Shown here: piece by piece, positions 1 through 64,000 of the stretch | Layout: each line of letters begins with the position of its first letter | How positions within the stretch are numbered: the first letter of the stretch is position 1 | Assembly (NCBI GenBank): GCA_965232895.1 | Contig: OZ247430.1 | Coordinates: 387,388-451,387, forward strand | DNA length: 64,000 bases | Direction: 5' to 3' | Source of the DNA: Dehalococcoidia bacterium | Lineage (GTDB): Bacteria; Chloroflexota; Dehalococcoidia; Lucifugimonadales; UBA3495 | The notes under the pieces: generated by a model | What the model saw: the letters and a program-made list of their open reading frames with translations, nothing else | The model's database searches: none | What the model was told of the DNA's origin: nothing | Position numbers and translations under genes: made by a program

Positions 1-1
1 G

Positions 2-1639
2 AGCAAGATCTTCGGGATCGTGGGCTCGTCTTTCCTGGACGTTCTGGACCCGCTTTACGACCGCGACGACATGGAGTTCGTGGGGGTGCGGCACGAGCAG
101 GGCGCGGCGTTGATGGCGGACGGCTACAGCCGCATTGCCGGCGCCCCTTCCGTGTGCCTGGTGACCAACGGGCCGGGCGTGCTGAACCTGACCTACGGCA
201 TCGGGTCGGCCTACGTGGCCCACTCGCCGGTGGTGGTGCTGGCGCCCTCGGCGTCGCGGGACCATCAGCACCTGGATTCGACGCAGGAATTCGACCAGGT
301 AGCGCTGTTCGAGCCGATCACCAAGGCGAGCTTCTCCATCAACAAGATCGAACGTCTGCCGGACGCGCTGCGACAGGCGTTCCGGATCGCCACGTCGGGC
401 AAGATGGGACCGGTATTGGTGGACATTCCGCGTGACCTGCTGCCCGGCGCCGAGGTGGACATCGACCTGATGGCTCCGACCGCGTACCGCACCGGACAGG
501 GGCATTCGCGGGGAGACCGTGCGCAGGTGGAGGCGGCGGCTCAGGAGATACTGACGGCAAAGCGGCCGGTCATCGTAGCCGGCGGGGGCGTCGAATGGAG
601 CCTGGCGGACGCGGCCGTGGCAAGGCTATCTGAGCTGACGGGCGCGCCAATCGTAACCTCCTACGGGCGAGCGGACGCGGTGCCCAACGACCATCCCAAC
701 TACCTGGGTCACCTGGGTCGGCTGGGAGCGCAGGAAGCCATCGACGCCGTGCGCAATGCTGACGTGATCGTGGCGGCGGGAACCCGGCTGGGTCAGTCCA
801 CAACGTTCTTCGACCACCGATACGTACCCGCCGACGCGCGCATCGTGCACATTGAGATTGACCCCAAGGAGATCGGGCGCATTTACCCGATTTCGGTTGG
901 CGTCGAAGGCGACGTGGGCGCCGTGGTGGACGAGATCAACGGCATCGTGGCGGCGGCGGAACTCCGGCCGGACCCCGAATGGACGAGGCGAGTGGCCGGC
1001 TGGAACGCCGCGCGGGCCGCCCGCTTGCAAGATGAAGGAACGCTCACCGGCGATTACATCAAACCGCAGCGGGTGTACGCCGAGTTGCGGAAGGTTATGC
1101 CACGGGATGCAATCGTCGCGCTGGACGCTGGGCTGGCCCCGAACTTCGGTCAGGACCGGCTGAACTATTACCAGCCGCGCAGCCTGATTATGGCGTTGGA
1201 CCTGGGCGGGTTGGGGTTCAGCTTCCCGGCGTCGATTGGAGCGAACTTTGCGGCTCCGGAACGGCCGGTGGTGAACTTCAACGGCGACGGCGGGTTCCTC
1301 TTCAACGCGCAGGAGTTCGAGACGGCGGTGCGCTACGGATTGAAGAACATATCGGTCGTGATGAACAACGACTGCTGGGGATCGGAGAAGGCGTACCAGA
1401 AGTACGCGTTCAACGAGCGGTACGTGGGCGCCGACACGGTGAACCCCCGGTTCGACAAGTACGCGGAACTCTTCGGCGGCGTCGGATTTTATGTCGACCG
1501 GCCGGAGGACATCGCCGACGCCTTTGCGCAGGCGCTGGCGGTGGACGGGCCGAGCATCATCGAGATACCCACGGACCCGGACGAGATGCCCCGGCCGGCG
1601 CGGCTGGCCGAGGTGCAGTCTCCGAGCGCCGGCGGATAG
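2..1639 (+). CDS. Thiamine-diphosphate-dependent enzyme (acetolactate-synthase-like), 5' end outside window
   Basis: Frame stays open to position 2 (SKIFGIVGSSFLD...). TPP-binding motif GDGGF-x24-NN (NGDGGFLFNAQEFETAVRYGLKNISVVMNND). N-terminal Pyr-domain pattern GVRHEQGAALMADGY..TNGPG. Confidence 0.85.
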   Translation, partial: SKIFGIVGSSFLDVLDPLYDRDDMEFVGVRHEQGAALMADGYSRIAGAPSVCLVTNGPGVLNLTYGIGSAYVAHSPVVVLAPSASRDHQHLDSTQEFDQVALFEPITKASFSINKIERLPDALRQAFRIATSGKMGPVLVDIPRDLLPGAEVDIDLMAPTAYRTGQGHSRGDRAQVEAAAQEILTAKRPVIVAGGGVEWSLADAAVARLSELTGAPIVTSYGRADAVPNDHPNYLGHLGRLGAQEAIDAVRNADVIVAAGTRLGQSTTFFDHRYVPADARIVHIEIDPKEIGRIYPISVGVEGDVGAVVDEINGIVAAAELRPDPEWTRRVAGWNAARAARLQDEGTLTGDYIKPQRVYAELRKVMPRDAIVALDAGLAPNFGQDRLNYYQPRSLIMALDLGGLGFSFPASIGANFAAPERPVVNFNGDGGFLFNAQEFETAVRYGLKNISVVMNNDCWGSEKAYQKYAFNERYVGADTVNPRFDKYAELFGGVGFYVDRPEDIADAFAQALAVDGPSIIEIPTDPDEMPRPARLAEVQSPSAGG

Positions 1640-1644
1640 CAGTT

Positions 1645-1983
1645 ATGACTACTAACGAAATCATCAAGCCGACGGACGTTGACATCTCCGGCAGCTCCAT
1701 CATCATCAACTGGGACGACGGGCACCGCGGGATCTACTCACACCGCATGCTGCGGCTGCGTTGCCCCTGCGCATCGTGCGTGGAGGAGATGACGGGCCGG
1801 GCGCTGTTGAATCCGGACACCGTGCCCCAGGACGTTCGGGCGCTGGACCAGATGGCGGTGGGACAGTACGCGCTGCAGTTCCTGTGGAGCGATACTCACT
1901 ACACCGGCATCTACACCTACCGGGTCCTGCGGGCAGCCTGCACCTGCATTCCGTGCAACGAGGCCAGGGCCAGGCAACCCTAA
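1645..1983 (+). CDS. DUF971-type small protein (gamma-butyrobetaine hydroxylase N-terminal-like)
   Basis: 112 aa. Pattern IINWDDGHRGIYSHRMLRLRCPCASC plus LQFLWSDTHYTGIYTYRVLRAAC. Starts 5 nt after the upstream gene. Confidence 0.6.
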   Translation: MTTNEIIKPTDVDISGSSIIINWDDGHRGIYSHRMLRLRCPCASCVEEMTGRALLNPDTVPQDVRALDQMAVGQYALQFLWSDTHYTGIYTYRVLRAACTCIPCNEARARQP

Positions 1984-2237
1984 CCGGCAGGCTGACCAGC
2001 GTCGGGTTGCTGCGTTTCCCCAACCGCTTCGGAACGATTGCCGCGGAAGGTCTGTCCGGGACGGTTCCTCAGTTTGGGCGCGGTGAACGTGTCGGACTTG
2101 AACGAGAAATTGGAGATCTGACGGCTGGCGGGTTTCCCGCACGCTTTGCAATCGATGGGGTCGTCGGCGCGGGAAACTGGCCGGATTGACTCGAACTCAT
2201 TGCCGCACGCGGGGCACCGGTACTCGTAGATTGGCAT
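1980..2237 (-). CDS. FmdB-family zinc-ribbon protein
   Basis: MPIYEYRCPACG...IDCKACG gives two CxxC pairs. AGGAGG lies 5 nt upstream of ATG 2237. The table ORF begins 2 codons earlier, at a GTG inside the SD. Confidence 0.7.
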   Translation of the reverse strand: MPIYEYRCPACGNEFESIRPVSRADDPIDCKACGKPASRQISNFSFKSDTFTAPKLRNRPGQTFRGNRSEAVGETQQPDAGQPAG

Positions 2238-2300
2238 AGACACCTCCTATCCAGAATTATATCCTAACGCAATTTTGCGTCGGAAATTGAGGACGAAATC

Positions 2301-3431
2301 ATGAGCGACCAAACAGCGGACGTAGTCGTCATCGGCGGAGGAGCGGCGGGTTGCGCGGCCGCCTACTACCTGGCGGCCAACGGGGTGAAAGCCACCATCA
2401 TCGAACGGGAGGGCGTGGCCAGCCACGCTTCGGGATACAACGCCGGCGGGCTCAATCCTTTGGAAGGGCACGGTTGGCCGGATCCTCTTATGCCGATGGC
2501 CCTGCAATCCTTTGCGCTGCACAAGGAATTGTGGGCCGCTCTGCCGGCGGAGACGGGCATCGACTACAACGGCCGGATCATGTCAATCCTCAAGGTCGCC
2601 CTGGACCCCGAGGACCTGGACGACCTGCGGGCTACATTGGAAACCTTCAACAGCGCGCCGGAACCGGGGTTCTCTGCGGAGTGGCTGGAGCGTGAGGACG
2701 TGCTGGCCCTGGAACCGCGCATCACCCCCGAGGTCATCGCCGGGATCAGGGCGGTGGGCAACGGGGCATTGGACGGGCTGGAGTTCACCCAGGCGCTGGC
2801 CGCGGGGGCAGAGAAACTGGGCGCGACGGTGGTGGCCGGCAGCGCGGTGGGGTTCCGTTTGGGCAACGGCAAGGTGGAGGCGGTGGTAACCAACGACGGC
2901 GAAATCTCCTGTGGCGCGGTGCTGATCGCGGCCGGTCCGTGGTGCCGTACCGCCGAGCAATGGCTGGACATCGCGATACCGGTCGACCCGCTGAAAGGGC
3001 AGATCATCCGCGTACGGCCGGACGGCCCCGGCTTGGACTACGAGTTGATCGGTGGCGGCAGTTCGATGTACGCGAAGCCCGACGGGCTGATCTGGTGCGG
3101 GGCGACCGAAGAGGAAGTGGGTTTCGATCTGTCACTAACCGACGAGGCGAGGAACGACATCATGCGCCGGGCGACTCGGTTGATGCCGGCTCTGAGCAGC
3201 GCGGAACAAGTGCTGCACACAGCGTGCCTGCGGCCGGTTACGCCGGACTGGCTGCCCATCGTGGGACAGGCCCCGGGTTGGGACAACGTGTACATCTGCG
3301 CCGGCGGGCAGAAGAAGGGCATCCTGCTGGGGCCAGCTATGGGGAAGGGAATTGCAGAGATAGTGGCGTCAGGAAACACCCGGATCAGCCTGGAAGGATG
3401 TGATCCAGGACGTTTTGGCAGCGCCCAATAA
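2301..3431 (+). CDS. FAD-dependent oxidoreductase (DAO / glycine-sarcosine oxidase-like)
   Basis: N-terminal dinucleotide-binding fold VVVIGGGAAGCAAAYYLA. 376 aa, a length typical of the DAO family. Confidence 0.8.
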   Translation: MSDQTADVVVIGGGAAGCAAAYYLAANGVKATIIEREGVASHASGYNAGGLNPLEGHGWPDPLMPMALQSFALHKELWAALPAETGIDYNGRIMSILKVALDPEDLDDLRATLETFNSAPEPGFSAEWLEREDVLALEPRITPEVIAGIRAVGNGALDGLEFTQALAAGAEKLGATVVAGSAVGFRLGNGKVEAVVTNDGEISCGAVLIAAGPWCRTAEQWLDIAIPVDPLKGQIIRVRPDGPGLDYELIGGGSSMYAKPDGLIWCGATEEEVGFDLSLTDEARNDIMRRATRLMPALSSAEQVLHTACLRPVTPDWLPIVGQAPGWDNVYICAGGQKKGILLGPAMGKGIAEIVASGNTRISLEGCDPGRFGSAQ

Positions 3432-3457
3432 CCGCCACGACGCCTTCGGCCAGAGTC

Positions 3458-3955
3458 ATGAGACGACCTGACAACGAACGGGATCGTTGGGAAGAACGCA
3501 CCGGCATTCTCAACATACCCACCAGACTGATCCGGTGGTTTTCCGGCATCTTCACCACGGTTTGGCTTATACTTACTGGCATAAGCAGCTACAACAGTTT
3601 CAGCGCCCACAGCGGCGAAAGTTGGGACGCGCAGACCGTTGGGATAATCGCAGCCGGCGCACCTACTATCAGCTTTGCCCTACCCGCGGCGTACATCTTG
3701 ACCGAGGTGATTGACATGGTGTTTGGGACATGGTACCGGCAGCGGACTCGTCAACGAGCCCAGGAAGAGGGGATGCAGGAAGGGCTGGAAAAAGGTCTGG
3801 AGAAAGGACGGCAGGAAGGGCGAACAGAGGGGCGGCAAGAACAGCAAGAACGCTGGCTTGAATGGCTTGACCGGCGGCGGTACGCCGAGGCAGACGGCCT
3901 GCCCTTCGACGAGCCACCCCCCAGCCTGAACGGAGAGAACCCAACCGAGGAGTAG
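3458..3955 (+). CDS. Hypothetical membrane protein with charged EG-repeat C-terminal tail
   Basis: Two hydrophobic segments (IFTTVWLILTGI, GIIAAGAPTISFALPAAYIL), then EEGMQEGLEKGLEKGRQEGRTEGRQEQQERW and PFDEPPP. No family recognised. Confidence 0.45.
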   Translation: MRRPDNERDRWEERTGILNIPTRLIRWFSGIFTTVWLILTGISSYNSFSAHSGESWDAQTVGIIAAGAPTISFALPAAYILTEVIDMVFGTWYRQRTRQRAQEEGMQEGLEKGLEKGRQEGRTEGRQEQQERWLEWLDRRRYAEADGLPFDEPPPSLNGENPTEE

Positions 3956-3959
3956 ATCA

Positions 3960-6242
3960 ATGACTACCAACGGCACTGCAGGCGCTTTGCGAGACATCCA
4001 CGTGGTGGAATTCGGGCAGTACGTGCCCGGGCCGATGCTTGGGATGCTGCTGGCCGATCAGGGCGCGCACGTGATCAAGATCGAGCGGCCGGGCGGAGAT
4101 CCCGCGCGGTCGGTGCCGGCATTCGCCACGTGGAACCGTGGCAAACGATCGGTGACGCTGGATCTGAAGACCGACACCGGGCGGCAATACGCGCGACGGC
4201 TGGTCGCCAATGCCGACGTGGTCATCGAAAATTTCCGTCCCGGCGTAGCCGACCGGCTGGGGATCGGCTACGAAAGTTTGTCGGCGGACAACCAACGCCT
4301 GATCTATTGCTCGCTGCCCGGCTATGGCGAGGAACACCCGAGCCGGAATGAGCCGGGCTGGGATCCGGTCATCAGCGCGGAGACGGGTTTCTACCCCGAA
4401 ACGTCAGAGAGCGACGGGGAGCCGCTGTTCACGCCACTGCCCATTGCCAGCACCTTTTCGGCGTTGCTGGGGTCGGTGTCCGTCGCCATGGCAATCAACG
4501 CTCGGGACAAGTCGGGCAAGGGGCAGCGGATTGAAGTGCCCCTGCACTCCGCGATGTTCACGGCGATGGGCAGCCGTATCATCAAGTTCAACAGCTACGA
4601 GTACGTTGACCTGTTCGACTTTCCGCGCACGGTGATGTCCCATCCCTATCAGTGCGCCGACGGCCGGTGGGTGTACCACCACGGCATGTTTGAGCGGTTC
4701 GCGCGGCAAACGCTGACGGCGGCCGGCAAGACCGAGTGGATCGAAGAGGCCACGTCACTGTTCGGCCGGCCGGTGGACGCGGACACTCTGGCTTTCTGGC
4801 AGGACCGGTTCGCGGAGATGTTCAAGGAACGCACGGCGTGGCAGTGGGAGGCCGACATCAACGCCCAGGGTGGGGCATGCACAGTGTGCAAGACCGTGGA
4901 CGAGTGGCTGGTTCACGAGCACGCCGTTGACGCGAAGATGGTAGCCGAGGTGGAGGACGCCGAGCACGGCATGATGAAGCAGCCGGGCGTGCAGGTGCGG
5001 CTCCGCGGAACTCCTGGCGCGATACAGGGTCGCGCGCCCAAGCTGGGCGAGCACACCGATGAGGTTCTGGCGGAACTGGAGCGCGCGCCGGCGCGGGCGG
5101 TCGCCAGCAACGGACACGGTGACGTGATGTCCGCGCTGCAGGGGGTGCGCGTACTGGACCTCTGCATCATCCTGGCGGGGCCGACGTGCGGACGCACCCT
5201 GGGCGAATTCGGGGCGGACGTGATCAAGATCGACGATCCCACGCGCATCCTGGACCCGATTGGCTACATCGACGTCAACCGGGGCAAGCGCAGCATCATG
5301 CTGAACCTGAAGACCGACGAGGGTCGTGAGGTTTTCTGGAAGCTGGTCGAATCGGCCGACGTGATCGTGGAGAACAACCGCAAGTCGGCGGTGCAACGGC
5401 TGGGCCTCGGATACGAGGAAGTCAAGAAGGTCAAGCCGGACATCGTTTACGCTTCCCTGAACGCCTTCGGATACGATGGGCCCTGGTCGGAGCGGGCCGG
5501 ATGGGAGCAGCTGGCGCAGGGCACCAGCGGGATGCAGGTGCGGCGCGGCGGACGGGACGGCAAGCCGATGCTGGCTCCCTACGCGGTGAATGACTACGGC
5601 ACCGGCCTCATGGGAGCCTACGCCGTGGCCCTGGCCTTGCACGAAAGGAACCGGACCGGCAAGGGCCAGTCGGTGGACAGCGGGTTGGCGCTGACTGCGG
5701 GGATTTTACAGTCGCCGTACTTCCTGGACTACGAGGGATACCAACGCGAGGACATCGAGGGAGTCGAAGCTCGCGGTTACTCGGCCCGTTCGCAGCTGTA
5801 CCAGGCCGCCGACGGGTGGCTGTATATCCACTGCCCTGACACCGCCGCATACGGATCGATGCTGTCCGCCCTGAACTTCCGGGACATCCACGAGGACAGC
5901 GCAGCAATCGCCGACGTGATCCGCGGCAACACCATCGAGCACTGGATGCAGGAGTTGCGTCCGCTGGGCGTGTCGGTCAGCCCGAACCTGACGATGGAGG
6001 ACTACCGCCACGACCTGGTGGTGCGAAACGCGGGTTTTGTCGTGACCCGGGACCACACGGTGTGGGGCAGCGTGGACCACTCGGGCACCACGACGCGGCT
6101 GTCGGCAACGCCGCCGCGGCTCGGGCCGCCGGCTCCGTGGTTCGGCATGCACACCGACGAGATCCTAGCGGAAGCGGGATACTCGGCAGCCGAGATTGAG
6201 GCGCTGAAAGCCTCGGGAGCGGCGGTGACGCGCAGCGCGTAA
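3960..6242 (+). CDS. Family III (CaiB/BaiF) CoA-transferase with two tandem transferase domains
   Basis: The N-terminal signature occurs twice: IHVVEFGQYVPGPMLGMLLADQGAHVIKIERPGGDP and VRVLDLCIILAGPTCGRTLGEFGADVIKIDDP. Each copy is followed by NRGKRS and ENFRPG/ENNRKS motifs. Confidence 0.85.
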   Translation: MTTNGTAGALRDIHVVEFGQYVPGPMLGMLLADQGAHVIKIERPGGDPARSVPAFATWNRGKRSVTLDLKTDTGRQYARRLVANADVVIENFRPGVADRLGIGYESLSADNQRLIYCSLPGYGEEHPSRNEPGWDPVISAETGFYPETSESDGEPLFTPLPIASTFSALLGSVSVAMAINARDKSGKGQRIEVPLHSAMFTAMGSRIIKFNSYEYVDLFDFPRTVMSHPYQCADGRWVYHHGMFERFARQTLTAAGKTEWIEEATSLFGRPVDADTLAFWQDRFAEMFKERTAWQWEADINAQGGACTVCKTVDEWLVHEHAVDAKMVAEVEDAEHGMMKQPGVQVRLRGTPGAIQGRAPKLGEHTDEVLAELERAPARAVASNGHGDVMSALQGVRVLDLCIILAGPTCGRTLGEFGADVIKIDDPTRILDPIGYIDVNRGKRSIMLNLKTDEGREVFWKLVESADVIVENNRKSAVQRLGLGYEEVKKVKPDIVYASLNAFGYDGPWSERAGWEQLAQGTSGMQVRRGGRDGKPMLAPYAVNDYGTGLMGAYAVALALHERNRTGKGQSVDSGLALTAGILQSPYFLDYEGYQREDIEGVEARGYSARSQLYQAADGWLYIHCPDTAAYGSMLSALNFRDIHEDSAAIADVIRGNTIEHWMQELRPLGVSVSPNLTMEDYRHDLVVRNAGFVVTRDHTVWGSVDHSGTTTRLSATPPRLGPPAPWFGMHTDEILAEAGYSAAEIEALKASGAAVTRSA

Positions 6243-6267
6243 GAAGCTCGTACATACCTTGAAAGAC

Positions 6268-6310
6268 GGTAGGGGTGAATGATCATTCGCCCCATAGGCA
6301 TCAAGTTAAG
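6268..6310. repeat. Left terminal inverted repeat of the IS4-like element, containing an internal palindrome
   Basis: ggtaggggtgaatgatcattcgccccataggcatcaagttaag. It matches the reverse complement of 7679-7722 with one mismatch and one 1-nt indel. Confidence 0.85.
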
Positions 6311-6366
6311 GGAAGCTGCCGGTAAGATGGTGATTGCATTCCAATCAATCGCCACCGGAGCTTCCC

Positions 6367-7683
6367 ATGAGCAGTGTACCAGAAGTTGCCCAGGCCATGA
6401 GCCGGGTTCTCACCGGAGTGGCCCAGCAGGCCGCCGCCGAGACGGGGCTGGTGCAACGGCGTTCCAAACTCACCGGTCCCGGCTTGGTGCAGACCCTGGT
6501 TTTCGGTTGGCTGGCCGACCCGGACGCCAGCCTCAGTTCGCTGACCCAGATGGCGGCCACGCTGGGGGTGACCATCAGTCCCCAGGGCCTGTTCCAGCGG
6601 TTCACGCCCCAAGGGGCGGAATGTCTGTACCGAGTTTTGCAAGAGGCTTTGGGTCAAGTTATTGACGCCGAACCGGTGGCGATTCCGCTACTGCGGCGCT
6701 TCACCGCCGTGTTGATCCAGGACAGCTCGGTCATCATGCTGCCCGACGGACTGAGCGAGGTCTGGGCCGGTTGCGGCGGCAGCGGTTCCTATGGACAGTC
6801 AGCCCTGAAACTACAGGTCCGGCTGGATTTGACCACTGGACTGATGCTGGGGCCTTTTCTGACTGATGGGCGAACCCCGGACAGCAATTCTGCGGTGCAG
6901 ACGGCGCCGGTCCCAGCTGGCGCGCTGCGCATTGCCGACTTGGGGTATTACCGACTGGATACCTTCCGGGAATTGGCGGCGCAAGGGGGCTATTTCCTGT
7001 CTCGGTACAAAGCCGGAACCAAACTCTACCGGCATGATGGCGCGGAACTGGACCTGCGGAAGCTGCTGTCCACTCCGTCGGCAACCGGCATTGACCGGCC
7101 GGTATTGCTGGGGCGCGCCCACCGCTTGCCTGTCCGCCTGCTGGCCGTCAAAGCGCCCCCAGAAGTGAGCGCCCAGCGGCGGCGGCAACTCAAAGACCAC
7201 GCCCGCAAGAAAGGTCAGCAGCCCAGCAAAACCCGGTTGGCCTTATGCGACTGGACCATCTACGTTACCAACGCGCTCCCATCCCAGATCAGCCGAGATG
7301 AGGCAATGGTATTGGCGCGGGCGCGCTGGCAGATTGAACTGCTTTTCAAACTGTGGAAGCAACACGGAGGCATTGACCGCTGGCGCTCCGCCAATCCCTG
7401 GCGGATCCTCTGTGAGGTCTATGCCAAACTGACCGCCATGGTCATCCTGCACTGGACTTTGCTGACTGCGGTCTGGATGTACCCGGACCGAAGCCTGGTC
7501 AAGGCCGCCGCCGCCGTCCGTCGCTACGCCGTAATGCTGGCTACTGCCATGACCGGACTACTTACGGCAACCATGGTCATCGAGCAGATTGGCTTATGCC
7601 TGCGCGCCGGGTGTAAAATCCAGCGGCGTCGTCAACGCCCCGGGTCATATCAACTACTACTCGCCCTAACCGACGACGCTTAA
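6367..7683 (+). CDS. DDE transposase (IS4-family-like)
   Basis: C-terminal pattern ARWQIELLFKLWKQHGGIDRW (Y/RW-x-IE-x-FK type) and an acidic motif IADLGYY. Start taken at ATG 6367 (MSSVPE); the table ORF starts at 6334. Confidence 0.85.
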   Translation: MSSVPEVAQAMSRVLTGVAQQAAAETGLVQRRSKLTGPGLVQTLVFGWLADPDASLSSLTQMAATLGVTISPQGLFQRFTPQGAECLYRVLQEALGQVIDAEPVAIPLLRRFTAVLIQDSSVIMLPDGLSEVWAGCGGSGSYGQSALKLQVRLDLTTGLMLGPFLTDGRTPDSNSAVQTAPVPAGALRIADLGYYRLDTFRELAAQGGYFLSRYKAGTKLYRHDGAELDLRKLLSTPSATGIDRPVLLGRAHRLPVRLLAVKAPPEVSAQRRRQLKDHARKKGQQPSKTRLALCDWTIYVTNALPSQISRDEAMVLARARWQIELLFKLWKQHGGIDRWRSANPWRILCEVYAKLTAMVILHWTLLTAVWMYPDRSLVKAAAAVRRYAVMLATAMTGLLTATMVIEQIGLCLRAGCKIQRRRQRPGSYQLLLALTDDA

Positions 7684-7722
7684 CTTGATGCCTATGGGGG
7701 CGAATGATCATTCGCCCCTACC
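7679..7722. repeat. Right terminal inverted repeat of the IS4-like element
   Basis: cttaacttgatgcctatgggggcgaatgatcattcgcccctacc. Confidence 0.85.
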
Positions 7723-7750
7723 TGCATTGACCACAGGATATAGTTCCGGG

Positions 7751-8317
7751 ATGCCGTTCACACCGTTTCACATGGGGCCGGCGCTAGCCGCAAAGGCCGT
7801 TCTGGGTCGCCACTTCAGCATTCCGATTTATGGATTCACCCAGGTGGCGATAGATAGCGAGGTACTTGCGGCATATCCATTTCGCAGAGACTTGGCGTTC
7901 CACAGGGTAATGCACACGTTTGCGGGCGCGACCGCAGCGGCCGCGCTCACGCTGCTTTTGCGTCCGGCGATAGCGCGAGGCATGAATTGGTGGAACCGGT
8001 CGACCAAGGCCACGCCCGGCAGCCCATGGCACATGGAGCCGCGAGTGTCGCCAATGGCGGCGACGCTGTCGGCCTTCGGCGGAGCCTGGGGTCACGTCTT
8101 GCTGGACGCGCCCACGCACTCGCACATGAAACCATTGGTCCCGATTGCCAGCGAAAACCCATTGAACGGCATGGCCTCACAACGGGAGATAATCGGCTGG
8201 TGCGTTGGGTTGGCTGTGGTCGGGGGCAGCGCGATGCTGGCGCGTTCGTATCTCAAGGGTTCGCGCAACGCTGGCAAAGGGCCGTACTGTCGTGGCGCAG
8301 GACGATCAGCGCGGTGA
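7751..8317 (+). CDS. Hypothetical membrane protein, possibly a DUF4184-like metal-dependent hydrolase
   Basis: Begins MPFTPFHMGPALA, with later His clusters (HRVMHTF, GHVLLDAPTHSHM). The table ORF start (7685) lies inside the IS right IR, so ATG 7751 is used. Confidence 0.4.
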   Translation: MPFTPFHMGPALAAKAVLGRHFSIPIYGFTQVAIDSEVLAAYPFRRDLAFHRVMHTFAGATAAAALTLLLRPAIARGMNWWNRSTKATPGSPWHMEPRVSPMAATLSAFGGAWGHVLLDAPTHSHMKPLVPIASENPLNGMASQREIIGWCVGLAVVGGSAMLARSYLKGSRNAGKGPYCRGAGRSAR

Positions 8318-8339
8318 GGCGAGCGAAGCGCAGTTGACC

Positions 8340-11300
8340 ATGGCCACCGCAAAAGAGCAGGAGACTTTTGGCCTCGTCATAGACCGTCACCACAGCGGCG
8401 ACACGGAGAACGACATCCGGTTAGCCTTCATCCGATTCATGGAAACGGCCGGCATCGCTGACCTGACGGACATGGCGACTGAGGGGCCGCCGGGAATCGG
8501 CAACCCCGGCCGGATGGATCTGTACGTACACAACACGTGCATTGAGTTCAAAACCGACATCCTGCGCAACGGCGCGCCGAACCCGGACGACGTTGACCAG
8601 TTGGACGGGTACATCGAAAGCCTGCTCAAGGCCGGCAGCGGAGTGCGAAACGGCATTCTCACCGACGGCGTCCACTACTTCCTGCGGCGGGTGGGTGAAG
8701 AGAAACTTCCGCTACAGCGCGGGGACACGCACCGCACCTTTGACCGGCCGGAACAGGCTCCCCGGCTGCGGGAATACTTGCACGGCATCATCTCGGCGCC
8801 GGCCGAAAGCGTCAGCCCCACGGCGGAGAACCTCGAAAGGCGCTTCGGCAGCGACTCCGACGCATTTCGCGCCGGCAACCTGCTCTTGCAGGAAGCTTAC
8901 GCAGCCCACCGCGACGACCCAACGGTGGCGGTGAAACGCCGGCTCTGGCAAGACCTGCTCCAGGTGGCCCTGGGCAAGGATGCCGCCACGGCCGGCGACG
9001 AAAGCGACTGGCTGTTCATCAGGCACACTTACATCACCAGCCTGGTCGCCCTCATCATGCAGCAGCAATTGCTGGGCGACGTCGCCCGCCACGCCGCCGA
9101 AAGGCCGGACGCGCTGCTCAAAGGACGCATCCTGGCCGAACAGTCCGACCTGCACGGCGTCATCGACGCCGACCTGTTCACCTGGCCCACGGAGGCGGGA
9201 GAAAGCGCCTATCTGCGGGAAATCGCCCGCGTCGTCGAGCAATTCGACTGGACGCAAAGCCCGCGGGAAGTGGCGCCCATCCTCTACCAGAACGTGATTA
9301 CGCCGGAAGAACGCAAGCGGCTGGGCGAATACTACACGCCCCGCTGGCTGGCCAAGGAAATCACCGAAGCCGTGGTTGACGACCCACTGAACCAGCGGAC
9401 GCTGGACCCGTCTTGCGGAAGCGGCACGTTCATCGAAACTGCGATTGAGCGGATTATCAGCCACGCCGGCGAACTGTCGGCTACGGCAACGCTGCGGAAG
9501 TTGCAGGAGAACGTGGTCGGCATCGACATTCACCCGGTGGCCGTCCAGCTGGCCAAGGCCACCTGGGTAATGGCGGCCGCCGGCGTCATCCGCGCCGCCC
9601 GCGCGGAGGGCATGGACTCGGACGCCGGCGCCGTGAGCGCGCCGATCTACCTGGGCGATTCCATGCAACTGCGCTACGACACCGGCACCCTCACCGCCAG
9701 CCAGTCCATCGAACTGGAAACCCGCGAAACCCTGCCGGGCCACGCCGGGCCGGTAACGTTCAGCATCCCCAAGGAACTGGCCCGCCAGCAGGCCGACGTT
9801 GACCGGCTCATCTCCGAAATGGCCGCCGCCATCGACGAAGGCCGCGACGCGGAGCGCGCCGCCGACGGCTACCCGATGGGCGACGAGTGCCGCCGGAGCA
9901 TGACAGCCGTCGCCGCCACGATGCGGGAGCTGCACGCCGCCGGCCGCAACCACGTGTGGGCCTACTACATCCGCAACATGATCCGCCCGGCGGTGATCGC
10001 CGAGGAGAAGGTTGACCGCATCATCGGCAACCCGCCGTGGCTGACCTACGGCCAGAGCGCGGACATCATCCGCGCAGAACTGCGCGGCATGAGCGAGCAA
10101 CGCTACCAGATCTGGGCCGGCGGAAAACTGGCCCCGCACCAGGACATCGCCACGCTGTTCTACACCCGCTGCGCCGAACTGTACGCGAAAGACGGGGCCG
10201 TCATCGGCATGGTGCTGCCCCACAGCGCGCTGCGTTCCGGGCAGCACCTGAAGTGGCGCGGCGGAACCTACCGGCGTAAGGGCGACCGCAACGCGCCCGG
10301 CGTCAACGTGAACTTCAAGGTTCAAGAACCGTGGGACCTGGACAACGTAGCGCCCGACTTCTTCCCCATGCCGGCCAGCGTCGTGTTCGCAGAGTACACG
10401 GCCGGCGAAACGGGCAAGCCATTGGCGCCGGGAACCGTGCAGGTCTGGCGGGGAAACTGGCAAGAGGACTACGCTGGCATCAGCCGCCGGAGCGAAGCGC
10501 TCCACCATGACGACGGCAAGTTCAAGTCGCCCTACGCCGATCTGTCCAGCCAGGGGCCGACCATTACTGACCGCCGGCTGTTCTTCGTCGAGACAATGCC
10601 GCACACGGCGATGATACCGGCGGCCAACACCACCAACATCCGGCCCCGGGCAAGCGGTCAGGACAAGATGAACTACGCAGGGCAACTGCACCTGCTGGAA
10701 GGCGTCATCAGCAACGACCACCTCTTTGACGTGTACCTGGGCGAGTGCGTCGCGCCTTTCGTCGCGCTGGACCCGCTAAAGGCAGTATTGCCCGTGCATC
10801 GCCCTACGATGACGATTCCTTTGCTGCCCGATGGCGGCGTTGACGCGGCAGCATTACATCCGACTATGCAACGTCGCTGGAACAACGCCGCCGCACTGTT
10901 CCGCGAGGCGCATCAAGGGCGGGGCATCACCGAATTGTTCGCAAATCTTAACCACCTCAACAAGCTGACCAACCAACTGGAATACTTGCGAAGGGTAACC
11001 ACTGGAGATGGAATGGTTCGGGTTGCTTACACGACCCAAGGGCAACCAACGGCAGCAATCGTCAGAGACAAGTACGCTGTGATAGACCACAAACTGTATC
11101 AGACGGAATGCCAATCGGAGGACGAAGCCCACTACGTGATAGCACTCCTAGACAGCAACGCCCTTACCAAAGCGGCGGAAATGTTCATGACAAAAGGTCT
11201 GTACGGCGCAAGGGACTTTCACAAGCACGGTTGGAAGTTGCCCATCCCGCGCTACGACGCCGGCGACGCGCTGCACGTTCGGCTCAGCGAACTGGGCGCA

Positions 11301-11513
11301 ACCGCCGAGCAGGAATGCCAGACCATAATCACCAAGAGCGACATCATGTCCCGGCCCGCCGGCGACGCTCAATCCCGCGCCGCCCGCCGCCTGCTGCGCC
11401 ACGAATGGCAGCCCAACAGCGAGACGGCGCAGGCCATTGAGGACGCCGTGGGGCAGCTGCTGAGAGAGCCGGAGCAGGCGGCGTTGGCGGCGCGGCAGAT
11501 GGGGGCGAAATAG
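8340..11513 (+). CDS. Type IIL/IIG (MmeI-like) fused restriction endonuclease / N6-adenine DNA methyltransferase
   Basis: N-terminal PD-(D/E)xK arrangement GRMDLYVHNTCIEFK (D-x8-E-x-K). Gamma-class MTase motifs EYYTPRWLA, LDPSCGSGTF (motif I) and IIGNPPWLTYGQ (motif IV). Long C-terminal region consistent with a target-recognition domain. Start taken at ATG 8340. Confidence 0.75.
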   Translation: MATAKEQETFGLVIDRHHSGDTENDIRLAFIRFMETAGIADLTDMATEGPPGIGNPGRMDLYVHNTCIEFKTDILRNGAPNPDDVDQLDGYIESLLKAGSGVRNGILTDGVHYFLRRVGEEKLPLQRGDTHRTFDRPEQAPRLREYLHGIISAPAESVSPTAENLERRFGSDSDAFRAGNLLLQEAYAAHRDDPTVAVKRRLWQDLLQVALGKDAATAGDESDWLFIRHTYITSLVALIMQQQLLGDVARHAAERPDALLKGRILAEQSDLHGVIDADLFTWPTEAGESAYLREIARVVEQFDWTQSPREVAPILYQNVITPEERKRLGEYYTPRWLAKEITEAVVDDPLNQRTLDPSCGSGTFIETAIERIISHAGELSATATLRKLQENVVGIDIHPVAVQLAKATWVMAAAGVIRAARAEGMDSDAGAVSAPIYLGDSMQLRYDTGTLTASQSIELETRETLPGHAGPVTFSIPKELARQQADVDRLISEMAAAIDEGRDAERAADGYPMGDECRRSMTAVAATMRELHAAGRNHVWAYYIRNMIRPAVIAEEKVDRIIGNPPWLTYGQSADIIRAELRGMSEQRYQIWAGGKLAPHQDIATLFYTRCAELYAKDGAVIGMVLPHSALRSGQHLKWRGGTYRRKGDRNAPGVNVNFKVQEPWDLDNVAPDFFPMPASVVFAEYTAGETGKPLAPGTVQVWRGNWQEDYAGISRRSEALHHDDGKFKSPYADLSSQGPTITDRRLFFVETMPHTAMIPAANTTNIRPRASGQDKMNYAGQLHLLEGVISNDHLFDVYLGECVAPFVALDPLKAVLPVHRPTMTIPLLPDGGVDAAALHPTMQRRWNNAAALFREAHQGRGITELFANLNHLNKLTNQLEYLRRVTTGDGMVRVAYTTQGQPTAAIVRDKYAVIDHKLYQTECQSEDEAHYVIALLDSNALTKAAEMFMTKGLYGARDFHKHGWKLPIPRYDAGDALHVRLSELGATAEQECQTIITKSDIMSRPAGDAQSRAARRLLRHEWQPNSETAQAIEDAVGQLLREPEQAALAARQMGAK

Positions 11514-11592
11514 GCTAATAGTTCTATGTACGCTGCGCCATTTGCTACCTACATTGTAGGTATGATCAGAACGCAACCCGCGGTCGTAACCT

Positions 11593-12502
11593 TTGGTGCT
11601 AGTTTGAGTTAGTTTTGAAAATGCCATGGGGTTCCCATATGCTGTGAGTTGACAATCCTCCACAGCAGGGAACCCCATGAACATCACCGATTTTATCACC
11701 GAACTCTACTGTAAGGTTGACGACGCCCTCCCGGGGATAGCGCCGCATCCGCAAGCCCGGCTCTCCATAAGCGAACTGGTTACCATCGGCGTCCTCCACG
11801 CCATCAAGAACGTCAAGCAGCGTCCCTTCTACCATTGGCTCAAGGATAACTATGGACACCTCTTCCCCAAACTTCCCGAACGCACCCGCCTCTTCCGCCG
11901 CCTGGAAGCCCAGGCCTGTTGGACCGGCTACTTCCTGGCCCAGCCCACCATCCTGGGCGTGGCCGACAGCTACGGCATCGAACTGGGACATCCGGTGCGT
12001 TCCGGACGGAACCTCCACCAGGTGGGCCGGAAAGGCAAGTCCAATCACCGCTGGATTGTGGGCGGCAAACTCTGCATCGTCCTCAACCAACTGGGCCAGA
12101 TCGCCGCTTGGGACTGCGCCACGGCCAATACTCACGACCAACGTTTCCTGCCTTTGCTGGCAGGCTACGACGGGCAGATGATTGTCCTGGCCGACACTGG
12201 GTTTCACCGGGCCAAGAGCCCGCCCCTGGCTTGAACAGGGGGCGATCCGGCCAACGTGAAAATCTGTCGCCGCGGCCAGTGGAACGTGCGCATGATCGTG
12301 GAAACCACCTTCTCCATGATGACTGCGGTGTGGGGCAGCAAACAGATGCGGCATATCACCTGGCGCGGGTTTGAAGCGCACTTGAGCTACCTGATGGCTG
12401 CCTTCAACCTACTGTCGCAGTGGGATGGGTTGGAACCGGACGAAAACGGACGCGTCCATCGCTCTATTGCTCAATTCGTCCTCTGATATTAACTAGCACC
12501 AA
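11593..12502 (+). mobile_element. IS982-family-like element with an inactivated transposase
   Basis: 12-bp terminal inverted repeats ttggtgctagtt (11593-11604) and aactagcaccaa (12491-12502) flank a transposase reading frame. No target duplication seen. Confidence 0.65.
11677..12486 (+). pseudogene. IS982-like DDE transposase interrupted by one in-frame TGA (12232-12234)
   Basis: ORFs 11677-12234 and 12256-12486 are in the same frame. N-terminus ITELYCKVDD, acidic motifs VLADTGF and IVETTFSMM. A single stop separates ...SPPLA from TGGDPANVKIC... Confidence 0.7.
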
Positions 12503-12540
12503 TGGTTCGTAAGCTTATCTTAACATTGGAGGTAACTTCT

Positions 12541-13257
12541 ATGACAAGTCGCAAAAATCGAAGAAGGGAAGTCTCTGAGAAATCTCTTGAGCTGAACGTT
12601 TGCGCGGAGCTCCTTCAGTTGATCCGATCCTGGCCACGTTGCCAAGGAGCACTTTGGTTTGGATTGACTCAAAGGCAAGAGCGCGAATATGGGATTGATG
12701 AGATGATCAGAAATGTTGGGCAGGGCTATGCGCTAATGTTGCAGTTCAAATCGCCGTGGGTAACTTCCCAAGTGGACGACCTTTACAAATTCAGCGTCAA
12801 CGAGCAACAGCACAAGGCACTGGAGGAACTCGCTTGCAAACACCCGAACGATGTGCTGTATATTTTTCCGTTGTACAGCACCTGGACTAAAGCACAAGGC
12901 CATGCGCCCGATTTGTGCCAAGACACTTGGGTTCTTCCCGTGTCATCCATCTCTACGGCTGAACTTAAGACAGAACATTCGTCAACGGGCCGGCACCGTG
13001 TCGAATTGGAACGCGTCCAAAATCAGGTGAATGTAACCTTCCATTCTCCCGAGGTCACGGGATCAGCCCAAAATGCCAAGGAGTTTTTTGGAGACACAGA
13101 CAGGGCAGAATCGTTTATAGCCGCTTCCGGTGGTGTACCGTCTGGCAGATTATTGGAATGGGTCAGAAAATGGGGGCTGGTGGATGGCGATGCCTCGTTA
13201 AAATGGCCCCGTTTCAGGGGACTAAACGCCGTGTACGTTCCAGTTACACAACCATAG
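12541..13257 (+). CDS. Hypothetical protein, AT-rich orphan with a PD-(D/E)xK-like D-x14-Q-x-K motif
   Basis: GGAGG lies 8 nt upstream of ATG 12541. 25/60 G+C in 12541-12600 by hand count, well below the GC-rich flanks. Motif GIDEMIRNVGQGYALMLQFKSP. No family recognised. Confidence 0.55.
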   Translation: MTSRKNRRREVSEKSLELNVCAELLQLIRSWPRCQGALWFGLTQRQEREYGIDEMIRNVGQGYALMLQFKSPWVTSQVDDLYKFSVNEQQHKALEELACKHPNDVLYIFPLYSTWTKAQGHAPDLCQDTWVLPVSSISTAELKTEHSSTGRHRVELERVQNQVNVTFHSPEVTGSAQNAKEFFGDTDRAESFIAASGGVPSGRLLEWVRKWGLVDGDASLKWPRFRGLNAVYVPVTQP

Positions 13258-13377
13258 CAACTACGCCGGCCATGAACCGCACGCCGCCGGCAGGGAGTGA
13301 GATAGCGGCCACTTCGTTGCAGACACGAATATCTGCGCTACCGGACTCCGACACTGCGGGCGCGGGCGGCGGGTTGA

Positions 13378-13488
13378 CAGCTACGCGCCCAAGCCATTGA
13401 GGCCGCCATTGACGGGCTCAGCCAAGGGCCAAACCTGTTCAAGGACTACGGCCTGAAGGTCGCGACCGGACAAAGACCGGGAGGATAG
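13378..13488 (+). pseudogene. Short remnant resembling the 3' tail of the RM gene
   Basis: Translates QLRAQAIEAAIDGLSQG..., compared with ETAQAIEDAVGQLL at the end of the 8340-11513 gene. aagccattgaggccgccatt vs aggccattgaggacgccgtg: 16 of 20 positions identical. Confidence 0.35.
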
Positions 13489-13490
13489 CC

Positions 13491-13715
13491 ATGAACCAAC
13501 TGCTGCAAGACGCCTTCAATCGGGCTGCTGATCTTCCTCCCGAAGAACAGGACCGTTTCGCCAGATTCTTGCTGGCAGAGCTTGAGGCTGACCAAAAATG
13601 GGACCAACTATTCGACCGGCCAGCATCGGATGAGTTGCTGAGCCGCCTCGCCATTGAAACTTTGGCCGACCACCGAGCCGGCGCCACTACTCCATTGGAC
13701 CCGGCCGATCTTTAG
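13491..13715 (+). CDS. Type II antitoxin (partner of the ParE/RelE-like toxin)
   Basis: 74-aa acidic protein that stops 2 nt before the toxin ATG. Classic small two-gene toxin-antitoxin layout. Confidence 0.6.
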   Translation: MNQLLQDAFNRAADLPPEEQDRFARFLLAELEADQKWDQLFDRPASDELLSRLAIETLADHRAGATTPLDPADL

Positions 13716-13717
13716 CC

Positions 13718-13987
13718 ATGCGTTCTTTCACGCGAGGCAGATTCTGGGAAGATTACCGGCGATTGCCCACACACATCCAACAGCAGGCGCGAAACGCCTA
13801 CGCCTTGTTTCAGACCAATCCTGATCACCCCAGCCTGAATTTCAAACGCGTCGGGCGCAGACATCCCGTTTACTCCGTGCGCGTCAGCGCCGGCTACCGC
13901 GCTCTCGGCGTGATGGAACAAAACGACATCATCTGGTTCTGGATCGGGTCACATCAAGAGTACGACCGGCTACTCCGACGCAGTTAG
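13718..13987 (+). CDS. ParE/RelE-superfamily type II toxin
   Basis: 89 aa. Pattern NPDHPSLNFKRVGRRHPVYSVRVSAGYRALGVMEQNDIIWFWIGSHQEYDRLL, typical of this toxin family. Confidence 0.7.
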   Translation: MRSFTRGRFWEDYRRLPTHIQQQARNAYALFQTNPDHPSLNFKRVGRRHPVYSVRVSAGYRALGVMEQNDIIWFWIGSHQEYDRLLRRS

Positions 13988-14183
13988 CCCGAGACAGCTC
14001 CAGATCAGTCCAATAATTGGATCTCGATGATCCGCACCCTGAAATTCACCCTGCGCCACAACCCGGCCAACATCGACTACGCAGTGGCGGTTTCATCGCC
14101 GGCCCGGGCTCCCACGCCATCCGCGCCATTGCCCAAGCAGGTTAGAGTTGCTAACCTGCACAAACAGTCTGAGGAGCGCCTAA

Positions 14184-14537
14184 GTGGCCACGCGGAAATA
14201 TCAACAGGCCAGCGAGCATCTTCTGGCGCAAGCCGGGCAAGAACTGGCCGCCGGCGATCTGCCACAGGCATCCGAGAAGGGCTGGGGCGCGGCCGCCCAG
14301 ATCCTCAAGGCCATCGCAGAGCAGCGCGGCTGGGAGCACAACCGTCACCGGCACTACCTCAGGATCACCAGCCGGCTCCGGGCCGAAACCGGCGACGGCG
14401 ACATCCGCCGTTTGTTCAACACAGCCAGCGCCCTACACGAGAACTTCTACGAAAATGAGATGATGGCAGAGGACGTAGCCGACGGCCTGGCCGACGTGAA
14501 AGCCCTGATCGACAAACTCCGGCCCCTGCTGGCCTGA
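14184..14537 (+). CDS. PaREP1-like (HEPN-related) protein
   Basis: GDLPQASEKGWGAAAQILKAIAEQRGWEHNRHRHY...ALHENFYEN matches the remembered PaREP1 pattern QASEK-WGA...RG...H...LH-NFYE. GTG start with GAGGAG 8 nt upstream. Confidence 0.6.
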   Translation: MATRKYQQASEHLLAQAGQELAAGDLPQASEKGWGAAAQILKAIAEQRGWEHNRHRHYLRITSRLRAETGDGDIRRLFNTASALHENFYENEMMAEDVADGLADVKALIDKLRPLLA

Positions 14538-14624
14538 ACGCAGTCCCTCCAAACCATTGCGGCGGCCACAGCACAGCTGCTGACAGATCCGCCGCAAGCC
14601 GCACCCGCACCGCAACAATGGGGA
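14538..14624 (+). pseudogene. Second remnant of an RM-gene 3' tail
   Basis: TQSLQTIAAATAQLLTDPPQAAPAPQQWG vs ETAQAIEDAVGQLLREPEQAALAARQMG. 40/61 ungapped nucleotide identities by hand against 11445-11505. Confidence 0.5.
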
Positions 14625-14929
14625 CCGGGCAGGCCGAAACCGCAAAATACCAATCGTCGTATTACGCTTGGGCCAGTTATGACGTCGCAAAGCTGGCAAA
14701 CGCCTTGACTGCCAGAGAGCCGGGCCGCGCCCTGACTGAAATCCGCTTCTATACCGGGCGCGTTCCCGATAAATCCAGCAGGCCGTCCTTGCATGGCTTC
14801 TGGTCAAACAAAATCCGGTACTTGCGAAACGGCGGGATTTACGTTTATCAGGGCAAGGTCAACGCCGGTGGTGAAAAAGGAGTTGACGTCAGTTTGGCTT
14901 TGGACGATAAAAGGAAAATCGCCAATTGA
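14618..14929 (+). pseudogene. NYN (LabA-like) domain fragment, truncated at both ends
   Basis: Contains the EKGVDVSLALD signature. It lacks the N-terminal beta-strand/Asp motif, and it ends abruptly after LALD. Confidence 0.5.
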
Positions 14930-15441
14930 TTCACCAAATCAACCACGTGTGGAAGTTGATCCCAGCCACGTCCGCCGGTCTGGCCATAGCAGCCATCGTC
15001 CGACTCAACCCGGCCAATATCGATCTCAAAAGTCCCGACTGGCGCTACACGGTCTCATTTGCCCAGGAACATGCCTTTGAGTACACTGTGCTTGCCACCG
15101 CCGTGATGGTGCTGGTCCACTGGTTCAGGGACGACATTCACGCCGGGGCCGCTGCCATCGGCAACGCCACCGCGAACGCGCTGGGCGTTCCGCCACTGTC
15201 GTACGCCTACGCGCTGCTCTTGGAGACGCTCAAAATGCTGCTGCAAAAAATCAAGCGCGACCTTTTCAACTCGATACGTTCTGAGGGCCACAAAGACGGC
15301 CGCAAAGACGGCCACCTCGAGGGCCGCGAAGCCGGAATCAAACACCTGCTCCGGCAGCAAAACCCTCAAGCCGACGAAGAGGAAATCCAGCGTCGCTACA
15401 AAGAAGCCATCGCCACCATGACGGATGACCCACGGACCTGA
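14926..15441 (+). CDS. Hypothetical membrane protein with a charged (E/D)G-repeat tail
   Basis: Hydrophobic segments (SAGLAIAAIV, TVLATAVMVLVHWF), then SEGHKDGRKDGHLEGREAGIKHLL. TTG start is uncertain. Same overall layout as 3458-3955. Confidence 0.4.
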   Translation: MIHQINHVWKLIPATSAGLAIAAIVRLNPANIDLKSPDWRYTVSFAQEHAFEYTVLATAVMVLVHWFRDDIHAGAAAIGNATANALGVPPLSYAYALLLETLKMLLQKIKRDLFNSIRSEGHKDGRKDGHLEGREAGIKHLLRQQNPQADEEEIQRRYKEAIATMTDDPRT

Positions 15442-15460
15442 TCAAATGAGGAGCAATGCA

Positions 15461-15817
15461 ATGGGAACCGTAGTGGTCACCATAGGTATCGGAGATCCGC
15501 AAGGGCGGAGGTTCGAGGACATCGATGTAATTGTGGACACCGGCTCAACCTTCACTGCGGTACCCGGAACCACGTTGCAGCGGCTGGGAGTGCCGGTGCA
15601 ACGCTCAGTACAGTCTGAACTGGCGGACGGAAGCAACGCGCCGGTGGACATCGGAAGAACCATGATAAGACTTGAAGGACAGGAATTTCCCACGCCGGTG
15701 ATCTTCGCCGAAGCGGGCGAGCCCACTTTGCTCGGCGTGGTCACGCTGGAAGAGGCACTGCTGACCGTAGATCCCGTGGCCGGACGCCTCATACCTACAA
15801 ACGTGCTGCGCCTTTAG
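15461..15817 (+). CDS. Retropepsin-like (clan AA) aspartyl protease
   Basis: 118 aa with the catalytic VDTGST motif. GAGGAG lies 7 nt upstream of ATG 15461. Confidence 0.7.
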   Translation: MGTVVVTIGIGDPQGRRFEDIDVIVDTGSTFTAVPGTTLQRLGVPVQRSVQSELADGSNAPVDIGRTMIRLEGQEFPTPVIFAEAGEPTLLGVVTLEEALLTVDPVAGRLIPTNVLRL

Positions 15818-16065
15818 TCCAGAAAGCCGGAAGCCAAGATGGTCATCACCCTCACGCGTGCCCGGTTTCGCCTGAACTGTCATGGGATTTACGCAGTTGA
15901 GCGTGGGGACACGGCGGCTACGGCGACGAGATTGCCGCGAGCGCTGGAGGCATTCGCGCAATGACGGTTTGAGGGAAAGTGGGCAGCGTGAGTCGCCGGC
16001 GCGAGTGCAAACCGGGCGACGTGCGTGCTAAACTTGGGCCAACTGCGCCCGCCGGAGGTAGAGGT

Positions 16066-18276
16066 ATGTTACGCATCTACAACACCCTGACGAAGAACGT
16101 CGAGGAGATCCGGCCCATGACGCCCGGCAAGGTGTCAATGTACACCTGCGGGCCCACGGTGTACCGCTACGCCCACATCGGCAACTTGCGCACCTACCTG
16201 ATGGCGGACTGGATCCGCCGGATCCTGGCAGCCGATGGCAACGAGGTGTACCACATCAAGAACATCACCGACGTGGGACACATGCGCCAGGAGCTGGCTG
16301 AGGCCGGCGGCGACAAGATGATCATGGCGGCCCTGGCCGAAGGCAAGTCCCTGCAGGAAATCGGCGAATTCTACGCGGACGTTTTCTGGCAGGACGAGGA
16401 GCGGATCAACATCCTGCCGGCGCACGTATTTCCCTGGGCATCGCACCACATCCCTGAAATGCTGGAGATGGTGGGCACGCTGATGAACAACGGGGCGGCG
16501 TATGAAGCGGGCGGGAACATTTACTTTGACGTGAACAGCTATCCGGACTACGGGAAGCTTTCCCGCAATTTCGGCGGCGACCTGCTGGAAGGCGTGCGCG
16601 CGGAAGCAGACCCGCTGAAGCACGATCCGAGGGACTTCACGCTGTGGAAAGCGGCAGAACCGGGACGGGACGTGAAATGGGACAGCCCGTGGGGCGAAGG
16701 GTTCCCCGGCTGGCATATCGAATGTTCGGCAATGGCGCACAAGTACCTGGGCGAGAAGTTCGACATCCACACGGGCGGCGTGGACAACGTGTTCCCGCAC
16801 CACGAGGACGAGATCGCGCAGAGCGAGGGAGCCTTCGGGCAGCAGCACGTGAACTACTGGGTGCACGGGCAGCATCTGCTGGCGGACGGGGCCAAGATGG
16901 CCAAGTCGGCCGGAAACGTGTTCCTGATCGAGGACCTGTCGACGCGGGGGTTTGACCCGCTGGCCTTCCGGTACCTGTGCATGACAGTGCGTTACCGGCA
17001 CCGGATGAACTTCACCTTCACGTCGCTGCGGGCGGCGGAAAAGGCGCTGACCGGCTTGCGCAACCGCATCTGGGTGTGGCGCAACATGGCGGGCAACGGC
17101 TCCAGTCACCATGCCATGAGCGCCGAAGGCCAGGAGTGGAGCGTCAAATTCTGGGACGCCGTTCACAACGACCTGGACCTGCCCACCGCCCTGGCGATCA
17201 CTTGGGCGATGGTGCGGTCCGAACTTCCGGCAGCGGACAAGCTGGAACTGATCCTCGACTTTGACCGAGTATTCGGGCTGGACCTGCACGAGGTGCCGGA
17301 GCGGTACGAGATCGGCAGTCAGAACAGCGATGTGCTGGAGCGCCGGTCCGAGCTGCGGCAGCAGGCGGCCTATCGCGATGCCGACGCGCTGCGGTCACAG
17401 GTGGTGGAAGGCGGGATGGTGGTGCAGGACACCGGAGTGGCGACGCTGGTGCGTCCGCAAACGCCGCTGGAACTGCAGGAGGCGCGGTGGCCCTCGATAT
17501 CCGCTTCGCGGGAAGTGCCCTCCTTGCTGGGAGAGCCCGACCTGTACGACTTCACGCTCCTCGTCAACGCCTATGACTACGTGGACGACGTGCGGCGGTG
17601 CGTGGAGGCGGTCCTGCGGCACACCGGCGGAGAGTCGGTGGAAATCATCGTGGTCGACAACGGATCCACGGACGGCACGGCAGAGTACCTGGAAGAGGCC
17701 CAGGCCGAGCACTCCAACGTGCGTGTCATCCACTGCGACCATGTGGTAGGCGACGCCGCGGGTAAAAACATCGGACTCAAGCAGGCGCGAGGACGGTACA
17801 TTGTGCTTCTCGACGCCTCGACTGAGGTGGTCGGGGACATTTTGACCCCGGTGGCGGAACACCTGGCGGATAGCAGCATCGGCGTGTTCGGCCCATACGG
17901 GTTGACCACGGATGACATGCAGCATTTCCACGAGGAGGTGGACCGGGGCGACGCCGACGCGATGCAGGCCTATTGCATGGCGTTCCGGCGCGCCGACCTG
18001 CCGTCCGTGGGGTTGATGCACGAGTCCTTCCGGTTTTACCGTAACCTGGACATCGATTACTGCTTCCAGTTCAAGAACGCCGGCTACCGGGTCGTGTGCG
18101 ACAGCGGCCTGCCGCTGGTACGCCACGAGCACCGCCAATGGGAGGAGCTGGAGGAGAACCAGCGCGACGAGTTGAGCCGCAAAAACTTCGGGCGATTCCT
18201 GAAGCGGTGGGGCGGTCGGCCGGACCTGTTGATCAACCCGGACGCGCGAGGGTTCGATACGGGGTTCCGGCACTGA
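16066..18276 (+). CDS. cysS: Cysteine--tRNA ligase fused to a C-terminal family-2 glycosyltransferase domain
   Basis: CysRS marks: CGPTVYRYAHIGNLRTY, PGWHIECSAMA, KMAKSAGN, plus a DALR-like NDLDLPTAL and a C-terminal helical region. From about nt 17545, GT2 marks: FTLLVNAYDY...IIVVDNGSTDGT...VLLDAS. GGAGG upstream of ATG 16066. Confidence 0.85.
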   Translation: MLRIYNTLTKNVEEIRPMTPGKVSMYTCGPTVYRYAHIGNLRTYLMADWIRRILAADGNEVYHIKNITDVGHMRQELAEAGGDKMIMAALAEGKSLQEIGEFYADVFWQDEERINILPAHVFPWASHHIPEMLEMVGTLMNNGAAYEAGGNIYFDVNSYPDYGKLSRNFGGDLLEGVRAEADPLKHDPRDFTLWKAAEPGRDVKWDSPWGEGFPGWHIECSAMAHKYLGEKFDIHTGGVDNVFPHHEDEIAQSEGAFGQQHVNYWVHGQHLLADGAKMAKSAGNVFLIEDLSTRGFDPLAFRYLCMTVRYRHRMNFTFTSLRAAEKALTGLRNRIWVWRNMAGNGSSHHAMSAEGQEWSVKFWDAVHNDLDLPTALAITWAMVRSELPAADKLELILDFDRVFGLDLHEVPERYEIGSQNSDVLERRSELRQQAAYRDADALRSQVVEGGMVVQDTGVATLVRPQTPLELQEARWPSISASREVPSLLGEPDLYDFTLLVNAYDYVDDVRRCVEAVLRHTGGESVEIIVVDNGSTDGTAEYLEEAQAEHSNVRVIHCDHVVGDAAGKNIGLKQARGRYIVLLDASTEVVGDILTPVAEHLADSSIGVFGPYGLTTDDMQHFHEEVDRGDADAMQAYCMAFRRADLPSVGLMHESFRFYRNLDIDYCFQFKNAGYRVVCDSGLPLVRHEHRQWEELEENQRDELSRKNFGRFLKRWGGRPDLLINPDARGFDTGFRH

Positions 18277-18294
18277 CGTAGCGGTTACGCCGGG

Positions 18295-18336
18295 CAAAAA
18301 GAGTAGGGGCGACGCATGCGTCGCCCCTTTGATTCT
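18295..18336. terminator. Bidirectional intrinsic terminator between convergent cysS and an SDR gene
   Basis: Perfect 24-nt palindrome aggggcgacgcatgcgtcgcccct (18305-18328). An A-run lies on the 5' side and tttgatt on the 3' side. Confidence 0.7.
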
Positions 18337-18354
18337 GTGAGTCTCCGCGAAGGA

Positions 18355-19230
18355 TCAGCCGCGGCCAAACCAGTCCGGGTGGACGGCCTGGAGGCCGAGC
18401 TGGGGCCAGGCGGCGGGTGCGCCGCACTTTTCGAGCCTCGCTTCCAGAGGCAGGGACTCGTCCCAATGGTAGGCGATGATGCGGCGACCGTTCCAGTCGC
18501 TGGCATCATCAGAGGCGATCCAGACCACCGGCGCCTGCATGACCTCGGGCTGGATGAGGGCATCGGCCGTGGCGCCCTCCGGCGGGAGGACCATGTTGGT
18601 GGCGGTAGCGCCGCCGGGGGTGAGCACATTGGCGGTGACGCCGGTACCCTCGAGGTCCTGGGCCATGATGGCAACCAGCGCCTCGTGTCCGGCCTTGGAA
18701 GGCCCGTAAGGCGCCCCGCCCTTGCGCCACATGGTGTCCATGCTGGTGGTGACGCCGATGATGCGGCCAAAACCCTGTTCCATCATGTGGCCCGCGACGG
18801 CGTTGGCCATGAGGAACGGGCCGCTGAGGTTGACGGAAATCACGCGCAGCCAGGCGTCCGGAACGATATCGAAGAAACCGGTGCGACTGCCGGCAGTGCT
18901 GCCGCCAAAGCCGGCGGTGCGGGGGTTGATGCCAGCGTTGTTGACCAGGATGTGCAGGCCGCCCATTTCGCTGATGGTGCGTTGCACGGCGTTCTGCACG
19001 GACTCGGGGTCGGTGACGTCGGCGATGATGGGCATGACGCACTCGTCGCCACCCAGTTCGCGCATGTCGTTGGCGGTCTGGTCGAGCCAGTCCTCGTTGA
19101 TGTCGAGCATGGCGACACGGGCGCCGGCGCGGACCAGGCCGGTGGTGATGGAACGGCCCATGCCGATGGGACTGGCGGCGCCGGTCACGATGGCGACGCG
19201 GCCCTGGAGGGTGTCGGAGCGGGTAGTCAT
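18355..19230 (-). CDS. SDR-family oxidoreductase
   Basis: VAIVTGAASPIGMG glycine motif, NNAG, catalytic YGPSKAG. Start taken at ATG 19230 (MTTRSD). Confidence 0.85.
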   Translation of the reverse strand: MTTRSDTLQGRVAIVTGAASPIGMGRSITTGLVRAGARVAMLDINEDWLDQTANDMRELGGDECVMPIIADVTDPESVQNAVQRTISEMGGLHILVNNAGINPRTAGFGGSTAGSRTGFFDIVPDAWLRVISVNLSGPFLMANAVAGHMMEQGFGRIIGVTTSMDTMWRKGGAPYGPSKAGHEALVAIMAQDLEGTGVTANVLTPGGATATNMVLPPEGATADALIQPEVMQAPVVWIASDDASDWNGRRIIAYHWDESLPLEARLEKCGAPAAWPQLGLQAVHPDWFGRG

Positions 19231-19403
19231 TGAGGTCACCTCTGAGTTCAGGCGTAGGTTCGGGAGCGCAAAGATGATAACCGCTGGGGCGGGAGTTGTT
19301 AAGGGTGCGCGATTCCACCATCCTTGACCCGACAACGGGCCGATGCTAAATTGGCCGCCGTGTTTCGTTACCAAAATTACGATTTTCGTCGCGTGGATGT
19401 GGA

Positions 19404-20378
19404 ATGAGCGAACTGGCCGAACGGGTGCTGAACGGCGAATTGCGGGCGTTGTCGCGCGTGCTGACACTGCTGGAACGTGGCGATCCGGCGGCTGCCGAGG
19501 CGATGGCCGCGCTGGACCCGCATACGGGCGCGGGGTACGCGGTGGGCATCACCGGCCCTCCTGGGGTGGGCAAGAGCACGCTGGTGGACCGGCTGGCGGA
19601 GCACCTGCGCGGGATGGGCCTGACGGTGGGCATCCTGGCGGTGGACCCGACGAGTCCGTTCACCGGCGGAGCGCTGCTGGGAGATCGCATCCGAATGCAG
19701 CGGCACTACCTGGACGACGGGGTGTTCATCCGGAGCGTGGCGACGCGAGGTCAGTCCGGCGGGTTGCCGCGGATCGTTAAGAGCATGGTACGAGCGCTGG
19801 ACGCGGCCGGGAAGGACGTGACTCTGGTGGAGACGGTCGGCGTCGGGCAAACCGAGTTGGGCATCATGGGCGTGGCGGACACCGTGGTGGTCGCAATGAC
19901 GCCGGAGTCGGGGGATTCGATCCAGACGCTGAAGGCCGGCGTCATGGAGATCGCCGATCTTTATGTAATCAACAAGGCCGACCGGGACGGGGCTAATCAG
20001 CTCTCGGCGGCCGTGACGGCGATGCTGCAATTGTCGGACCTGGGCGACGGCTGGAACCCGCCGGTTCTGCTGACCCAAGCCTACGCGAACGTCGGGATCG
20101 GGGAACTTTGGGACAGCGTGGCCGACCACCGTGATTACCTGGCTGATACGGGCGGTCTCGAAAAACGGCGCGCCGAGCGGCGGCGGGCGGAGTTCCTGGA
20201 GACGGTGCAGGAAGAACTGTACCGCCGCATCACGGAACGGCTGCAGGATGATGCGGAGTTGGGGGCGCTGCTGCGGCAGATAGACGGCAAGGCTGCGGAG
20301 CCTTATGGCGCGGCGATGGGGTTGCTGGCCAATGGACAGGGTTTGGCCCATCTTACGGGTGGGAAGGCCGCCGAATAG
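19404..20378 (+). CDS. meaB: Methylmalonyl-CoA-mutase-associated G3E GTPase (MeaB/ArgK)
   Basis: P-loop GITGPPGVGKST, VETVGVGQ and NKADR motifs. 324 aa. Confidence 0.85.
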   Translation: MSELAERVLNGELRALSRVLTLLERGDPAAAEAMAALDPHTGAGYAVGITGPPGVGKSTLVDRLAEHLRGMGLTVGILAVDPTSPFTGGALLGDRIRMQRHYLDDGVFIRSVATRGQSGGLPRIVKSMVRALDAAGKDVTLVETVGVGQTELGIMGVADTVVVAMTPESGDSIQTLKAGVMEIADLYVINKADRDGANQLSAAVTAMLQLSDLGDGWNPPVLLTQAYANVGIGELWDSVADHRDYLADTGGLEKRRAERRRAEFLETVQEELYRRITERLQDDAELGALLRQIDGKAAEPYGAAMGLLANGQGLAHLTGGKAAE

Positions 20379-20406
20379 CTGGTCTCGAAACACACCAGCT
20401 CGATAT

Positions 20407-20441
20407 GGAAACGGGGCGGCCGATCTGGCCGCCCCGTTTCC
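20407..20441. terminator. Bidirectional hairpin between convergent meaB and the SPFH gene
   Basis: ggaaacggggcggcc-gatc-tggccgccccgtttcc, a stem of about 15 bp. Confidence 0.6.
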
Positions 20442-20467
20442 CGTAACTCCGGCGTCAGTTATGTAAT

Positions 20468-21382
20468 TCAGCTGCGGTTTTCGCCGTCCGCGGAAGCGCC
20501 GTTGCCCGAATTGTTGCGGTTATTGCCGTTGCCGTCCGGTTGGCTCATGCCGCCCATGCCGAGGAATGGGGAGAGCATGGAGGTGAATTCCATGGGGAAG
20601 ATGAACTTGGTGGACGGGCTGGAGCCGAGGGACTTGAGCGTTTCGAAGTATTGGAGGCTCATGGTGCGCCCGTCGATGGTGCTGGCCACGCTGTAGATGC
20701 GCTCCAGGGCGGTGCTGAAACCCTCGGCGCGGAGGATGGCGGCCTGCTGGTCGCCCTCGGCCTGGAGAATCTCCGACTCACGCTCACCCTGCGCATTGAG
20801 GATGGCAGCTTGACGCTGCCCCTCGGCCAGGTTGATGGCAGCCTGACGCTGCCCCTCGGATTCGGTGATCTCTGCGGTGCGGATGGCATCGGCGGATTTC
20901 TGACGTTCCATGGCGGCCTTGACCCCGACAGGAGGGTCGACCTCGTTGATTTCCACCTGGGATACCTTAACCCCCCATCGGGTGGTGACCTCGTCCATGC
21001 GGATCTGGACATCGTCACGGATACGCTCGCGTTCGGAAAGGGTGGTGGACAAGTCGAGGGAACCGATCACGGAGCGGAGGGTCGCGAACGCGAGGTTGAT
21101 GACCGCCGCCTCGAAGTTCTGCACCTCCAGCACGGCACGGTCAGCGAGGTCTTCCATCACGCGGTAGTAGATCACGAAGTCCATGTCCACCACGACGTTG
21201 TCAGCGGTGATGTACTTCTGGGTGGGAACGCGGGTGACGCGTTCGCGAAGGTCAACCTTGGTGCCGTGGTAGAGGATGGGGATCAGCAATCGCAGTCCGG
21301 GCCCTCGGGTGCCGATATAGGTGCCGAACCGTTGGACTACCATGCGCTGATATTGTTGGACGACGACGATCCCTGCGGCCAT
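20468..21382 (-). CDS. SPFH/Band-7 (stomatin-like) protein
   Basis: SPFH core (VVDMDFVIYYRV, LRSVIGSLDL) followed by a Gln/Ala-rich coiled-coil. Sits downstream of NfeD, as in known stomatin operons. Confidence 0.85.
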   Translation of the reverse strand: MAAGIVVVQQYQRMVVQRFGTYIGTRGPGLRLLIPILYHGTKVDLRERVTRVPTQKYITADNVVVDMDFVIYYRVMEDLADRAVLEVQNFEAAVINLAFATLRSVIGSLDLSTTLSERERIRDDVQIRMDEVTTRWGVKVSQVEINEVDPPVGVKAAMERQKSADAIRTAEITESEGQRQAAINLAEGQRQAAILNAQGERESEILQAEGDQQAAILRAEGFSTALERIYSVASTIDGRTMSLQYFETLKSLGSSPSTKFIFPMEFTSMLSPFLGMGGMSQPDGNGNNRNNSGNGASADGENRS

Positions 21383-21437
21383 TTTGGTGCCTCCTTATCG
21401 GAGCAGCGTACTCTGGGGTCTCAAAATCATTCTAGCA

Positions 21438-22886
21438 TCATTCCTGACCCTCAACGGCGGCGGGACCGGCCTCGGCCTCAACGGTGAGCAGCAGACCGTC
21501 GACTGCCACCACCCGCACGCGGCGCCCGGCCGGGATGGTGAGGCCGTCGTTGCTGACGCTGGACCAGGTTTCGTCGGATAGAGCTATGACGCCTCTGGGG
21601 CGCAGGGCCGAGGTGACCACGCCGGTCTGCCCGATCAGATCGCCTGGCGAACTCCGGCCGTCGCTGCCACTGCCACCGCCCCGACCGGGGCCCTGCCGTC
21701 GGCCCGTACGGGACATGATGACCTCGTAGGCGAGATATCCGGCGATGGACAGCAACACGCCACCGACTCCTACCAGCACCCAACGATTTACCGACACGGT
21801 GGGAAAGCTTGGGGGAGTAATCCGGCCACCACCAAAATCACCGAACAGCAGGAAACCGCCGACCACGAGGCTCACTGCCGCGCCGATTCCTAAAGCGCCG
21901 AACCCTGACACGAAGATCTCCAGGGCGGCCAGGACGATTGCCAAAAGGATGAATGCCACGCCGGCCCAATTGAACGGCAGGTTGCCCAGGGCCAGAAATC
22001 CCAAACCCAGGCAGATGATGCCGGCGATGCCGGGGCCGATGGCGCCGGGCGTGAGCATCTCGATGATCAGTCCGATGCTGCCCAGGGACAGCAGCAGGAA
22101 GGCAATGTTGGGATTGGAGATGAAATCGACGAAGCGCTCGCGCCACTGCATCTTTAGTTCCCGGACCTCAACGCCGGCGAGGTCGAGCGTGTGTTCTCCG
22201 GATACGGTGACCACGGTGCGTCCGTCCAGGGCGACCAGAAGCGCAGGGATGTCATCGGCAATGAGGTCGATGATTTCCGCGTCCAGGGCTTCGGTGGAGC
22301 TGAAGGAGGCGGCGGTACGGACGGTTTCCTCCAGGGCGTCGGGATTGCGGCCGCGTTCCTCGGCGATGGCGCGGATGAGGGCGGCAGCGTCATTGGCGGC
22401 CTTGTCGGCCAGGGTCTCGCTGATCTCCTCGCCGGTGCTGGATACTGGAGTGGCGGCGCCGATGTTGGAACCCGGGGTCATTGCAGCGACGTGGGCCGCG
22501 GCGGTGATGAACGTTCCGGCGGAGCCGGCCTGGGCTCCGCGCGGCGACACGAACACGGCTACCGGCGCCGGCGATCCGAGGAGGATCTCGACGATCTCGC
22601 GGGTGCTGCTGTAGAGGCCGCCGGGTGTATCCAGGCCGATGATCAGCAGCTGGGCGCCGTTCTCGCTGGCGCGGGTCACGGCCCGCTGTATGACGCGGAC
22701 CTTCACCGGGCTGATGGTCTTTTCGATGCGAAGATTGAAGACGGTATCCGCCTGGGCGTCGACGCGGGGGTCGGGGGCGGTCAGGCCGAACATGCCGAGG
22801 CCGATGAACAGAGCGCAGGTTGCCACCACGGCCCACCGCCTCACGTGGGGGCGGACCGAGCGGGGATTGGTCAAGGCGGAAAGCAT
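21438..22886 (-). CDS. NfeD-family membrane-bound ClpP-class serine protease
   Basis: N-terminal ClpP-like region (DTPGGLYSSTREIV), multiple TM segments, and a C-terminal OB-type NfeD domain (GQTGVVTSALRPRGVIAL...VRVVAVDGLLLTVE). Confidence 0.8.
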   Translation of the reverse strand: MLSALTNPRSVRPHVRRWAVVATCALFIGLGMFGLTAPDPRVDAQADTVFNLRIEKTISPVKVRVIQRAVTRASENGAQLLIIGLDTPGGLYSSTREIVEILLGSPAPVAVFVSPRGAQAGSAGTFITAAAHVAAMTPGSNIGAATPVSSTGEEISETLADKAANDAAALIRAIAEERGRNPDALEETVRTAASFSSTEALDAEIIDLIADDIPALLVALDGRTVVTVSGEHTLDLAGVEVRELKMQWRERFVDFISNPNIAFLLLSLGSIGLIIEMLTPGAIGPGIAGIICLGLGFLALGNLPFNWAGVAFILLAIVLAALEIFVSGFGALGIGAAVSLVVGGFLLFGDFGGGRITPPSFPTVSVNRWVLVGVGGVLLSIAGYLAYEVIMSRTGRRQGPGRGGGSGSDGRSSPGDLIGQTGVVTSALRPRGVIALSDETWSSVSNDGLTIPAGRRVRVVAVDGLLLTVEAEAGPAAVEGQE

Positions 22887-22942
22887 CGGCAGGTACCTGA
22901 GTTCATAATCAGGGCGGCGGGGTGGTATGTCAATCGGCTGGT

Positions 22943-22972
22943 TTGACTAGGGCCGGCGGCTGCCCATACAAT
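22943..22972 (+). promoter_or_regulatory. Sigma70-like promoter candidate (TTGACT-18-TACAAT)
   Basis: ttgact 22943-22948, 18-nt spacer, tacaat 22967-22972, about 40 nt upstream of the crotonase gene. Confidence 0.4.
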
Positions 22973-23010
22973 GCGGCCACTTGAACCGTGCAACAGGAGC
23001 GACGATTTCC

Positions 23011-23871
23011 ATGGCTTACCAGTACATTGTGTCCGACAAAGAACGTGTCTCCAAGTGGGAAGGCAGCGGCGACCGGCGTCGCGAAGTGGTGGGACACGTC
23101 GCGTTCCTAACCCTGAACCGGCCGGAAGTGCTCAACGCCATGAACCGGCAACTGACGGAAGAGCTTCACGATGCGGTGAGATGCGCCAACGAAGATCCGG
23201 AGATCGGCTGCATCGTTATCACGGGCGCGGACACTCACCCGCGAGTCCCGGCGTTTACCGCGGGCGGCGACATCCACGAACAGCGCGAGGACCAGGCGGC
23301 GCTCAATGCTGGCACGCTCACCAGGGACGGCATGGACGAGCGCGCCATCCGCCGGCAGCGGGGCGGGTACGAAGTGAGCGCGTCGGACAAGCCGGTGATC
23401 GGGATGATCAACGGCCTGGCCTACGGCGGCGGCGCGGTGCTGTCGTCGTCGCTGGACATCCGGATCGGGTCGGACGCCGCGCGGTTCCGGTTCCTGGCGG
23501 CGGCCTACGGGCGGATCAACTCGACGTGGACGCTGACCAACCAGGTGGGCTGGCCACAGGCCAAGGAGTTGTTGTTCACGGCGAGGATTGTGGAAGCGGA
23601 GGAGGCATACCGGATCGGGTTGCTCAACCACCTGGTGCCATCCTACCGCTTGCGGCAGAAGACCATGGAGATTGCCACCGAGATTGCCACCAACGACACG
23701 CCGTCGGTGATCGGCATCAAGCGTCTGCTGCTGCAGCACAAGGGGGAGAGCCTCGAGCAACAGTGGATGAACGAGAAGGACTTCACCACCAACGTGCTGC
23801 GGGGCACCCTGGCGGAAGAGGCGTTCCCGGACTTCCTCGCCCGGCGGGGGCGACCGGTGCGTGGCTCGTAA
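23011..23871 (+). CDS. Enoyl-CoA hydratase/isomerase (crotonase) family protein
   Basis: VAFLTLNRPEVLNAMN, ITGAD...FTAGGDI and GLAYGGGAVLSSSLDIRIGS motifs. Confidence 0.85.
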   Translation: MAYQYIVSDKERVSKWEGSGDRRREVVGHVAFLTLNRPEVLNAMNRQLTEELHDAVRCANEDPEIGCIVITGADTHPRVPAFTAGGDIHEQREDQAALNAGTLTRDGMDERAIRRQRGGYEVSASDKPVIGMINGLAYGGGAVLSSSLDIRIGSDAARFRFLAAAYGRINSTWTLTNQVGWPQAKELLFTARIVEAEEAYRIGLLNHLVPSYRLRQKTMEIATEIATNDTPSVIGIKRLLLQHKGESLEQQWMNEKDFTTNVLRGTLAEEAFPDFLARRGRPVRGS

Positions 23872-23949
23872 CCGCGACCACATTGACAATGCGAAGGCCC
23901 TCCCCGGACCGGGGAAGGCTTTTGATTTCAGCCGGTTAGCCTCGCGGTA

Positions 23950-24222
23950 TCAGCGCGGGTTGCGATGGCGGTGCTCAGGATTTTCGTTGAGTTCAGCCGT
24001 GTCGCCGCTCCACCGGGTTTTGCCTTCGGAATCGATAATCGTGTAGGCGACCGGTGAAGAATCCGGAGGACAGTCGCCGGGCATGGCGTAGTTGAGGTAG
24101 CGACTGGTCACCGTGTTGGCGATGGGCTGGAACGGTGACAGTACGCGGGCCACAAAAGGCTTGTCCAGGACATTCACGAGGACCCGGTTGAACTGATTAA
24201 CGCTGCTGTGAACGATGGTCAT
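23950..24222 (-). CDS. Hypothetical small protein
   Basis: 90 aa. AGGAGGG directly upstream of ATG 24222. No family recognised. Confidence 0.45.
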   Translation of the reverse strand: MTIVHSSVNQFNRVLVNVLDKPFVARVLSPFQPIANTVTSRYLNYAMPGDCPPDSSPVAYTIIDSEGKTRWSGDTAELNENPEHRHRNPR

Positions 24223-24397
24223 GGTGCCCTCCTGTCAAAGCTGGATCATCGGGCTCTGACAATCCTCATTATACGCGAACGGAGGGCCGCATAGCAGCCA
24301 ATCGTCCCCTTGAGCCGCAGCGGAGGTCCGCATGCACCCTGCGGGGCGAAACCCCACAGACGTCGTCTGGACCGCGAGCCGGGGCCCGGGGCCGGGG

Positions 24398-25012
24398 TCA
24401 GGCGTCCAGCGTCCCCTTGGTGCTGGGAACCTGGCCGGCGGCGCGAGGGTCGGGTTCCACTGCGTCGCGGAGGGCGCGGGCCAGGGCCTTGCAGAGGGCT
24501 TCGGCCTTGTGATGGGGACTGACGCCGGCCAGCACCCGGGCGTGCAGATTGATGCGCGCCTCGATGGCGAAGGACTCGAGAAAGTGGGCGACCAGATCGC
24601 CGGACAACGTCTCGACCATGGTTTCGTTGAGGGTGGTGTCGACGGCAACGTACGGCCGGCCGCTCCAGTCAACGGCCACCATCACCAGTGTCTCGTCCAG
24701 GGGGACGATGGCATGACCCATGCGGCGAATGCCGCGCGGCTCGCCCAGGGCCTGGCCGAAGGCGCGGCCCAGCATGATGGCGGTGTCCTCAACGAGATGA
24801 TGCCAGCCGACGTGGGTATCGCCCTCGGCTTTCAATGCAATGTCGAACAGGCCATGACGCGCGATCTGGCTGACCATGTGGTCGAGAAAACCGTTGCCGG
24901 TGTCAACGTCATATCGACCCTGGCCGTCCAGGTCCACGGATATCGCAATGCTGGTTTCGGCAGTAGCCCGCTCCAAGCTGGCGGAGCGTTGAGATGGATG
25001 GGGGGTCGCCAT
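24398..25012 (-). CDS. hisB: Imidazoleglycerol-phosphate dehydratase (monofunctional)
   Basis: 204 aa with IGPD motifs GWHHLVEDTAIMLG and SPHHKAEALCKALARAL. No N-terminal HAD phosphatase domain. Confidence 0.9.
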   Translation of the reverse strand: MATPHPSQRSASLERATAETSIAISVDLDGQGRYDVDTGNGFLDHMVSQIARHGLFDIALKAEGDTHVGWHHLVEDTAIMLGRAFGQALGEPRGIRRMGHAIVPLDETLVMVAVDWSGRPYVAVDTTLNETMVETLSGDLVAHFLESFAIEARINLHARVLAGVSPHHKAEALCKALARALRDAVEPDPRAAGQVPSTKGTLDA

Positions 25013-25013
25013 G

Positions 25014-26123
25014 CTAATCCGCCCCGAGGGCGGCGCGGAAGCCGGCGACGACGGCGTCGGTTTCCTCGGGTTTGCCGACGCTGGAGCGGATGTAGTCGCG
25101 CAGGAGTTCGTTGTCGAAATAGCGCAGGAAGACGCCGCGTCGACACATGGCCTCGTACACTTCGAGGCCGCGCCCGTCGGGCATCTTGCAGAGGATGAAG
25201 TTCGCCTGGGAGGGCCAGACGGTTATTCCGGGAATCTCGCACAACAGCCGGTACATCCGGCCGCGCTCCTTGACGATGGCGTCGACGCGATCCAGGAGGT
25301 GGGCGGTGTCAGACAAAGAAGCCAGGAGGGCGACTTCCGCGGCGAGGTTGACGTTGTAGGGAGGCTTCATCCCCATCATGGTGGCGGCCAGTTCGGCGTC
25401 CATGGCGCCGGCGCCGATGCGAAGCCCCGCCAGGCCGGCCCACTTGCTGAAGGTGCGCAGAACCACCAGGTTGCGGTACTCGGACAGCAGCGGCATCAGG
25501 GTCTGGCCGCAGAAGTCATAGTAGGCCTCATCGGAAACGACCAGGAGGCCGGTGTCGAGGAGAGCGCGGGCCTGGGCCTCGGTGACCACGTTGCCGGTGG
25601 GGTTGTTGGGCGTCGGGAAGAAGATCGCCTTGGTGCGCGGGGTGATGGCCCCCTGTATGGCTTCGATGTCGATGTCGAAGTTCTCGTCGCGCGGGACGGA
25701 GACGGCTTCGGCGCCCGCCACGTCGGCAGAGAAGGAATACATGCCGAAGGTCGGCACCGGGATGATGATCTCGTCGCCGGGCGCAAGGAACATGCGCATC
25801 AAAAGGTCGATTATCTCGTCGCTGCCGTTGCCGGCTACGATGTTGTCTTCCGGGACGCCAAGGTAATCGGACAGGGCTTCGCGCAGCCGGCGTTGGGCGG
25901 GATCGGGATAGTGGTTGTAATCGCGGAAACTGCCCAGCGCCTCGGCGACCTGGGGCGAAGGCCCGTAGGGATTTTCATTGCCGTTCAGGCGAATGACCTG
26001 TTCCAGCGGGATGCCTGCCTCCTCGGCGAGCGTTTCGCTGGGAGAGACGCCCTGGTAGGTTTTCAGGCGACTGATGTGGGGGAGCAACAGTTCTTCAATT
26101 TCAGACATGGGCGGACGTTCCAA
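25014..26123 (-). CDS. hisC: Histidinol-phosphate aminotransferase
   Basis: LNGNENPYGPSP. PLP-lysine context TFSKWAGLAGLRIGA. Stop lies 1 nt from the hisB start. Confidence 0.9.
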   Translation of the reverse strand: MERPPMSEIEELLLPHISRLKTYQGVSPSETLAEEAGIPLEQVIRLNGNENPYGPSPQVAEALGSFRDYNHYPDPAQRRLREALSDYLGVPEDNIVAGNGSDEIIDLLMRMFLAPGDEIIIPVPTFGMYSFSADVAGAEAVSVPRDENFDIDIEAIQGAITPRTKAIFFPTPNNPTGNVVTEAQARALLDTGLLVVSDEAYYDFCGQTLMPLLSEYRNLVVLRTFSKWAGLAGLRIGAGAMDAELAATMMGMKPPYNVNLAAEVALLASLSDTAHLLDRVDAIVKERGRMYRLLCEIPGITVWPSQANFILCKMPDGRGLEVYEAMCRRGVFLRYFDNELLRDYIRSSVGKPEETDAVVAGFRAALGAD

Positions 26124-26128
26124 ATGCG

Positions 26129-27463
26129 TTAGCGGGTTTGCGTGGCAGCAATATGGTCGAGGCGGGCCTGCACCGCGCCGGCGTGGCCGGGCAACCCCTC
26201 GGCCTCGGCGATGCGGACAGCCGCGGCGCCGAGGTCAGTGAAACTCTGGGGGCTGAGGCCAACCACCGGCATGGTGCGCAGGAAGTGGTGGACGCTGAGA
26301 GCGGAGCTGAAGCGCGCGGTCCCGCCGGTGGGCATCACGTGGGACGGGCCGGCGATGTAGTCGCCCATGACCTCGGGCGAGAACTCGCCGAGGAAGAGGC
26401 CGCCGGCGTTTCGCACCTGGCCGGCCCAGGCCCACGGATCGGCGACCATGAGGCAAAGGTGTTCGGGGGCGATGCGATTGGCAACGGCGATGGCTTCATC
26501 GAAGTCATCCACCACTACGATGCAGCCCTGTCGTTCCAGGGAATGGCGGATGGTCTCGGCGCGGGGATTACCGGCGATCTGTACATCCAGTTCGGCTTCG
26601 ACAGTGTCGATCAGGGATTGGGAGTCGGTCACGAGGATGGCCGAAGCCATGGGATCGTGTTCGGCCTGGGCGATGAGATCGGCAGCGCAGAAGATAGGAT
26701 TGGCCGTGTCGTCGGCGAGGAGGATAGTTTCGGTGGGGCCGAATACTCCGTCGATGTCCACCTGGCCCTGTACCATCCGTTTGGCGTAGGCAACGAAGAC
26801 GTTGCCGGGGCCGCAGATCTTGTCCACCTTGCGGATGGACTCGGTTCCGTAGGCAAGAGCGCCAATGGCGGGTACGCCGCCGACCTGGTAGACCGCGTCG
26901 ACGCCGGCGATCCGGGCGGCGGCAAGGACGGTGGCATTCAGCGGCTCATTGCCGCGGCGCGGGGTGGCCAGGACCACCTCGTTGACGCCGGCGACGCGGG
27001 CCGGGATGGCGGTCATCAGCACGGTGGAAGGGTAGGCCGCGGTGCCGCCGGGAGCGTACAACCCGACACGTTCCAGGGGCCGAATCAGCTCACCCAAACC
27101 TCCGCCGAGGTCGACCCAATCCCGGGGCAGCGTGGCCTCGTGGAATTCGGTGATGCGGCGGGCGGCCAACTCCAGGGCACGTTTGAGGTCATCGGGAGTG
27201 GAGTCCCAGGCGGCATCGAGCTCAGCCGCGGGCACTTGCAGGCTGTCCAGATCGGCGCCGTCGAGGAGACTGGCGTAACGGCGGACAGCATCATCACCAC
27301 CGGCGCGAACGTCGCGGAGCATCTGCAGGACTGAGGACTCCGGCGTCGCGTCGGCGCCGAAGAGGTCGCGGGTGCGTTGGAGGACAGGCCCGGGCAACGA
27401 CGAGAGGTCGAGGGGGTCGATGCGGGTCAGAACCGATTCGGCGGCGGTCAGCCCGCGCACCAT
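26129..27463 (-). CDS. hisD: Histidinol dehydrogenase
   Basis: Typical HisD length from ATG 27463 (444 aa). Motifs GLYAPGGTAAYPSTVLM, AQAEHDPMA, GDYIAGPSHVMPT. Confidence 0.9.
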   Translation of the reverse strand: MVRGLTAAESVLTRIDPLDLSSLPGPVLQRTRDLFGADATPESSVLQMLRDVRAGGDDAVRRYASLLDGADLDSLQVPAAELDAAWDSTPDDLKRALELAARRITEFHEATLPRDWVDLGGGLGELIRPLERVGLYAPGGTAAYPSTVLMTAIPARVAGVNEVVLATPRRGNEPLNATVLAAARIAGVDAVYQVGGVPAIGALAYGTESIRKVDKICGPGNVFVAYAKRMVQGQVDIDGVFGPTETILLADDTANPIFCAADLIAQAEHDPMASAILVTDSQSLIDTVEAELDVQIAGNPRAETIRHSLERQGCIVVVDDFDEAIAVANRIAPEHLCLMVADPWAWAGQVRNAGGLFLGEFSPEVMGDYIAGPSHVMPTGGTARFSSALSVHHFLRTMPVVGLSPQSFTDLGAAAVRIAEAEGLPGHAGAVQARLDHIAATQTR

Positions 27464-27464
27464 C

Positions 27465-28235
27465 TTAAGTCGCACTGAGATACTCCCGGGCCTGGGCCTT
27501 GGTTTCGTCGATGACCCGCTGGCGGTAGGTTTCGATATGCTCGCGGGGGATCCGTTCGTACACACGCTCCAGACTCTGAGGCATATGCTCCAGGAATCCA
27601 TCCACGACCTGCTGCACGTCGTCGTTTTCGCGATACATGCGGTTGAGGGCGCGCTTGAGTCGTTCCCAGGTGAAATCCCAGCCGAGAAGCCGGGCCACCC
27701 AACCACGCCACTCGTCGATCAGTTCGTCCTCGAGGAATTCCAGGGACGGCATCTGGTCCACCGCCGCGATGGCGTCGTTCTCAACCACGAGACGGGCATT
27801 TTCGTCGAGAACGACGCGGTCCATATCCAGTTGCAGCGCTCGGTCCCAGATGTGCGATTCAATTTCCGTGTCGGTGACACGGCTCTCGGGAGCAAAGTGC
27901 GGGCGGAACATGGTGGTGATCCACATCTCGTCCGCAACCAGATGGCTCACGTAACCGAGAAGGAACGACCGGGTCTCGGGCGACAAGCCGTTATCGGAGC
28001 CGGCCAACTGCGGGTGCAGTTCGAACATACGCTGCACGCCGGCGCCGACGTGGGTCACCGACAGGTCGGAGAAGTGGGTGCGAGCGCGGTCCCACTTGGT
28101 CATGGCGCGAATGTCGGGGGTGGTCGACCCGAGGTACGCGGCGCCGGGGTGGTCGTGGGCGTAACCCCAATCCAACTCTACGGCGACCTGCTGGCACAGG
28201 TAGATGTGCATGGGCAGGTTAGGCATGGCAGGCAT
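27465..28235 (-). CDS. Zinc-dependent phospholipase C / P1-nuclease-like metallo-phosphoesterase family protein (function unknown)
   Basis: Pattern MHIY...YLGSTTPDI...THF...GYVSHLVADEMW. Embedded in the his operon: it overlaps the hisG stop by up to 17 nt and ends 1 nt before the hisD ATG. Confidence 0.5.
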   Translation of the reverse strand: MPAMPNLPMHIYLCQQVAVELDWGYAHDHPGAAYLGSTTPDIRAMTKWDRARTHFSDLSVTHVGAGVQRMFELHPQLAGSDNGLSPETRSFLLGYVSHLVADEMWITTMFRPHFAPESRVTDTEIESHIWDRALQLDMDRVVLDENARLVVENDAIAAVDQMPSLEFLEDELIDEWRGWVARLLGWDFTWERLKRALNRMYRENDDVQQVVDGFLEHMPQSLERVYERIPREHIETYRQRVIDETKAQAREYLSAT

Positions 28236-29238
28236 CCTGCCCGTTCATCGCGGCGACACGGTCCATGAAGACGGCGAAGGCCTGGGACTCGCCTTTGAAC
28301 AGGTACGACAGCTGGGCCGCGGCGATATCGACGCCACCACACTCACGCAGGTGAGAGACCACGTCCAGCAGTCGGTTCTTGCGGATCAGCAGGGAGACGG
28401 CGTACCAGTCCTCCTCCTCGACGCTGAACACGCGGGCGACGGTGGGTCCCTGGATGCCGGCGATTTCGGGGCGCGCCAATATCATGGCGCTGACGTCCTC
28501 GGCGGAACGGCCCTGGACGTTGGCGGTGATGCGGTAGTACGGGTCGGCGCGGAGGTGGGCTTCCAGCATCTCGGTGAAGGAGCGTGCCAGATCGAGGTTG
28601 TCGGGACAACCGGCGAGGGCGGACGGATTGGCTATGAGACAGGCCTGGGAAGTGAGGATCGTGCCGCCGTCCAGGGTCTTGAGGCGGTTTTCCCTGAGGG
28701 TTGTGCCGGTAGCGGAAAGATCCGCGATCAGATCGGCGTAGCCGGCGATGGGCGCGGCTTCCAGGGTGCCGCTTGCCGGCACGAGGGTGAAGTAGTTGAT
28801 GCCCCGCTCGAACAGGTAGCGGCGCAGGAGACGCGGATATTTGGTGGCGATGCGAAGCTGGCGTCCGCGCTCGTGGAACTCCAGGGCCAGGTCGGCGAGG
28901 TCGTCGACGGATGTTACGTCAAGCCAGGAGTCGGGCACGGCCAGCACGTAGTCGCAGCCACCGAATCCCAGGTCCTCCATGACGGGTATTACCGCGTCAT
29001 CGTCGTGGCGGTATTCCATCATCCGGTCCAGACCGGTGATGCCCATCTCAGCGCTGCCCTCTTCCACCTTGGTGGTGATGTCGGCGGTGCGCTGGAAGAG
29101 CACGTCGATACCGGGCAGGGCCGGGATGGAGCCGGTGTAGCGGCGGGAGTTGGGCCGATTCACCTTGACGCCACAGGAGGCCAGGAACCTCATGGTGGGC
29201 TCGCCCAGTTCGCCGTCGCTAGGTATGACCAGTCTCAA
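28219..29238 (-). CDS. hisG: ATP phosphoribosyltransferase, long form with a C-terminal regulatory domain
   Basis: N-terminal MRLVIPSDGELGEPT..., catalytic ADLSATGTTLRENRLK. An additional C-terminal domain of about 100 aa (GPTVARVFSVEEEDWYAVSLLIRKNRLLDVVSHLRECGGVDI). Confidence 0.85.
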   Translation of the reverse strand: MRLVIPSDGELGEPTMRFLASCGVKVNRPNSRRYTGSIPALPGIDVLFQRTADITTKVEEGSAEMGITGLDRMMEYRHDDDAVIPVMEDLGFGGCDYVLAVPDSWLDVTSVDDLADLALEFHERGRQLRIATKYPRLLRRYLFERGINYFTLVPASGTLEAAPIAGYADLIADLSATGTTLRENRLKTLDGGTILTSQACLIANPSALAGCPDNLDLARSFTEMLEAHLRADPYYRITANVQGRSAEDVSAMILARPEIAGIQGPTVARVFSVEEEDWYAVSLLIRKNRLLDVVSHLRECGGVDIAAAQLSYLFKGESQAFAVFMDRVAAMNGQDACHA

Positions 29239-29253
29239 GGCGATGCTCCGTGT

Positions 29254-30663
29254 TTACACTGTTGCCGTCCGACGAAAATCGGAGCGCGCGTCGTTTCCAC
29301 CCACGTCCAAAACGGCTACACCTCCCTGCGCCCGTATGTCGGCGGCAGCGCGCAGAGCGGCGGCGTTGGACCCCTCGTCGTCGGGGGATATCAGGACGGA
29401 GTCGGGATCAGTTTCGGGCTCGTCGGCCGGCGGCATCGCGGACAGCAATGCTTCCACGGTGCAGGCGAAACCCAGGGCGGGCACGGGAGCCGGACCGCCG
29501 AGAGCGCGGGCCAGGGCATCGTACCGTCCGCCGCCGCCTAGAGAGGCATCCGCGTCGCCCCGAACGATGTCGAAGATAATGCCGTTGTAGTACGCGATAC
29601 CACGGGCCAGGGAGAAGTCGATCTCCAATCGTCGAGACACCGCGGGGTCTTCACCAATGAGGGAAGTCAATGCGATGATCCGGTCGATGGACCGAGTGTC
29701 CGCGCCGGCAGCGGCAACGATGGACTGGGCCCGGGGCAGTGCGTGGGCTGGGTCGCCCTTGACGGAGGCGAGCTGACCGGCCAGGGCGAGGCCGCGTTTC
29801 ACCGCGTCGGAGGCGTCGCCGCCGCGCAACTTGCGCAGCAGGCGGTCGACGATCTCATCGGGCGTGCGGCGGCCCAGGGGCATGTCTGCCGACGTGTTCC
29901 AGCGCATGAAACCGGCCAGGACGGAGCGGGCCGCGCCGTCGGGCAGCCCGGTGACCGCCACGGCCAAGTGCTTCTCCTCGTCGGGGAGGCCGATGCCGGA
30001 CACGACGTGCAGGTCAGCGGCCCGCTGCAGGGCGGCAGCGAGGTTCTCGCTGCCCTCGCCGATGCGGTTCATGTTGGCGACGATGAACTCGCGGGCGCGG
30101 TCGGAAAGGCCGACCGTATCCAGCACGCTGTCCAGCACGTCCAAATCGGCCAGGCGGATGCGATAGTCGGGGATGCCCAACTCCGCGGGGATGCCGGCGG
30201 CGAGGGTCAGTAGCTCGGCATCAGCGAGGATGCTGTTGGAGCCGACCAATTCAGCGCCGACCTGGGTGAACTGGCCCGTGTCGGCGGCGCTGCCAGTGTC
30301 GTATCGGAAGACCGGACCGCAGTATTGCCAGCGCACCAGGGGCGGCTCGTCGCTGTGCCCGTGGATCTCCAGATAGTGCCGCATTATCGCGGAGGTGAAC
30401 TCGGGCCGCAGGCTGATGGCGTTGGAGCCGGGGTCAACGAAGGAGTACATCTGCGAAGCCAGGTCGCCGCCGGATTTGCGCAGGAACAGTTCAGTGGTCT
30501 CCAGTACCGGGACTTCCAGCGCCGAATAGCCGAATCGGCCGATGAAATCGGCGAGGCGGCGCTCGACATACTGCTTGCGCTGACGCGCGCCGGCGTGGAA
30601 ATCACGCATGCCGGGCAGGCGGCGCACCGGATTGGGGCGAACGGGCGAAACGGCAGAAATCAT
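29254..30663 (-). CDS. hisZ: HisRS paralogue, probable ATP-PRT regulatory subunit HisZ
   Basis: Class-II HisRS-like (GMRDF, LRPEFTSAIMRHY, GGGGRYDAL). Motif 2 is degenerate (VFRYDTGSAADTGQFTQVGAELVG, no RPQxGRxREF). Immediately upstream of hisG. Confidence 0.65.
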   Translation of the reverse strand: MISAVSPVRPNPVRRLPGMRDFHAGARQRKQYVERRLADFIGRFGYSALEVPVLETTELFLRKSGGDLASQMYSFVDPGSNAISLRPEFTSAIMRHYLEIHGHSDEPPLVRWQYCGPVFRYDTGSAADTGQFTQVGAELVGSNSILADAELLTLAAGIPAELGIPDYRIRLADLDVLDSVLDTVGLSDRAREFIVANMNRIGEGSENLAAALQRAADLHVVSGIGLPDEEKHLAVAVTGLPDGAARSVLAGFMRWNTSADMPLGRRTPDEIVDRLLRKLRGGDASDAVKRGLALAGQLASVKGDPAHALPRAQSIVAAAGADTRSIDRIIALTSLIGEDPAVSRRLEIDFSLARGIAYYNGIIFDIVRGDADASLGGGGRYDALARALGGPAPVPALGFACTVEALLSAMPPADEPETDPDSVLISPDDEGSNAAALRAAADIRAQGGVAVLDVGGNDARSDFRRTATV

Positions 30664-30669
30664 CGCACG

Positions 30670-31038
30670 CTATTTTACCACCAAGAGGCTAAGGAGGCGG
30701 TTGACGAAACGGGCTACTTTGGGGCGGTTGCTGTTTATTCGCTGATGGGTTAGCCGGCCGTGGTAGAAATGGATATGAAAATCCTCTGCTGTGTCCAAAT
30801 CGGAAATCCATTGCGGTCTTTGGTGCAGCGTCGCCAAGGCTTTGACAGCATCGCGAAATGCGCCGTGGCTATCATAGTGCCAACCGTGTTCCTGAGCGAC
30901 GGCGATTAGTGCGTGGGCCGCCGCGCCCCAAAGCAGTTCCGCACCATTGAGTTCGTCACCGGCCGCAAACTCTCGCTCTGACTTGTCCAGAAAGCCCTGG
31001 GCAATGCTAACGTGCCGATTTTGCGGAAACGTCGTCAT
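30670..31038 (-). CDS. PaREP1-like protein (divergent)
   Basis: AAGDELNGAELLWGAAAHALIAVAQEHGWHYDSHG...FHIHFYHG parallels the 14184 and 35130 copies. Ends 6 nt before the hisZ start. Confidence 0.5.
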   Translation of the reverse strand: MTTFPQNRHVSIAQGFLDKSEREFAAGDELNGAELLWGAAAHALIAVAQEHGWHYDSHGAFRDAVKALATLHQRPQWISDLDTAEDFHIHFYHGRLTHQRINSNRPKVARFVNRLLSLLVVK

Positions 31039-31405
31039 GTCGCGCGTCCAGGTCCCGGATCATACCAAGCACCCATTTGGTGACCGTGCGGGCGTCTTCC
31101 TCACGACCGTCTCCCATGGCGAAAAGGCCGAAGCGGACTCGGTCCGGTCCGCCTTCTACCGAGGAAAAGCCGCTGAGCAGGGGTTCGTCCTCGTCGTCAT
31201 CCAGCTCGTTGAGACGCTCGGCGACGGCGTACAATTCCTCATTGTTGGAGTGGGGCCAGCCTTTGTGCTCGGCTACTGCTGAGAGAGTGCACACGACGGC
31301 ATCCCACAGTCGTTCGGTGGCGGCCAGGGGGTTGCCGGCGGCGAACCCGCGGTCGGCGGCGGCGAGGTAGGCTTGGGTTTTTTTGGTTTGATCGGGAGTA
31401 ATCAT
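31007..31405 (-). CDS. PaREP1-like protein (more divergent)
   Basis: AAGNPLAATERLWDAVVCTLSAVAEHKGWPHSNN. Overlaps the next PaREP1-like gene by 32 nt. Confidence 0.4.
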   Translation of the reverse strand: MITPDQTKKTQAYLAAADRGFAAGNPLAATERLWDAVVCTLSAVAEHKGWPHSNNEELYAVAERLNELDDDEDEPLLSGFSSVEGGPDRVRFGLFAMGDGREEDARTVTKWVLGMIRDLDARHDDVSAKSAR

Positions 31406-31423
31406 TTTAGGTCATCCGCTTTT

Positions 31424-32593
31424 CTAACCCTCTTCCTCGTTGCCTTCTTCCACAAAGACGTTCACGACGGGCGTGATTGCCTCAATGAACATCCGCACAG
31501 TATCGGCAATTTCTTCGCTGAAACCATCGGTTAGCGTAGCGACTCCTACAGTCGCTATGAGACGATTCGGCTCAATTTCGTGTGTCCCACACGGAAGAAT
31601 ACCAGCTAACTTGCCTGCCAAATCATATCCTTCATACCAGAATTCGACGTCAGCGCGCCAATCCTTGGATCCATCTTGTGGCCAAAGATTAATGCGGTAT
31701 GACATTCCGTTCCAATTAGCCCAAGGCGTCCGCGAATACCATAGGTGGTAATAACGCCCGCTATTTGAGTGGCGACCAGCCCATTTGCTCCTTCTGTTGG
31801 GCTTGATTTCACTCGACAATCCACTTATGGCCAGATCTCTAACTCTGTAGAGGAATGGCGTTGATTCGTGATCGATGCTCTGCCGGAATGTGCGGCTTAA
31901 TTTCTCGCCCAAGCTGCTACGACCCAGCGACTGTGCTTTATTCGCATTGTCGCCCACTGTCACCATAAAATCTTCGCTCGCGGGCAAGGGGATTATGGTT
32001 GACGCTTGAACAAACAGAGTGTTTGTTTGCTGGTCGTGGTAAGGCACCAACTGAATGCAAGTTATCAGGTCCGCATTTGGCGATTTCTCGTTCAACCATA
32101 GGGACGCAGAGGTTACTTGCGGCGCAAAGCGATGGCTGACCAAGATGATGCGCTGGTCATTGTTCAAAGCATTGAGGTCATCAGCATTGAGATGCTGCAA
32201 CAGCCGCTCAATTGCCTCGTTTTCCGACGTTTCGCCGTATGCAGCCAGCATACTAACAACCTTCTCAGCAGTGACGTTGTGCAAATAGCTGGCATATTTG
32301 ATGGCCTGCCAGTGCACGTCGGCCCCGGTGTCGTCGCGTTTTAGTTCTATGACGACCAGCCTACCGTCACCGTCCACTGCTAACAAATCCAGCCGCTCGT
32401 TAATGAGATCAAAGCCGCTAAACTCCTTACCGACTATCAACAAGTCATCTCCCAGAATGTCAGGATGAGCTGCAATCCATTCTTGGATGTCCCGGCGCTC
32501 CTTCCATCCGAGGCTGGCAAAGTCTTTTTCGGGGATGGCCTGAGCTTCTTGGCTATCCGGGTTTATACGGAACATTTTGGGTTCGCCACTCAT
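31424..32593 (-). CDS. NucS/RecB-like PD-(D/E)xK nuclease-domain protein with an uncharacterised C-terminal domain (DUF4268-like)
   Basis: ERLDLLAVDGDGRLVVIELKRD nuclease motif. Visibly lower G+C than its neighbours. Start taken at ATG 32593 (MSGEPKMFRINP), because the upstream part of the table ORF overlaps the SDR gene. Confidence 0.65.
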   Translation of the reverse strand: MSGEPKMFRINPDSQEAQAIPEKDFASLGWKERRDIQEWIAAHPDILGDDLLIVGKEFSGFDLINERLDLLAVDGDGRLVVIELKRDDTGADVHWQAIKYASYLHNVTAEKVVSMLAAYGETSENEAIERLLQHLNADDLNALNNDQRIILVSHRFAPQVTSASLWLNEKSPNADLITCIQLVPYHDQQTNTLFVQASTIIPLPASEDFMVTVGDNANKAQSLGRSSLGEKLSRTFRQSIDHESTPFLYRVRDLAISGLSSEIKPNRRSKWAGRHSNSGRYYHLWYSRTPWANWNGMSYRINLWPQDGSKDWRADVEFWYEGYDLAGKLAGILPCGTHEIEPNRLIATVGVATLTDGFSEEIADTVRMFIEAITPVVNVFVEEGNEEEG

Positions 32594-32619
32594 ATCGGTT
32601 TCCTTTTCAGAGCGACTGG

Positions 32620-32641
32620 ATTCCGGCGCTTTCGCCGGAAT
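32620..32641. repeat. Palindromic repeat, family B (ATTCCGGC-loop-GCCGGAAT)
   Basis: attccggcgctttcgccggaat followed by gac. Same unit as 37078-37097. Confidence 0.7.
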
Positions 32642-32655
32642 GACGCTGGCAGTGG

Positions 32656-33438
32656 CTACGGATGCGCGTTCAATCCGCCGTCGATGTACACCGGCTGCCC
32701 GCTGGGATAGTCGCAGTGGGGGGAGCAGAGGTAGACCAGCATGGCGGCCAAATCGCGGGGATGACCCTTGCGGCGCATGGGCGTGTAGCGGACGAGGAGT
32801 TCCTCGCGCTGGGTCTCTAAGGGGATGTCCTCGGCCGTTGACCAGCCGGACCCTACGGCGTTGACCCGGATCTCGCTTCGGCCCCATTCCACCGCCAGCG
32901 AGCGCGTCAGGGACAGGACGGCGGCCTGGGTGGCGCTGTAGGCGGAGCAGTTGATGACCGCGCGCTCGGCCAGGTTGGAGATGACGTTCACGACCCGCCC
33001 GTACTGCTGGTCCAGCATGCGTTGACCCACGGCCTGGCTGAGCATGAAGGTGGCGCGGACGTTGCGGGCGTGGAGTTCGTCCCACTCCTCAAGGGCGATT
33101 TCCGCCGCGGGTTTGGCGAAGAAGCTGCGGGTGTCGTTGACCAGGATGTCGACCCGGGGATGCGCGTCGGCGATGGAGTCGAGAACCGCGGCCGCCCCGT
33201 CCGGCGTGTCCCAGCGTCCCACGTGGCGATCGGTGTCGCGGCCGGAGACTGCGGTTACTGCGTCGGCGATGGCATCGGCGGCATCTCCGCGACGAGCCAC
33301 CGCGAACACCTCAGCGCCAGCCTCGGCCAACGCAGCGGCCAGGAAGGGGGATTCATCGCCGCCAGCGGAGGCCACGATGGCGGTTTGCCCGGCGAGGCTG
33401 AACTCGGCGGGGAGATGGTTTCGGGACGGCAACGCCAC
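32656..33438 (-). CDS. SDR-fold protein with degenerate cofactor and catalytic motifs
   Basis: SDR architecture, but the Gly motif reads IVASAGGDESPF and the catalytic YxxxK reads YSATQ (CAG codon in place of Lys). Confidence 0.7.
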   Translation of the reverse strand: MALPSRNHLPAEFSLAGQTAIVASAGGDESPFLAAALAEAGAEVFAVARRGDAADAIADAVTAVSGRDTDRHVGRWDTPDGAAAVLDSIADAHPRVDILVNDTRSFFAKPAAEIALEEWDELHARNVRATFMLSQAVGQRMLDQQYGRVVNVISNLAERAVINCSAYSATQAAVLSLTRSLAVEWGRSEIRVNAVGSGWSTAEDIPLETQREELLVRYTPMRRKGHPRDLAAMLVYLCSPHCDYPSGQPVYIDGGLNAHP

Positions 33439-33495
33439 GTCGCTACACTCCTGTCAAGGACGGATGGATGACGGTTTTCGGGCAGGCTTGAGGCG

Positions 33496-34305
33496 TCACG
33501 GTTCCAGCGCGGCGACCGGAGCGTGGCCAGTGGGGGTAATGCCGGCCGCGAGGCCAGCGCCATCGAGAATGAACATCTCGCCGGTCATGTAGTCGGAGGC
33601 ATCAGAGGCCAGGAACACGGCGATGGGTCCAAGGTCCTCAGGCTTGCCGAGCTTCCCGGTGGGCAGAAAGTCGCCGGATTGGGGCAGGGTGCGATTGATC
33701 TCGGCGCCGGGGTCGATGGTCGGGATGAATCCGGGGACGATGCTGTTGGCGGTGATGCCGTAGCGGGCGAGGCTGAAGGACAGGACGCGAGTCAGCTGGA
33801 TCACGCCGCCCTTGGAGGTGCAGTACATATAGATATCGCGGCCACCCCGCAGCCCGAAGCCCGAAGCGACGTTAACGATCTTGCCCTTGCCGGCGTCGGC
33901 CATGGGCTTGGCGGCGGCGCGCGCGCAATAGAAGGCGCCGGAGAGATTGACCGACATGGCCGCGTCCCAGTCGTCGTCGGTGATCTCCCAAATGGGTTTG
34001 AGCACGTTGTCCGCGACCATGGCCGCGTTGTTGATGAGCACGTCAACGCGGCCAAAGTGGGCCATGGTCGCCTCGATCAACGCGTCGGCGTCCGACGATT
34101 TGGCAACATCGGTGGGCACGGCGATGGCGTCCTGGCCGGCGGCGATCACTTCGTCGCGGGCGGCCTCGATGGGCCCGGCGCGCCGACCGGCAATGACCAG
34201 GTTGGCGCCGGAGCGGGTGAGGGCGCGTACCATTTCGAGGCCGAGACCGGTGCCGCCGCCGGTGATGACGACGACTTTGCCGTCGAGGTACAGGTTTTCA
34301 AGCAT
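33496..34305 (-). CDS. SDR-family oxidoreductase (canonical)
   Basis: VVVITGGGTGLGLEM, NNAA, YCTSKGGV. Start taken at ATG 34305 (MLENLYLDGK). Confidence 0.85.
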   Translation of the reverse strand: MLENLYLDGKVVVITGGGTGLGLEMVRALTRSGANLVIAGRRAGPIEAARDEVIAAGQDAIAVPTDVAKSSDADALIEATMAHFGRVDVLINNAAMVADNVLKPIWEITDDDWDAAMSVNLSGAFYCARAAAKPMADAGKGKIVNVASGFGLRGGRDIYMYCTSKGGVIQLTRVLSFSLARYGITANSIVPGFIPTIDPGAEINRTLPQSGDFLPTGKLGKPEDLGPIAVFLASDASDYMTGEMFILDGAGLAAGITPTGHAPVAALEP

Positions 34306-35101
34306 TGGCTGCGGGCGCTCCTTGGGCTGCACGGAGGGTAATGTCTCCAGCGGTGAGGGTCAATAAGTCGCCAGAGTCGGTGCGTAGCAACAGGTTGCCG
34401 TGTTCGTCGATGTCCTCGGCGAGGCCGGTGTCGGTTGAGCCGTGGTGCGTCACTGTGACGCGCTGTCCCAGGGTGTCCAGCCAGCGGCGCCACTCGGCGA
34501 TGGGAGAACGGCCGCGCCGCAGGTCAAGGTACAGGGCGTCCATATGCTGGAGGATGCGGCGCAGCAGTTCCGAGCGGTCGATTTCGGATTCGGAAGCGTG
34601 GTTCAGGCTGGTAGCGGTGGCGGCGATTTCGGGATCGGCGGAGACGTCCAGGGCAACGTTGACGCCGACGCCGACTACCGCGTGCTGGACCCGGGAGCCG
34701 GACATGGCGCTTTCGGCAAGGATGCCGGCAACCTTCAGGCCGTCTATGGTTATGTCATTGGGCCACTTGATGGAGGGATACAGGCTCGACACCTGACGGA
34801 TCGATCGGGCGACGGCGACGCCGGCCAGCGGGCTGAGCAAGGGCAGCGCGTCCGGTTCCGGTCGGAAGAGAACGGAGAAGTAGAGGTTGCCGGCGTCGGA
34901 TATCCAGCGCCGGCCCAGGCGGCCGCGGCTGGCGGTCTGCGTTTCGGCGACCACGACGGCGCCCTCGCCGGCGCCGGCACGGGCCCACTCCGCAACGTCG
35001 TCCATGGTGGAGCCGGTGGACTGGTAGAAGCGCACGCTCCGGCCGACTACGGCGGTGTACAGGCCGGAGCGGAGCATTTGGGCGACGATGGAAGGGGGCA
35101 T
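34298..35101 (-). CDS. birA: Biotin--[acetyl-CoA-carboxylase] ligase
   Basis: GRGRLGRRW signature, KWPNDI. Start taken at ATG 35101. Confidence 0.85.
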   Translation of the reverse strand: MPPSIVAQMLRSGLYTAVVGRSVRFYQSTGSTMDDVAEWARAGAGEGAVVVAETQTASRGRLGRRWISDAGNLYFSVLFRPEPDALPLLSPLAGVAVARSIRQVSSLYPSIKWPNDITIDGLKVAGILAESAMSGSRVQHAVVGVGVNVALDVSADPEIAATATSLNHASESEIDRSELLRRILQHMDALYLDLRRGRSPIAEWRRWLDTLGQRVTVTHHGSTDTGLAEDIDEHGNLLLRTDSGDLLTLTAGDITLRAAQGAPAANA

Positions 35102-35129
35102 GAGCAGGTCGAAAACATCGCGCGGTGGG

Positions 35130-35579
35130 TTATGCCGAGGCGGCCCAATCCCCGAATGAAACCCCGACCGTGTATTCCTCGGGGACCAATCCCCAAAGAG
35201 TCTCCATGAGAGGTCGCACTTCGGCCAGCGCAAATTCGGTCAGCCCGTCAGTCATGTAAACCTCATAGAAATTGCCGTGCAATCTCTCGGCAGCAGCGAT
35301 ACCCCGCCCGATCTCAGTCATGCGATCGGGTATTTCATCTGACAGCGCCGTTAACGCCTCCTGGATGGCGACATGATCATAGTGCTGCCAACCACGATCG
35401 GTAGCCACGGCTTTGGTGAGTTGAGCAACGGTACCCCAGCCCTTCTCGCCAGCCTGGCACAGGTCCCCATCTGCGAGGCGGGACGGCCGCTTGGACCAGT
35501 AGTCCCGGGCCTGCTCCAGATGCTTGCGGATACGAGCGTCCCGGCGAGCCGGAGGTTCACGGCGAGTTCGAGGAGGCAT
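35130..35579 (-). CDS. PaREP1-like (HEPN-related) protein
   Basis: GDLCQAGEKGWGTVAQLTKAVATDRGWQHYDH...RLHGNFYEV. Lies directly upstream of birA on the same strand. Confidence 0.6.
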   Translation of the reverse strand: MPPRTRREPPARRDARIRKHLEQARDYWSKRPSRLADGDLCQAGEKGWGTVAQLTKAVATDRGWQHYDHVAIQEALTALSDEIPDRMTEIGRGIAAAERLHGNFYEVYMTDGLTEFALAEVRPLMETLWGLVPEEYTVGVSFGDWAASA

Positions 35580-35598
35580 GGCGATTTTCGATCCCTTT

Positions 35599-36918
35599 CT
35601 ACCAGCCGTGGTCGTAGCGGTCTTGGAGGACGTCGAGGAGGCGGGTGACGGGGATGCGCTGCTGGATCATGGTGTCGCGGTCACGGATGGTGACGGCGTG
35701 GTCGTCCAGGGTGTCGAAGTCGACAGTGACGCAGTAGGGCGTGCCGATCTCGTCCTGCCGGCGGTAGCGGCGGCCGATGCTCTGAGCGTCGTCGAACTGG
35801 CAACGGAAGCGACGGCGCACGAGGTCGTAGACGCTGCGGGCGGTTGGCGCCAGGCGGGCGTTGCGGCTCAGGGGCAGAACGGCAACGGTAACCGGAGCCA
35901 AAGCCTGGTGGAAGTGCAGGACGGTGCGAGTGTCGTTGCCGTCGGGTTCCTCGTCGTAGCTGTCCAGCCAGAAGGCCAGGGTGGCGCGGTCCACGCCGCC
36001 GGAGGGTTCGATGACATACGGCAGGTAACGCTCGTGAATCTCGTCGTCGAAGTAGGTGAGATCTTCGCCGCTGAACTCCTTGTGGCGGCCCAAGTCGAAA
36101 TCGGTGCGGTTGGCGATGCCTTCCAGCTCGCCCCAGCCCCAGGGGAAGCGGTACTCGATGTCGTAGGTGGCCTTGGCGTAGTGGGCGAGTTCGTCGCCGG
36201 CGTGCTCCCGGAGACGCAAATTTCCGGGGCGGATACCCAAACTCGCGTACCAGTCGAAACGAGCCTGCACCCACTGTTGCAGCCACTCGTCGTCGGTGCC
36301 GGGCTTGACGAAGAACTCGATCTCCATCTGCTCGAACTCGCGCGTGCGGAAGGTGAAGTTGCCGGGAGTGATCTCGTTGCGGAAAGCCTTGCCGATCTGG
36401 GCGATGCCGAAGGGCAGCTTCTTGCGCGTCGCCGTCTGCACGTTTTGGAAGTTTACGAAGATGCCCTGGGCGGTTTCGGGGCGCAGGAACACCTCGTTGC
36501 TGGAATCCTCAACGGGGCCCATGAAGGTGCGGAACATGAGGTTGAAACGGCGGGGTTCGGTGAAGTCGCCGCCGCACTCAGGACATACATCGCTTTCAAG
36601 CTGGTCCTGGCGGAAGCGGCGGTGGCACTGGCGACACTCAACCAGCGGGTCGCTGAAATTCTCCACGTGACCGCTGGCTTCCCAAACGCGCGGGTGCATC
36701 AGGATGGCGGCGTCCAGGCCGACGACGTCGTCGCGCTCGGAGACGACGGAACGCCACCAGGCCTCCTTGACGTTGCGCTTCAGCTCGACGCCCAACGGGC
36801 CATAGTCCCAGGTTGATCCGAGGCCGCCGTACACCTCGCTGGACTGGAAAACGAAACCCCGTCGCTTGGAGAGGGACAGGACTTTATCCATATCGGCGTA
36901 GGGCAGGGTGCGCGGCAT
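35599..36918 (-). CDS. glyQS: Glycine--tRNA ligase (alpha2 dimer type)
   Basis: [51 protein letters not shown] (class II motif 2). 439 aa. Confidence 0.9.
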
Positions 36919-37002
36919 ATTGAGACCTCGTTGCGTGGATCAGGATTGAATTATGTTATCACTGCCGGGCAAGGTTCAGCAGGGACCATCGGTCGCGGAA
37001 CA

Positions 37003-37181
37003 GGGCTTTTCCAAAGTTGATCCGTCGTTCCCGCTTCCGCGGGAACCCAGGAGATCGCTATGTTCGGAATGTCCTGGATTCCGGCTTTCGCCGGAATGAC
37101 AGTTCGAGATGAAAGGCTACCATCCAGGACTTTGGAAAAGCCCTAATCGCGGGAGCGGCAGATTCCTGCTTGCGCAGGAAT
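37003..37181. repeat. Cluster of family-B palindromes within a MITE-like inverted-repeat structure
   Basis: Outer inverted repeat gggcttttccaaagt (37003-37017) / actttggaaaagccc (37129-37143). Inner inverted repeat gtcctggat/atccaggac. Hairpins gttcccgc-ttcc-gcgggaac (37027-37046), attccggc-tttc-gccggaat (37078-37097) and attcctgc-ttgc-gcaggaat (37162-37181). Confidence 0.7.
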
Positions 37182-37244
37182 AACGGTCTGGACCGCCATC
37201 GCCTTCCATGTAGGGACGAAGGTCAAGGGTAAACGCCGGGGGAG

Positions 37245-39404
37245 TCAGGCCGGGGTGATATCTTCCACGGGCCGCTCGCCGGGCAGTTCGCGGCGGACGG
37301 CGTCGGCCAGGCTCTGGGCGGCCAGGTCGTCGAGCTTGATGTAGCGGGCGGACATGGCATCGGCGATGTTTTTCGCCAGCTCCAGCTTGATGAAATCCTG
37401 CTCGGTGTCCACGACCACGGCGGGGATTTTGGCGGCCGCGACCGTCTCGCCGAGCTGACGCACTTCGTCGGGAAGTGTCAACACGTTGGAAGACTGGTCG
37501 CCGGCGAGGGTGACGTTGGCGCGGCCATCGGACAGCAGGACCAGCAGGGGCAGCACTTCCCGATCCTTCAGACGCTCGGTTTCGAGGGTCTCCATGGCAA
37601 GGTAGAGGGCGCGGGCCAGGGGCGTCCGGCCACCGGTGGGCATCTCCTGGAGGCGCCACTGGGCCATTTCGACGCTGCCGGTGGGCGGGAGCAATACCTC
37701 GGCGCCGGTTCCCCGGAATGCGATGAGGCCCACCTGGTCCCGGCGTTGGTAAGCGTCGAGCAACAGCGACATGACCGCGCCTTTGACGGCGACCATGCGG
37801 CGCTGGGCGCCCATGGAGCCGCTGGCGTCGACCACGAACAGGATCAGGGAGCCGGTGTGAGTCTCGCGAACCTTTTCCCTGACATCCCAGGGTTCGACGA
37901 GCAGGGCGGACGCGTCGGCATCCGTGGCTTGGCGGCGGGCCTGCTGGTGAGGGGCGGCGGCGCGCAGGGTGGCGTCCAGGGCAAGGTCGGATGCGAAACC
38001 CTCCGGGACGCGGGCACCGACGTAGCGGCCTGCTGATGTGCCGCTTACGGTGGTGGCGCGGCGTCCGGAGGAACGCCGAGCGCGGCGGTCGGGGGGCTGG
38101 ACCTGGAGGTTCTGAACGGCGTAGGGATCGCCGATCTCGAACCACTCATCGCCCAGGGCTGCGTCGGCCGACTCCTCGGGCTGGTCTTCGGGAGGGTCGG
38201 GTTCTCTATCGCTATCGGAGTCGCCGGGGTCGTCGTTGCCGGGGTCGTTATCGGCGGACGGCTCCCGGTCGCGCTGCTGATTCTGGAAGTCCTCCAGCAT
38301 GTTGTCCAGCTGCTCGGTGACCAAGTGCGGCTGCTGGAACGGTTGGCGGCGCTGGCGATGCAGCAGGGCCATCAGGGCCGCTTCCCGCACGTCCTCGACG
38401 TCAACGACGGTACGACCCTCGTAGGCGGCGATGGTGCTGGCGGTCTTGTACATGACGATGTCGCCGCGCAGCCCATCAACCTGGTACTCGGCGCAGATGT
38501 CGGTGATGAGCTCGAGGATTTCGTCGGGAACAACTACGTCGGCAAGCAGCCGCTGGCTGCTGAGCAACCGCTGGCGCTCCTCCTGCTCCGCATCGGCCCA
38601 GTTGTCCATAAAAGCGAAGGGGCTGGACTCGAAAGCCATGCGGCGGCGAACCACCTCGCGGCGTTCGGGCGGCTCAAAAACGCCGTCAACCTCGACGGCC
38701 AAGCCGAAGCGGTCGAGCAGCTGCGGGCGAAGGTCACCCTCCTCCGGGTTCATGGTGCCGACGAGCATGAACTCCGCGTCGTGGCTTACGGAGATGCCCT
38801 CGCGTTCCACGTAGTTGCGTCCCATGGCGGCAGCGTCCAGGAGAACGTCCACTAGGTGGTCGTTCAGCAGGTTGACCTCATCGATATAGAGAATGCCGCG
38901 GTGAGCGGAGGCGATCAGTCCCGGCTCGAAGTTCTTTTCGCCGGACTTGATGGCCTGCTCGATGTCGAGGGAACCCACGAGACGGTCTTCCGTTGCCCCG
39001 ACCGGCAGGTCAACGATGCGGACCTGGCGGGCGGACGGACTTCCGGAGCGTCCGGTCTGCTGGCACCACTGGCACACGTCCTGGGGAGCACCGGGTTGGC
39101 AGCTGTAGGGACAGCCCGGCACCACGGGAACCTGGGGCAGCAGCGCAGCTAGGGAGCGCACGGCGGTACTTTTAGCGGTGCCCTTCTTGCCCCGAACCAG
39201 CACGCCGCCGATGCGAGGGTTGATGGCGTTGAGCAGCAGCGCGCGCTTCATCGGCGTCTGGCCGACGATGGCGGTAAAGGGGAACCGGGGCTCGCGGCCG
39301 GCGGCGGGTTGCGTCACGGGATCACCAATGGGTACGCGCTCATCAGCCGGTGGCGGCTCGCGCGGGACCGCCAGCCTGGGGGAAGGCGTGGATGTCGCGT
39401 TCAC
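37245..39404 (-). CDS. Fused ChlI/ChlD-type AAA+ / VWA chelatase subunit, probable partner of CobN
   Basis: N-terminal FPFTAIVGQ..GKKGTAKST (AAA+ ChlI-like), an acidic linker, and a C-terminal VWA domain with MIDAS FVVDASGSMG. GTG start overlaps the cbtA end by 62 nt, so the start is uncertain. Confidence 0.8.
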   Translation of the reverse strand: MNATSTPSPRLAVPREPPPADERVPIGDPVTQPAAGREPRFPFTAIVGQTPMKRALLLNAINPRIGGVLVRGKKGTAKSTAVRSLAALLPQVPVVPGCPYSCQPGAPQDVCQWCQQTGRSGSPSARQVRIVDLPVGATEDRLVGSLDIEQAIKSGEKNFEPGLIASAHRGILYIDEVNLLNDHLVDVLLDAAAMGRNYVEREGISVSHDAEFMLVGTMNPEEGDLRPQLLDRFGLAVEVDGVFEPPERREVVRRRMAFESSPFAFMDNWADAEQEERQRLLSSQRLLADVVVPDEILELITDICAEYQVDGLRGDIVMYKTASTIAAYEGRTVVDVEDVREAALMALLHRQRRQPFQQPHLVTEQLDNMLEDFQNQQRDREPSADNDPGNDDPGDSDSDREPDPPEDQPEESADAALGDEWFEIGDPYAVQNLQVQPPDRRARRSSGRRATTVSGTSAGRYVGARVPEGFASDLALDATLRAAAPHQQARRQATDADASALLVEPWDVREKVRETHTGSLILFVVDASGSMGAQRRMVAVKGAVMSLLLDAYQRRDQVGLIAFRGTGAEVLLPPTGSVEMAQWRLQEMPTGGRTPLARALYLAMETLETERLKDREVLPLLVLLSDGRANVTLAGDQSSNVLTLPDEVRQLGETVAAAKIPAVVVDTEQDFIKLELAKNIADAMSARYIKLDDLAAQSLADAVRRELPGERPVEDITPA

Positions 39405-40143
39405 GGTAGTAGCGGTAGCCGATGGTAGCGAAGGCGATACCCATCCAGAGGAGGAAGTGGCCGCCGGCGGTGAAGGTGCGGAACATTATGGTGAGTTCCG
39501 TCGGGAGCCAAGCCGGAGCGGCGTCACGCACACCAGGCACGGCAAAGGCCAGAAGGAGCGCCAACACTGCGTAGGCTAACCCGATGCCGCCATAGCGTAG
39601 CCACCGTCCCGAGCCAGCCGAGCTGCGGTTGATCAGGCCCACGCCGTACACGACCAGGCACACGGAAACAGTCGACACGGCGATGAAGAGGAACTGGAAA
39701 CCCTGGCGGGGCAGCAACGTGCCATCCTCACCGATGCCAGGCGGGTTCATCGGAAACTTGATCTGGGTGTACATAGACACGCCCCAGAACCCCAACAGGC
39801 CGGCCACAGCGGCCCAGGCCCACGGGCTCCAGCCGGGCGTGGCGTTACGCATCAGGTGGTACAGGCCGGTGAAGACAGCGGCGAACAGGATGCCGATCAC
39901 GGCCAAGCCGACGGTCATGCCGATGCGCTGGCCGCCTGGTGAAGTCAAAAAGGACAGGGGTAGCGGCGCCTCGTCTTCGGGGGCGGCCAACTCTTCAGCG
40001 CAGCCGGCGCGGTCAATGTCGCAATCTTCGAGGGCGATGGCCCATTCCATCACGGGCACGTTGAGGATATTCATGTAGGCTGCAACGAGCAAACCTACGA
40101 TTGCGCCCATGACCAAGGCAGTGGGGAGAATGCGCGTCATCAT
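39343..40143 (-). CDS. cbtA: Cobalt transporter subunit CbtA
   Basis: Multi-TM protein with IKFPMNPPGIG, compared with the remembered CbtA KYPANPP motif. Sits next to cbtB in a B12-riboswitch operon. GGAGG upstream of tandem ATGs 40143/40140. Confidence 0.65.
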   Translation of the reverse strand: MMTRILPTALVMGAIVGLLVAAYMNILNVPVMEWAIALEDCDIDRAGCAEELAAPEDEAPLPLSFLTSPGGQRIGMTVGLAVIGILFAAVFTGLYHLMRNATPGWSPWAWAAVAGLLGFWGVSMYTQIKFPMNPPGIGEDGTLLPRQGFQFLFIAVSTVSVCLVVYGVGLINRSSAGSGRWLRYGGIGLAYAVLALLLAFAVPGVRDAAPAWLPTELTIMFRTFTAGGHFLLWMGIAFATIGYRYYRERDIHAFPQAGGPARAATG

Positions 40144-40353
40144 GATCCTCCGATGACTATCTGACTGAACGGGTCTTACGGCCGAGACGGCCAACCGCGA
40201 TAGAAACGGACAAACCGATCAGGCAGATTCACGGCGCACTCCTCCAGACGCTCCGCGGAGCGTTTGCGCGGCAAAACTTGCCGATCCCGTTCCGGCTCCA
40301 GCCGGAAGAAAGAGGCGGCCCGGCGTCATACCAACGTCGGGCCGGCGTGGAGC

Positions 40354-40554
40354 CTAATGGCACATGAAGGCAACGTGGCGGGCGTGGTGGAAGAACTCGT
40401 GGACAGTGTTCAGGACGCCCGGTGCGCCGACGGAAGCGGCGTGGACTCCGCCGTCAACGTAACCAACGACGTAGAGGGCCATGGCGCCAAGGACGAGCCA
40501 GGGGGCCCATGCAGCGGTATCGGTGGCGGACAGGAACCGATTGATCATACCCAT
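40354..40554 (-). CDS. cbtB: Cobalt transporter subunit CbtB
   Basis: 66 aa, one TM segment, C-terminal HEFFHHARHVAFMCH resembling the CbtB HD-RH-x-G-x-CH end. Confidence 0.65.
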   Translation of the reverse strand: MGMINRFLSATDTAAWAPWLVLGAMALYVVGYVDGGVHAASVGAPGVLNTVHEFFHHARHVAFMCH

Positions 40555-40670
40555 GTTTTCACTCCTCTGGTTGGGATGGACGTTTCGCGTCGCATCAACG
40601 GGTGGCATTTTATTACTTGGCTGCCGGTAGCACAATACCGGCAGTCGCATAATATCGGCGAATGCGCTGA

Positions 40671-41081
40671 TTAGCGCTCCACGAAGACGAGGTCGTCCTC
40701 CTTACCGACCCAACGATCGCGGGATTCCTCGAAAGCCCGGAGTTTGTCGGGCTGCAGTTCGGTGCGCTTTTCGTCGTCGTCCAAGTATGGGTTGGGGAAA
40801 TAACAGCGCACCAGGGTCTCGTCCCATTGGTGGGAGAACCGGACGTAGTAGGACTTGAGGTCGCCGTGGCTGGTGGCCTCCACGAACTGGATGCCGTCGA
40901 TCTTTTCCAATTGCAGGTGAAAGTGCCAGTTGTCGGCCTCAATGGTGGCCCAGCCGTTGTGGACCTCAGGTTCCCGGATACCGTGGGCGTGGTTCTCGCT
41001 GACCACGGAACCGCCGCCGACGACCCACATCATTTTGGGGTCGCTGGTCAGTTCGTTGAGCAATTCGAGCGTATTTTCCAT
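40671..41081 (-). CDS. Hypothetical His-rich protein downstream of cobN
   Basis: 136 aa. AGGAGGA lies 8 nt upstream of ATG 41081, 18 nt after the cobN stop. Seven His (NHAHG, VHNG, WHFH, SHG, SHQW). No family recognised. Confidence 0.6.
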   Translation of the reverse strand: MENTLELLNELTSDPKMMWVVGGGSVVSENHAHGIREPEVHNGWATIEADNWHFHLQLEKIDGIQFVEATSHGDLKSYYVRFSHQWDETLVRCYFPNPYLDDDEKRTELQPDKLRAFEESRDRWVGKEDDLVFVER

Positions 41082-41098
41082 CGGCCGCGTCCTCCTGC

Positions 41099-44000
41099 TC
41101 ATGAAGTGGTTGCGGGATTGGTACGGGCGCCGGCTTCCTGCCGGGCATTGTTTTCCTGGCGGGCTTCGATGTCGGTCTCCAGTTCGAGATACATACGGCG
41201 GAGCTCGTCCAGCATTTCGGGTGGAGGATTTTCCCACAAGCCGCGTTGGATCGCTTCCAGCAGGCGTTCGACGATGCCGCGCAGCGCCCAGGGGTTGCTC
41301 TGCCGGAAGAATTCCTGCATGTCGGGATTGAGAACGTACTCTTCGGTAACGTCCTCGTACATCCAGTCCTCGATCACCTGGGCGGTGGCGTCGTAGCCGA
41401 ACATGTAGTCCACGGTGGCGGCCAACTCGAAGGCGCCCTTGTACCCGTGGCGCTGCATGGACTGCATCCACTTGGGGTTGACGACGCGGCTGCGGAAGAC
41501 GCGGCGGGCCTCGTCCTGGAGATCGCGCACGCGAGCGCGCGACGGATCGCTGCTGTCGCCGAAGAACTGCCGGGGGTTGCGGCCGGTCAGCGAACGGACG
41601 GTAGCGATCATACCGCCGTGGTACTGCATGTAGTCGTCGCTGTCGAACACGTCGTGCTCGCGGTTGTCCTGGTTCTTGGCGGCGATGACGATCTGACCGA
41701 ATCGGGTGCGGAACTCGTTGCGGGCGGTGACGCCGAAGTCCTGGCGGGAGTAGGCGTAGCCGCCCCAGGAAGTGTACACCTCCGCGAGGTCGTGGACCGT
41801 TTCCCAGTTGCGCTCGTCGAGGACGCCAAGAATGCCGGCGCCATAGGCTCCCGGCTTGCTCCCGAAAATGCGAAAGAGTGACGGATCGCCGGAGCTGTCG
41901 GTGGCATCCCGTTCCGGGGCAGCGGCGCGGCGTTCGGCGTCCTCACGGACGTGCTTGACGATGTAGTTGTCTTCGGGCGATTCATCCTGGGCGGCGGCCA
42001 GGGCGACGGCTTGATCCATGAGGTAGATCAGGTTGGGGAAGGCGTCGCGGAAGAAGCCGCTGATGCGGACGGTCACGTCGATGCGGGGGCGTCCCAGCTC
42101 CGCGATTGGGATGACCTCCAGGGTGCTCACGCGGCGGCTCTCTGCCTGCCATACGGGCTTGACGCCGAGCAGGTAGAGGATCTGGGCGATGTCGTCGCCG
42201 TGGGTGCGCATGGCGGAGGTGCCCCAGACGACAACGCCCACCATTTCGGGGTAGCCGCCCTCCTCGTCCAGGTACTTCTGCAAAAGGGCGTCGCCGAGGG
42301 ATTTACCCACGTCCCACGCGGTCGGTGAAGGCAGAGCCCGGGGGTCCACGGAGTAGAAGTTGCGGCCGGTGGGCAGGACGTTGACCATGCCACGGGTGGG
42401 CGCGCCGGATGGACCGGGGGGAACAAAGCGCCCCTCGAGGCCGCGCAGCAGGTTGTCAATTTCGTCGGTGGTACGCAGGAGGGACGGGTAGATGTGCTGG
42501 CCCACGTAGGAAAGCACGCTTTCGGTGCGGGCGTCAGGCCGCCCCAGGGTATCGGTTACGACGGTTGGGATGAGATGCGCAGCGAAACCGTCGTCGCACA
42601 GACGCTGGTATGACTGGCGGCACAGGGATTCCAGGGCCTCGATGACGTCGCCGGCGTTGCGGATGGGCGAATCGTTTTCGGAACCCAGCAAGACAGATGG
42701 CGTATTCCCGTTGACCGCCGCGGCCGGGTCTTCGAGCAGGGCGTAGTAGTCGTAGCCAAGGGCCTCAGCGAGGGATCGGCGCAGGCTGGGAACGGCTCCG
42801 TTGTCCAGGCGGGTCAGCGCGCAGAGGAGGCCGACCATCTGCTCATCGGTGGGCGGCTGACCGAGAGTATGCAGACCGTCCTTGATCTGAGCGTCCTTGA
42901 TCTCGCAGAGGTAGCCGTCGATTTCCAGCATGAACTCAGGGAAATCGTCGGGCTGTTCGTCGACGCCAAGGTCGCGATGGAGTTCGGCCTGCTGCACCAT
43001 CTCCCAAATCTGGGCCTCGAGGGTCGGAAGCTTGGCCGGGTCCAGGGTCTGGCACTGGTAGTGCTCGTCCATGAGCTGCTCCAGCCTGGCGATGTCGCCG
43101 TAGGAGTCAGCGGTGGTCATGGGCGGGATGAGGTGGTCGATGATGGTGGCGTGGGTGCGGCGTTTGGCCTGGGTGCCCTCACCGGGGTTGTTGACGATGA
43201 ACGGGTAGAAGAGCGGTATGTCGTCCAGGGCCACCTCGGGATAGCAGGCCTGGGAGAGGCCGACGCCCTTGCCCGGCAGCCATTCCAAGGTGCCGTGCTT
43301 GCCGATGTGTATCATGGCATCGGCCTGGAACACGTCGCGGATCCAGCGGTAATAGGCGACGTAGTGGTGCGTCGGCGTTAGATCCGGGTTGTGATAGACC
43401 GAGATCGGGTTCTCGCCGAAACCGCGTGGGGGTTGCAGGCCCACGAAAACGTTGCCCATGGGCACCCCGGCGATGGCCAGGCGATCTCCGGTGCGGTACA
43501 CCTGGCCGGGCGGGTCGCCCCAGGCATCCAGCAATTCGGCGCGGACCGATTCGGGGAAACCTGCGTACCAACGGGCGTAGTCGCGGCGTTCGACGTGGCC
43601 GGCTGCGAGACGAAGCTGCTCCTCGGTCAGGCTGTCGGTGTCGTTGCTGCAACGCTCGATGATGCGCTGGACCAGCTCATCGCCGTCGGCAGGGATGTCT
43701 TCGACCATGTACCCGGCGCCTTTCAGGGCCTGGAGCAGGTTGATTGCCGACGCCGGGGTGTCGAGTCCGACGGCGTTGCCGATGCGCGCGTCCTTGGTGG
43801 GGTAGTTGCTGAGGATGATGGCGATGCGCTTGTCAGCGTTGGCCTTGCGGCGGAGAGCCGCGTGACGCGAGGCGAGCCGGGCCAGATAGTCCATGCGGTC
43901 GGGTTGGGCGACGTAGCGCTGCATCCGGCCGGCGGCCAGGGTGTCGGGAGCGGCGCCGGTGTCCTCCTTGAAGGACACGGGCACGGCGATGATCCGGCCG

Positions 44001-45013
44001 TCGAACTCGGGGAACGCGACGTTCATGGCGGTGTCGATGGGGCCGAGGCCCAGGGAACTCTCCTCCCATTCCGAGCGAGTGCCCGTGCTGACGATGCCCT
44101 GGATAATTGGCACATCGAGGTTGTCGAGAAGTTCCTGGGACCAGCCGGTGGCGACAGTGGCGCCCGTGCCGCCCTGCTGGTGGTCGAGGTCGCTCATCGC
44201 CAGACCCATCGTGTTCACGATGCAGTCCACGCGGGGAACGCCGTCGGGATCGACCATGTATTCCGTCAAGGTATGTCCGCCGTCGGCCTCGCCGTCCCCG
44301 GGCTGGTGCTTGAGGCTGTAGGAAAACACGGGGAGGACGTTGACGTCCTGGGCCTCGAGCTTTGCGATGAGGTCGTCGATAAACGCCAGGTTCCCGCTCA
44401 TCCAGTGCGCGCGATAAAACAGGACACCCACGGAAGGACGGTCAGGGGAGAATCGGGCGAGACGGTAGTCTCCTACGGAAATGCCTTCGGCCATCTCGGG
44501 ATGATAGATGCCCTGCCACGGCATGGGCGCCGGCGCCTCGTGGCCGAAATCGCCGCCCAGGTAAGTATCGGCCAGGAAAAGGAACAGGTTGCGGAAATTG
44601 AGCACGCCGCCGCGCATCAAATAGGAGAATACGGTCTCGACCTCTGCCACCGGAGCGGTGCAGGCTGCAACCAGGTCGTCATCCCATTCCTGGTGGCCGG
44701 GGCATGCGATCAGCGGGGTGCGGTTGCCCAGGCAGATCTCCCACAGGGGATCGAAAACCTCGCCCAGGGCGCGCCGGCCCCCCAGCAGACGGAGCACGAC
44801 GGCGGACGCGGTGTCCACGGCTTCCAGCAATTCGCGGCGGGCAGTCGCGGCGTCATCCGTGTCGCCCTCCAGGGCCACCGGGTTGAATGCGCGGACGGTC
44901 ACGGCGTCGCCCCACGGCATCCCCACCAGCGCGCGCTCCGCCGTGAGGATATCGGTATCGGCGGTGGTAACCAGTACGATGGAACCGGCCGCGTTCTGCG
45001 TTTCGGTGGTCAT
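41099..45013 (-). CDS. cobN: Cobaltochelatase large subunit CobN
   Basis: 1304 aa, the length of the CobN/ChlH family. Sits in an operon with ChlI/ChlD-type subunits, cbtAB and a cobalamin riboswitch. Confidence 0.9.
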   Translation of the reverse strand: MTTETQNAAGSIVLVTTADTDILTAERALVGMPWGDAVTVRAFNPVALEGDTDDAATARRELLEAVDTASAVVLRLLGGRRALGEVFDPLWEICLGNRTPLIACPGHQEWDDDLVAACTAPVAEVETVFSYLMRGGVLNFRNLFLFLADTYLGGDFGHEAPAPMPWQGIYHPEMAEGISVGDYRLARFSPDRPSVGVLFYRAHWMSGNLAFIDDLIAKLEAQDVNVLPVFSYSLKHQPGDGEADGGHTLTEYMVDPDGVPRVDCIVNTMGLAMSDLDHQQGGTGATVATGWSQELLDNLDVPIIQGIVSTGTRSEWEESSLGLGPIDTAMNVAFPEFDGRIIAVPVSFKEDTGAAPDTLAAGRMQRYVAQPDRMDYLARLASRHAALRRKANADKRIAIILSNYPTKDARIGNAVGLDTPASAINLLQALKGAGYMVEDIPADGDELVQRIIERCSNDTDSLTEEQLRLAAGHVERRDYARWYAGFPESVRAELLDAWGDPPGQVYRTGDRLAIAGVPMGNVFVGLQPPRGFGENPISVYHNPDLTPTHHYVAYYRWIRDVFQADAMIHIGKHGTLEWLPGKGVGLSQACYPEVALDDIPLFYPFIVNNPGEGTQAKRRTHATIIDHLIPPMTTADSYGDIARLEQLMDEHYQCQTLDPAKLPTLEAQIWEMVQQAELHRDLGVDEQPDDFPEFMLEIDGYLCEIKDAQIKDGLHTLGQPPTDEQMVGLLCALTRLDNGAVPSLRRSLAEALGYDYYALLEDPAAAVNGNTPSVLLGSENDSPIRNAGDVIEALESLCRQSYQRLCDDGFAAHLIPTVVTDTLGRPDARTESVLSYVGQHIYPSLLRTTDEIDNLLRGLEGRFVPPGPSGAPTRGMVNVLPTGRNFYSVDPRALPSPTAWDVGKSLGDALLQKYLDEEGGYPEMVGVVVWGTSAMRTHGDDIAQILYLLGVKPVWQAESRRVSTLEVIPIAELGRPRIDVTVRISGFFRDAFPNLIYLMDQAVALAAAQDESPEDNYIVKHVREDAERRAAAPERDATDSSGDPSLFRIFGSKPGAYGAGILGVLDERNWETVHDLAEVYTSWGGYAYSRQDFGVTARNEFRTRFGQIVIAAKNQDNREHDVFDSDDYMQYHGGMIATVRSLTGRNPRQFFGDSSDPSRARVRDLQDEARRVFRSRVVNPKWMQSMQRHGYKGAFELAATVDYMFGYDATAQVIEDWMYEDVTEEYVLNPDMQEFFRQSNPWALRGIVERLLEAIQRGLWENPPPEMLDELRRMYLELETDIEARQENNARQEAGARTNPATTS

Positions 45014-45016
45014 AGA

Positions 45017-45715
45017 TCAGTCCGGTTCCTGACTGGGTCGTGGAAACACCATGATGGAGAGATCGCTGAATTCTTCAGTAATGCGAGAGAGTCCGGCCAG
45101 CGTACCCTCCCAACGCTGTTCGTCGGGCAGGGTGAGGCGCTGAAACACGATGACGGGGTGTTCAGGCTCGGCGCCGTCAGTAATGGCGTCGGCGGCGATG
45201 GCCGGCGGCATGAAGTCGAAGGGGCGGGGGAGCAGGATCACGTTGCGGCGACCCTGGTGCAGCGTATCGACCAACTCGCCCAATTCGGAGCCGCGATCCC
45301 AGCGCTGGTGCAGGGTCAGGAACAGCGATTCTTCGAGAGATATGCCGGCGCGCGCGCAAGCGAACTGGATGCTGCTGACGCCAGGCACCAACTCGACGGT
45401 CTCGGCGCGACGGCGGACGCGGTTCAGCAGCTCCTTGGCGGACACGTTCAGGTCTCCCCAAACGCAGACCACGCACCGCATGCCCTGCCGGGCCTGCTCC
45501 TGCGCGTAGTCCAGAACGGATTCCTGGTCGCGGTACGCCATGGGGCGCACCTCGGCGTCGCCCGTCCAGCCGGCCACCACGTCGAGGACGGTCTTGAACC
45601 CGACCACGAGGTCGGCGCCCTGAATTGCTTCACGCCCCTTCAGGGTGAGCATGTCGGGGTCGCCGGGGCCGACGCCCACGACGGTCATTTTGATTCCCGC
45701 GTTTGAGGATGTCAT
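45017..45715 (-). CDS. cbiE: Tetrapyrrole (precorrin) methyltransferase, CbiE-like
   Basis: MTVVGVGPGDPDMLTLKG SAM-methylase N-terminus. About 230 aa. First gene after the riboswitch. Confidence 0.7.
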   Translation of the reverse strand: MTSSNAGIKMTVVGVGPGDPDMLTLKGREAIQGADLVVGFKTVLDVVAGWTGDAEVRPMAYRDQESVLDYAQEQARQGMRCVVCVWGDLNVSAKELLNRVRRRAETVELVPGVSSIQFACARAGISLEESLFLTLHQRWDRGSELGELVDTLHQGRRNVILLPRPFDFMPPAIAADAITDGAEPEHPVIVFQRLTLPDEQRWEGTLAGLSRITEEFSDLSIMVFPRPSQEPD

Positions 45716-45726
45716 CGCATTTTCGG

Positions 45727-45764
45727 CAAAAAGAGAACCCTGGGAAGCAGCTCCGCCAGGGTTC
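45727..45764 (-). terminator. Intrinsic terminator forming the riboswitch expression platform
   Basis: Minus strand: gaaccctgg-12 nt loop-ccagggttc followed by tcttttt, 12 nt upstream of the cbiE ATG. Confidence 0.65.
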
Positions 45765-45894
45765 AGGGTTATCGCCGATGTCGGTTGGCGCAATTGGACG
45801 CTTGACCGACTCTCAGCATGCACCAGAACGACCCTGTTGAGCGCAGAGCAGAGTTCCGAGGCAACACCGGGCAGGTCTCCTGGCTTGCGGCTCG

Positions 45895-46040
45895 CAGCCG
45901 TGGCGACGCCTTCCCGCAATCCGCATGGCGCGGACGGCAGTGGCAAATCGTCGGACGACTCCCCGCTTACAGTGGCGCAACCGCGGCGGATTCTCACCGC
46001 CTTCCCAATTAAGCCGTTGGGATCGAATGGCGCCCGGTGT
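45895..46040 (-). promoter_or_regulatory. Cobalamin (B12) riboswitch
   Basis: Minus strand reads AAUUGGGAAGGCGGUGAGAAUCCGCCGCGGUUGCGCCACUGUAAGCGGGG...UUUGCCACUGCC...GCGGGAAGGCG. The GGGAA / GGUGAGAAUCC / GCCACUG (B12 box) / GGGAAGGC elements appear in canonical order. Confidence 0.85.
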
Positions 46041-46080
46041 CTGGTTTTCGAATTTTAATCAGCGGATGAACCGCGCAGTC

Positions 46081-46109
46081 AATTTAGCCCGGATGATGGC
46101 CACTGTCAA
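46081..46109 (-). promoter_or_regulatory. Sigma70-like promoter candidate for the riboswitch operon (TTGACA-17-TAAATT)
   Basis: Minus strand: TTGACA (46109-46104), 17-nt spacer, TAAATT (46086-81), about 40 nt upstream of the riboswitch core. Confidence 0.5.
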
Positions 46110-46137
46110 CGGGCAGGACTCCTCACGCGTACCCGGT

Positions 46138-46244
46138 TTGTCATTGCGACCTCGAACCTGATGCGGAGGGGGCGATCTCATTGCGGCCTGAATAGTCGCT
46201 GCATCAACGGGATTGCCCCGTCGCTGCGCTCCTCGAAATGACAG
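46138..46244. repeat. Imperfect palindromic (REP/MITE-like) element
   Basis: tgtcattgcgacctcgaa...gggggcgatctc // gggattgccccgtcgctgcgctcctcgaaatgaca. The ends are inverted copies (tgtcatt / aatgaca). Confidence 0.5.
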
Positions 46245-46312
46245 GTTTGCAGAAACTGGGTACGCGTGAGGCAGGGCTCCCGGTAATGCTACACTGATTT
46301 GGCAAAGGTCAT

Positions 46313-48187
46313 TTGGCGCAAGGAGATATTCCAACGTTGGTTATAAAGGTTCTGGGGGCAATTGCCGCCGTAATTGTCATTGCTATTATCGCCGCGGGCG
46401 CAGCCATGTATTTCAGGCTGGTACCCATTCCGGGGCCGATACTCGCCCTGTTAGTTGGAGCTAAACCGCCGGAATACTCGGCGCGCTACTACCCGCCGGA
46501 CACGCTGGCCTACGCCTGGGTGACCCTGACGCCCGGAGATGGACAGGTTGAGAATATGCGGGACATTTGGGACCGCTTCAATGAATTCCGCGACTTCCGC
46601 AGGATCATTGACGATTTCCAGGACGACTTCGAGGATGAAACGGGCATTGACTTTGAGACGGAAGTGATGCCGTGGATTGGGCCTGATGCTTCAGCGGCGT
46701 TCATCGATTTCGACAGACGACGCGATGAGGCTATTGTGGCCGCCATTGTCTCCGTTCGCGATGATAATGCCGCCCGCGATTTTCTGGAGCAGTGGCTGGA
46801 ATACATGGAAGACGTAGAGGGAGCGGATTTTGATACCGACTCCTATAACGATTTCAGGCTTTGGATTGACGAAAGCGAGTACCAGGTTTATGGCCTGTCC
46901 AAAGATTTGCTGGTGCTCGCAACCACGGAATCCGGGTTTCGTGAAGTCGCTGACGCCATTGCCGGGGATACTGACCGTTCGTTGGCCGACAGCGAGAACT
47001 TCAAGGCGGCGCAGGCTGCGTTGTCAAAACGCCGATTTGCCTCAGTTTATGTTGACTATGAAGAGGCTCTTGATTTGGTCGAAGACCTTGCCATCGACGA
47101 AATTGGATTCACCGGCATTGGATTCACCGGCATCGGAGGGTATGGCGAGCAAGAACCGGAATGGATAGCCGGGTCATCAGCCTGGGTGGAACGGGGCATC
47201 TTTACAGAAATGGTAATGCCAATAGGCATTGACCAACCGCTGCAATTTGCTGACCTCGACGACCCTGCCAGCCTGGTATCTGACGATACAATGGCGTTTG
47301 CCGCCAGCACCTTCGATCCCGACGTGGACAATTGGCGCGCCGCTATACGCGGCTACGACCTTGCCGACTTCCTGCCTGACTCGAACGTTCTGGACGAAAT
47401 CAACAGCGGAGTTGCGGAAATTGCGAGCGGCAATCCGCCAGAGCTGACCACCCGCGACAACCTGTCTGACGTGCTGGACCTGGTGTTGTGGCTGGTCGAT
47501 GACCTGACGGGTATCAATCTGGAGGACGACCTGTTTGACCATTTGGGCGGCGAGGCGATTCTAGCCGTAGGCGATGTAGATTTCGCCGCGGTCGCTGAAG
47601 ATCCGCTATCCCATGCGATTGAAGCGGTGATTATGCTGTCTTACCGCGAAGGCAGCAAGGAAAATCTAGCCGACACCATGGCTGAGGTCGCTGACCTCAT
47701 TGAAGAGAATCTCTCCTCATTCCTCGAAATCGATTCCGCCGAGGTAGGCGCCGGCGACGACGCTACCATCTTCGGCATTCGCCGGGAAATTGCCCGTACC
47801 AATTATGCTCCCGGATATGTGTTCCATGACGGCTACCTCACCATCGGCGCCACCGAGGGCGCGCTGAAGACAACGGTGGCCCTGCAGAATGGTGGTGGAA
47901 GCAACCTGGCGTCGCTTGCTGAGTACAAACGCGCCGTAGAGCGCCTGCCAGCAAAGCGGCAGGGTCTGGGCTACGTTAACCTGCAAAGCATCGTCCGGCA
48001 AATTGAACCAGGCGACCTGGATCTAACCGCGGACGAGTTTGAGATTTTGGAAGATAGCCTTGGAGTAGCGGTGATGAGCAGCTACTCGCCCCACTGTATC
48101 GATGCGGCGGATGGCTACACCTGCGAGATACCCGGAGGGGCGGACGTAACGCGCATTACCGTGGTTCTGACGCTGTTCCCGGAATAG
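46313..48187 (+). CDS. Membrane-anchored hypothetical protein (DUF3352-like)
   Basis: N-terminal TM anchor VLGAIAAVIVIAIIAAGAAMYF, then a long acidic extracytoplasmic region. Lower G+C than the surroundings. Start uncertain (TTG 46313 or TTG about 46336 after AAGGAG). Confidence 0.6.
   Translation: MAQGDIPTLVIKVLGAIAAVIVIAIIAAGAAMYFRLVPIPGPILALLVGAKPPEYSARYYPPDTLAYAWVTLTPGDGQVENMRDIWDRFNEFRDFRRIIDDFQDDFEDETGIDFETEVMPWIGPDASAAFIDFDRRRDEAIVAAIVSVRDDNAARDFLEQWLEYMEDVEGADFDTDSYNDFRLWIDESEYQVYGLSKDLLVLATTESGFREVADAIAGDTDRSLADSENFKAAQAALSKRRFASVYVDYEEALDLVEDLAIDEIGFTGIGFTGIGGYGEQEPEWIAGSSAWVERGIFTEMVMPIGIDQPLQFADLDDPASLVSDDTMAFAASTFDPDVDNWRAAIRGYDLADFLPDSNVLDEINSGVAEIASGNPPELTTRDNLSDVLDLVLWLVDDLTGINLEDDLFDHLGGEAILAVGDVDFAAVAEDPLSHAIEAVIMLSYREGSKENLADTMAEVADLIEENLSSFLEIDSAEVGAGDDATIFGIRREIARTNYAPGYVFHDGYLTIGATEGALKTTVALQNGGGSNLASLAEYKRAVERLPAKRQGLGYVNLQSIVRQIEPGDLDLTADEFEILEDSLGVAVMSSYSPHCIDAADGYTCEIPGGADVTRITVVLTLFPE
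47102..47131 (+). repeat. 15-bp in-frame tandem duplication
   Basis: attggattcaccggc x2, encoding IGFTG-IGFTG, followed by a degenerate third unit atcggaggg. Confidence 0.8.
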
Positions 48188-48247
48188 CAATTCTGGATTC
48201 GGTATAATCACTGTGCCAGCCAACGTTCGGCAAGGAGGATATCCATT

Positions 48248-48613
48248 ATGGGCGTGACTTACGCCAGGGGCAGCATCACCGGCCAGAACGGAGTGCGCGA
48301 GTTCGACTTTCTGGTGGATACGGGGGCGACCTGGGTGGGTATCCCGCAGGCCGACATTGACGCTCTGGGATTGGATACCGTGCCCAACGCCACCGCCGCC
48401 CTGATGATGGCAGATGGCAGCGTCAGTCACACGCCCGTTTACATTGCCATTGGTATGCTGGAAGGCACGGGCTTCGTTAATGGAGCCGTGCCGGCGGCGG
48501 TCCCGCTGGTGGGCTACAAGCTGCTGCAGGATCTGGGGTTCAAGGTGGACTTGGTGAACGAGCGCGTTGAGCAACGGCCTGACGGCGAGATCGGGCCGCC
48601 GTTTTTGCTGTAA
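48248..48613 (+). CDS. Retropepsin-like (clan AA) aspartyl protease
   Basis: 121 aa with the catalytic VDTGAT motif. Paralogue of 15461-15817. Confidence 0.7.
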   Translation: MGVTYARGSITGQNGVREFDFLVDTGATWVGIPQADIDALGLDTVPNATAALMMADGSVSHTPVYIAIGMLEGTGFVNGAVPAAVPLVGYKLLQDLGFKVDLVNERVEQRPDGEIGPPFLL

Positions 48614-48636
48614 CCGGGCAGCAATCCGAAAATATG

Positions 48637-48677
48637 GCGCCGGGTCAACCTATCGGTTTCCCCGGCGCTATTTGGTT
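48637..48677 (+). terminator. Putative intrinsic terminator
   Basis: gcgccggg (48637-44) pairs with cccggcgc (48661-68), followed by tatttggtt. Confidence 0.4.
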
Positions 48678-48698
48678 AGTTAATCCCAAGTTCCGGGT

Positions 48699-48977
48699 TC
48701 AGCCGCCCCCGATAGCCGGGAGGAAGTGCATCTCGCTGTCCTCGCTGACGCGTTCCATCAGACCGAGTTGGCTGACGTCGCCGTCAACGATTACGGCCAG
48801 ACCCGGCGTTATGTCGTCCAACTCTTCGTCGTAGAGGAGCTCCTTGATGCCGGGATGGAGTTGCTCCAGGTTGTTGATGACCTGCCGCACCGTGGCGCCG
48901 GCCACCTGAACACGATCAGGAGCGCCGGTGATACGCTGCATCGGCGCGGGTATCCATACGTCAGGCATTCCGGCCAC
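48699..48977 (-). CDS. MoaD/ThiS-family beta-grasp sulfur-carrier protein
   Basis: About 90 aa ending in the diagnostic ...LPAIGGG. A likely alternative start is ATG 48968 (MPDVW). Confidence 0.7.
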   Translation of the reverse strand: MAGMPDVWIPAPMQRITGAPDRVQVAGATVRQVINNLEQLHPGIKELLYDEELDDITPGLAVIVDGDVSQLGLMERVSEDSEMHFLPAIGGG

Positions 48978-49011
48978 CTCCGGTTTGGCGGCTGTCGCGA
49001 GGACTGTTGCA

Positions 49012-49039
49012 GCAGGGGCGAACGGTCATTCGCCCCTGC
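49012..49039. repeat. Palindromic repeat, family A (AGGGGCGAA-loop-TTCGCCCCT)
   Basis: gcaggggcgaa-cggtca-ttcgcccctgc. Lies between the Mo-hydroxylase and moaD-like genes. No T-tract on either side. Confidence 0.7.
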
Positions 49040-49055
49040 CCGGTAAATAAGCGCG

Positions 49056-51380
49056 CTACGAGCCGTTCTTTTCCCAGAGGGCCTCCAGGACGTTGCCCGG
49101 GTTCATGGGAAGGACGGTCAAGCGGACGCCTATGGCGTCGTAGATGGCATTGGCGATAGCAGCCATGGGAGGCACGATGGGCACCTCGCCCACGCCGCGG
49201 ACGCCGTAAGGATGGTTGGGGTTGTCAACCTCGACGATGCAGGTGTCGATCATCGGCAGGTCGAGGCTGGTGGGCATGCGGTAGTCCAGGAAGCTGGAGT
49301 TGACCATGTGCCCCTGGTCGTTGGTGTAGTACTCCTCGTTGAGGGCCCAGCCGATGCCCTGGACCGCGCCACCCTGGATCTGGCCTTCCACGTAGGAGGG
49401 GTGGATTGCCTTGCCAGCATCCTGGATGGCGGTGTAGCGGACAATTTCCACTTTGCCGGTGTCCTCGTCAACTTCCACGTCGACGATGTGGACGCCGATA
49501 CACGGTCCAGCTCCACCGGGGTTGACGCCGCCACGTCCCACGATGGGGCCGCCGGTGGGAACCTGGCGCGCGGCAAGTTGCTGGAAGGTCATCTGCAACT
49601 GGTCGTCGGCGCGGTGCTTGAGGACGCCGTCCTCATAGAGCACGTCGTCGGGCTCCACTTCCCAGATACGGGCGGCGCGGGCGATCATCTGCTGCCGCAC
49701 GTCCTGGGCCGCGGTGTACGCTGCGAAACCGGTCTTGAAGGTGACGCTGCTGCCGCCGGTGTTCGAGGTGAAGCCGATGCTGTCGGTGTCGCCGATTTGC
49801 GGGTTCACGTCCTCTACGGCGATGCCAAGCACCTCGGCCAACTGCTGGGCCACGGAGGCGCGGGTGCCGCCGATGTCGGGCGAGCCCTCGGTCAGCGTGA
49901 CGGTTCCGTCGGGGTTGACCAGCGCAACCGCGGCGGACGGGCCGGTGTTGTTGCCCCAGAAACCGGAGGCCACGCCACGACCACGCTTTTTCCCGCCTTT
50001 GGGCGCAGCGTAGTGGGGGTGAGCCTTGGTAGCTTCCAGGGTCTCGATGTAGCCGACGGTCGGGGTCAGCGGACCGGTGGGACGACGGGTGCCCTCCCTG
50101 GCGCTGTTGATGAGGCGGAGGTCGATGGGGTCAACGCCAAGTTTCTCGGCGAGTTCGTCCAAAGCGACTTCGACGCAGTAGGCCGCGGCCGGCGAGCCGG
50201 GGGCGCGGTAGGCCGCGGTCTTGGGCCGGTTGACCACGATGTCGTAGCCCTCGATCCAGGTGTTGGGGATGTCGTATGCGGCGAGCACGCAGTTGGCTGC
50301 GCCGGCGACGGGCGAACCGGGGAACGCGCCAGCCTCAAAGATCAGGTGGACCTCGGCGGCAGTGATCTTGCCGTCGTTGGTCGCGCCGATGCGGCAGGAG
50401 ATCTCGGTGCCGGAGGTTGGGCCCGTGGCTTCAAAGACCTCGGTGCGGTTCATGGACACCTTTACGGGAGCGTGGGCCTTGCGGGCCAGCAGAGCGGCCA
50501 GGGGTTCCATGTACACCGCGAGCTTGGCGCCAAAACCGCCGCCGATTTCCATGGGCACGGCCTTGACCTTGGATACGGGAATACCCACCAGGCGGGCCGT
50601 GTGGTCGCGGACGGTGAAGTGGCCCTGACTGCTGGAGTAGATGGTCAGGCTGCCGTCGTCGTGCCACATGGCGGTGCCGCTGTGCGGCTCGATGTAACCC
50701 TGGTGCACGGCGGAGGTGGAGACGCTGCGTTCCACGACAATGTCCGCATCGGCGAAACCGGCATCAAGGTCGCCCATGCGGAACTCGAAGTGGTTGGCGG
50801 TGTTTGTGCCGCGCGTGCTATCGTCGTCATCCAATACGCCGCCGGCGCGGGTGCCGGCAGTCTGGAACGCCGCGAGACGCTCGTGAACCAGGGTGGCGTC
50901 ATCCGCCATGGCCTCGCGGGCGTGCATGACCGGAGGCAGCGCTTCGTACTCGACGTCGATCAGGCTCAGGGCTTCCTCAGCCGTGTGAGCGTTGATCGCG
51001 GCGACGGCGGCGATGGCGTGGCCCTTATAAAGAGCTTTGTCCTGAGCCATGATGTTGTTGCTCAGGAATTTGAAGTTGACCATCGCGCCTTCGGCCAGGT
51101 CGGAGGCGCGGCCGGTGGGCTCCACGATGTCGGCTCCGGTGATGACGGCGCGGACGCCGGGCGCGGCCTCGGCACGGCTGGTGTCGATGGACTTGATGCG
51201 CGCATGGGCATGGGGGCTGCGCAGGACCTTGCCATAGAGCATGCCGGGCAGGTTCAGGTCAGCGCTGTAGCGAGCCATGCCCGTGACTTTGTCGGCGCCG
51301 TCGTGGCGGACCGGGCGAGTCCCGACTACCTTATATTCTTTGTCGCTAGTCAGGACCATGTTGGGGGTGTAGTCCAGCAT
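49056..51380 (-). CDS. Xanthine dehydrogenase / aldehyde oxidase / CoxL-family molybdopterin-binding large subunit
   Basis: 774 aa. N-terminal hammerhead region (GTRPVRHDGADKVTG.ARY..D), KTAAYRAPGSP, C-terminal GVGE..IVP. Confidence 0.85.
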   Translation of the reverse strand: MLDYTPNMVLTSDKEYKVVGTRPVRHDGADKVTGMARYSADLNLPGMLYGKVLRSPHAHARIKSIDTSRAEAAPGVRAVITGADIVEPTGRASDLAEGAMVNFKFLSNNIMAQDKALYKGHAIAAVAAINAHTAEEALSLIDVEYEALPPVMHAREAMADDATLVHERLAAFQTAGTRAGGVLDDDDSTRGTNTANHFEFRMGDLDAGFADADIVVERSVSTSAVHQGYIEPHSGTAMWHDDGSLTIYSSSQGHFTVRDHTARLVGIPVSKVKAVPMEIGGGFGAKLAVYMEPLAALLARKAHAPVKVSMNRTEVFEATGPTSGTEISCRIGATNDGKITAAEVHLIFEAGAFPGSPVAGAANCVLAAYDIPNTWIEGYDIVVNRPKTAAYRAPGSPAAAYCVEVALDELAEKLGVDPIDLRLINSAREGTRRPTGPLTPTVGYIETLEATKAHPHYAAPKGGKKRGRGVASGFWGNNTGPSAAVALVNPDGTVTLTEGSPDIGGTRASVAQQLAEVLGIAVEDVNPQIGDTDSIGFTSNTGGSSVTFKTGFAAYTAAQDVRQQMIARAARIWEVEPDDVLYEDGVLKHRADDQLQMTFQQLAARQVPTGGPIVGRGGVNPGGAGPCIGVHIVDVEVDEDTGKVEIVRYTAIQDAGKAIHPSYVEGQIQGGAVQGIGWALNEEYYTNDQGHMVNSSFLDYRMPTSLDLPMIDTCIVEVDNPNHPYGVRGVGEVPIVPPMAAIANAIYDAIGVRLTVLPMNPGNVLEALWEKNGS

Positions 51381-51586
51381 TAGTTATTCCTCCGGCTGGT
51401 ACGAAAATTGCGGGCTGAACACGGGCGGAACAGAGCCCAAAATCCCGTGCCGGCAGTATGATAGCATAGCGAACAAACCGATGGGACGGGCTGATTTACG
51501 TCCCGCGTTAACGTCCGGTGAACGTTTGCTTGCGGGCGCCATGACAACAGTGCGCGGGCATTTACAACACTCAACAGGCGGGAAGC

Positions 51587-52474
51587 ATGGATACCATCAT
51601 CATCAAGGGATGTCTGAACGGCAGCCGCGCTCGGGAGCACAACCCCAACGTACCGCTGACGCCCGAGGAAGTGGCGCAGGAGGCCATCCGGTGCTACGAA
51701 GCCGGAGCGTCGATTGTGCACATCCACGCCAGGACGCCGGACGGCGGCATCAGCTACGACCCGGCCTGGTACGCGCAGACGGACGCGATGATACGGGCGC
51801 AATGCGACCTGGTGCTGAACCACACCACGGCGCGGCAGGCTCACGTGCCGGTGGAGGCGGTGACGCGGTACTTGTTGGAGACGCCGCAGCCGGTGGAGAT
51901 GGTATCGCTGAACCTGGGTTCCGGTACCCGCTGGATCCCCGATCCGGAAACCGGGCAACGGCGCACGGTGACCAGCCCGAACTCTTTTGAGGACATCGTG
52001 GCCACCCTGGACGCGTGCTACCAGCGCGGCACTTTCCCGGAGCCGGCGGTACACGACGTGGGCAACGTGAACGCCGCCATCACCCTGATGCGGGAGGGCT
52101 ACATCCGGGATTCCCGCTACTTCCTGGTGGAGCCGGGCGCCCACTGGGGCGACGGACGGGTGAACATGGTCGGCTCGCCGCGCAACTACATGCTCATCGC
52201 CGACACCATCCGGGAACACTACCCGGAGGCCACCTGGCTGGCGCACAGCAGCCTGGAGCAAACCTTCCCGCTGTGCGCCATCGCCATCGTCACGGGAGCG
52301 CACATTCGTGTCGGCATGGAAGACAGCCCGTTCCTGCCCAACAACCCCGAGCCCAGGTCGAACGCTGAGTACATCGAGTGGGCGGTCACCATGGCGCGGC
52401 TGCACGGTCGCGAGCCGGCGACGCCGCAGCAGGCGCGGGATATGCTGGGATTGAACCCGTATCCGGAGGCGTAA
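51587..52474 (+). CDS. 3-keto-5-aminohexanoate cleavage enzyme family (BKACE/DUF849)
   Basis: IIKGCLNGSR...NPNVPLTPEEVAQEAIRCYEAGASIVHIHAR, the typical BKACE N-terminus. Confidence 0.8.
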   Translation: MDTIIIKGCLNGSRAREHNPNVPLTPEEVAQEAIRCYEAGASIVHIHARTPDGGISYDPAWYAQTDAMIRAQCDLVLNHTTARQAHVPVEAVTRYLLETPQPVEMVSLNLGSGTRWIPDPETGQRRTVTSPNSFEDIVATLDACYQRGTFPEPAVHDVGNVNAAITLMREGYIRDSRYFLVEPGAHWGDGRVNMVGSPRNYMLIADTIREHYPEATWLAHSSLEQTFPLCAIAIVTGAHIRVGMEDSPFLPNNPEPRSNAEYIEWAVTMARLHGREPATPQQARDMLGLNPYPEA

Positions 52475-52519
52475 CGCAAGTGCCACCGCAGGGTCTGGCG
52501 GAGAGGCAACCAGCGGAAA

Positions 52520-53341
52520 TCAATCGATGCGACGGCCGCGCCAGTACTGGGGCGGCCGTTGGTAATCCTGGCCGCTACGGCCGCCACCGGATCGGGATAC
52601 TCCGCCCGGGCCACGCCGGAAGGGTCGAACGGCCAACCCCACGATGGCGCCCACCACGAAGCCGCCGATGTGGGCGAAAAACGCCGTGGAGACCTCATGG
52701 CTCACCCCAATTGAGAGGAGTCCCTGGATGGCCTGGAGGGCGAACCAGATGACGAGGAGCCAGACCGCGCGCAGTTCAATGACCGTGATCAAAAAGTAGA
52801 TCAGCAGGGTGCGGATCCGGTTGCGGGGGTACAGAATCAGATACGCGCCCATCACGCCGGAGATGGCGCCGCTGGCTCCGACCAGAGGGATCTGCGAGGA
52901 CGGATCGATGGCGTAATGGGAAAGGGTCGCCAGAACGCCGGCCACGAGGTAGAACAACAGGTACTTGACGTGACCGAAGGTATCTTCGATGTTGTCGCCG
53001 AACACCCACAGGAACAGCATGTTGCCGATGAAGTGCATCAGGCTGCCATGGATGAACATGGACGTGAGCATCGTTCCCCAGGTCGGGATCGGGGAAGTGA
53101 TGTCGACCCCGCCGGCGCCGATCGGGAGCAATTCGAAGCCACGGCCCGACGAGAGTTCGGCGGGTATGAAGCCGAACTCCAGGAAGAACACGAAGATCGG
53201 CAGGCCGCCCCCACCGAAGAGGAACCCAAAGCCTCCGACGCTGATCTCGTAGAGAAATACGAGGGAGTTGAGCCCGATCAGGACAAGGTTGACGACCGGG
53301 AAGGAGCCGTGACGCCGCCCGGCGTCGGAGATGGGGAGCAC
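52520..53341 (-). CDS. Rhomboid-family intramembrane serine protease
   Basis: FIHGSLMHFIGNMLFLWVFG and the catalytic GASGAISGVMGAY motifs, plus a downstream His (FAHIGGF). Confidence 0.85.
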   Translation of the reverse strand: MLPISDAGRRHGSFPVVNLVLIGLNSLVFLYEISVGGFGFLFGGGGLPIFVFFLEFGFIPAELSSGRGFELLPIGAGGVDITSPIPTWGTMLTSMFIHGSLMHFIGNMLFLWVFGDNIEDTFGHVKYLLFYLVAGVLATLSHYAIDPSSQIPLVGASGAISGVMGAYLILYPRNRIRTLLIYFLITVIELRAVWLLVIWFALQAIQGLLSIGVSHEVSTAFFAHIGGFVVGAIVGLAVRPFRRGPGGVSRSGGGRSGQDYQRPPQYWRGRRID

Positions 53342-53343
53342 GG

Positions 53344-54054
53344 CTAGGCGGGGACTGCTGCCGCGATGTCTTCCGTGGCGTGGGCGATGATTTCAGCGGC
53401 CGTGCTCTGGGAGATGCGGCCGATGTTAAGCATCAGGTGGAACTTGGCGGGATCGTTCGCTTCGGCCCGGAAGAACTTGCGGTAGAAGGTTACCCGAGCG
53501 TTCTCCAGCTCTTCCGAATAAGCCCGAGCCTCCTCGGAGGAGAACAACTCGCGCTTGGCCATGGTGTCGATGCGAACGTCCATGGGAGCGAGGAGGCCGA
53601 CGTGAATCACGCCGGGCGCGTCGGCCAGGATCATGTTGCTGCCGCGGCCGATAATGACGACGTCGCCGCCGGCTGCCAGTTCCTTGATCACGGAAGTCGT
53701 GGCCTCGATGAACGCCCGGTCGTGGACGTTGGATGAGGAAGCGGCGTCCGAAACCAGCTCAGTGTAGGCCTCGGCGGGCAGCATCTCGATGCCGCGGCCG
53801 AAGTAGGGTTCGGCGCCGGCGCCGGCCACGGCCGAGCGTTCGAGAACGGTCTGCATGAAGCGGGCGACTTTTTCGCGGAACGGGACCACCCGCTGCTCTT
53901 TCTCGATCAGCCGGCTGATCGGCGAGCCGACCAGGCGAGCCGCCTCGGAGAATATGTACCGGTCGACGTAATTCAGGCCCATGTTCTGGGCGACCAGATG
54001 GCCGATTTCCAGCGTACCGCTGCCGATTACGCCGTTGATGGTTATGACCGGCAT
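53344..54054 (-). CDS. Cytidylate-kinase-like family protein
   Basis: VITINGVIGSGTLEIGHLVA P-loop-like N-terminus. 236 aa. Layout typical of the CMK-like AAA family. Confidence 0.6.
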   Translation of the reverse strand: MPVITINGVIGSGTLEIGHLVAQNMGLNYVDRYIFSEAARLVGSPISRLIEKEQRVVPFREKVARFMQTVLERSAVAGAGAEPYFGRGIEMLPAEAYTELVSDAASSSNVHDRAFIEATTSVIKELAAGGDVVIIGRGSNMILADAPGVIHVGLLAPMDVRIDTMAKRELFSSEEARAYSEELENARVTFYRKFFRAEANDPAKFHLMLNIGRISQSTAAEIIAHATEDIAAAVPA

Positions 54055-54080
54055 GATGATTCCTCCATCTCGGACGCCAA

Positions 54081-54668
54081 TTACGCCGTGTATTGGGCCA
54101 AGACCCGTTCGCGGCGGCGGTGGTACTCGTCGGAGAGCAAACCCATGGCGAAGGAGTCGTACCAGTTGCCGTCCTTCCGGTGGGTACGGCGCAAGTGACC
54201 CTCAAGCACAAATCCCAAGTGCCGGAACATCTGCAACGCGTGCTCGTTGTACTCGGGAACGTCCACCCAGACGCGGTGGAGTTCGAGGTTGTCGAAAGCC
54301 TCGTCGAGGAGGGTAATCAGAGCCGAAGTCCCGTAGTGGTGGTGCCAAAGATCCTTGCGGCCAATCAGGATGAAGAGCTGCGCTTCTTCCAGGGGCCATT
54401 CCACGAGCAACTGGCCCTCGCCGATGTGGGCCTCGTCAGTGGCGTAGATGGAGTAAATGCGCCGCTCGTCCTGGTTGAACGTGTGCTGCCACGTGTCTTC
54501 ATCGGCGTCCTGGATGGACTCGGGGGCGTAACCGATGTGTAGAGCGTGGCCGTCGGCGTCATCGGTGCCGTACCACAGCGAACTTACCTCGGGATCACGC
54601 AGCCAATCGCGGATGCGGGAAATATCGTCTCGGGAAACGTCTGAGATCAGGCTAACTGTTGGGAACAT
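54081..54668 (-). CDS. GNAT-family N-acetyltransferase
   Basis: HHHYGTSALITLLDEAFDNLELHRVWVDVPEYNEHALQMFRHLGF (acetyl-CoA-binding region). GGAGG upstream of ATG 54668. Confidence 0.75.
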   Translation of the reverse strand: MFPTVSLISDVSRDDISRIRDWLRDPEVSSLWYGTDDADGHALHIGYAPESIQDADEDTWQHTFNQDERRIYSIYATDEAHIGEGQLLVEWPLEEAQLFILIGRKDLWHHHYGTSALITLLDEAFDNLELHRVWVDVPEYNEHALQMFRHLGFVLEGHLRRTHRKDGNWYDSFAMGLLSDEYHRRRERVLAQYTA

Positions 54669-54795
54669 ATACCGGCCTCCTAGAACTGCAATGGTAATGA
54701 TTGTCCAACTTTCCGGGGGCCAAATTGAGTACAAGGAATTACCCGGATTATAACACGGCGGTGCGTGCGAAACGGGTCCGACACCATCAAGAAAT

Positions 54796-54829
54796 CGATG
54801 AGGGGCGAACCGGAATTCGCCCCTCATCG
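54796..54829 (-). terminator. Hairpin downstream of aroG (palindrome family A)
   Basis: cgatgaggggcgaa-ccggaa-ttcgcccctcatcg, a 14-bp stem. On the minus strand it is followed by atttctt. Confidence 0.55.
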
Positions 54830-54855
54830 GATCGTGCGGACATGCAGATTGGGAG

Positions 54856-55929
54856 CTAATCTGCGGGTACGGCGACCTCGCTGCCGATGGCCTCGTAGGC
54901 CCATTCGAGCAGGTCCACGGTCTCATCCCAACCGATGCAGGAATCGGTAATGGAGATGCCGTATTCGAGGTCCGACGGATCTCCGCCGAGCTTCTGTGCG
55001 CCGGGATGGATATTGCTCTCGAGCATGACGCCGATGAGATCGGAGTTGCCGGCCATTCGCTGCTGCAGCACGTCGCGGAAAGCGATGTGCTGGCGGGTGT
55101 GGTCCTTGTTGGAATTGCCGTGGCTGCAATCCACCACTATTGGCGAAGGCGCGCCCGATTTGCGGAGAGCGTCAGCGGCGGCAGAGATGGAACGGGCATC
55201 GAAGTTGGTTCCGCTGCGCCCGCCGCGCATGACCAGGTGGCAGTTGGGATTGCCGCGGGTCTCGACAATGGAGGCCTGGCCGTCGTGGTCGATGCCCAGG
55301 AAAGCCTGAGGGGTGCCGGCAGCGACGAGGGCGTCCACAGCGGTCTGGGGGTCGCCGTCAGTGCCATTCTTGAAACCGACGGGCATGGACAGGCCGGAAG
55401 CCATCTGGCGGTGGATCTGGCTCTCAGTGGTGCGCGCGCCGATGGCGGCCCAGGTTACGAGGTCGGCGACGTACTGTGGCACGATTGGGTCGAGGAATTC
55501 GGTGGCGGAACTCAGTCCGGTTTCAGCGATCTCCATGAGGAGTTTGCGAGCGCGGTGGAGGCCGTCTTCAATCTGGTAGGTGTCGTTGAGGTTGGGGTCG
55601 TAAATGAGGCCCTTCCAACCGACGGTGGTGCGCGGCTTCTCGAAGTACACGCGCATGACGATCATGATGCGGTCGCTGAGCCGGTCGGCTAGCGGCTTGA
55701 GACGCGCCGCGTAGTCCAGTGCGCCCGAATGGTCGTGAATGGAGCAGGGGCCAACGATGACGGCAAAGCGCTCGTCTTCGCCGTTGAGCACGTTCTCGAG
55801 TTGTCGCCGGCTTTCGAGCACGACCTCTTCTGCCCTGGTGGTAAGGGGAATGCGGGCCTCCAGTTCGGAAGGCCGGACCAGCGCGTTGTTACTCATCACG
55901 TTCACGTCTTTTGCCGGTGAGATTGCCAT
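54856..55929 (-). CDS. aroG: 3-deoxy-7-phosphoheptulonate (DAHP) synthase, class I
   Basis: VIVGPCSIHD and KPRTTVGWKGLIYDP signatures. GGAGG lies 9 nt upstream of ATG 55929. Confidence 0.9.
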   Translation of the reverse strand: MAISPAKDVNVMSNNALVRPSELEARIPLTTRAEEVVLESRRQLENVLNGEDERFAVIVGPCSIHDHSGALDYAARLKPLADRLSDRIMIVMRVYFEKPRTTVGWKGLIYDPNLNDTYQIEDGLHRARKLLMEIAETGLSSATEFLDPIVPQYVADLVTWAAIGARTTESQIHRQMASGLSMPVGFKNGTDGDPQTAVDALVAAGTPQAFLGIDHDGQASIVETRGNPNCHLVMRGGRSGTNFDARSISAAADALRKSGAPSPIVVDCSHGNSNKDHTRQHIAFRDVLQQRMAGNSDLIGVMLESNIHPGAQKLGGDPSDLEYGISITDSCIGWDETVDLLEWAYEAIGSEVAVPAD

Positions 55930-55975
55930 CTTTTTGTCCTCCTGACGGTGCCGGATGCAAGGGGCCGATGTTACC

Positions 55976-56012
55976 AACAAAAAGGACTTCAGCCTCCGTC
56001 CGGCTGAAGTCC
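55976..56012 (-). terminator. Intrinsic terminator immediately upstream of aroG (candidate attenuator)
   Basis: Minus strand: GGACUUCAGCC-GGACGGA-GGCUGAAGUCC-UUUUGUU. 11-bp perfect stem, 47 nt upstream of the aroG ATG. Confidence 0.75.
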
Positions 56013-56037
56013 TGCCAAAGTGGTTGTCACCAATTTC

Positions 56038-56142
56038 TTATCGGGCTTCCCATGCCGGGTTTACGCTGGCCGTGTTGCGGTAAGCGTAAAAGTAAAATGG
56101 GCGATAATACCCGGGGACGATTTGGCGGCAGGCGGTACTCAT
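56038..56142 (-). CDS. Candidate leader peptide, Tyr/Phe-rich (34 codons)
   Basis: ATG 56142 ... TAA 56038 encodes MSTACRQIVPGYYRPFYFYAYRNTASVNPAWEAR. It starts 10 nt after a -10-like hexamer and ends 25 nt before the terminator stem. Confidence 0.5.
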   Translation of the reverse strand: MSTACRQIVPGYYRPFYFYAYRNTASVNPAWEAR

Positions 56143-56152
56143 TTTGACGAAA

Positions 56153-56181
56153 ATGCTACTCCCGTCATATTGCGTTGTCAA
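56153..56181 (-). promoter_or_regulatory. Sigma70-like promoter candidate (TTGACA-17-TAGCAT)
   Basis: Minus strand: TTGACA (56181-76), 17-nt spacer, TAGCAT (56158-53). The spacing to the ATG implies a leaderless or near-leaderless transcript. Confidence 0.5.
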
Positions 56182-56243
56182 CGGCGGGAAGGCCCTATTT
56201 CGCAAATTGCTGGTGAAACCGTACCCGTGCGGCACGATACGAA

Positions 56244-57071
56244 CTATTGCGACCGTCCCGCGAGTTCAGCCACGACGGCGGCCCCGCGGTCAGCGGCTTG
56301 CTCGTCGGGACCATCGGACAGCGCGCGCACCAACAAACTGCCGACCACCGCCGCATCTGCCCTCTCGCCAACGTTCAGCACGTGCTCGCGGCTGGAGATG
56401 CCGAAGCCGACCGTGATCGGGAGGTCTGTACGCTGGCGGACCCGGTCGACCAGGTCCAGGCCGCGGCCGGACAACTCGGAACGAGCCCCGGTGATCCCCA
56501 CCACGCTGGTGCAATAGACGAAACCGCCGCCCAGCGCGACCGACCGTTCGATGCTCTCGTCGGTGCTGGTGGGAGCGAGCAGCGGGATCAGGCGCACTCC
56601 GCAGGGATCGAGTTCGGACACAAACGCCTCAGCCTCCGAGCTCGGCAGGTCAACGATGATCAGGCCATCGACGGTGGCCTCGGAACAGGCCGCGGCAAAT
56701 TCCTTCAGTCCGAAGGACATGACCGGGTTGTAGTACCCCATCAGGATGAGCGGGGTGTCGCCGACCCGAGGGCGGAGCGCAGCCGCAGTATCCAGGCAGT
56801 CCCGAGCGGTGACGCCGTTTTGCAAGGCCACGAAACTGGAGGCCTGGATCACGGGCCCCTCGCCGATTGGATCGCTGAACGGTATCCCCAGTTCTATGGC
56901 ATCGGCGCCGGCTTCCACCAGTCGCGGGACTACGTCCAGGGCCGCATCCTTATACGGATGACCTACGGTGACGAAGACCACGAGGCCGGGCCGGTCCTCA
57001 GCCTTGATGGCAGCGAACTTGGCGGCGATACGGTCAGGACGGGTTGCAGTCGAAATCGACATGGGCGGCAC
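56244..57071 (-). CDS. trpA: Tryptophan synthase alpha chain
   Basis: GADAIELGIPFSDPIGEGPVIQ, the TrpA signature. The start could be GTG 57071 or ATG 57062. No trpB adjacent. Confidence 0.9.
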   Translation of the reverse strand: MPPMSISTATRPDRIAAKFAAIKAEDRPGLVVFVTVGHPYKDAALDVVPRLVEAGADAIELGIPFSDPIGEGPVIQASSFVALQNGVTARDCLDTAAALRPRVGDTPLILMGYYNPVMSFGLKEFAAACSEATVDGLIIVDLPSSEAEAFVSELDPCGVRLIPLLAPTSTDESIERSVALGGGFVYCTSVVGITGARSELSGRGLDLVDRVRQRTDLPITVGFGISSREHVLNVGERADAAVVGSLLVRALSDGPDEQAADRGAAVVAELAGRSQ

Positions 57072-57194
57072 TCGGGGAAGTTCGGATTACAACTAGACTA
57101 TCCTACGGGCCGGCGGGTGTCCAGACAGCGCGGACGAACGTTCGGCCGCAGCGATACCGGATCAATCGCCTGCGGACTGTTGACACTCACCAAC

Positions 57195-57962
57195 CTACAG
57201 GCCGAACCATGTGCTGAGCACGGCCACCAGGTTCTGGGCGGCGTGCACGGCGATGCACGGCCACAGCGAGCCGGTGCGTTGGTACAGGAAACCCAACAGC
57301 AGGCCGGTGACGAACACGGGCAGCAGCAAGGCGGGAGCGAGGTGGAGCGCGGAGAACACGGCCGCCGACACGATCAGGGCTGGCGCGAATCCCCAGCGGT
57401 TGATGAGGCCGCGCAGGATGAATCCGCGGAAGAACACCTCCTCGGCAATTGGCGTCCAGACCGCCAGGGCCACGGCGCTGAATACGACCCAACCTCCGGG
57501 CAGCAGCAGTCCGTCCGGCAGCTCGGGAGGCATCAGGAAGTCCCAACCCAAGGTAAGCGCGGCCATGGTGTAAACCTGGGCGAACCCGAGGCTGCCAATC
57601 AACGCGGCTACCACCAGCAGCGTGGTGATTAGGCGCGAAGTGCGAGGTCTGGTGAACCCGACCAGGGCCCACGGAGGCGGCCAGGCGCGGATGGCGAGGA
57701 GCCATACCAGAACGACCTGGAGCACTCCCAGGACGGTGGCGGAAATCACGGCGGCCACGGCGAGGGGGATCAGCAAGGCCAGAGACGCCACCAGCGCCGC
57801 AGAGGGCACAAGCACCATCAACCCGAGAGCGGGCTGCCAGATACCCCACTTGAGAGCATCGGATTGAACGGTAGCATCCGCAGACACTGCCTGGCATCCA
57901 GGACATTCCGGAGCGCCGGGCGCAAGCGCGGCGCCGCAATGGGTGCAGAACGATTGCATCAT
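57195..57962 (-). CDS. CPBP-family intramembrane glutamic endopeptidase with an N-terminal zinc ribbon
   Basis: CTHCG..x..CPGC ribbon. CPBP motifs EEVFFRG, FSALH and HAAQN. Start taken at ATG 57962. Confidence 0.8.
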   Translation of the reverse strand: MMQSFCTHCGAALAPGAPECPGCQAVSADATVQSDALKWGIWQPALGLMVLVPSAALVASLALLIPLAVAAVISATVLGVLQVVLVWLLAIRAWPPPWALVGFTRPRTSRLITTLLVVAALIGSLGFAQVYTMAALTLGWDFLMPPELPDGLLLPGGWVVFSAVALAVWTPIAEEVFFRGFILRGLINRWGFAPALIVSAAVFSALHLAPALLLPVFVTGLLLGFLYQRTGSLWPCIAVHAAQNLVAVLSTWFGL

Positions 57963-58074
57963 GACAACGTCATCGTGGATGGACCCCAAAGTTTGACGAT
58001 GCAGTATAGAGTACAGGCGCGACCGCGGGCCGATTTGGCGTGGGCCGGCATGCCCGCAGGGGCAACGGTCACAT

Positions 58075-58103
58075 TTGCCAACTTGGGCGCATTGGGCCAT
58101 AAT
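58075..58103 (+). promoter_or_regulatory. Sigma70-like promoter candidate (TTGCCA-17-CATAAT)
   Basis: ttgcca 58075-80, 17-nt spacer, cataat 58098-103, about 50 nt upstream of ATG 58153. Confidence 0.45.
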
Positions 58104-58152
58104 TGCGACGCCGCCTGGACAGCAGATCACGGCGATGTTGCGGGGAGAGCGA

Positions 58153-58386
58153 ATGTCCACAGCTTCTGATTCACCAGGGTTTGGGGAAGGGTTTCTGCGC
58201 ATGGCCCAGGCGTTGGGCCTGGACGTGTCCGACGCAGAACACGCGCAAGACCTGGCCCGCCGAGTAGGGCTGATGCGAGAAGGCCTGGCCCGTCTGTACG
58301 AGATCGACGTCTCCGGCGCCGAGCCCCCGTCGGCCTTCGTCCCGTCGTTGCATCAAGAACCCAGCGCAAGAACCGGGAGAGGCTGA
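58153..58386 (+). CDS. Small GatC/AtzG-like protein, probable amidase accessory subunit
   Basis: 77 aa. ...LGLDVSDAEHAQDLARRVGLMREGLARLYEIDVSGAEPPSAFVP resembles GatC-type tails (Asp/Glu-Pro end). Stops 3 nt before the amidase ATG. Confidence 0.5.
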   Translation: MSTASDSPGFGEGFLRMAQALGLDVSDAEHAQDLARRVGLMREGLARLYEIDVSGAEPPSAFVPSLHQEPSARTGRG

Positions 58387-58389
58387 ACC

Positions 58390-59802
58390 ATGGCCGGCAA
58401 CGAACTCCATTACATGTCAGCCTGGGAATTGTCGGGCCTCATCCGAACGGGAGAGGTATCCCCCGTCGATGTCGTGGAAGCGTGCCTGGCGCGGATCGAG
58501 GAGACCGAACCGACTCTCAATTCCTTCATCACCCTGATGCCCGAGCCGGCGCGGGAGGCCGCGCGGCGCGCGGAGATCGAGATTGGGCGGGGAAATTACC
58601 GTGGGCCGCTGCACGGCATCCCGGTGGGATTGAAGGACCTGTTCAACACGGCAGGGGTCAAGACGACCTCGGGGACCCGGATCTACGACAACTTCGTGCC
58701 CGAAGCGGACTGCACGGTGGCGGCAAAATTCAGCCAGGCCGGCGCGATCCTGCTGGGCAAGCTCAACATGCACCCCTTCGCGTTCGGGCCCACGGGCGAG
58801 AACGGCGACTATGGCCACATGCACAACCCGTGGAACCCGGAACGAATCACCGGCGGTTCCAGCGGGGGCAGCGGATCCGCCGCCGCCGCCGGCCAGTGCA
58901 CGATCACCATGGGCAGCGACACCGGCGGCAGTGTCCGGATACCCGCGGCGCTATGCGGGATCGTCGGCCTGAAGCCGACCTACGGGAGGGTGAGCCGCGC
59001 CGGGTTGACGCCGTTGTCGTGGTGCCTGGACCATCCCGGGCCGATGGTCAGAACCGCTGAAGACGCGGCATTGGCCATGAACGTAATTGCCGGATACGAT
59101 CCTCGCGACCACGCGACCTCAGACGCGCCGGTCCCAGACTACACGACGGCGCTGACCGGAGATGTCCGCGGCCTGCGCATCGGCGTCGTGAAGGAATATT
59201 TCGAAACGGAAATCGATCCGGCGGTGGCGACCGCGACGCAACAGGCGATCACCATGCTGGGCGAGCTGGGCGCGGAGATCGTGGACGTTTCCCTGCCCCT
59301 GTACGAGTACGCCCAACCCATCAGCAACGCCATTCTCAGCGCCGAGGCGACGGCGGCCCATCGGGACGTCCTGCTCAGCGACGGCGACAAGATGTACCCC
59401 CAGGTGCGCGAGCGGTTGGAGGAAGGCCTCTTCATCTCCGCGGCGGAATACCTGCGGGCGCAGCAGGCGAGACAGGTTTTCTGCCAGCAGGTGGCCGATC
59501 TTCTGGGTTCCGTGGACCTCCTGGCCGGGCCGGTTGAGCCGGTGACGGCTCCGAAAATCCTGGAAAGGCGCATCGAGATTGACGGGCAAGCGTTGCCGGC
59601 GGTGCCCATGCTGACGAAATACACGCGGGTGTACAACATCACCGGGTCACCCGCAATCTCCGTGCCCTGCGGATTTGGACCGGACGGCCTGCCCGTGGGG
59701 CTGCACCTGGCGGGCCGAAACTTCGACGAACTGACCGTGCTGCGCGCCGCATACGCGTACCAGCAGGCGACGAACTGGCACGCCCAGCGGCCTCCGCTGT
59801 AA
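58390..59802 (+). CDS. Amidase-signature family enzyme (GatA-like)
   Basis: GGSSGGSGSAAAAG amidase signature and GSDTGGSVRIPAALCG. 470 aa. Confidence 0.85.
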   Translation: MAGNELHYMSAWELSGLIRTGEVSPVDVVEACLARIEETEPTLNSFITLMPEPAREAARRAEIEIGRGNYRGPLHGIPVGLKDLFNTAGVKTTSGTRIYDNFVPEADCTVAAKFSQAGAILLGKLNMHPFAFGPTGENGDYGHMHNPWNPERITGGSSGGSGSAAAAGQCTITMGSDTGGSVRIPAALCGIVGLKPTYGRVSRAGLTPLSWCLDHPGPMVRTAEDAALAMNVIAGYDPRDHATSDAPVPDYTTALTGDVRGLRIGVVKEYFETEIDPAVATATQQAITMLGELGAEIVDVSLPLYEYAQPISNAILSAEATAAHRDVLLSDGDKMYPQVRERLEEGLFISAAEYLRAQQARQVFCQQVADLLGSVDLLAGPVEPVTAPKILERRIEIDGQALPAVPMLTKYTRVYNITGSPAISVPCGFGPDGLPVGLHLAGRNFDELTVLRAAYAYQQATNWHAQRPPL

Positions 59803-59858
59803 ACCGGTTCCGCAGAGCCGCAACCACCCTCGCACCATCGTCAGGAACCGAGAAAACA

Positions 59859-60620
59859 TTGGCTACGATAAACGCCGTAACCTTCGATCTGTGGCAGACG
59901 CTGATTCTGGACAACCGGGAACTGGGTCTCCAGCGAGCCCAGGTTCGCCTGGATGGCGCGCGGGATCTGCTGGCGGAGCAGGGCATCCATCACGACCCGG
60001 ACCACATCCGAGAGGCCTATCGAGGATGCTATCGAGCTTGCCGAGCCGTCCGCAACAACAACGCGGACGTGAGTTTCCGCGAGCAGGTGGAGATCTTCGT
60101 CAACCTGATCGACGAAGGCCTGGTCGGGCGTTTGCCGGAACCAACGGTCGCGGAGATCGAGCGGATATACGCCGAGTCCTTCTTCGACTATCCGCCGCGG
60201 TTCCACGAAGCAACGAAGGAAACACTGGAATCGGTGCACCAGATGGGGCTGCGTATCGGCCTGATATCCAATACCGGAATGACCCCCGGGTATACCTTCC
60301 GGCAATTCCTGGAGCAGCATGGCCTCGCAGCTTACTTCCAAACGATGACCTTTTCCGACGAAGTGCTGTTGGCCAAGCCTTCGGATGAAATATTTCTGAT
60401 GACCATCGGCGCTTTGGATTCGAGCCCGGCAGATGCTATCCACGTGGGCGATCACGTCAGCAACGACGTGGTGGGAGCCAATCGGGTAGGGATGAAATCC
60501 GTTTGGATACGCGGTTTCTACGAGCCCGAGGACCCGGACGACCCGGACAGCAAAGCGGACGCCGAGGTCGACGACCTCTCAGGCGTGGCGGCGGCGATAC
60601 GGGAACTGATCACCGGCTGA
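59859..60620 (+). CDS. HAD-superfamily hydrolase
   Basis: Motif I variant VTFDLWQTL, motif II ISNTG, motif IV HVGDHVSNDV. TTG start. Confidence 0.7.
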   Translation: MATINAVTFDLWQTLILDNRELGLQRAQVRLDGARDLLAEQGIHHDPDHIREAYRGCYRACRAVRNNNADVSFREQVEIFVNLIDEGLVGRLPEPTVAEIERIYAESFFDYPPRFHEATKETLESVHQMGLRIGLISNTGMTPGYTFRQFLEQHGLAAYFQTMTFSDEVLLAKPSDEIFLMTIGALDSSPADAIHVGDHVSNDVVGANRVGMKSVWIRGFYEPEDPDDPDSKADAEVDDLSGVAAAIRELITG

Positions 60621-60689
60621 CACCCGGATACGATTGGCGGTTTCCAGGATGGGAGCGGTCGAGCCTTATCGGGCGCAGGGAGCATAACC

Positions 60690-61265
60690 TTGTTCCAGGA
60701 ACTCAGCGGCGGGCCGCTTCCCAACGGGCGGTATCCCGATATCACCCTGGCCATCTTTCCACACCTGAAGGAATTCGTGGTGGTGGACACCCGGGGTCCA
60801 GCGGCAGAGGTGAGGCTGCTGTCCACCGAGGACGTGTTCAACGACGAGTATTATCGTACGGTCGAAAGCGAGTTCGCCAGCGCTTTGCGCGAGGGGGGAG
60901 ATCGGCCGTTCCTGCACCTGATGCACCTGCCTAACCAGGTGGACGATATCGTGCGCGGGGTGGCAATGCACTACATCCTGGAGCGCCTGGGAGTCGACTA
61001 CCACGACGAAAACAACATGCCGGAAGTGGTGGTGTTCGTCATTTCAGGACCAACGCTGGCGATCCCTGCCGACCAGGTGGTCGCGGGGTTCTCGGAAATG
61101 CTGTCGGGCAAGCTGGACAGCACTGCCGTCGACCGGTGGTCCCGGGAATTGAACCGGTTGATCGAGCAGGAAAGCCGGGCGTTTCCGGCCGCGAGTGACG
61201 CGCTGGGCGAGACAATGACCGACGAATCCCTGGACCCGTACTACATCTGGCAAAACCGGAATTGA
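60690..61265 (+). CDS. Hypothetical protein
   Basis: 191-aa ORF packed between the HAD and LLM genes on the same strand. No motif recognised. TTG start. Confidence 0.4.
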   Translation: MFQELSGGPLPNGRYPDITLAIFPHLKEFVVVDTRGPAAEVRLLSTEDVFNDEYYRTVESEFASALREGGDRPFLHLMHLPNQVDDIVRGVAMHYILERLGVDYHDENNMPEVVVFVISGPTLAIPADQVVAGFSEMLSGKLDSTAVDRWSRELNRLIEQESRAFPAASDALGETMTDESLDPYYIWQNRN

Positions 61266-61274
61266 GGAACAATT

Positions 61275-62294
61275 TTGACCACCGAACGCATCGCGCTCAC
61301 CTTCAGCAGTCGAGACAACAACGATGACGACGACCTGATCGCCGTGGCGCAGGCTGCGGACCGGCTGGGTTACGAATCGTTCTGGACCGGAGAGTCCTGG
61401 GGCCGGGACGCTTTCACCGTGCTGACGATGCTGGCGTGCCACACCGAACGGATCGGGCTGGGAACCGGCATCGTCACGGTGTACAGCAGGACACCCGGAT
61501 TGGTGGCGCAGAGCATCGCATCCCTGGACCGCATCAGCAACGGACGAGCGGCGCTGGGGCTGGGGAGCAGCGGGCGCATCGTAATCGAAGACTGGCACGG
61601 AGTGAAATTTGACCATCCCGTGGGACGAACCGCCGAGTACATCGACATCATCCGGCTGGCGCTTTCGGGGGAACGGGTCAACTACGAGGGCAGGTTCTAC
61701 AATCTGAAGCGTTTTCGCATGGGTGTCCTGCCGGTGCAGGAGCGGGTGCCAATCTACGTGGCGTCGTTGGGGAAGCGCAACCTGGAGTTGACCGGCCGCG
61801 AAGCGGACGGCTGGCTCCCCATCTGGACCCACCGCGAGAAACTTCCCGTGATCAAGGAACCTCTGGCGCAGGCGGCGGCATCGGCGGGACGTGAAGTCTC
61901 CGCAGTGACCACCGCGCCCCAAATCCTCAGCTGCGCCAGTGACGATGAGGCCACGGTGTCCGACGCAATTGTCCAGGCGCGATCGCACATGGCCTTCTAC
62001 ATCGGCGGGATGGGTCAGTATTATTATGACCTGTTCTGCAGGTATGGATACCAGGACGAGTGCGACCGGCTGCGCGCCGCCTGGGCGGAGGGAGACCGTG
62101 CCAGGGCAGCGACCTGCATAACCGATGAAATGGTGGACAGCATCACGGCGATTGGCACTCCGGAAGACTGCCGGGACAAGATGTCCCGTTTCCGCAGCAA
62201 CGGGGTGGATATGCCAATAGTGGCGTTCCCCCACGGGTCCGACCGGGGCGCCATGCTGGGGACGCTGGAAGCGCTGGCCCCCGCACGGGCGTAA
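61275..62294 (+). CDS. Luciferase-like monooxygenase (LLM) class flavin/F420-dependent oxidoreductase
   Basis: AAQAADRLGYESFWTGESWGRDAF...LDRISNGRAALGLGSSG, the typical LLM pattern. Confidence 0.8.
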   Translation: MTTERIALTFSSRDNNDDDDLIAVAQAADRLGYESFWTGESWGRDAFTVLTMLACHTERIGLGTGIVTVYSRTPGLVAQSIASLDRISNGRAALGLGSSGRIVIEDWHGVKFDHPVGRTAEYIDIIRLALSGERVNYEGRFYNLKRFRMGVLPVQERVPIYVASLGKRNLELTGREADGWLPIWTHREKLPVIKEPLAQAAASAGREVSAVTTAPQILSCASDDEATVSDAIVQARSHMAFYIGGMGQYYYDLFCRYGYQDECDRLRAAWAEGDRARAATCITDEMVDSITAIGTPEDCRDKMSRFRSNGVDMPIVAFPHGSDRGAMLGTLEALAPARA

Positions 62295-62303
62295 GTTAAT
62301 CCG

Positions 62304-62870
62304 GTGAAGATCGGGCTGATCTCCGACACCCATTCCGCAGGCAGTGGCCGGGATCTGCCAACAGCGGTTTTCGATGCGCTGCAGGATTGCGATCTGCTCC
62401 TGCACTGCGGAGACCTGGAGTGCATCGGCGTCCTCGATTACCTCGAGGAACTGGCGCCAGTGCTGGCGGTGCGGGGGTACGAGGATCCGGTGGAGCCCGG
62501 GGAGCGGCTGGCTAATGTTTCGCGCATTGTCGAGGTGGCGGGGGTACGGATCGGGATGGTGCACGACATTCAGTGGCCGCCGCCGTCGATTCCTACCACG
62601 CCCGACGGAACGGGGCTGGTTTGGCCGACAACCGGCCTGGGCGCGTTGCTGGAAAAGAAATTTGGCGGCGAGGTTGACGTGGTCGTCTTCGGAGACACGC
62701 ACGAAGAAATGGTGGAATGGAAAGAAGGGGTACTATTCGTGAACCCGGGCAGCCCCACGTATCCCGGTCGTCGCCACGCGCCGGGGTCGCCGGGAACAGT
62801 CGCCGTCGTCGACATCGGCGACGGCGAAATCAGGGCACGCATAGTCGATTTAGCGCCGGAAACCGCCTGA
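62304..62870 (+). CDS. YfcE/MJ0936-type metallophosphoesterase
   Basis: KIGLISDTHS, LHCGD, FGDTHE and NPGS motifs. Confidence 0.8.
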   Translation: MKIGLISDTHSAGSGRDLPTAVFDALQDCDLLLHCGDLECIGVLDYLEELAPVLAVRGYEDPVEPGERLANVSRIVEVAGVRIGMVHDIQWPPPSIPTTPDGTGLVWPTTGLGALLEKKFGGEVDVVVFGDTHEEMVEWKEGVLFVNPGSPTYPGRRHAPGSPGTVAVVDIGDGEIRARIVDLAPETA

Positions 62871-62879
62871 CCCTTTTGA

Positions 62880-62908
62880 TTGACACCCAACAGGGCCTGT
62901 GCTAGTTT
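62880..62908 (+). promoter_or_regulatory. Sigma70-like promoter candidate (TTGACA-17-TAGTTT)
   Basis: ttgaca 62880-85, 17-nt spacer, tagttt 62903-08, 45 nt upstream of the pyrophosphatase ATG. Confidence 0.45.
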
Positions 62909-62953
62909 CGCAACGTTTGTCGGGATTCATAGCCGAAAAACGGAGAGGAGAGA

Positions 62954-64000
62954 ATGGAATCAATCATCGTAGCCTTGGCGGCTGGGGTAATTGCCCTGGC
63001 TTTTGCGGCCTTCACGGCCTTCCGGGTTATCGGCTCGGACCAGGGGAATGAGCGCATGCGGGAGATCGGCGATGCGATCCGCGCCGGTGCGTCCGCCTTT
63101 TTGCGCCGCGAGTACATGTCGCTGCTGCCATTCGTTGTGGTGGTAGCCGTGATCCTGGCGGTGCTGGACTACACGGTCTTCACTCACAACCTGGGCGTTC
63201 CGGCCACGGCGATCTCATACCTGGTGGGAACGATTTGTTCCGGACTGGCCGGTTTCGTCGGGATGAACGTGGCGGTACGCGCCAACGTCCGAACTGCTGC
63301 CGCGGCCATGCGGGGGTTGAACCCGGCCCTGCGGGTGGCGTTCTCCAGCGGAACCGTGATGGGCGTAACGGTCGTCGGCATCGGCCTGCTGGGCGTGACT
63401 ATCCTGTACCTGATTTTCCAGGACATCGGGGCAGTGGCCGGCTTCGGGTTCGGCGCCAGCTCCATCGCGCTGTTCGCCCGCGTGGGCGGCGGCATCTTCA
63501 CCAAGGCGGCCGACGTTGGTTCCGACCTGGTGGGCAAGGTGGAAGCCGGCATCCCTGAGGATGACCCGCGCAACCCGGGCGTGATCGCCGACAACGTCGG
63601 TGACAACGTGGGTGACGTGGCCGGCATGGGCGCCGACCTGTTTGAATCCTACGTGGGCAGCATCATCTCTGCGATTGCTCTGGCTGCTGCCAGCACCACC
63701 GCGTTTGCGGTGTTCGGCAACGACGCGGTGTTCCCGATGCTGTTGGCCGGCGCGGGCATCGTGGCCGCAATCCTGGGCACTTTCGTGGTGCGCAGCGGGG
63801 AGCAGGCCGACTTCGAGCGGCTGCTCTGGGCGCTGCGCTACGGCATCTTCGCCGCGGGCGGGCTGCTGATAATCTTCGCCGCCATATTGACCATCACCCT
63901 GACCGGAAACTGGTGGTGGTTCGGCTGCGTGGTAGCCGGCCTCGTGGCCGGGACCATCATCGGCCTGGCCACCGAGTACTACACGTCCTACAGCTACAAG
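62954..64000 (+). CDS. hppA: Membrane-bound ion-translocating pyrophosphatase, 3' end outside window
   Basis: Not in the ORF table because it has no stop in the window. ATG 62954 follows GGAGAGGAGAG. MESIIVALAAGVIALAF...IGDAIRAGASAFLRREY...FTKAADVGSDLVGKVEAGIPEDDPRNPGVIADNVGDNVGD is diagnostic. Confidence 0.9.
   Translation, partial: MESIIVALAAGVIALAFAAFTAFRVIGSDQGNERMREIGDAIRAGASAFLRREYMSLLPFVVVVAVILAVLDYTVFTHNLGVPATAISYLVGTICSGLAGFVGMNVAVRANVRTAAAAMRGLNPALRVAFSSGTVMGVTVVGIGLLGVTILYLIFQDIGAVAGFGFGASSIALFARVGGGIFTKAADVGSDLVGKVEAGIPEDDPRNPGVIADNVGDNVGDVAGMGADLFESYVGSIISAIALAAASTTAFAVFGNDAVFPMLLAGAGIVAAILGTFVVRSGEQADFERLLWALRYGIFAAGGLLIIFAAILTITLTGNWWWFGCVVAGLVAGTIIGLATEYYTSYSYK

Follow-up and report, generated by a model that had tools for sequence, protein, structure and literature searches.

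The DAHP synthase gene in the 64,000-nt stretch of Dehalococcoidia DNA analyzed here (the window) is most probably preceded by a ribosome-mediated transcription attenuator, which would match DAHP synthase expression to the availability of charged tRNA-Tyr and tRNA-Phe. An open reading frame (ORF) with aromatic codons, an intrinsic terminator and a ribosome-dependent antiterminator, the features of the attenuator class, were found computationally on the minus strand, where all elements described below are located. The attenuation mechanism put forward in the original prediction draws its support from conservation in relatives, constrained folds and deletion variants, all of them computational results.

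The leader is preceded by a sigma-70-type promoter (56153–56181) consisting of TTGACA (56181–56176), a 17-nt spacer and TAGCAT (56158–56153), with 10 of 12 consensus matches. All of these coordinates had been predicted correctly. Within an 800-nt region, two promoter-like sites are observed as opposed to 0.2 expected from shuffles, and the scan of this region finds none between the terminator and the DAHP synthase gene. This agrees with the earlier argument that there is no room for a separate promoter after the terminator, as do two loci (L036 and L056) where the attenuator is deleted and the same promoter is fused directly to the DAHP synthase gene. These deletion variants, which use the upstream promoter, support the need for DAHP synthase transcription to cross the terminator. 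TTGACA and TAnnAT with a 17-nt spacer recur in each of the 18 closest relatives of the window, and a −35/−10 pair ending 6–10 nt 5′ of the leader ATG is present in about 43 of the 47 leader-carrying loci.

The leader had been described as leaderless, which holds in that it has no Shine–Dalgarno (SD) sequence and its ATG lies 10 nt past the −10 box, whereas we infer the transcription start from promoter geometry, which points to a 5′ UTR of probably 0–4 nt. A short 5′ UTR is likelier than a strictly leaderless start because 10 nt separate the −10 box from the ATG. SD-like motifs are found 5′ of six of the 47 leader ATGs, most of them being the AGGA within a TAGGAT −10 box, as opposed to 36 of the 47 DAHP synthase starts. 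Among the Chloroflexi surveyed so far, few genes are predicted to be leaderless (about 4.7%, in 4 of the 12 genomes; PMC3160421), which counts against a leaderless-type leader.

The leader ORF (56038–56142) consists, as predicted, of 34 codons from ATG 56142 to a UAA stop (56040–56038) and encodes the peptide MSTACRQIVPGYYRPFYFYAYRNTASVNPAWEAR. None of the 19 sequences compared, i.e., those of the window and its 18 closest relatives, deviates at the ATG. Codons 12–21 (56080–56109) constitute the regulatory run TAT TAT CGC CCA TTT TAC TTT TAC GCT TAC, or Y Y R P F Y F Y A Y, where the seven aromatic codons out of ten noted earlier (5 Tyr, 2 Phe) are confirmed; YYRPFYFY is the sole eight-codon window with at least six aromatic residues in the six frames of the whole 64 kb. 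The run is also conspicuously AT-rich, as had been remarked, with a GC content of 44% compared to 63% for the window, and just 2.7% of 36-nt windows are equally AT-rich. In the runs of 46 distinct leaders, Tyr codons (178) outnumber those for Phe (94) and Trp (4). These leaders use the rarer TTT (77%) and TAT (48%) codons, as opposed to the TTC (73%) and TAC (68%) favored in the DAHP synthase genes, which counts in favor of the attenuator reading.

The intrinsic terminator (55975–56013) is formed by AGGACUUCAGCC (56013–56002) and GGCUGAAGUCCU (55994–55983), which enclose the 7-nt loop GGACGGA, followed by UUUUUGUU (55982–55975); the tract directly 3′ of the stem reads TTTTTGTT. The perfect 11-bp stem and U-tract predicted 25 nt past the stop codon are thus present, the stem (56013–55983) extending to 12 bp when a flanking A-U pair is counted. 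Its folding energy is −22.1 kcal/mol, and 46 nt separate the end of the terminator from the DAHP synthase ATG.

In the antiterminator (56000–56058), CCGGC (56058–56054) pairs with GCCGG (56004–56000), GAAG (56049–56046) with CUUC (56009–56006) and CC (56044–56043) with GG (56012–56011), and a small hairpin inside it is formed by UGGU (56032–56029) and ACCA (56024–56021). The two structures are mutually exclusive. Once its 3′ arm is present, the terminator is thermodynamically favored in every fold of the complete leader, whether unconstrained or ribosome-masked. Since complete-leader folds can therefore not tell the two states apart, folds with the 3′ arm withheld were used, and ribosome masking as originally suggested brings out the antiterminator only under this condition. 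With a ribosome placed on codons 12–21, the pairing that had been drawn by hand is then the minimum free energy (MFE) structure (−18.1 kcal/mol). It vanishes in the fold with a ribosome at the stop codon, in line with the expectation that such a ribosome covers the antiterminator, the 5′ strand of which sits where the terminating ribosome would be. Because the antiterminator is interrupted and weaker than the terminator (−18.1 vs. −22.1 kcal/mol), the attenuator model depends on co-transcriptional kinetics, which would determine the choice between the structures.

A further leader hairpin, designated 1:2 (56060–56090), is formed by UUUACGCU (56090–56083) and AGCGUAAA (56067–56060) with an inner helix of CCG (56080–56078) and CGG (56072–56070). 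Its core corresponds to the 7-bp hairpin UUACGCU/AGCGUAA (56089–56061) of the original prediction and overlaps the aromatic codons, namely the last two Tyr codons. In the 19 sequences, 92.8% of its cells are paired and two-sided changes are absent, its nucleotides being invariant even where the encoded residues differ. The hairpin may serve as a pause hairpin. It does not overlap the antiterminator (56058–56000), and both form together in the folds; a five-pair extension, CCCAU (56101–56097) with AUGGG (56053–56049), takes only one antiterminator base and is poorly conserved, with 76% of cells paired. A 1:2 hairpin competing with the antiterminator is not present in the window folds. Due to this lack of overlap, there is no classical anti-antiterminator, and a fold without translation predicts read-through, which counts against the attenuator reading. 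A competing 1:2 hairpin is a feature of the trp/his subtype, and membership of the attenuator class does not require one.

From these elements, the following sequence of events can be proposed. Transcription would begin at the leader ATG (56142) or within about 4 nt of it, so that the leader would be translated without an SD sequence, like a leaderless mRNA. With ample Tyr and Phe, the ribosome would pass codons 12–21, arrive at the UAA (56040) and cover CCGGC...GAAGCC (56058–56043), leaving the terminator 5′ arm free for the 3′ arm; with the terminator formed, RNA polymerase would halt at the U-tract, at about 55982–55975, upstream of the gene. When either amino acid is scarce, the ribosome would stall on the TAT, TAC and TTT codons (56109–56080), and the naked 3′ end of the leader ORF would pair with the terminator 5′ arm once this is transcribed. 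The antiterminator thus formed would preclude the terminator, and the polymerase would continue into the DAHP synthase gene.

The regulated gene (54856–55929) encodes a 357-aa class I-alpha (aroFGH-type) DAHP synthase (Pfam DAHP_synth_1, E 1e-84) and scores above the cut-offs of the NCBIfam models TIGR00034 aroFGH (471 bits) and NF009395 (496 bits). This enzyme, 3-deoxy-7-phosphoheptulonate synthase, is the first in aromatic amino acid synthesis. Its SD sequence AGGAGG (55938–55943) lies 8 nt 5′ of the ATG, and GGAGGA is invariant in the 19 sequences. The earlier designation as aroG, a class I DAHP synthase starting at ATG 55929, stands with respect to class, SD and start codon but not with respect to AroG specifically: the protein is 46, 48, and 50% identical to AroF, AroG, and AroH of Escherichia coli and thus equidistant from them, and NF009395 is a broad model, so that neither feedback specificity nor AroG identity can be assigned and the name aroG is arbitrary. 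A terminator-like hairpin 27 nt past the DAHP synthase stop (54796–54829; a 15-bp stem followed by AUUUCUUGAU) is probably the end of the leader–DAHP synthase transcription unit.

The window and its 18 closest relatives exhibit a common promoter, the ATG, the invariant TTTTACGCTTACCGC and common antiterminator and terminator sequences. Alignment of these relatives, as originally suggested, revealed that both the ORF and the terminator are conserved with few compensatory changes. The terminator is 100% paired in the 19 sequences, two of its pairs being changed on both sides, and the two antiterminator helices competing with it are 100 and 96.5% paired; two-sided changes number four in the antiterminator set and three in the terminator set. 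The helices are almost invariant, so that covariation in the 19 closest sequences, although it agrees with the model, is thin and weak, and tests across leader clusters were relied on instead. In one relative (L017), the antiterminator, the shared arm and the 3′ arm of the terminator show linked changes (A>G, U>C, and A>G, respectively), which preserve both alternative helices and support the attenuator reading. In another (L005), the stop codon occurs earlier and the nucleotides of the antiterminator strand are still conserved.

Beyond this group, the layout of promoter, leader, and terminator 5′ of DAHP synthase is found in most of about 70 Dehalococcoidia/SAR202 genomes and persists where DAHP synthase identity is only 55–60% and the leader peptide is otherwise unrelated, with only the Tyr/Phe run kept. 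Distant Dehalococcoidia/SAR202 members (DAHP synthase 52–66% identical) contain unrelated leaders, e.g., MNELPANIYFGYYFYRTGCEAVG, MINANVFGFYAYYYFTDRHTVGRGLAS, MKITWGGYGYYYYFFTGCQPTGEGLVC, and MKTEFYTYYYYFERLESL, each preceded by a TTGACA/TAnnnT promoter and followed by its own terminator. At least five aromatic codons out of eight occur upstream of the gene in 47 of 72 Chloroflexota loci in sense orientation, as opposed to 7 for the reverse complement and 1 for shuffled sequence. When the window was scanned together with the full set of 80 loci, most Dehalococcoidia relatives with an aromatic leader proved to have a terminator of different sequence at the equivalent position, and the leader stays with the DAHP synthase gene where the upstream gene differs. 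Some relatives with only two to three aromatic codons (L021–L023 and L025) are counted against the attenuator reading. The Dehalococcoidia organisms that carry the leader are uncultured and represented by metagenome-assembled genomes only.

A stricter filter requiring both leader and terminator kept 47 loci, i.e., the window and 46 relatives. Here, the mean pairing probability of the terminator 5′ arm amounts to 0.73 with a stalled ribosome, 0.34 with a ribosome at the stop codon and 0.53 with a shuffled spacer, and stalled pairing exceeds shuffled pairing in 12 of 12 leader clusters (Wilcoxon p = 2.4e-4). In these clusters, it is the last leader codons that provide the pairing partner of the terminator 5′ arm. 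Of the partner positions, 72% are located at −15 to +13 nt relative to the stop codon. A genome-wide DNA pattern scan with the conserved core (17 specified bases) was too loose to be a clean test, the matches listed being mostly chance ones in unrelated phyla. These listed matches give no evidence of extra copies before other genes; each of the Dehalococcoidia contigs among them occurs once, and the DAHP synthase search had already yielded most of these contigs.

The same elements could instead constitute an independent small gene, encoding a Tyr/Phe-rich protein or a small RNA, with DAHP synthase transcription driven by a different, non-consensus promoter or resulting from unregulated leakage. 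The unit does have its own promoter and an efficient-looking terminator, and its peptide is well conserved inside the closest group; across clusters, however, the aromatic run and the RNA pairing are kept but not the peptide sequence, and L005 shortens the peptide while keeping the nucleotides. The leader peptides match no family in Pfam or NCBIfam. Given also that no promoter-like site lies between terminator and gene, that L036 and L056 drive DAHP synthase from the same promoter after deletion of the ORF, and that the unit tracks the DAHP synthase gene through neighborhood changes, this explanation is decidedly unlikely. Another possibility is that leader translation regulates the gene without intrinsic termination, through translational coupling or masking, Rho-dependent polarity, or mRNA stability, with the hairpin and U-tract playing a minor part. 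In this direction point the term "translational regulatory leader peptide" applied to aroR of Corynebacterium glutamicum in one applied paper (PMC7356990), Actinobacterial leaders of which some are without typical terminators (PMC8079986), and one Dehalococcoidia subgroup with a 48-aa upstream ORF ending in ...YRWFYICRRRA, where the terminator scan found no terminator. It is nevertheless improbable: the window and the 46 filtered relatives possess a strong G+C-rich stem plus U-tract at the right position, the alternative pairing specifically engages the terminator 5′ arm, and the DAHP synthase SD, 40 nt past the terminator, is unpaired with the conserved elements in the window MFE fold.

In Firmicutes, genes for aromatic amino acids are often under T-box or TRAP control, a subject also represented among the references of PMC1262725, and the leader RNA examined here does hold conserved structured segments, as would be expected if the switch were set by a trans-acting factor, be it an uncharged tRNA (T-box-like), a metabolite riboswitch or a TRAP/PyrR-like protein, and the ORF were incidental. 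Yet the one feature common to the unrelated leaders is an in-frame Tyr/Phe run after a promoter-adjacent ATG, and RNA–ligand models do not predict such a run. Neither repeated (G/U)AG triplets nor a specifier-loop architecture are present, and a permissive Rfam cmscan of 55000–57500 on both strands, with E-values of up to 10 admitted, gave nothing but a chance snoRNA match elsewhere. T-box, riboswitch, and known leader families were rejected on this basis, and a trans-acting switch is extremely unlikely.

Leader-peptide attenuation, the preferred reading, places the window beside the enterobacterial pheL-pheA, trpL-trpEDCBA, and hisL systems, with which it shares the regulatory codon run, a stop codon beside the antiterminator strand and an exclusive antiterminator and terminator. 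In the enterobacterial leaders, an SD sequence and a genuine 5′ UTR are present and the 1:2 hairpin is in competition with 2:3, whereas here the SD sequence is absent, the ATG abuts the promoter, and the upstream hairpin is clear of the antiterminator. Furthermore, in contrast to pheA, trp, and his, the target is the first common pathway step and not a terminal branch, and the Rfam scan found no match to the Phe_leader, Trp_leader, or His_leader families.

The original prediction had implied that no aromatic-codon attenuator on a DAHP synthase gene was known. This is not the case: C. glutamicum aroR-aroF is a proven Phe/Tyr leader attenuator on DAHP synthase (Neshat et al., 2014, J Biotechnol 190:55), in which stalling on Phe/Tyr codons raises aroF expression (PMC11802643, PMC4046766, PMC7356990). 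Like the leader in the window, aroR is a short ORF with Phe/Tyr codons directly 5′ of the DAHP synthase gene; according to PMC11802643, it contains a single F-Y-F triplet and responds to Phe, not Tyr, whereas the runs described here exceed this in length and are dominated by Tyr (window, 5 Tyr and 2 Phe; 46 distinct leaders, 178 Tyr and 94 Phe). The one occurs in Chloroflexota and the other in Actinomycetota; they are treated as analogous, not homologous, and homology is unlikely to be detectable between leaders so short and divergent. Predicted attenuators are also recorded in the Merino database before aroA(I-alpha, Tyr-sensitive)>tyrA in Vibrio; PMC1173090, which cites them, leaves their type unspecified. 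Like the window, they combine a predicted terminator/antiterminator with a class I-alpha DAHP synthase gene 3′ of it. Short ORFs rich in Phe were noticed in passing 5′ of the Vibrio DAHP synthase homologues.

The novelty originally seen in a leaderless leader ORF does not hold either, as Actinobacteria commonly use leaderless leader peptides (PMC8079986, PMC5784534, bioRxiv 10.1101/834739). Examples include trpL, leuL, and ilvL of Streptomyces lividans, among others (PMC8079986), the ilvB leader of Corynebacterium diphtheriae (PMC5784534) and poly-Cys leaderless upstream ORFs in mycobacteria (bioRxiv 10.1101/834739). Common to these and the window are the absence of an SD sequence, an ORF at the (here predicted) transcript 5′ end and end-product codons that stall, or here would stall, the ribosome. 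The Actinobacterial starts have been mapped experimentally, as opposed to those described here, which are placed by the 6–10 nt separating ATG and −10 box, and none of the cited cases senses Tyr/Phe or controls DAHP synthase.

The attenuator design is thus not new in kind, and the concept of attenuation itself is unaltered; the leader is unnamed and without an Rfam, Pfam, or NCBIfam match. A literature search on Chloroflexi/Dehalococcoidia attenuators and Tyr-codon leaders found nothing beyond aroR and the Actinobacterial examples. We see a slightly better than even chance that the leaders constitute an undescribed family of Tyr-dominated, SD-less attenuators across Dehalococcoidia (marine SAR202 and sponge-associated), the first recognized in Chloroflexota and the first with Tyr codons as the main signal, operating as a two-state switch in which ribosome occlusion is the sole control and no anti-antiterminator takes part.

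Dehalococcoidia/SAR202 occur in large numbers in sponges and the deep ocean; to our knowledge, their gene regulation is almost entirely uncharacterized. A new RNA or leader family entry, absent from Rfam so far, would improve the annotation of Dehalococcoidia metagenome-assembled genomes. Together with aroR of C. glutamicum, the leader would represent a second, apparently independent, case of leader-peptide control of DAHP synthase and would bear on the reinvention of attenuators. For Dehalococcoidia/SAR202 themselves, the conserved design predicts that transcription and translation are coupled, that mRNAs without SD sequences are translated from their 5′ end, and that entry into the shikimate pathway is set by charged tRNA-Tyr/Phe and not by a TyrR-like repressor.

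The element upstream of the DAHP synthase gene begins with a minus-strand promoter that matches the consensus at 10 of 12 positions (TTGACA at 56181–56176, a 17-nt spacer and TAGCAT at 56158–56153), in an 800-nt region holding two promoter-like sites as opposed to 0.2 expected from shuffles. The leader ORF, MSTACRQIVPGYYRPFYFYAYRNTASVNPAWEAR, opens with an ATG at 56142, 10 nt past the −10 box, and closes with UAA at 56040–56038. Starting 24–25 nt past this stop codon, AGGACUUCAGCC, the loop GGACGGA and GGCUGAAGUCCU form a terminator stem-loop (56013–55983, −22.1 kcal/mol), followed by UUUUUGUU. The gene itself is preceded by AGGAGG (55943–55938) and runs from an ATG at 55929, encoding a 357-aa protein which matches Pfam DAHP_synth_1 (E 1e-84) and NCBIfam aroFGH. 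A re-reading of the minus strand places every element where the original prediction had put it; its gene name, aroG, is arbitrary, the protein being 46, 48, and 50% identical to E. coli AroF, AroG, and AroH, respectively.

The minus-strand gene order is CAAX-type protease, trpA, leader, DAHP synthase, GNAT acetyltransferase, cytidylate-kinase-like protein and rhomboid. A terminator-like 15-bp hairpin followed by AUUUCUUGAU (54829–54796, minus strand) lies 27 nt past the DAHP synthase stop codon and probably ends the transcription unit, so that leader and gene look like one unit and the downstream GNAT gene is probably outside attenuator control. On the other side, a hairpin of −20 kcal/mol lacking a U-tract (56202–56250, minus strand) lies in the stretch from the trpA stop (56244) to the leader promoter. 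Any trpA transcription passing this hairpin would continue into the leader, where the ATG would be internal and without a Shine-Dalgarno (SD) sequence, and the attenuator might act differently on such transcripts.

Across 47 loci, comprising the window and 46 relatives with both leader and terminator, SD-like motifs precede 6 leader ATGs as opposed to 36 DAHP synthase starts, and most of these six are the AGGA within a TAGGAT −10 box. The −10 hexamer lies 6–10 nt from the leader start codon in approximately 43 of the 47 loci; in the group formed by the window and its 18 nearest relatives (the closest group) this gap likewise ranges from 6 to 10 nt and the −35/−10 spacer is constant at 17 nt. 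Since transcription usually starts about 7 nt past the −10 box, the 5′ UTR is predicted to be 0–4 nt long, and about 3 nt (AAA-AUG) in the window. A leaderless start, as originally proposed, or one nearly so is thus a well-supported inference from promoter geometry: the missing SD and the closely spaced ATG agree with the proposal, and the predicted start leaves a short 5′ UTR.

The case rests most strongly on comparison with other genomes. DAHP synthase genes of highest similarity (83–95% amino acid identity) belong to metagenome-assembled genomes with a Dehalococcoidia or Chloroflexota label, several of them from sponge-associated bins, and the 19 sequences of the closest group can be aligned over the entire element. 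Here, the −35 box, the TA..AT of the −10 box, the ATG, TTTTACGCTTACCGC, CGG..GCG, CCGG, GAAGCCC, both terminator arms and the U-tract are invariant or nearly so, confirming that aromatic run and terminator are conserved in relatives. Variation is found 5′ of the −35 box and in the spacer after the terminator, which grows to 95–130 nt in some relatives. One such spacer (locus L010, approximately 130 nt; alignment A1 columns 360–440) carries 3–4 tandem copies of CGAACCCTTGACCAG between terminator and SD, each containing TTGAC. Dehalococcoidia/SAR202 with an enzyme 52–66% identical encode unrelated leader peptides, each with a Tyr/Phe run (e.g., FGYYFY, YAYYYF, GYGYYYYFF, FYFWTYAYF, FTYYYYF, YYTYYYF), preceded by a TTGACA/TTGACT-16..18-TAnnnT promoter and followed by its own G+C-rich terminator. 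Among the non-Chloroflexota homologues from the same searches (cyanobacterial, Opitutaceae, and others), the element is mostly absent.

The leader remains with the DAHP synthase gene where trpA is 1.5–2 kb away (L010, L015, L016) or absent. Furthermore, two relatives (L036, L056) have the same promoter (TTGACT...TAGTAT) followed by leader codons 1–5 alone, ATGAAAATTACCTGGG, which run straight into the DAHP synthase 5′ UTR (approximately 2835–3000, with the DAHP synthase match from 3001). This arrangement resembles a natural loss of the entire attenuator, by which expression would become constitutive, and it indicates that the leader promoter is that of the DAHP synthase gene, in agreement with the original prediction. 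Two other groups diverge in their leaders. L021–L023, L025, and L267 retain promoter geometry and terminator in the upstream 230 nt, with just three aromatic codons, one of them Trp (MIGPRGHRPRGCWLFTGIFTAG or ...CWQYTGTFTAG...), and could represent a decaying or altered-specificity version. A different Dehalococcoidia subgroup (L207–L211, L214, L217–L220, L266) has a conserved 48-aa ORF 300–340 nt upstream of DAHP synthase, preceded by a conserved TATACTTGAGAGA motif and ending in ...F(T/S)F..(D/E)xYRWFY(I/T)CRRRA; a terminator scan found no canonical terminator, and the ORF may reflect a different mode of leader control.

The regulatory codons 12–21 (TAT TAT CGC CCA TTT TAC TTT TAC GCT TAC; 56109–56080, minus strand) are not a chance occurrence. 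YYRPFYFY is the sole 8-codon window with at least six Phe/Tyr/Trp in six frames of the 64-kb window, and the stretch, correctly noted as AT-rich, has 44% GC as opposed to 63%, a composition matched by only 2.7% of 36-nt windows. At least five of eight aromatic codons occur upstream on the sense strand in 47 of 72 Chloroflexota loci (reverse complement, 7; shuffled, 1), and the runs of 46 distinct leaders comprise 178 Tyr, 94 Phe, and 4 Trp. At these loci, leaders use TTT (77%) and TAT (48%), as opposed to TTC (73%) and TAC (68%) in the DAHP synthase genes downstream; with TAT at 16% and TTT at 13% in eight window genes, leaders favor genome-rare synonymous codons, a bias which fits selection for slow decoding.

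When the complete leader is folded, the terminator is part of the minimum free energy structure at every ribosome placement, so that masking ribosome-covered segments does not reveal a switch and, in such a model, the choice between structures must be kinetic, as in classical attenuators. If only the RNA existing before the terminator 3′ arm is folded, with the ribosome on codon 12, 17, or 21, the antiterminator drawn by hand in the original prediction forms (−18.1 kcal/mol), pairing CCGGC (56058–56054) with GCCGG (56004–56000), GAAG (56049–56046) with CUUC (56009–56006) and CC (56044–56043) with GG (56012–56011) around a small UGGU/ACCA hairpin. A ribosome placed at UAA instead hides the antiterminator 5′ strand and leaves the terminator 5′ arm essentially unpaired. 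Among the 19 aligned sequences, pairing reaches 100 and 96.5% in the two helices that compete with the terminator, and 100% in the terminator itself. Compensatory evidence comes from L017, where U>C in the shared arm is accompanied by A>G in both the antiterminator strand and the terminator 3′ arm, preserving both alternatives; variation is otherwise scarce. In L005, the antiterminator-strand nucleotides are kept despite an earlier stop codon, which points to constraint on RNA rather than peptide. Over the 47 loci, mean pairing probability of the terminator 5′ arm is 0.73 with a stalled ribosome and 0.34 once the ribosome is at the stop, compared with 0.53 after dinucleotide shuffling of the spacer, stalled exceeding shuffled in 12 of 12 sequence-distinct leader clusters (Wilcoxon p = 2.4e-4). 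Relative to the stop codon, the partner of this arm is usually located between −18 and +9 nt, and the footprint of a ribosome terminating there would take in 72% of the partner bases.

Taken with the comparative genomics, which supports the original attenuator interpretation well, these sequence and folding results make a two-state ribosome-occlusion attenuator the likely mechanism. With ample Tyr/Phe, the ribosome would reach the stop codon and mask 56058–56043, the terminator would form and transcription would end at approximately 55982–55975; under Tyr or Phe scarcity, a ribosome stalled at 56109–56080 would let the antiterminator capture the terminator 5′ arm, and polymerase would continue into the DAHP synthase gene. 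An independent small gene, leader control without termination, or a trans-acting factor, T-box or riboswitch would each fit the comparative pattern worse, and even together these are rather improbable. The ribosome-occlusion attenuator departs from the textbook in one respect. The predicted hairpin overlapping the Phe/Tyr codons is present and conserved (56090–56060), including the last two Tyr codons, and coexists in folds with the antiterminator, which it does not overlap; a possible extension, CCCAU (56101–56097) with AUGGG (56053–56049), is kept in just 76% of cells. Window folds and the 19-sequence alignment therefore reveal no clear anti-antiterminator, and an untranslated leader is predicted to be read through rather than super-attenuated. 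Speculatively, the hairpin is a candidate pause site synchronizing polymerase and ribosome.

The original prediction was made without knowledge of any DAHP synthase gene under an aromatic-codon attenuator. One has been described in C. glutamicum, where, as related in PMC11802643, the leader peptide encoded by aroR carries Phe-Tyr-Phe upstream of aroF and more aroF is transcribed when ribosomes stall for lack of Phe (Neshat et al., 2014; see also PMC4046766, PMC7356990). In Actinobacteria, leader peptides are as a rule leaderless, with eight in S. lividans all reported leaderless (PMC8079986) and others at C. diphtheriae ilvB (PMC5784534) and in mycobacterial poly-Cys uORFs (bioRxiv 10.1101/834739). 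For Vibrio, too, attenuators have been predicted, in front of the operon of a Tyr-sensitive DAHP synthase and tyrA (PMC1173090). Phe-rich short ORFs (e.g., MCKFIFTLCFFMFTP, MGWCKFKFTVCFLLFTS) located 160–250 nt before the DAHP synthase homologue in Vibrio spp. (L276–L281) may represent this attenuator, predicted for aroA(I-alpha, Tyr)>tyrA (PMC1173090). No attenuator paper dealing with Chloroflexi or Dehalococcoidia came up in a literature search, and the leader RNA and peptide have no match in Rfam, Pfam, or NCBIfam. What appears new is the phylum, the lack of a database family, the long Tyr-dominated runs and the breadth across an uncultured class. The feature is real and most likely represents a classical mechanism, here in a lineage new to it; it holds no mechanistic surprise for the attenuation specialist and is useful for annotating SAR202/Dehalococcoidia and understanding their physiology.
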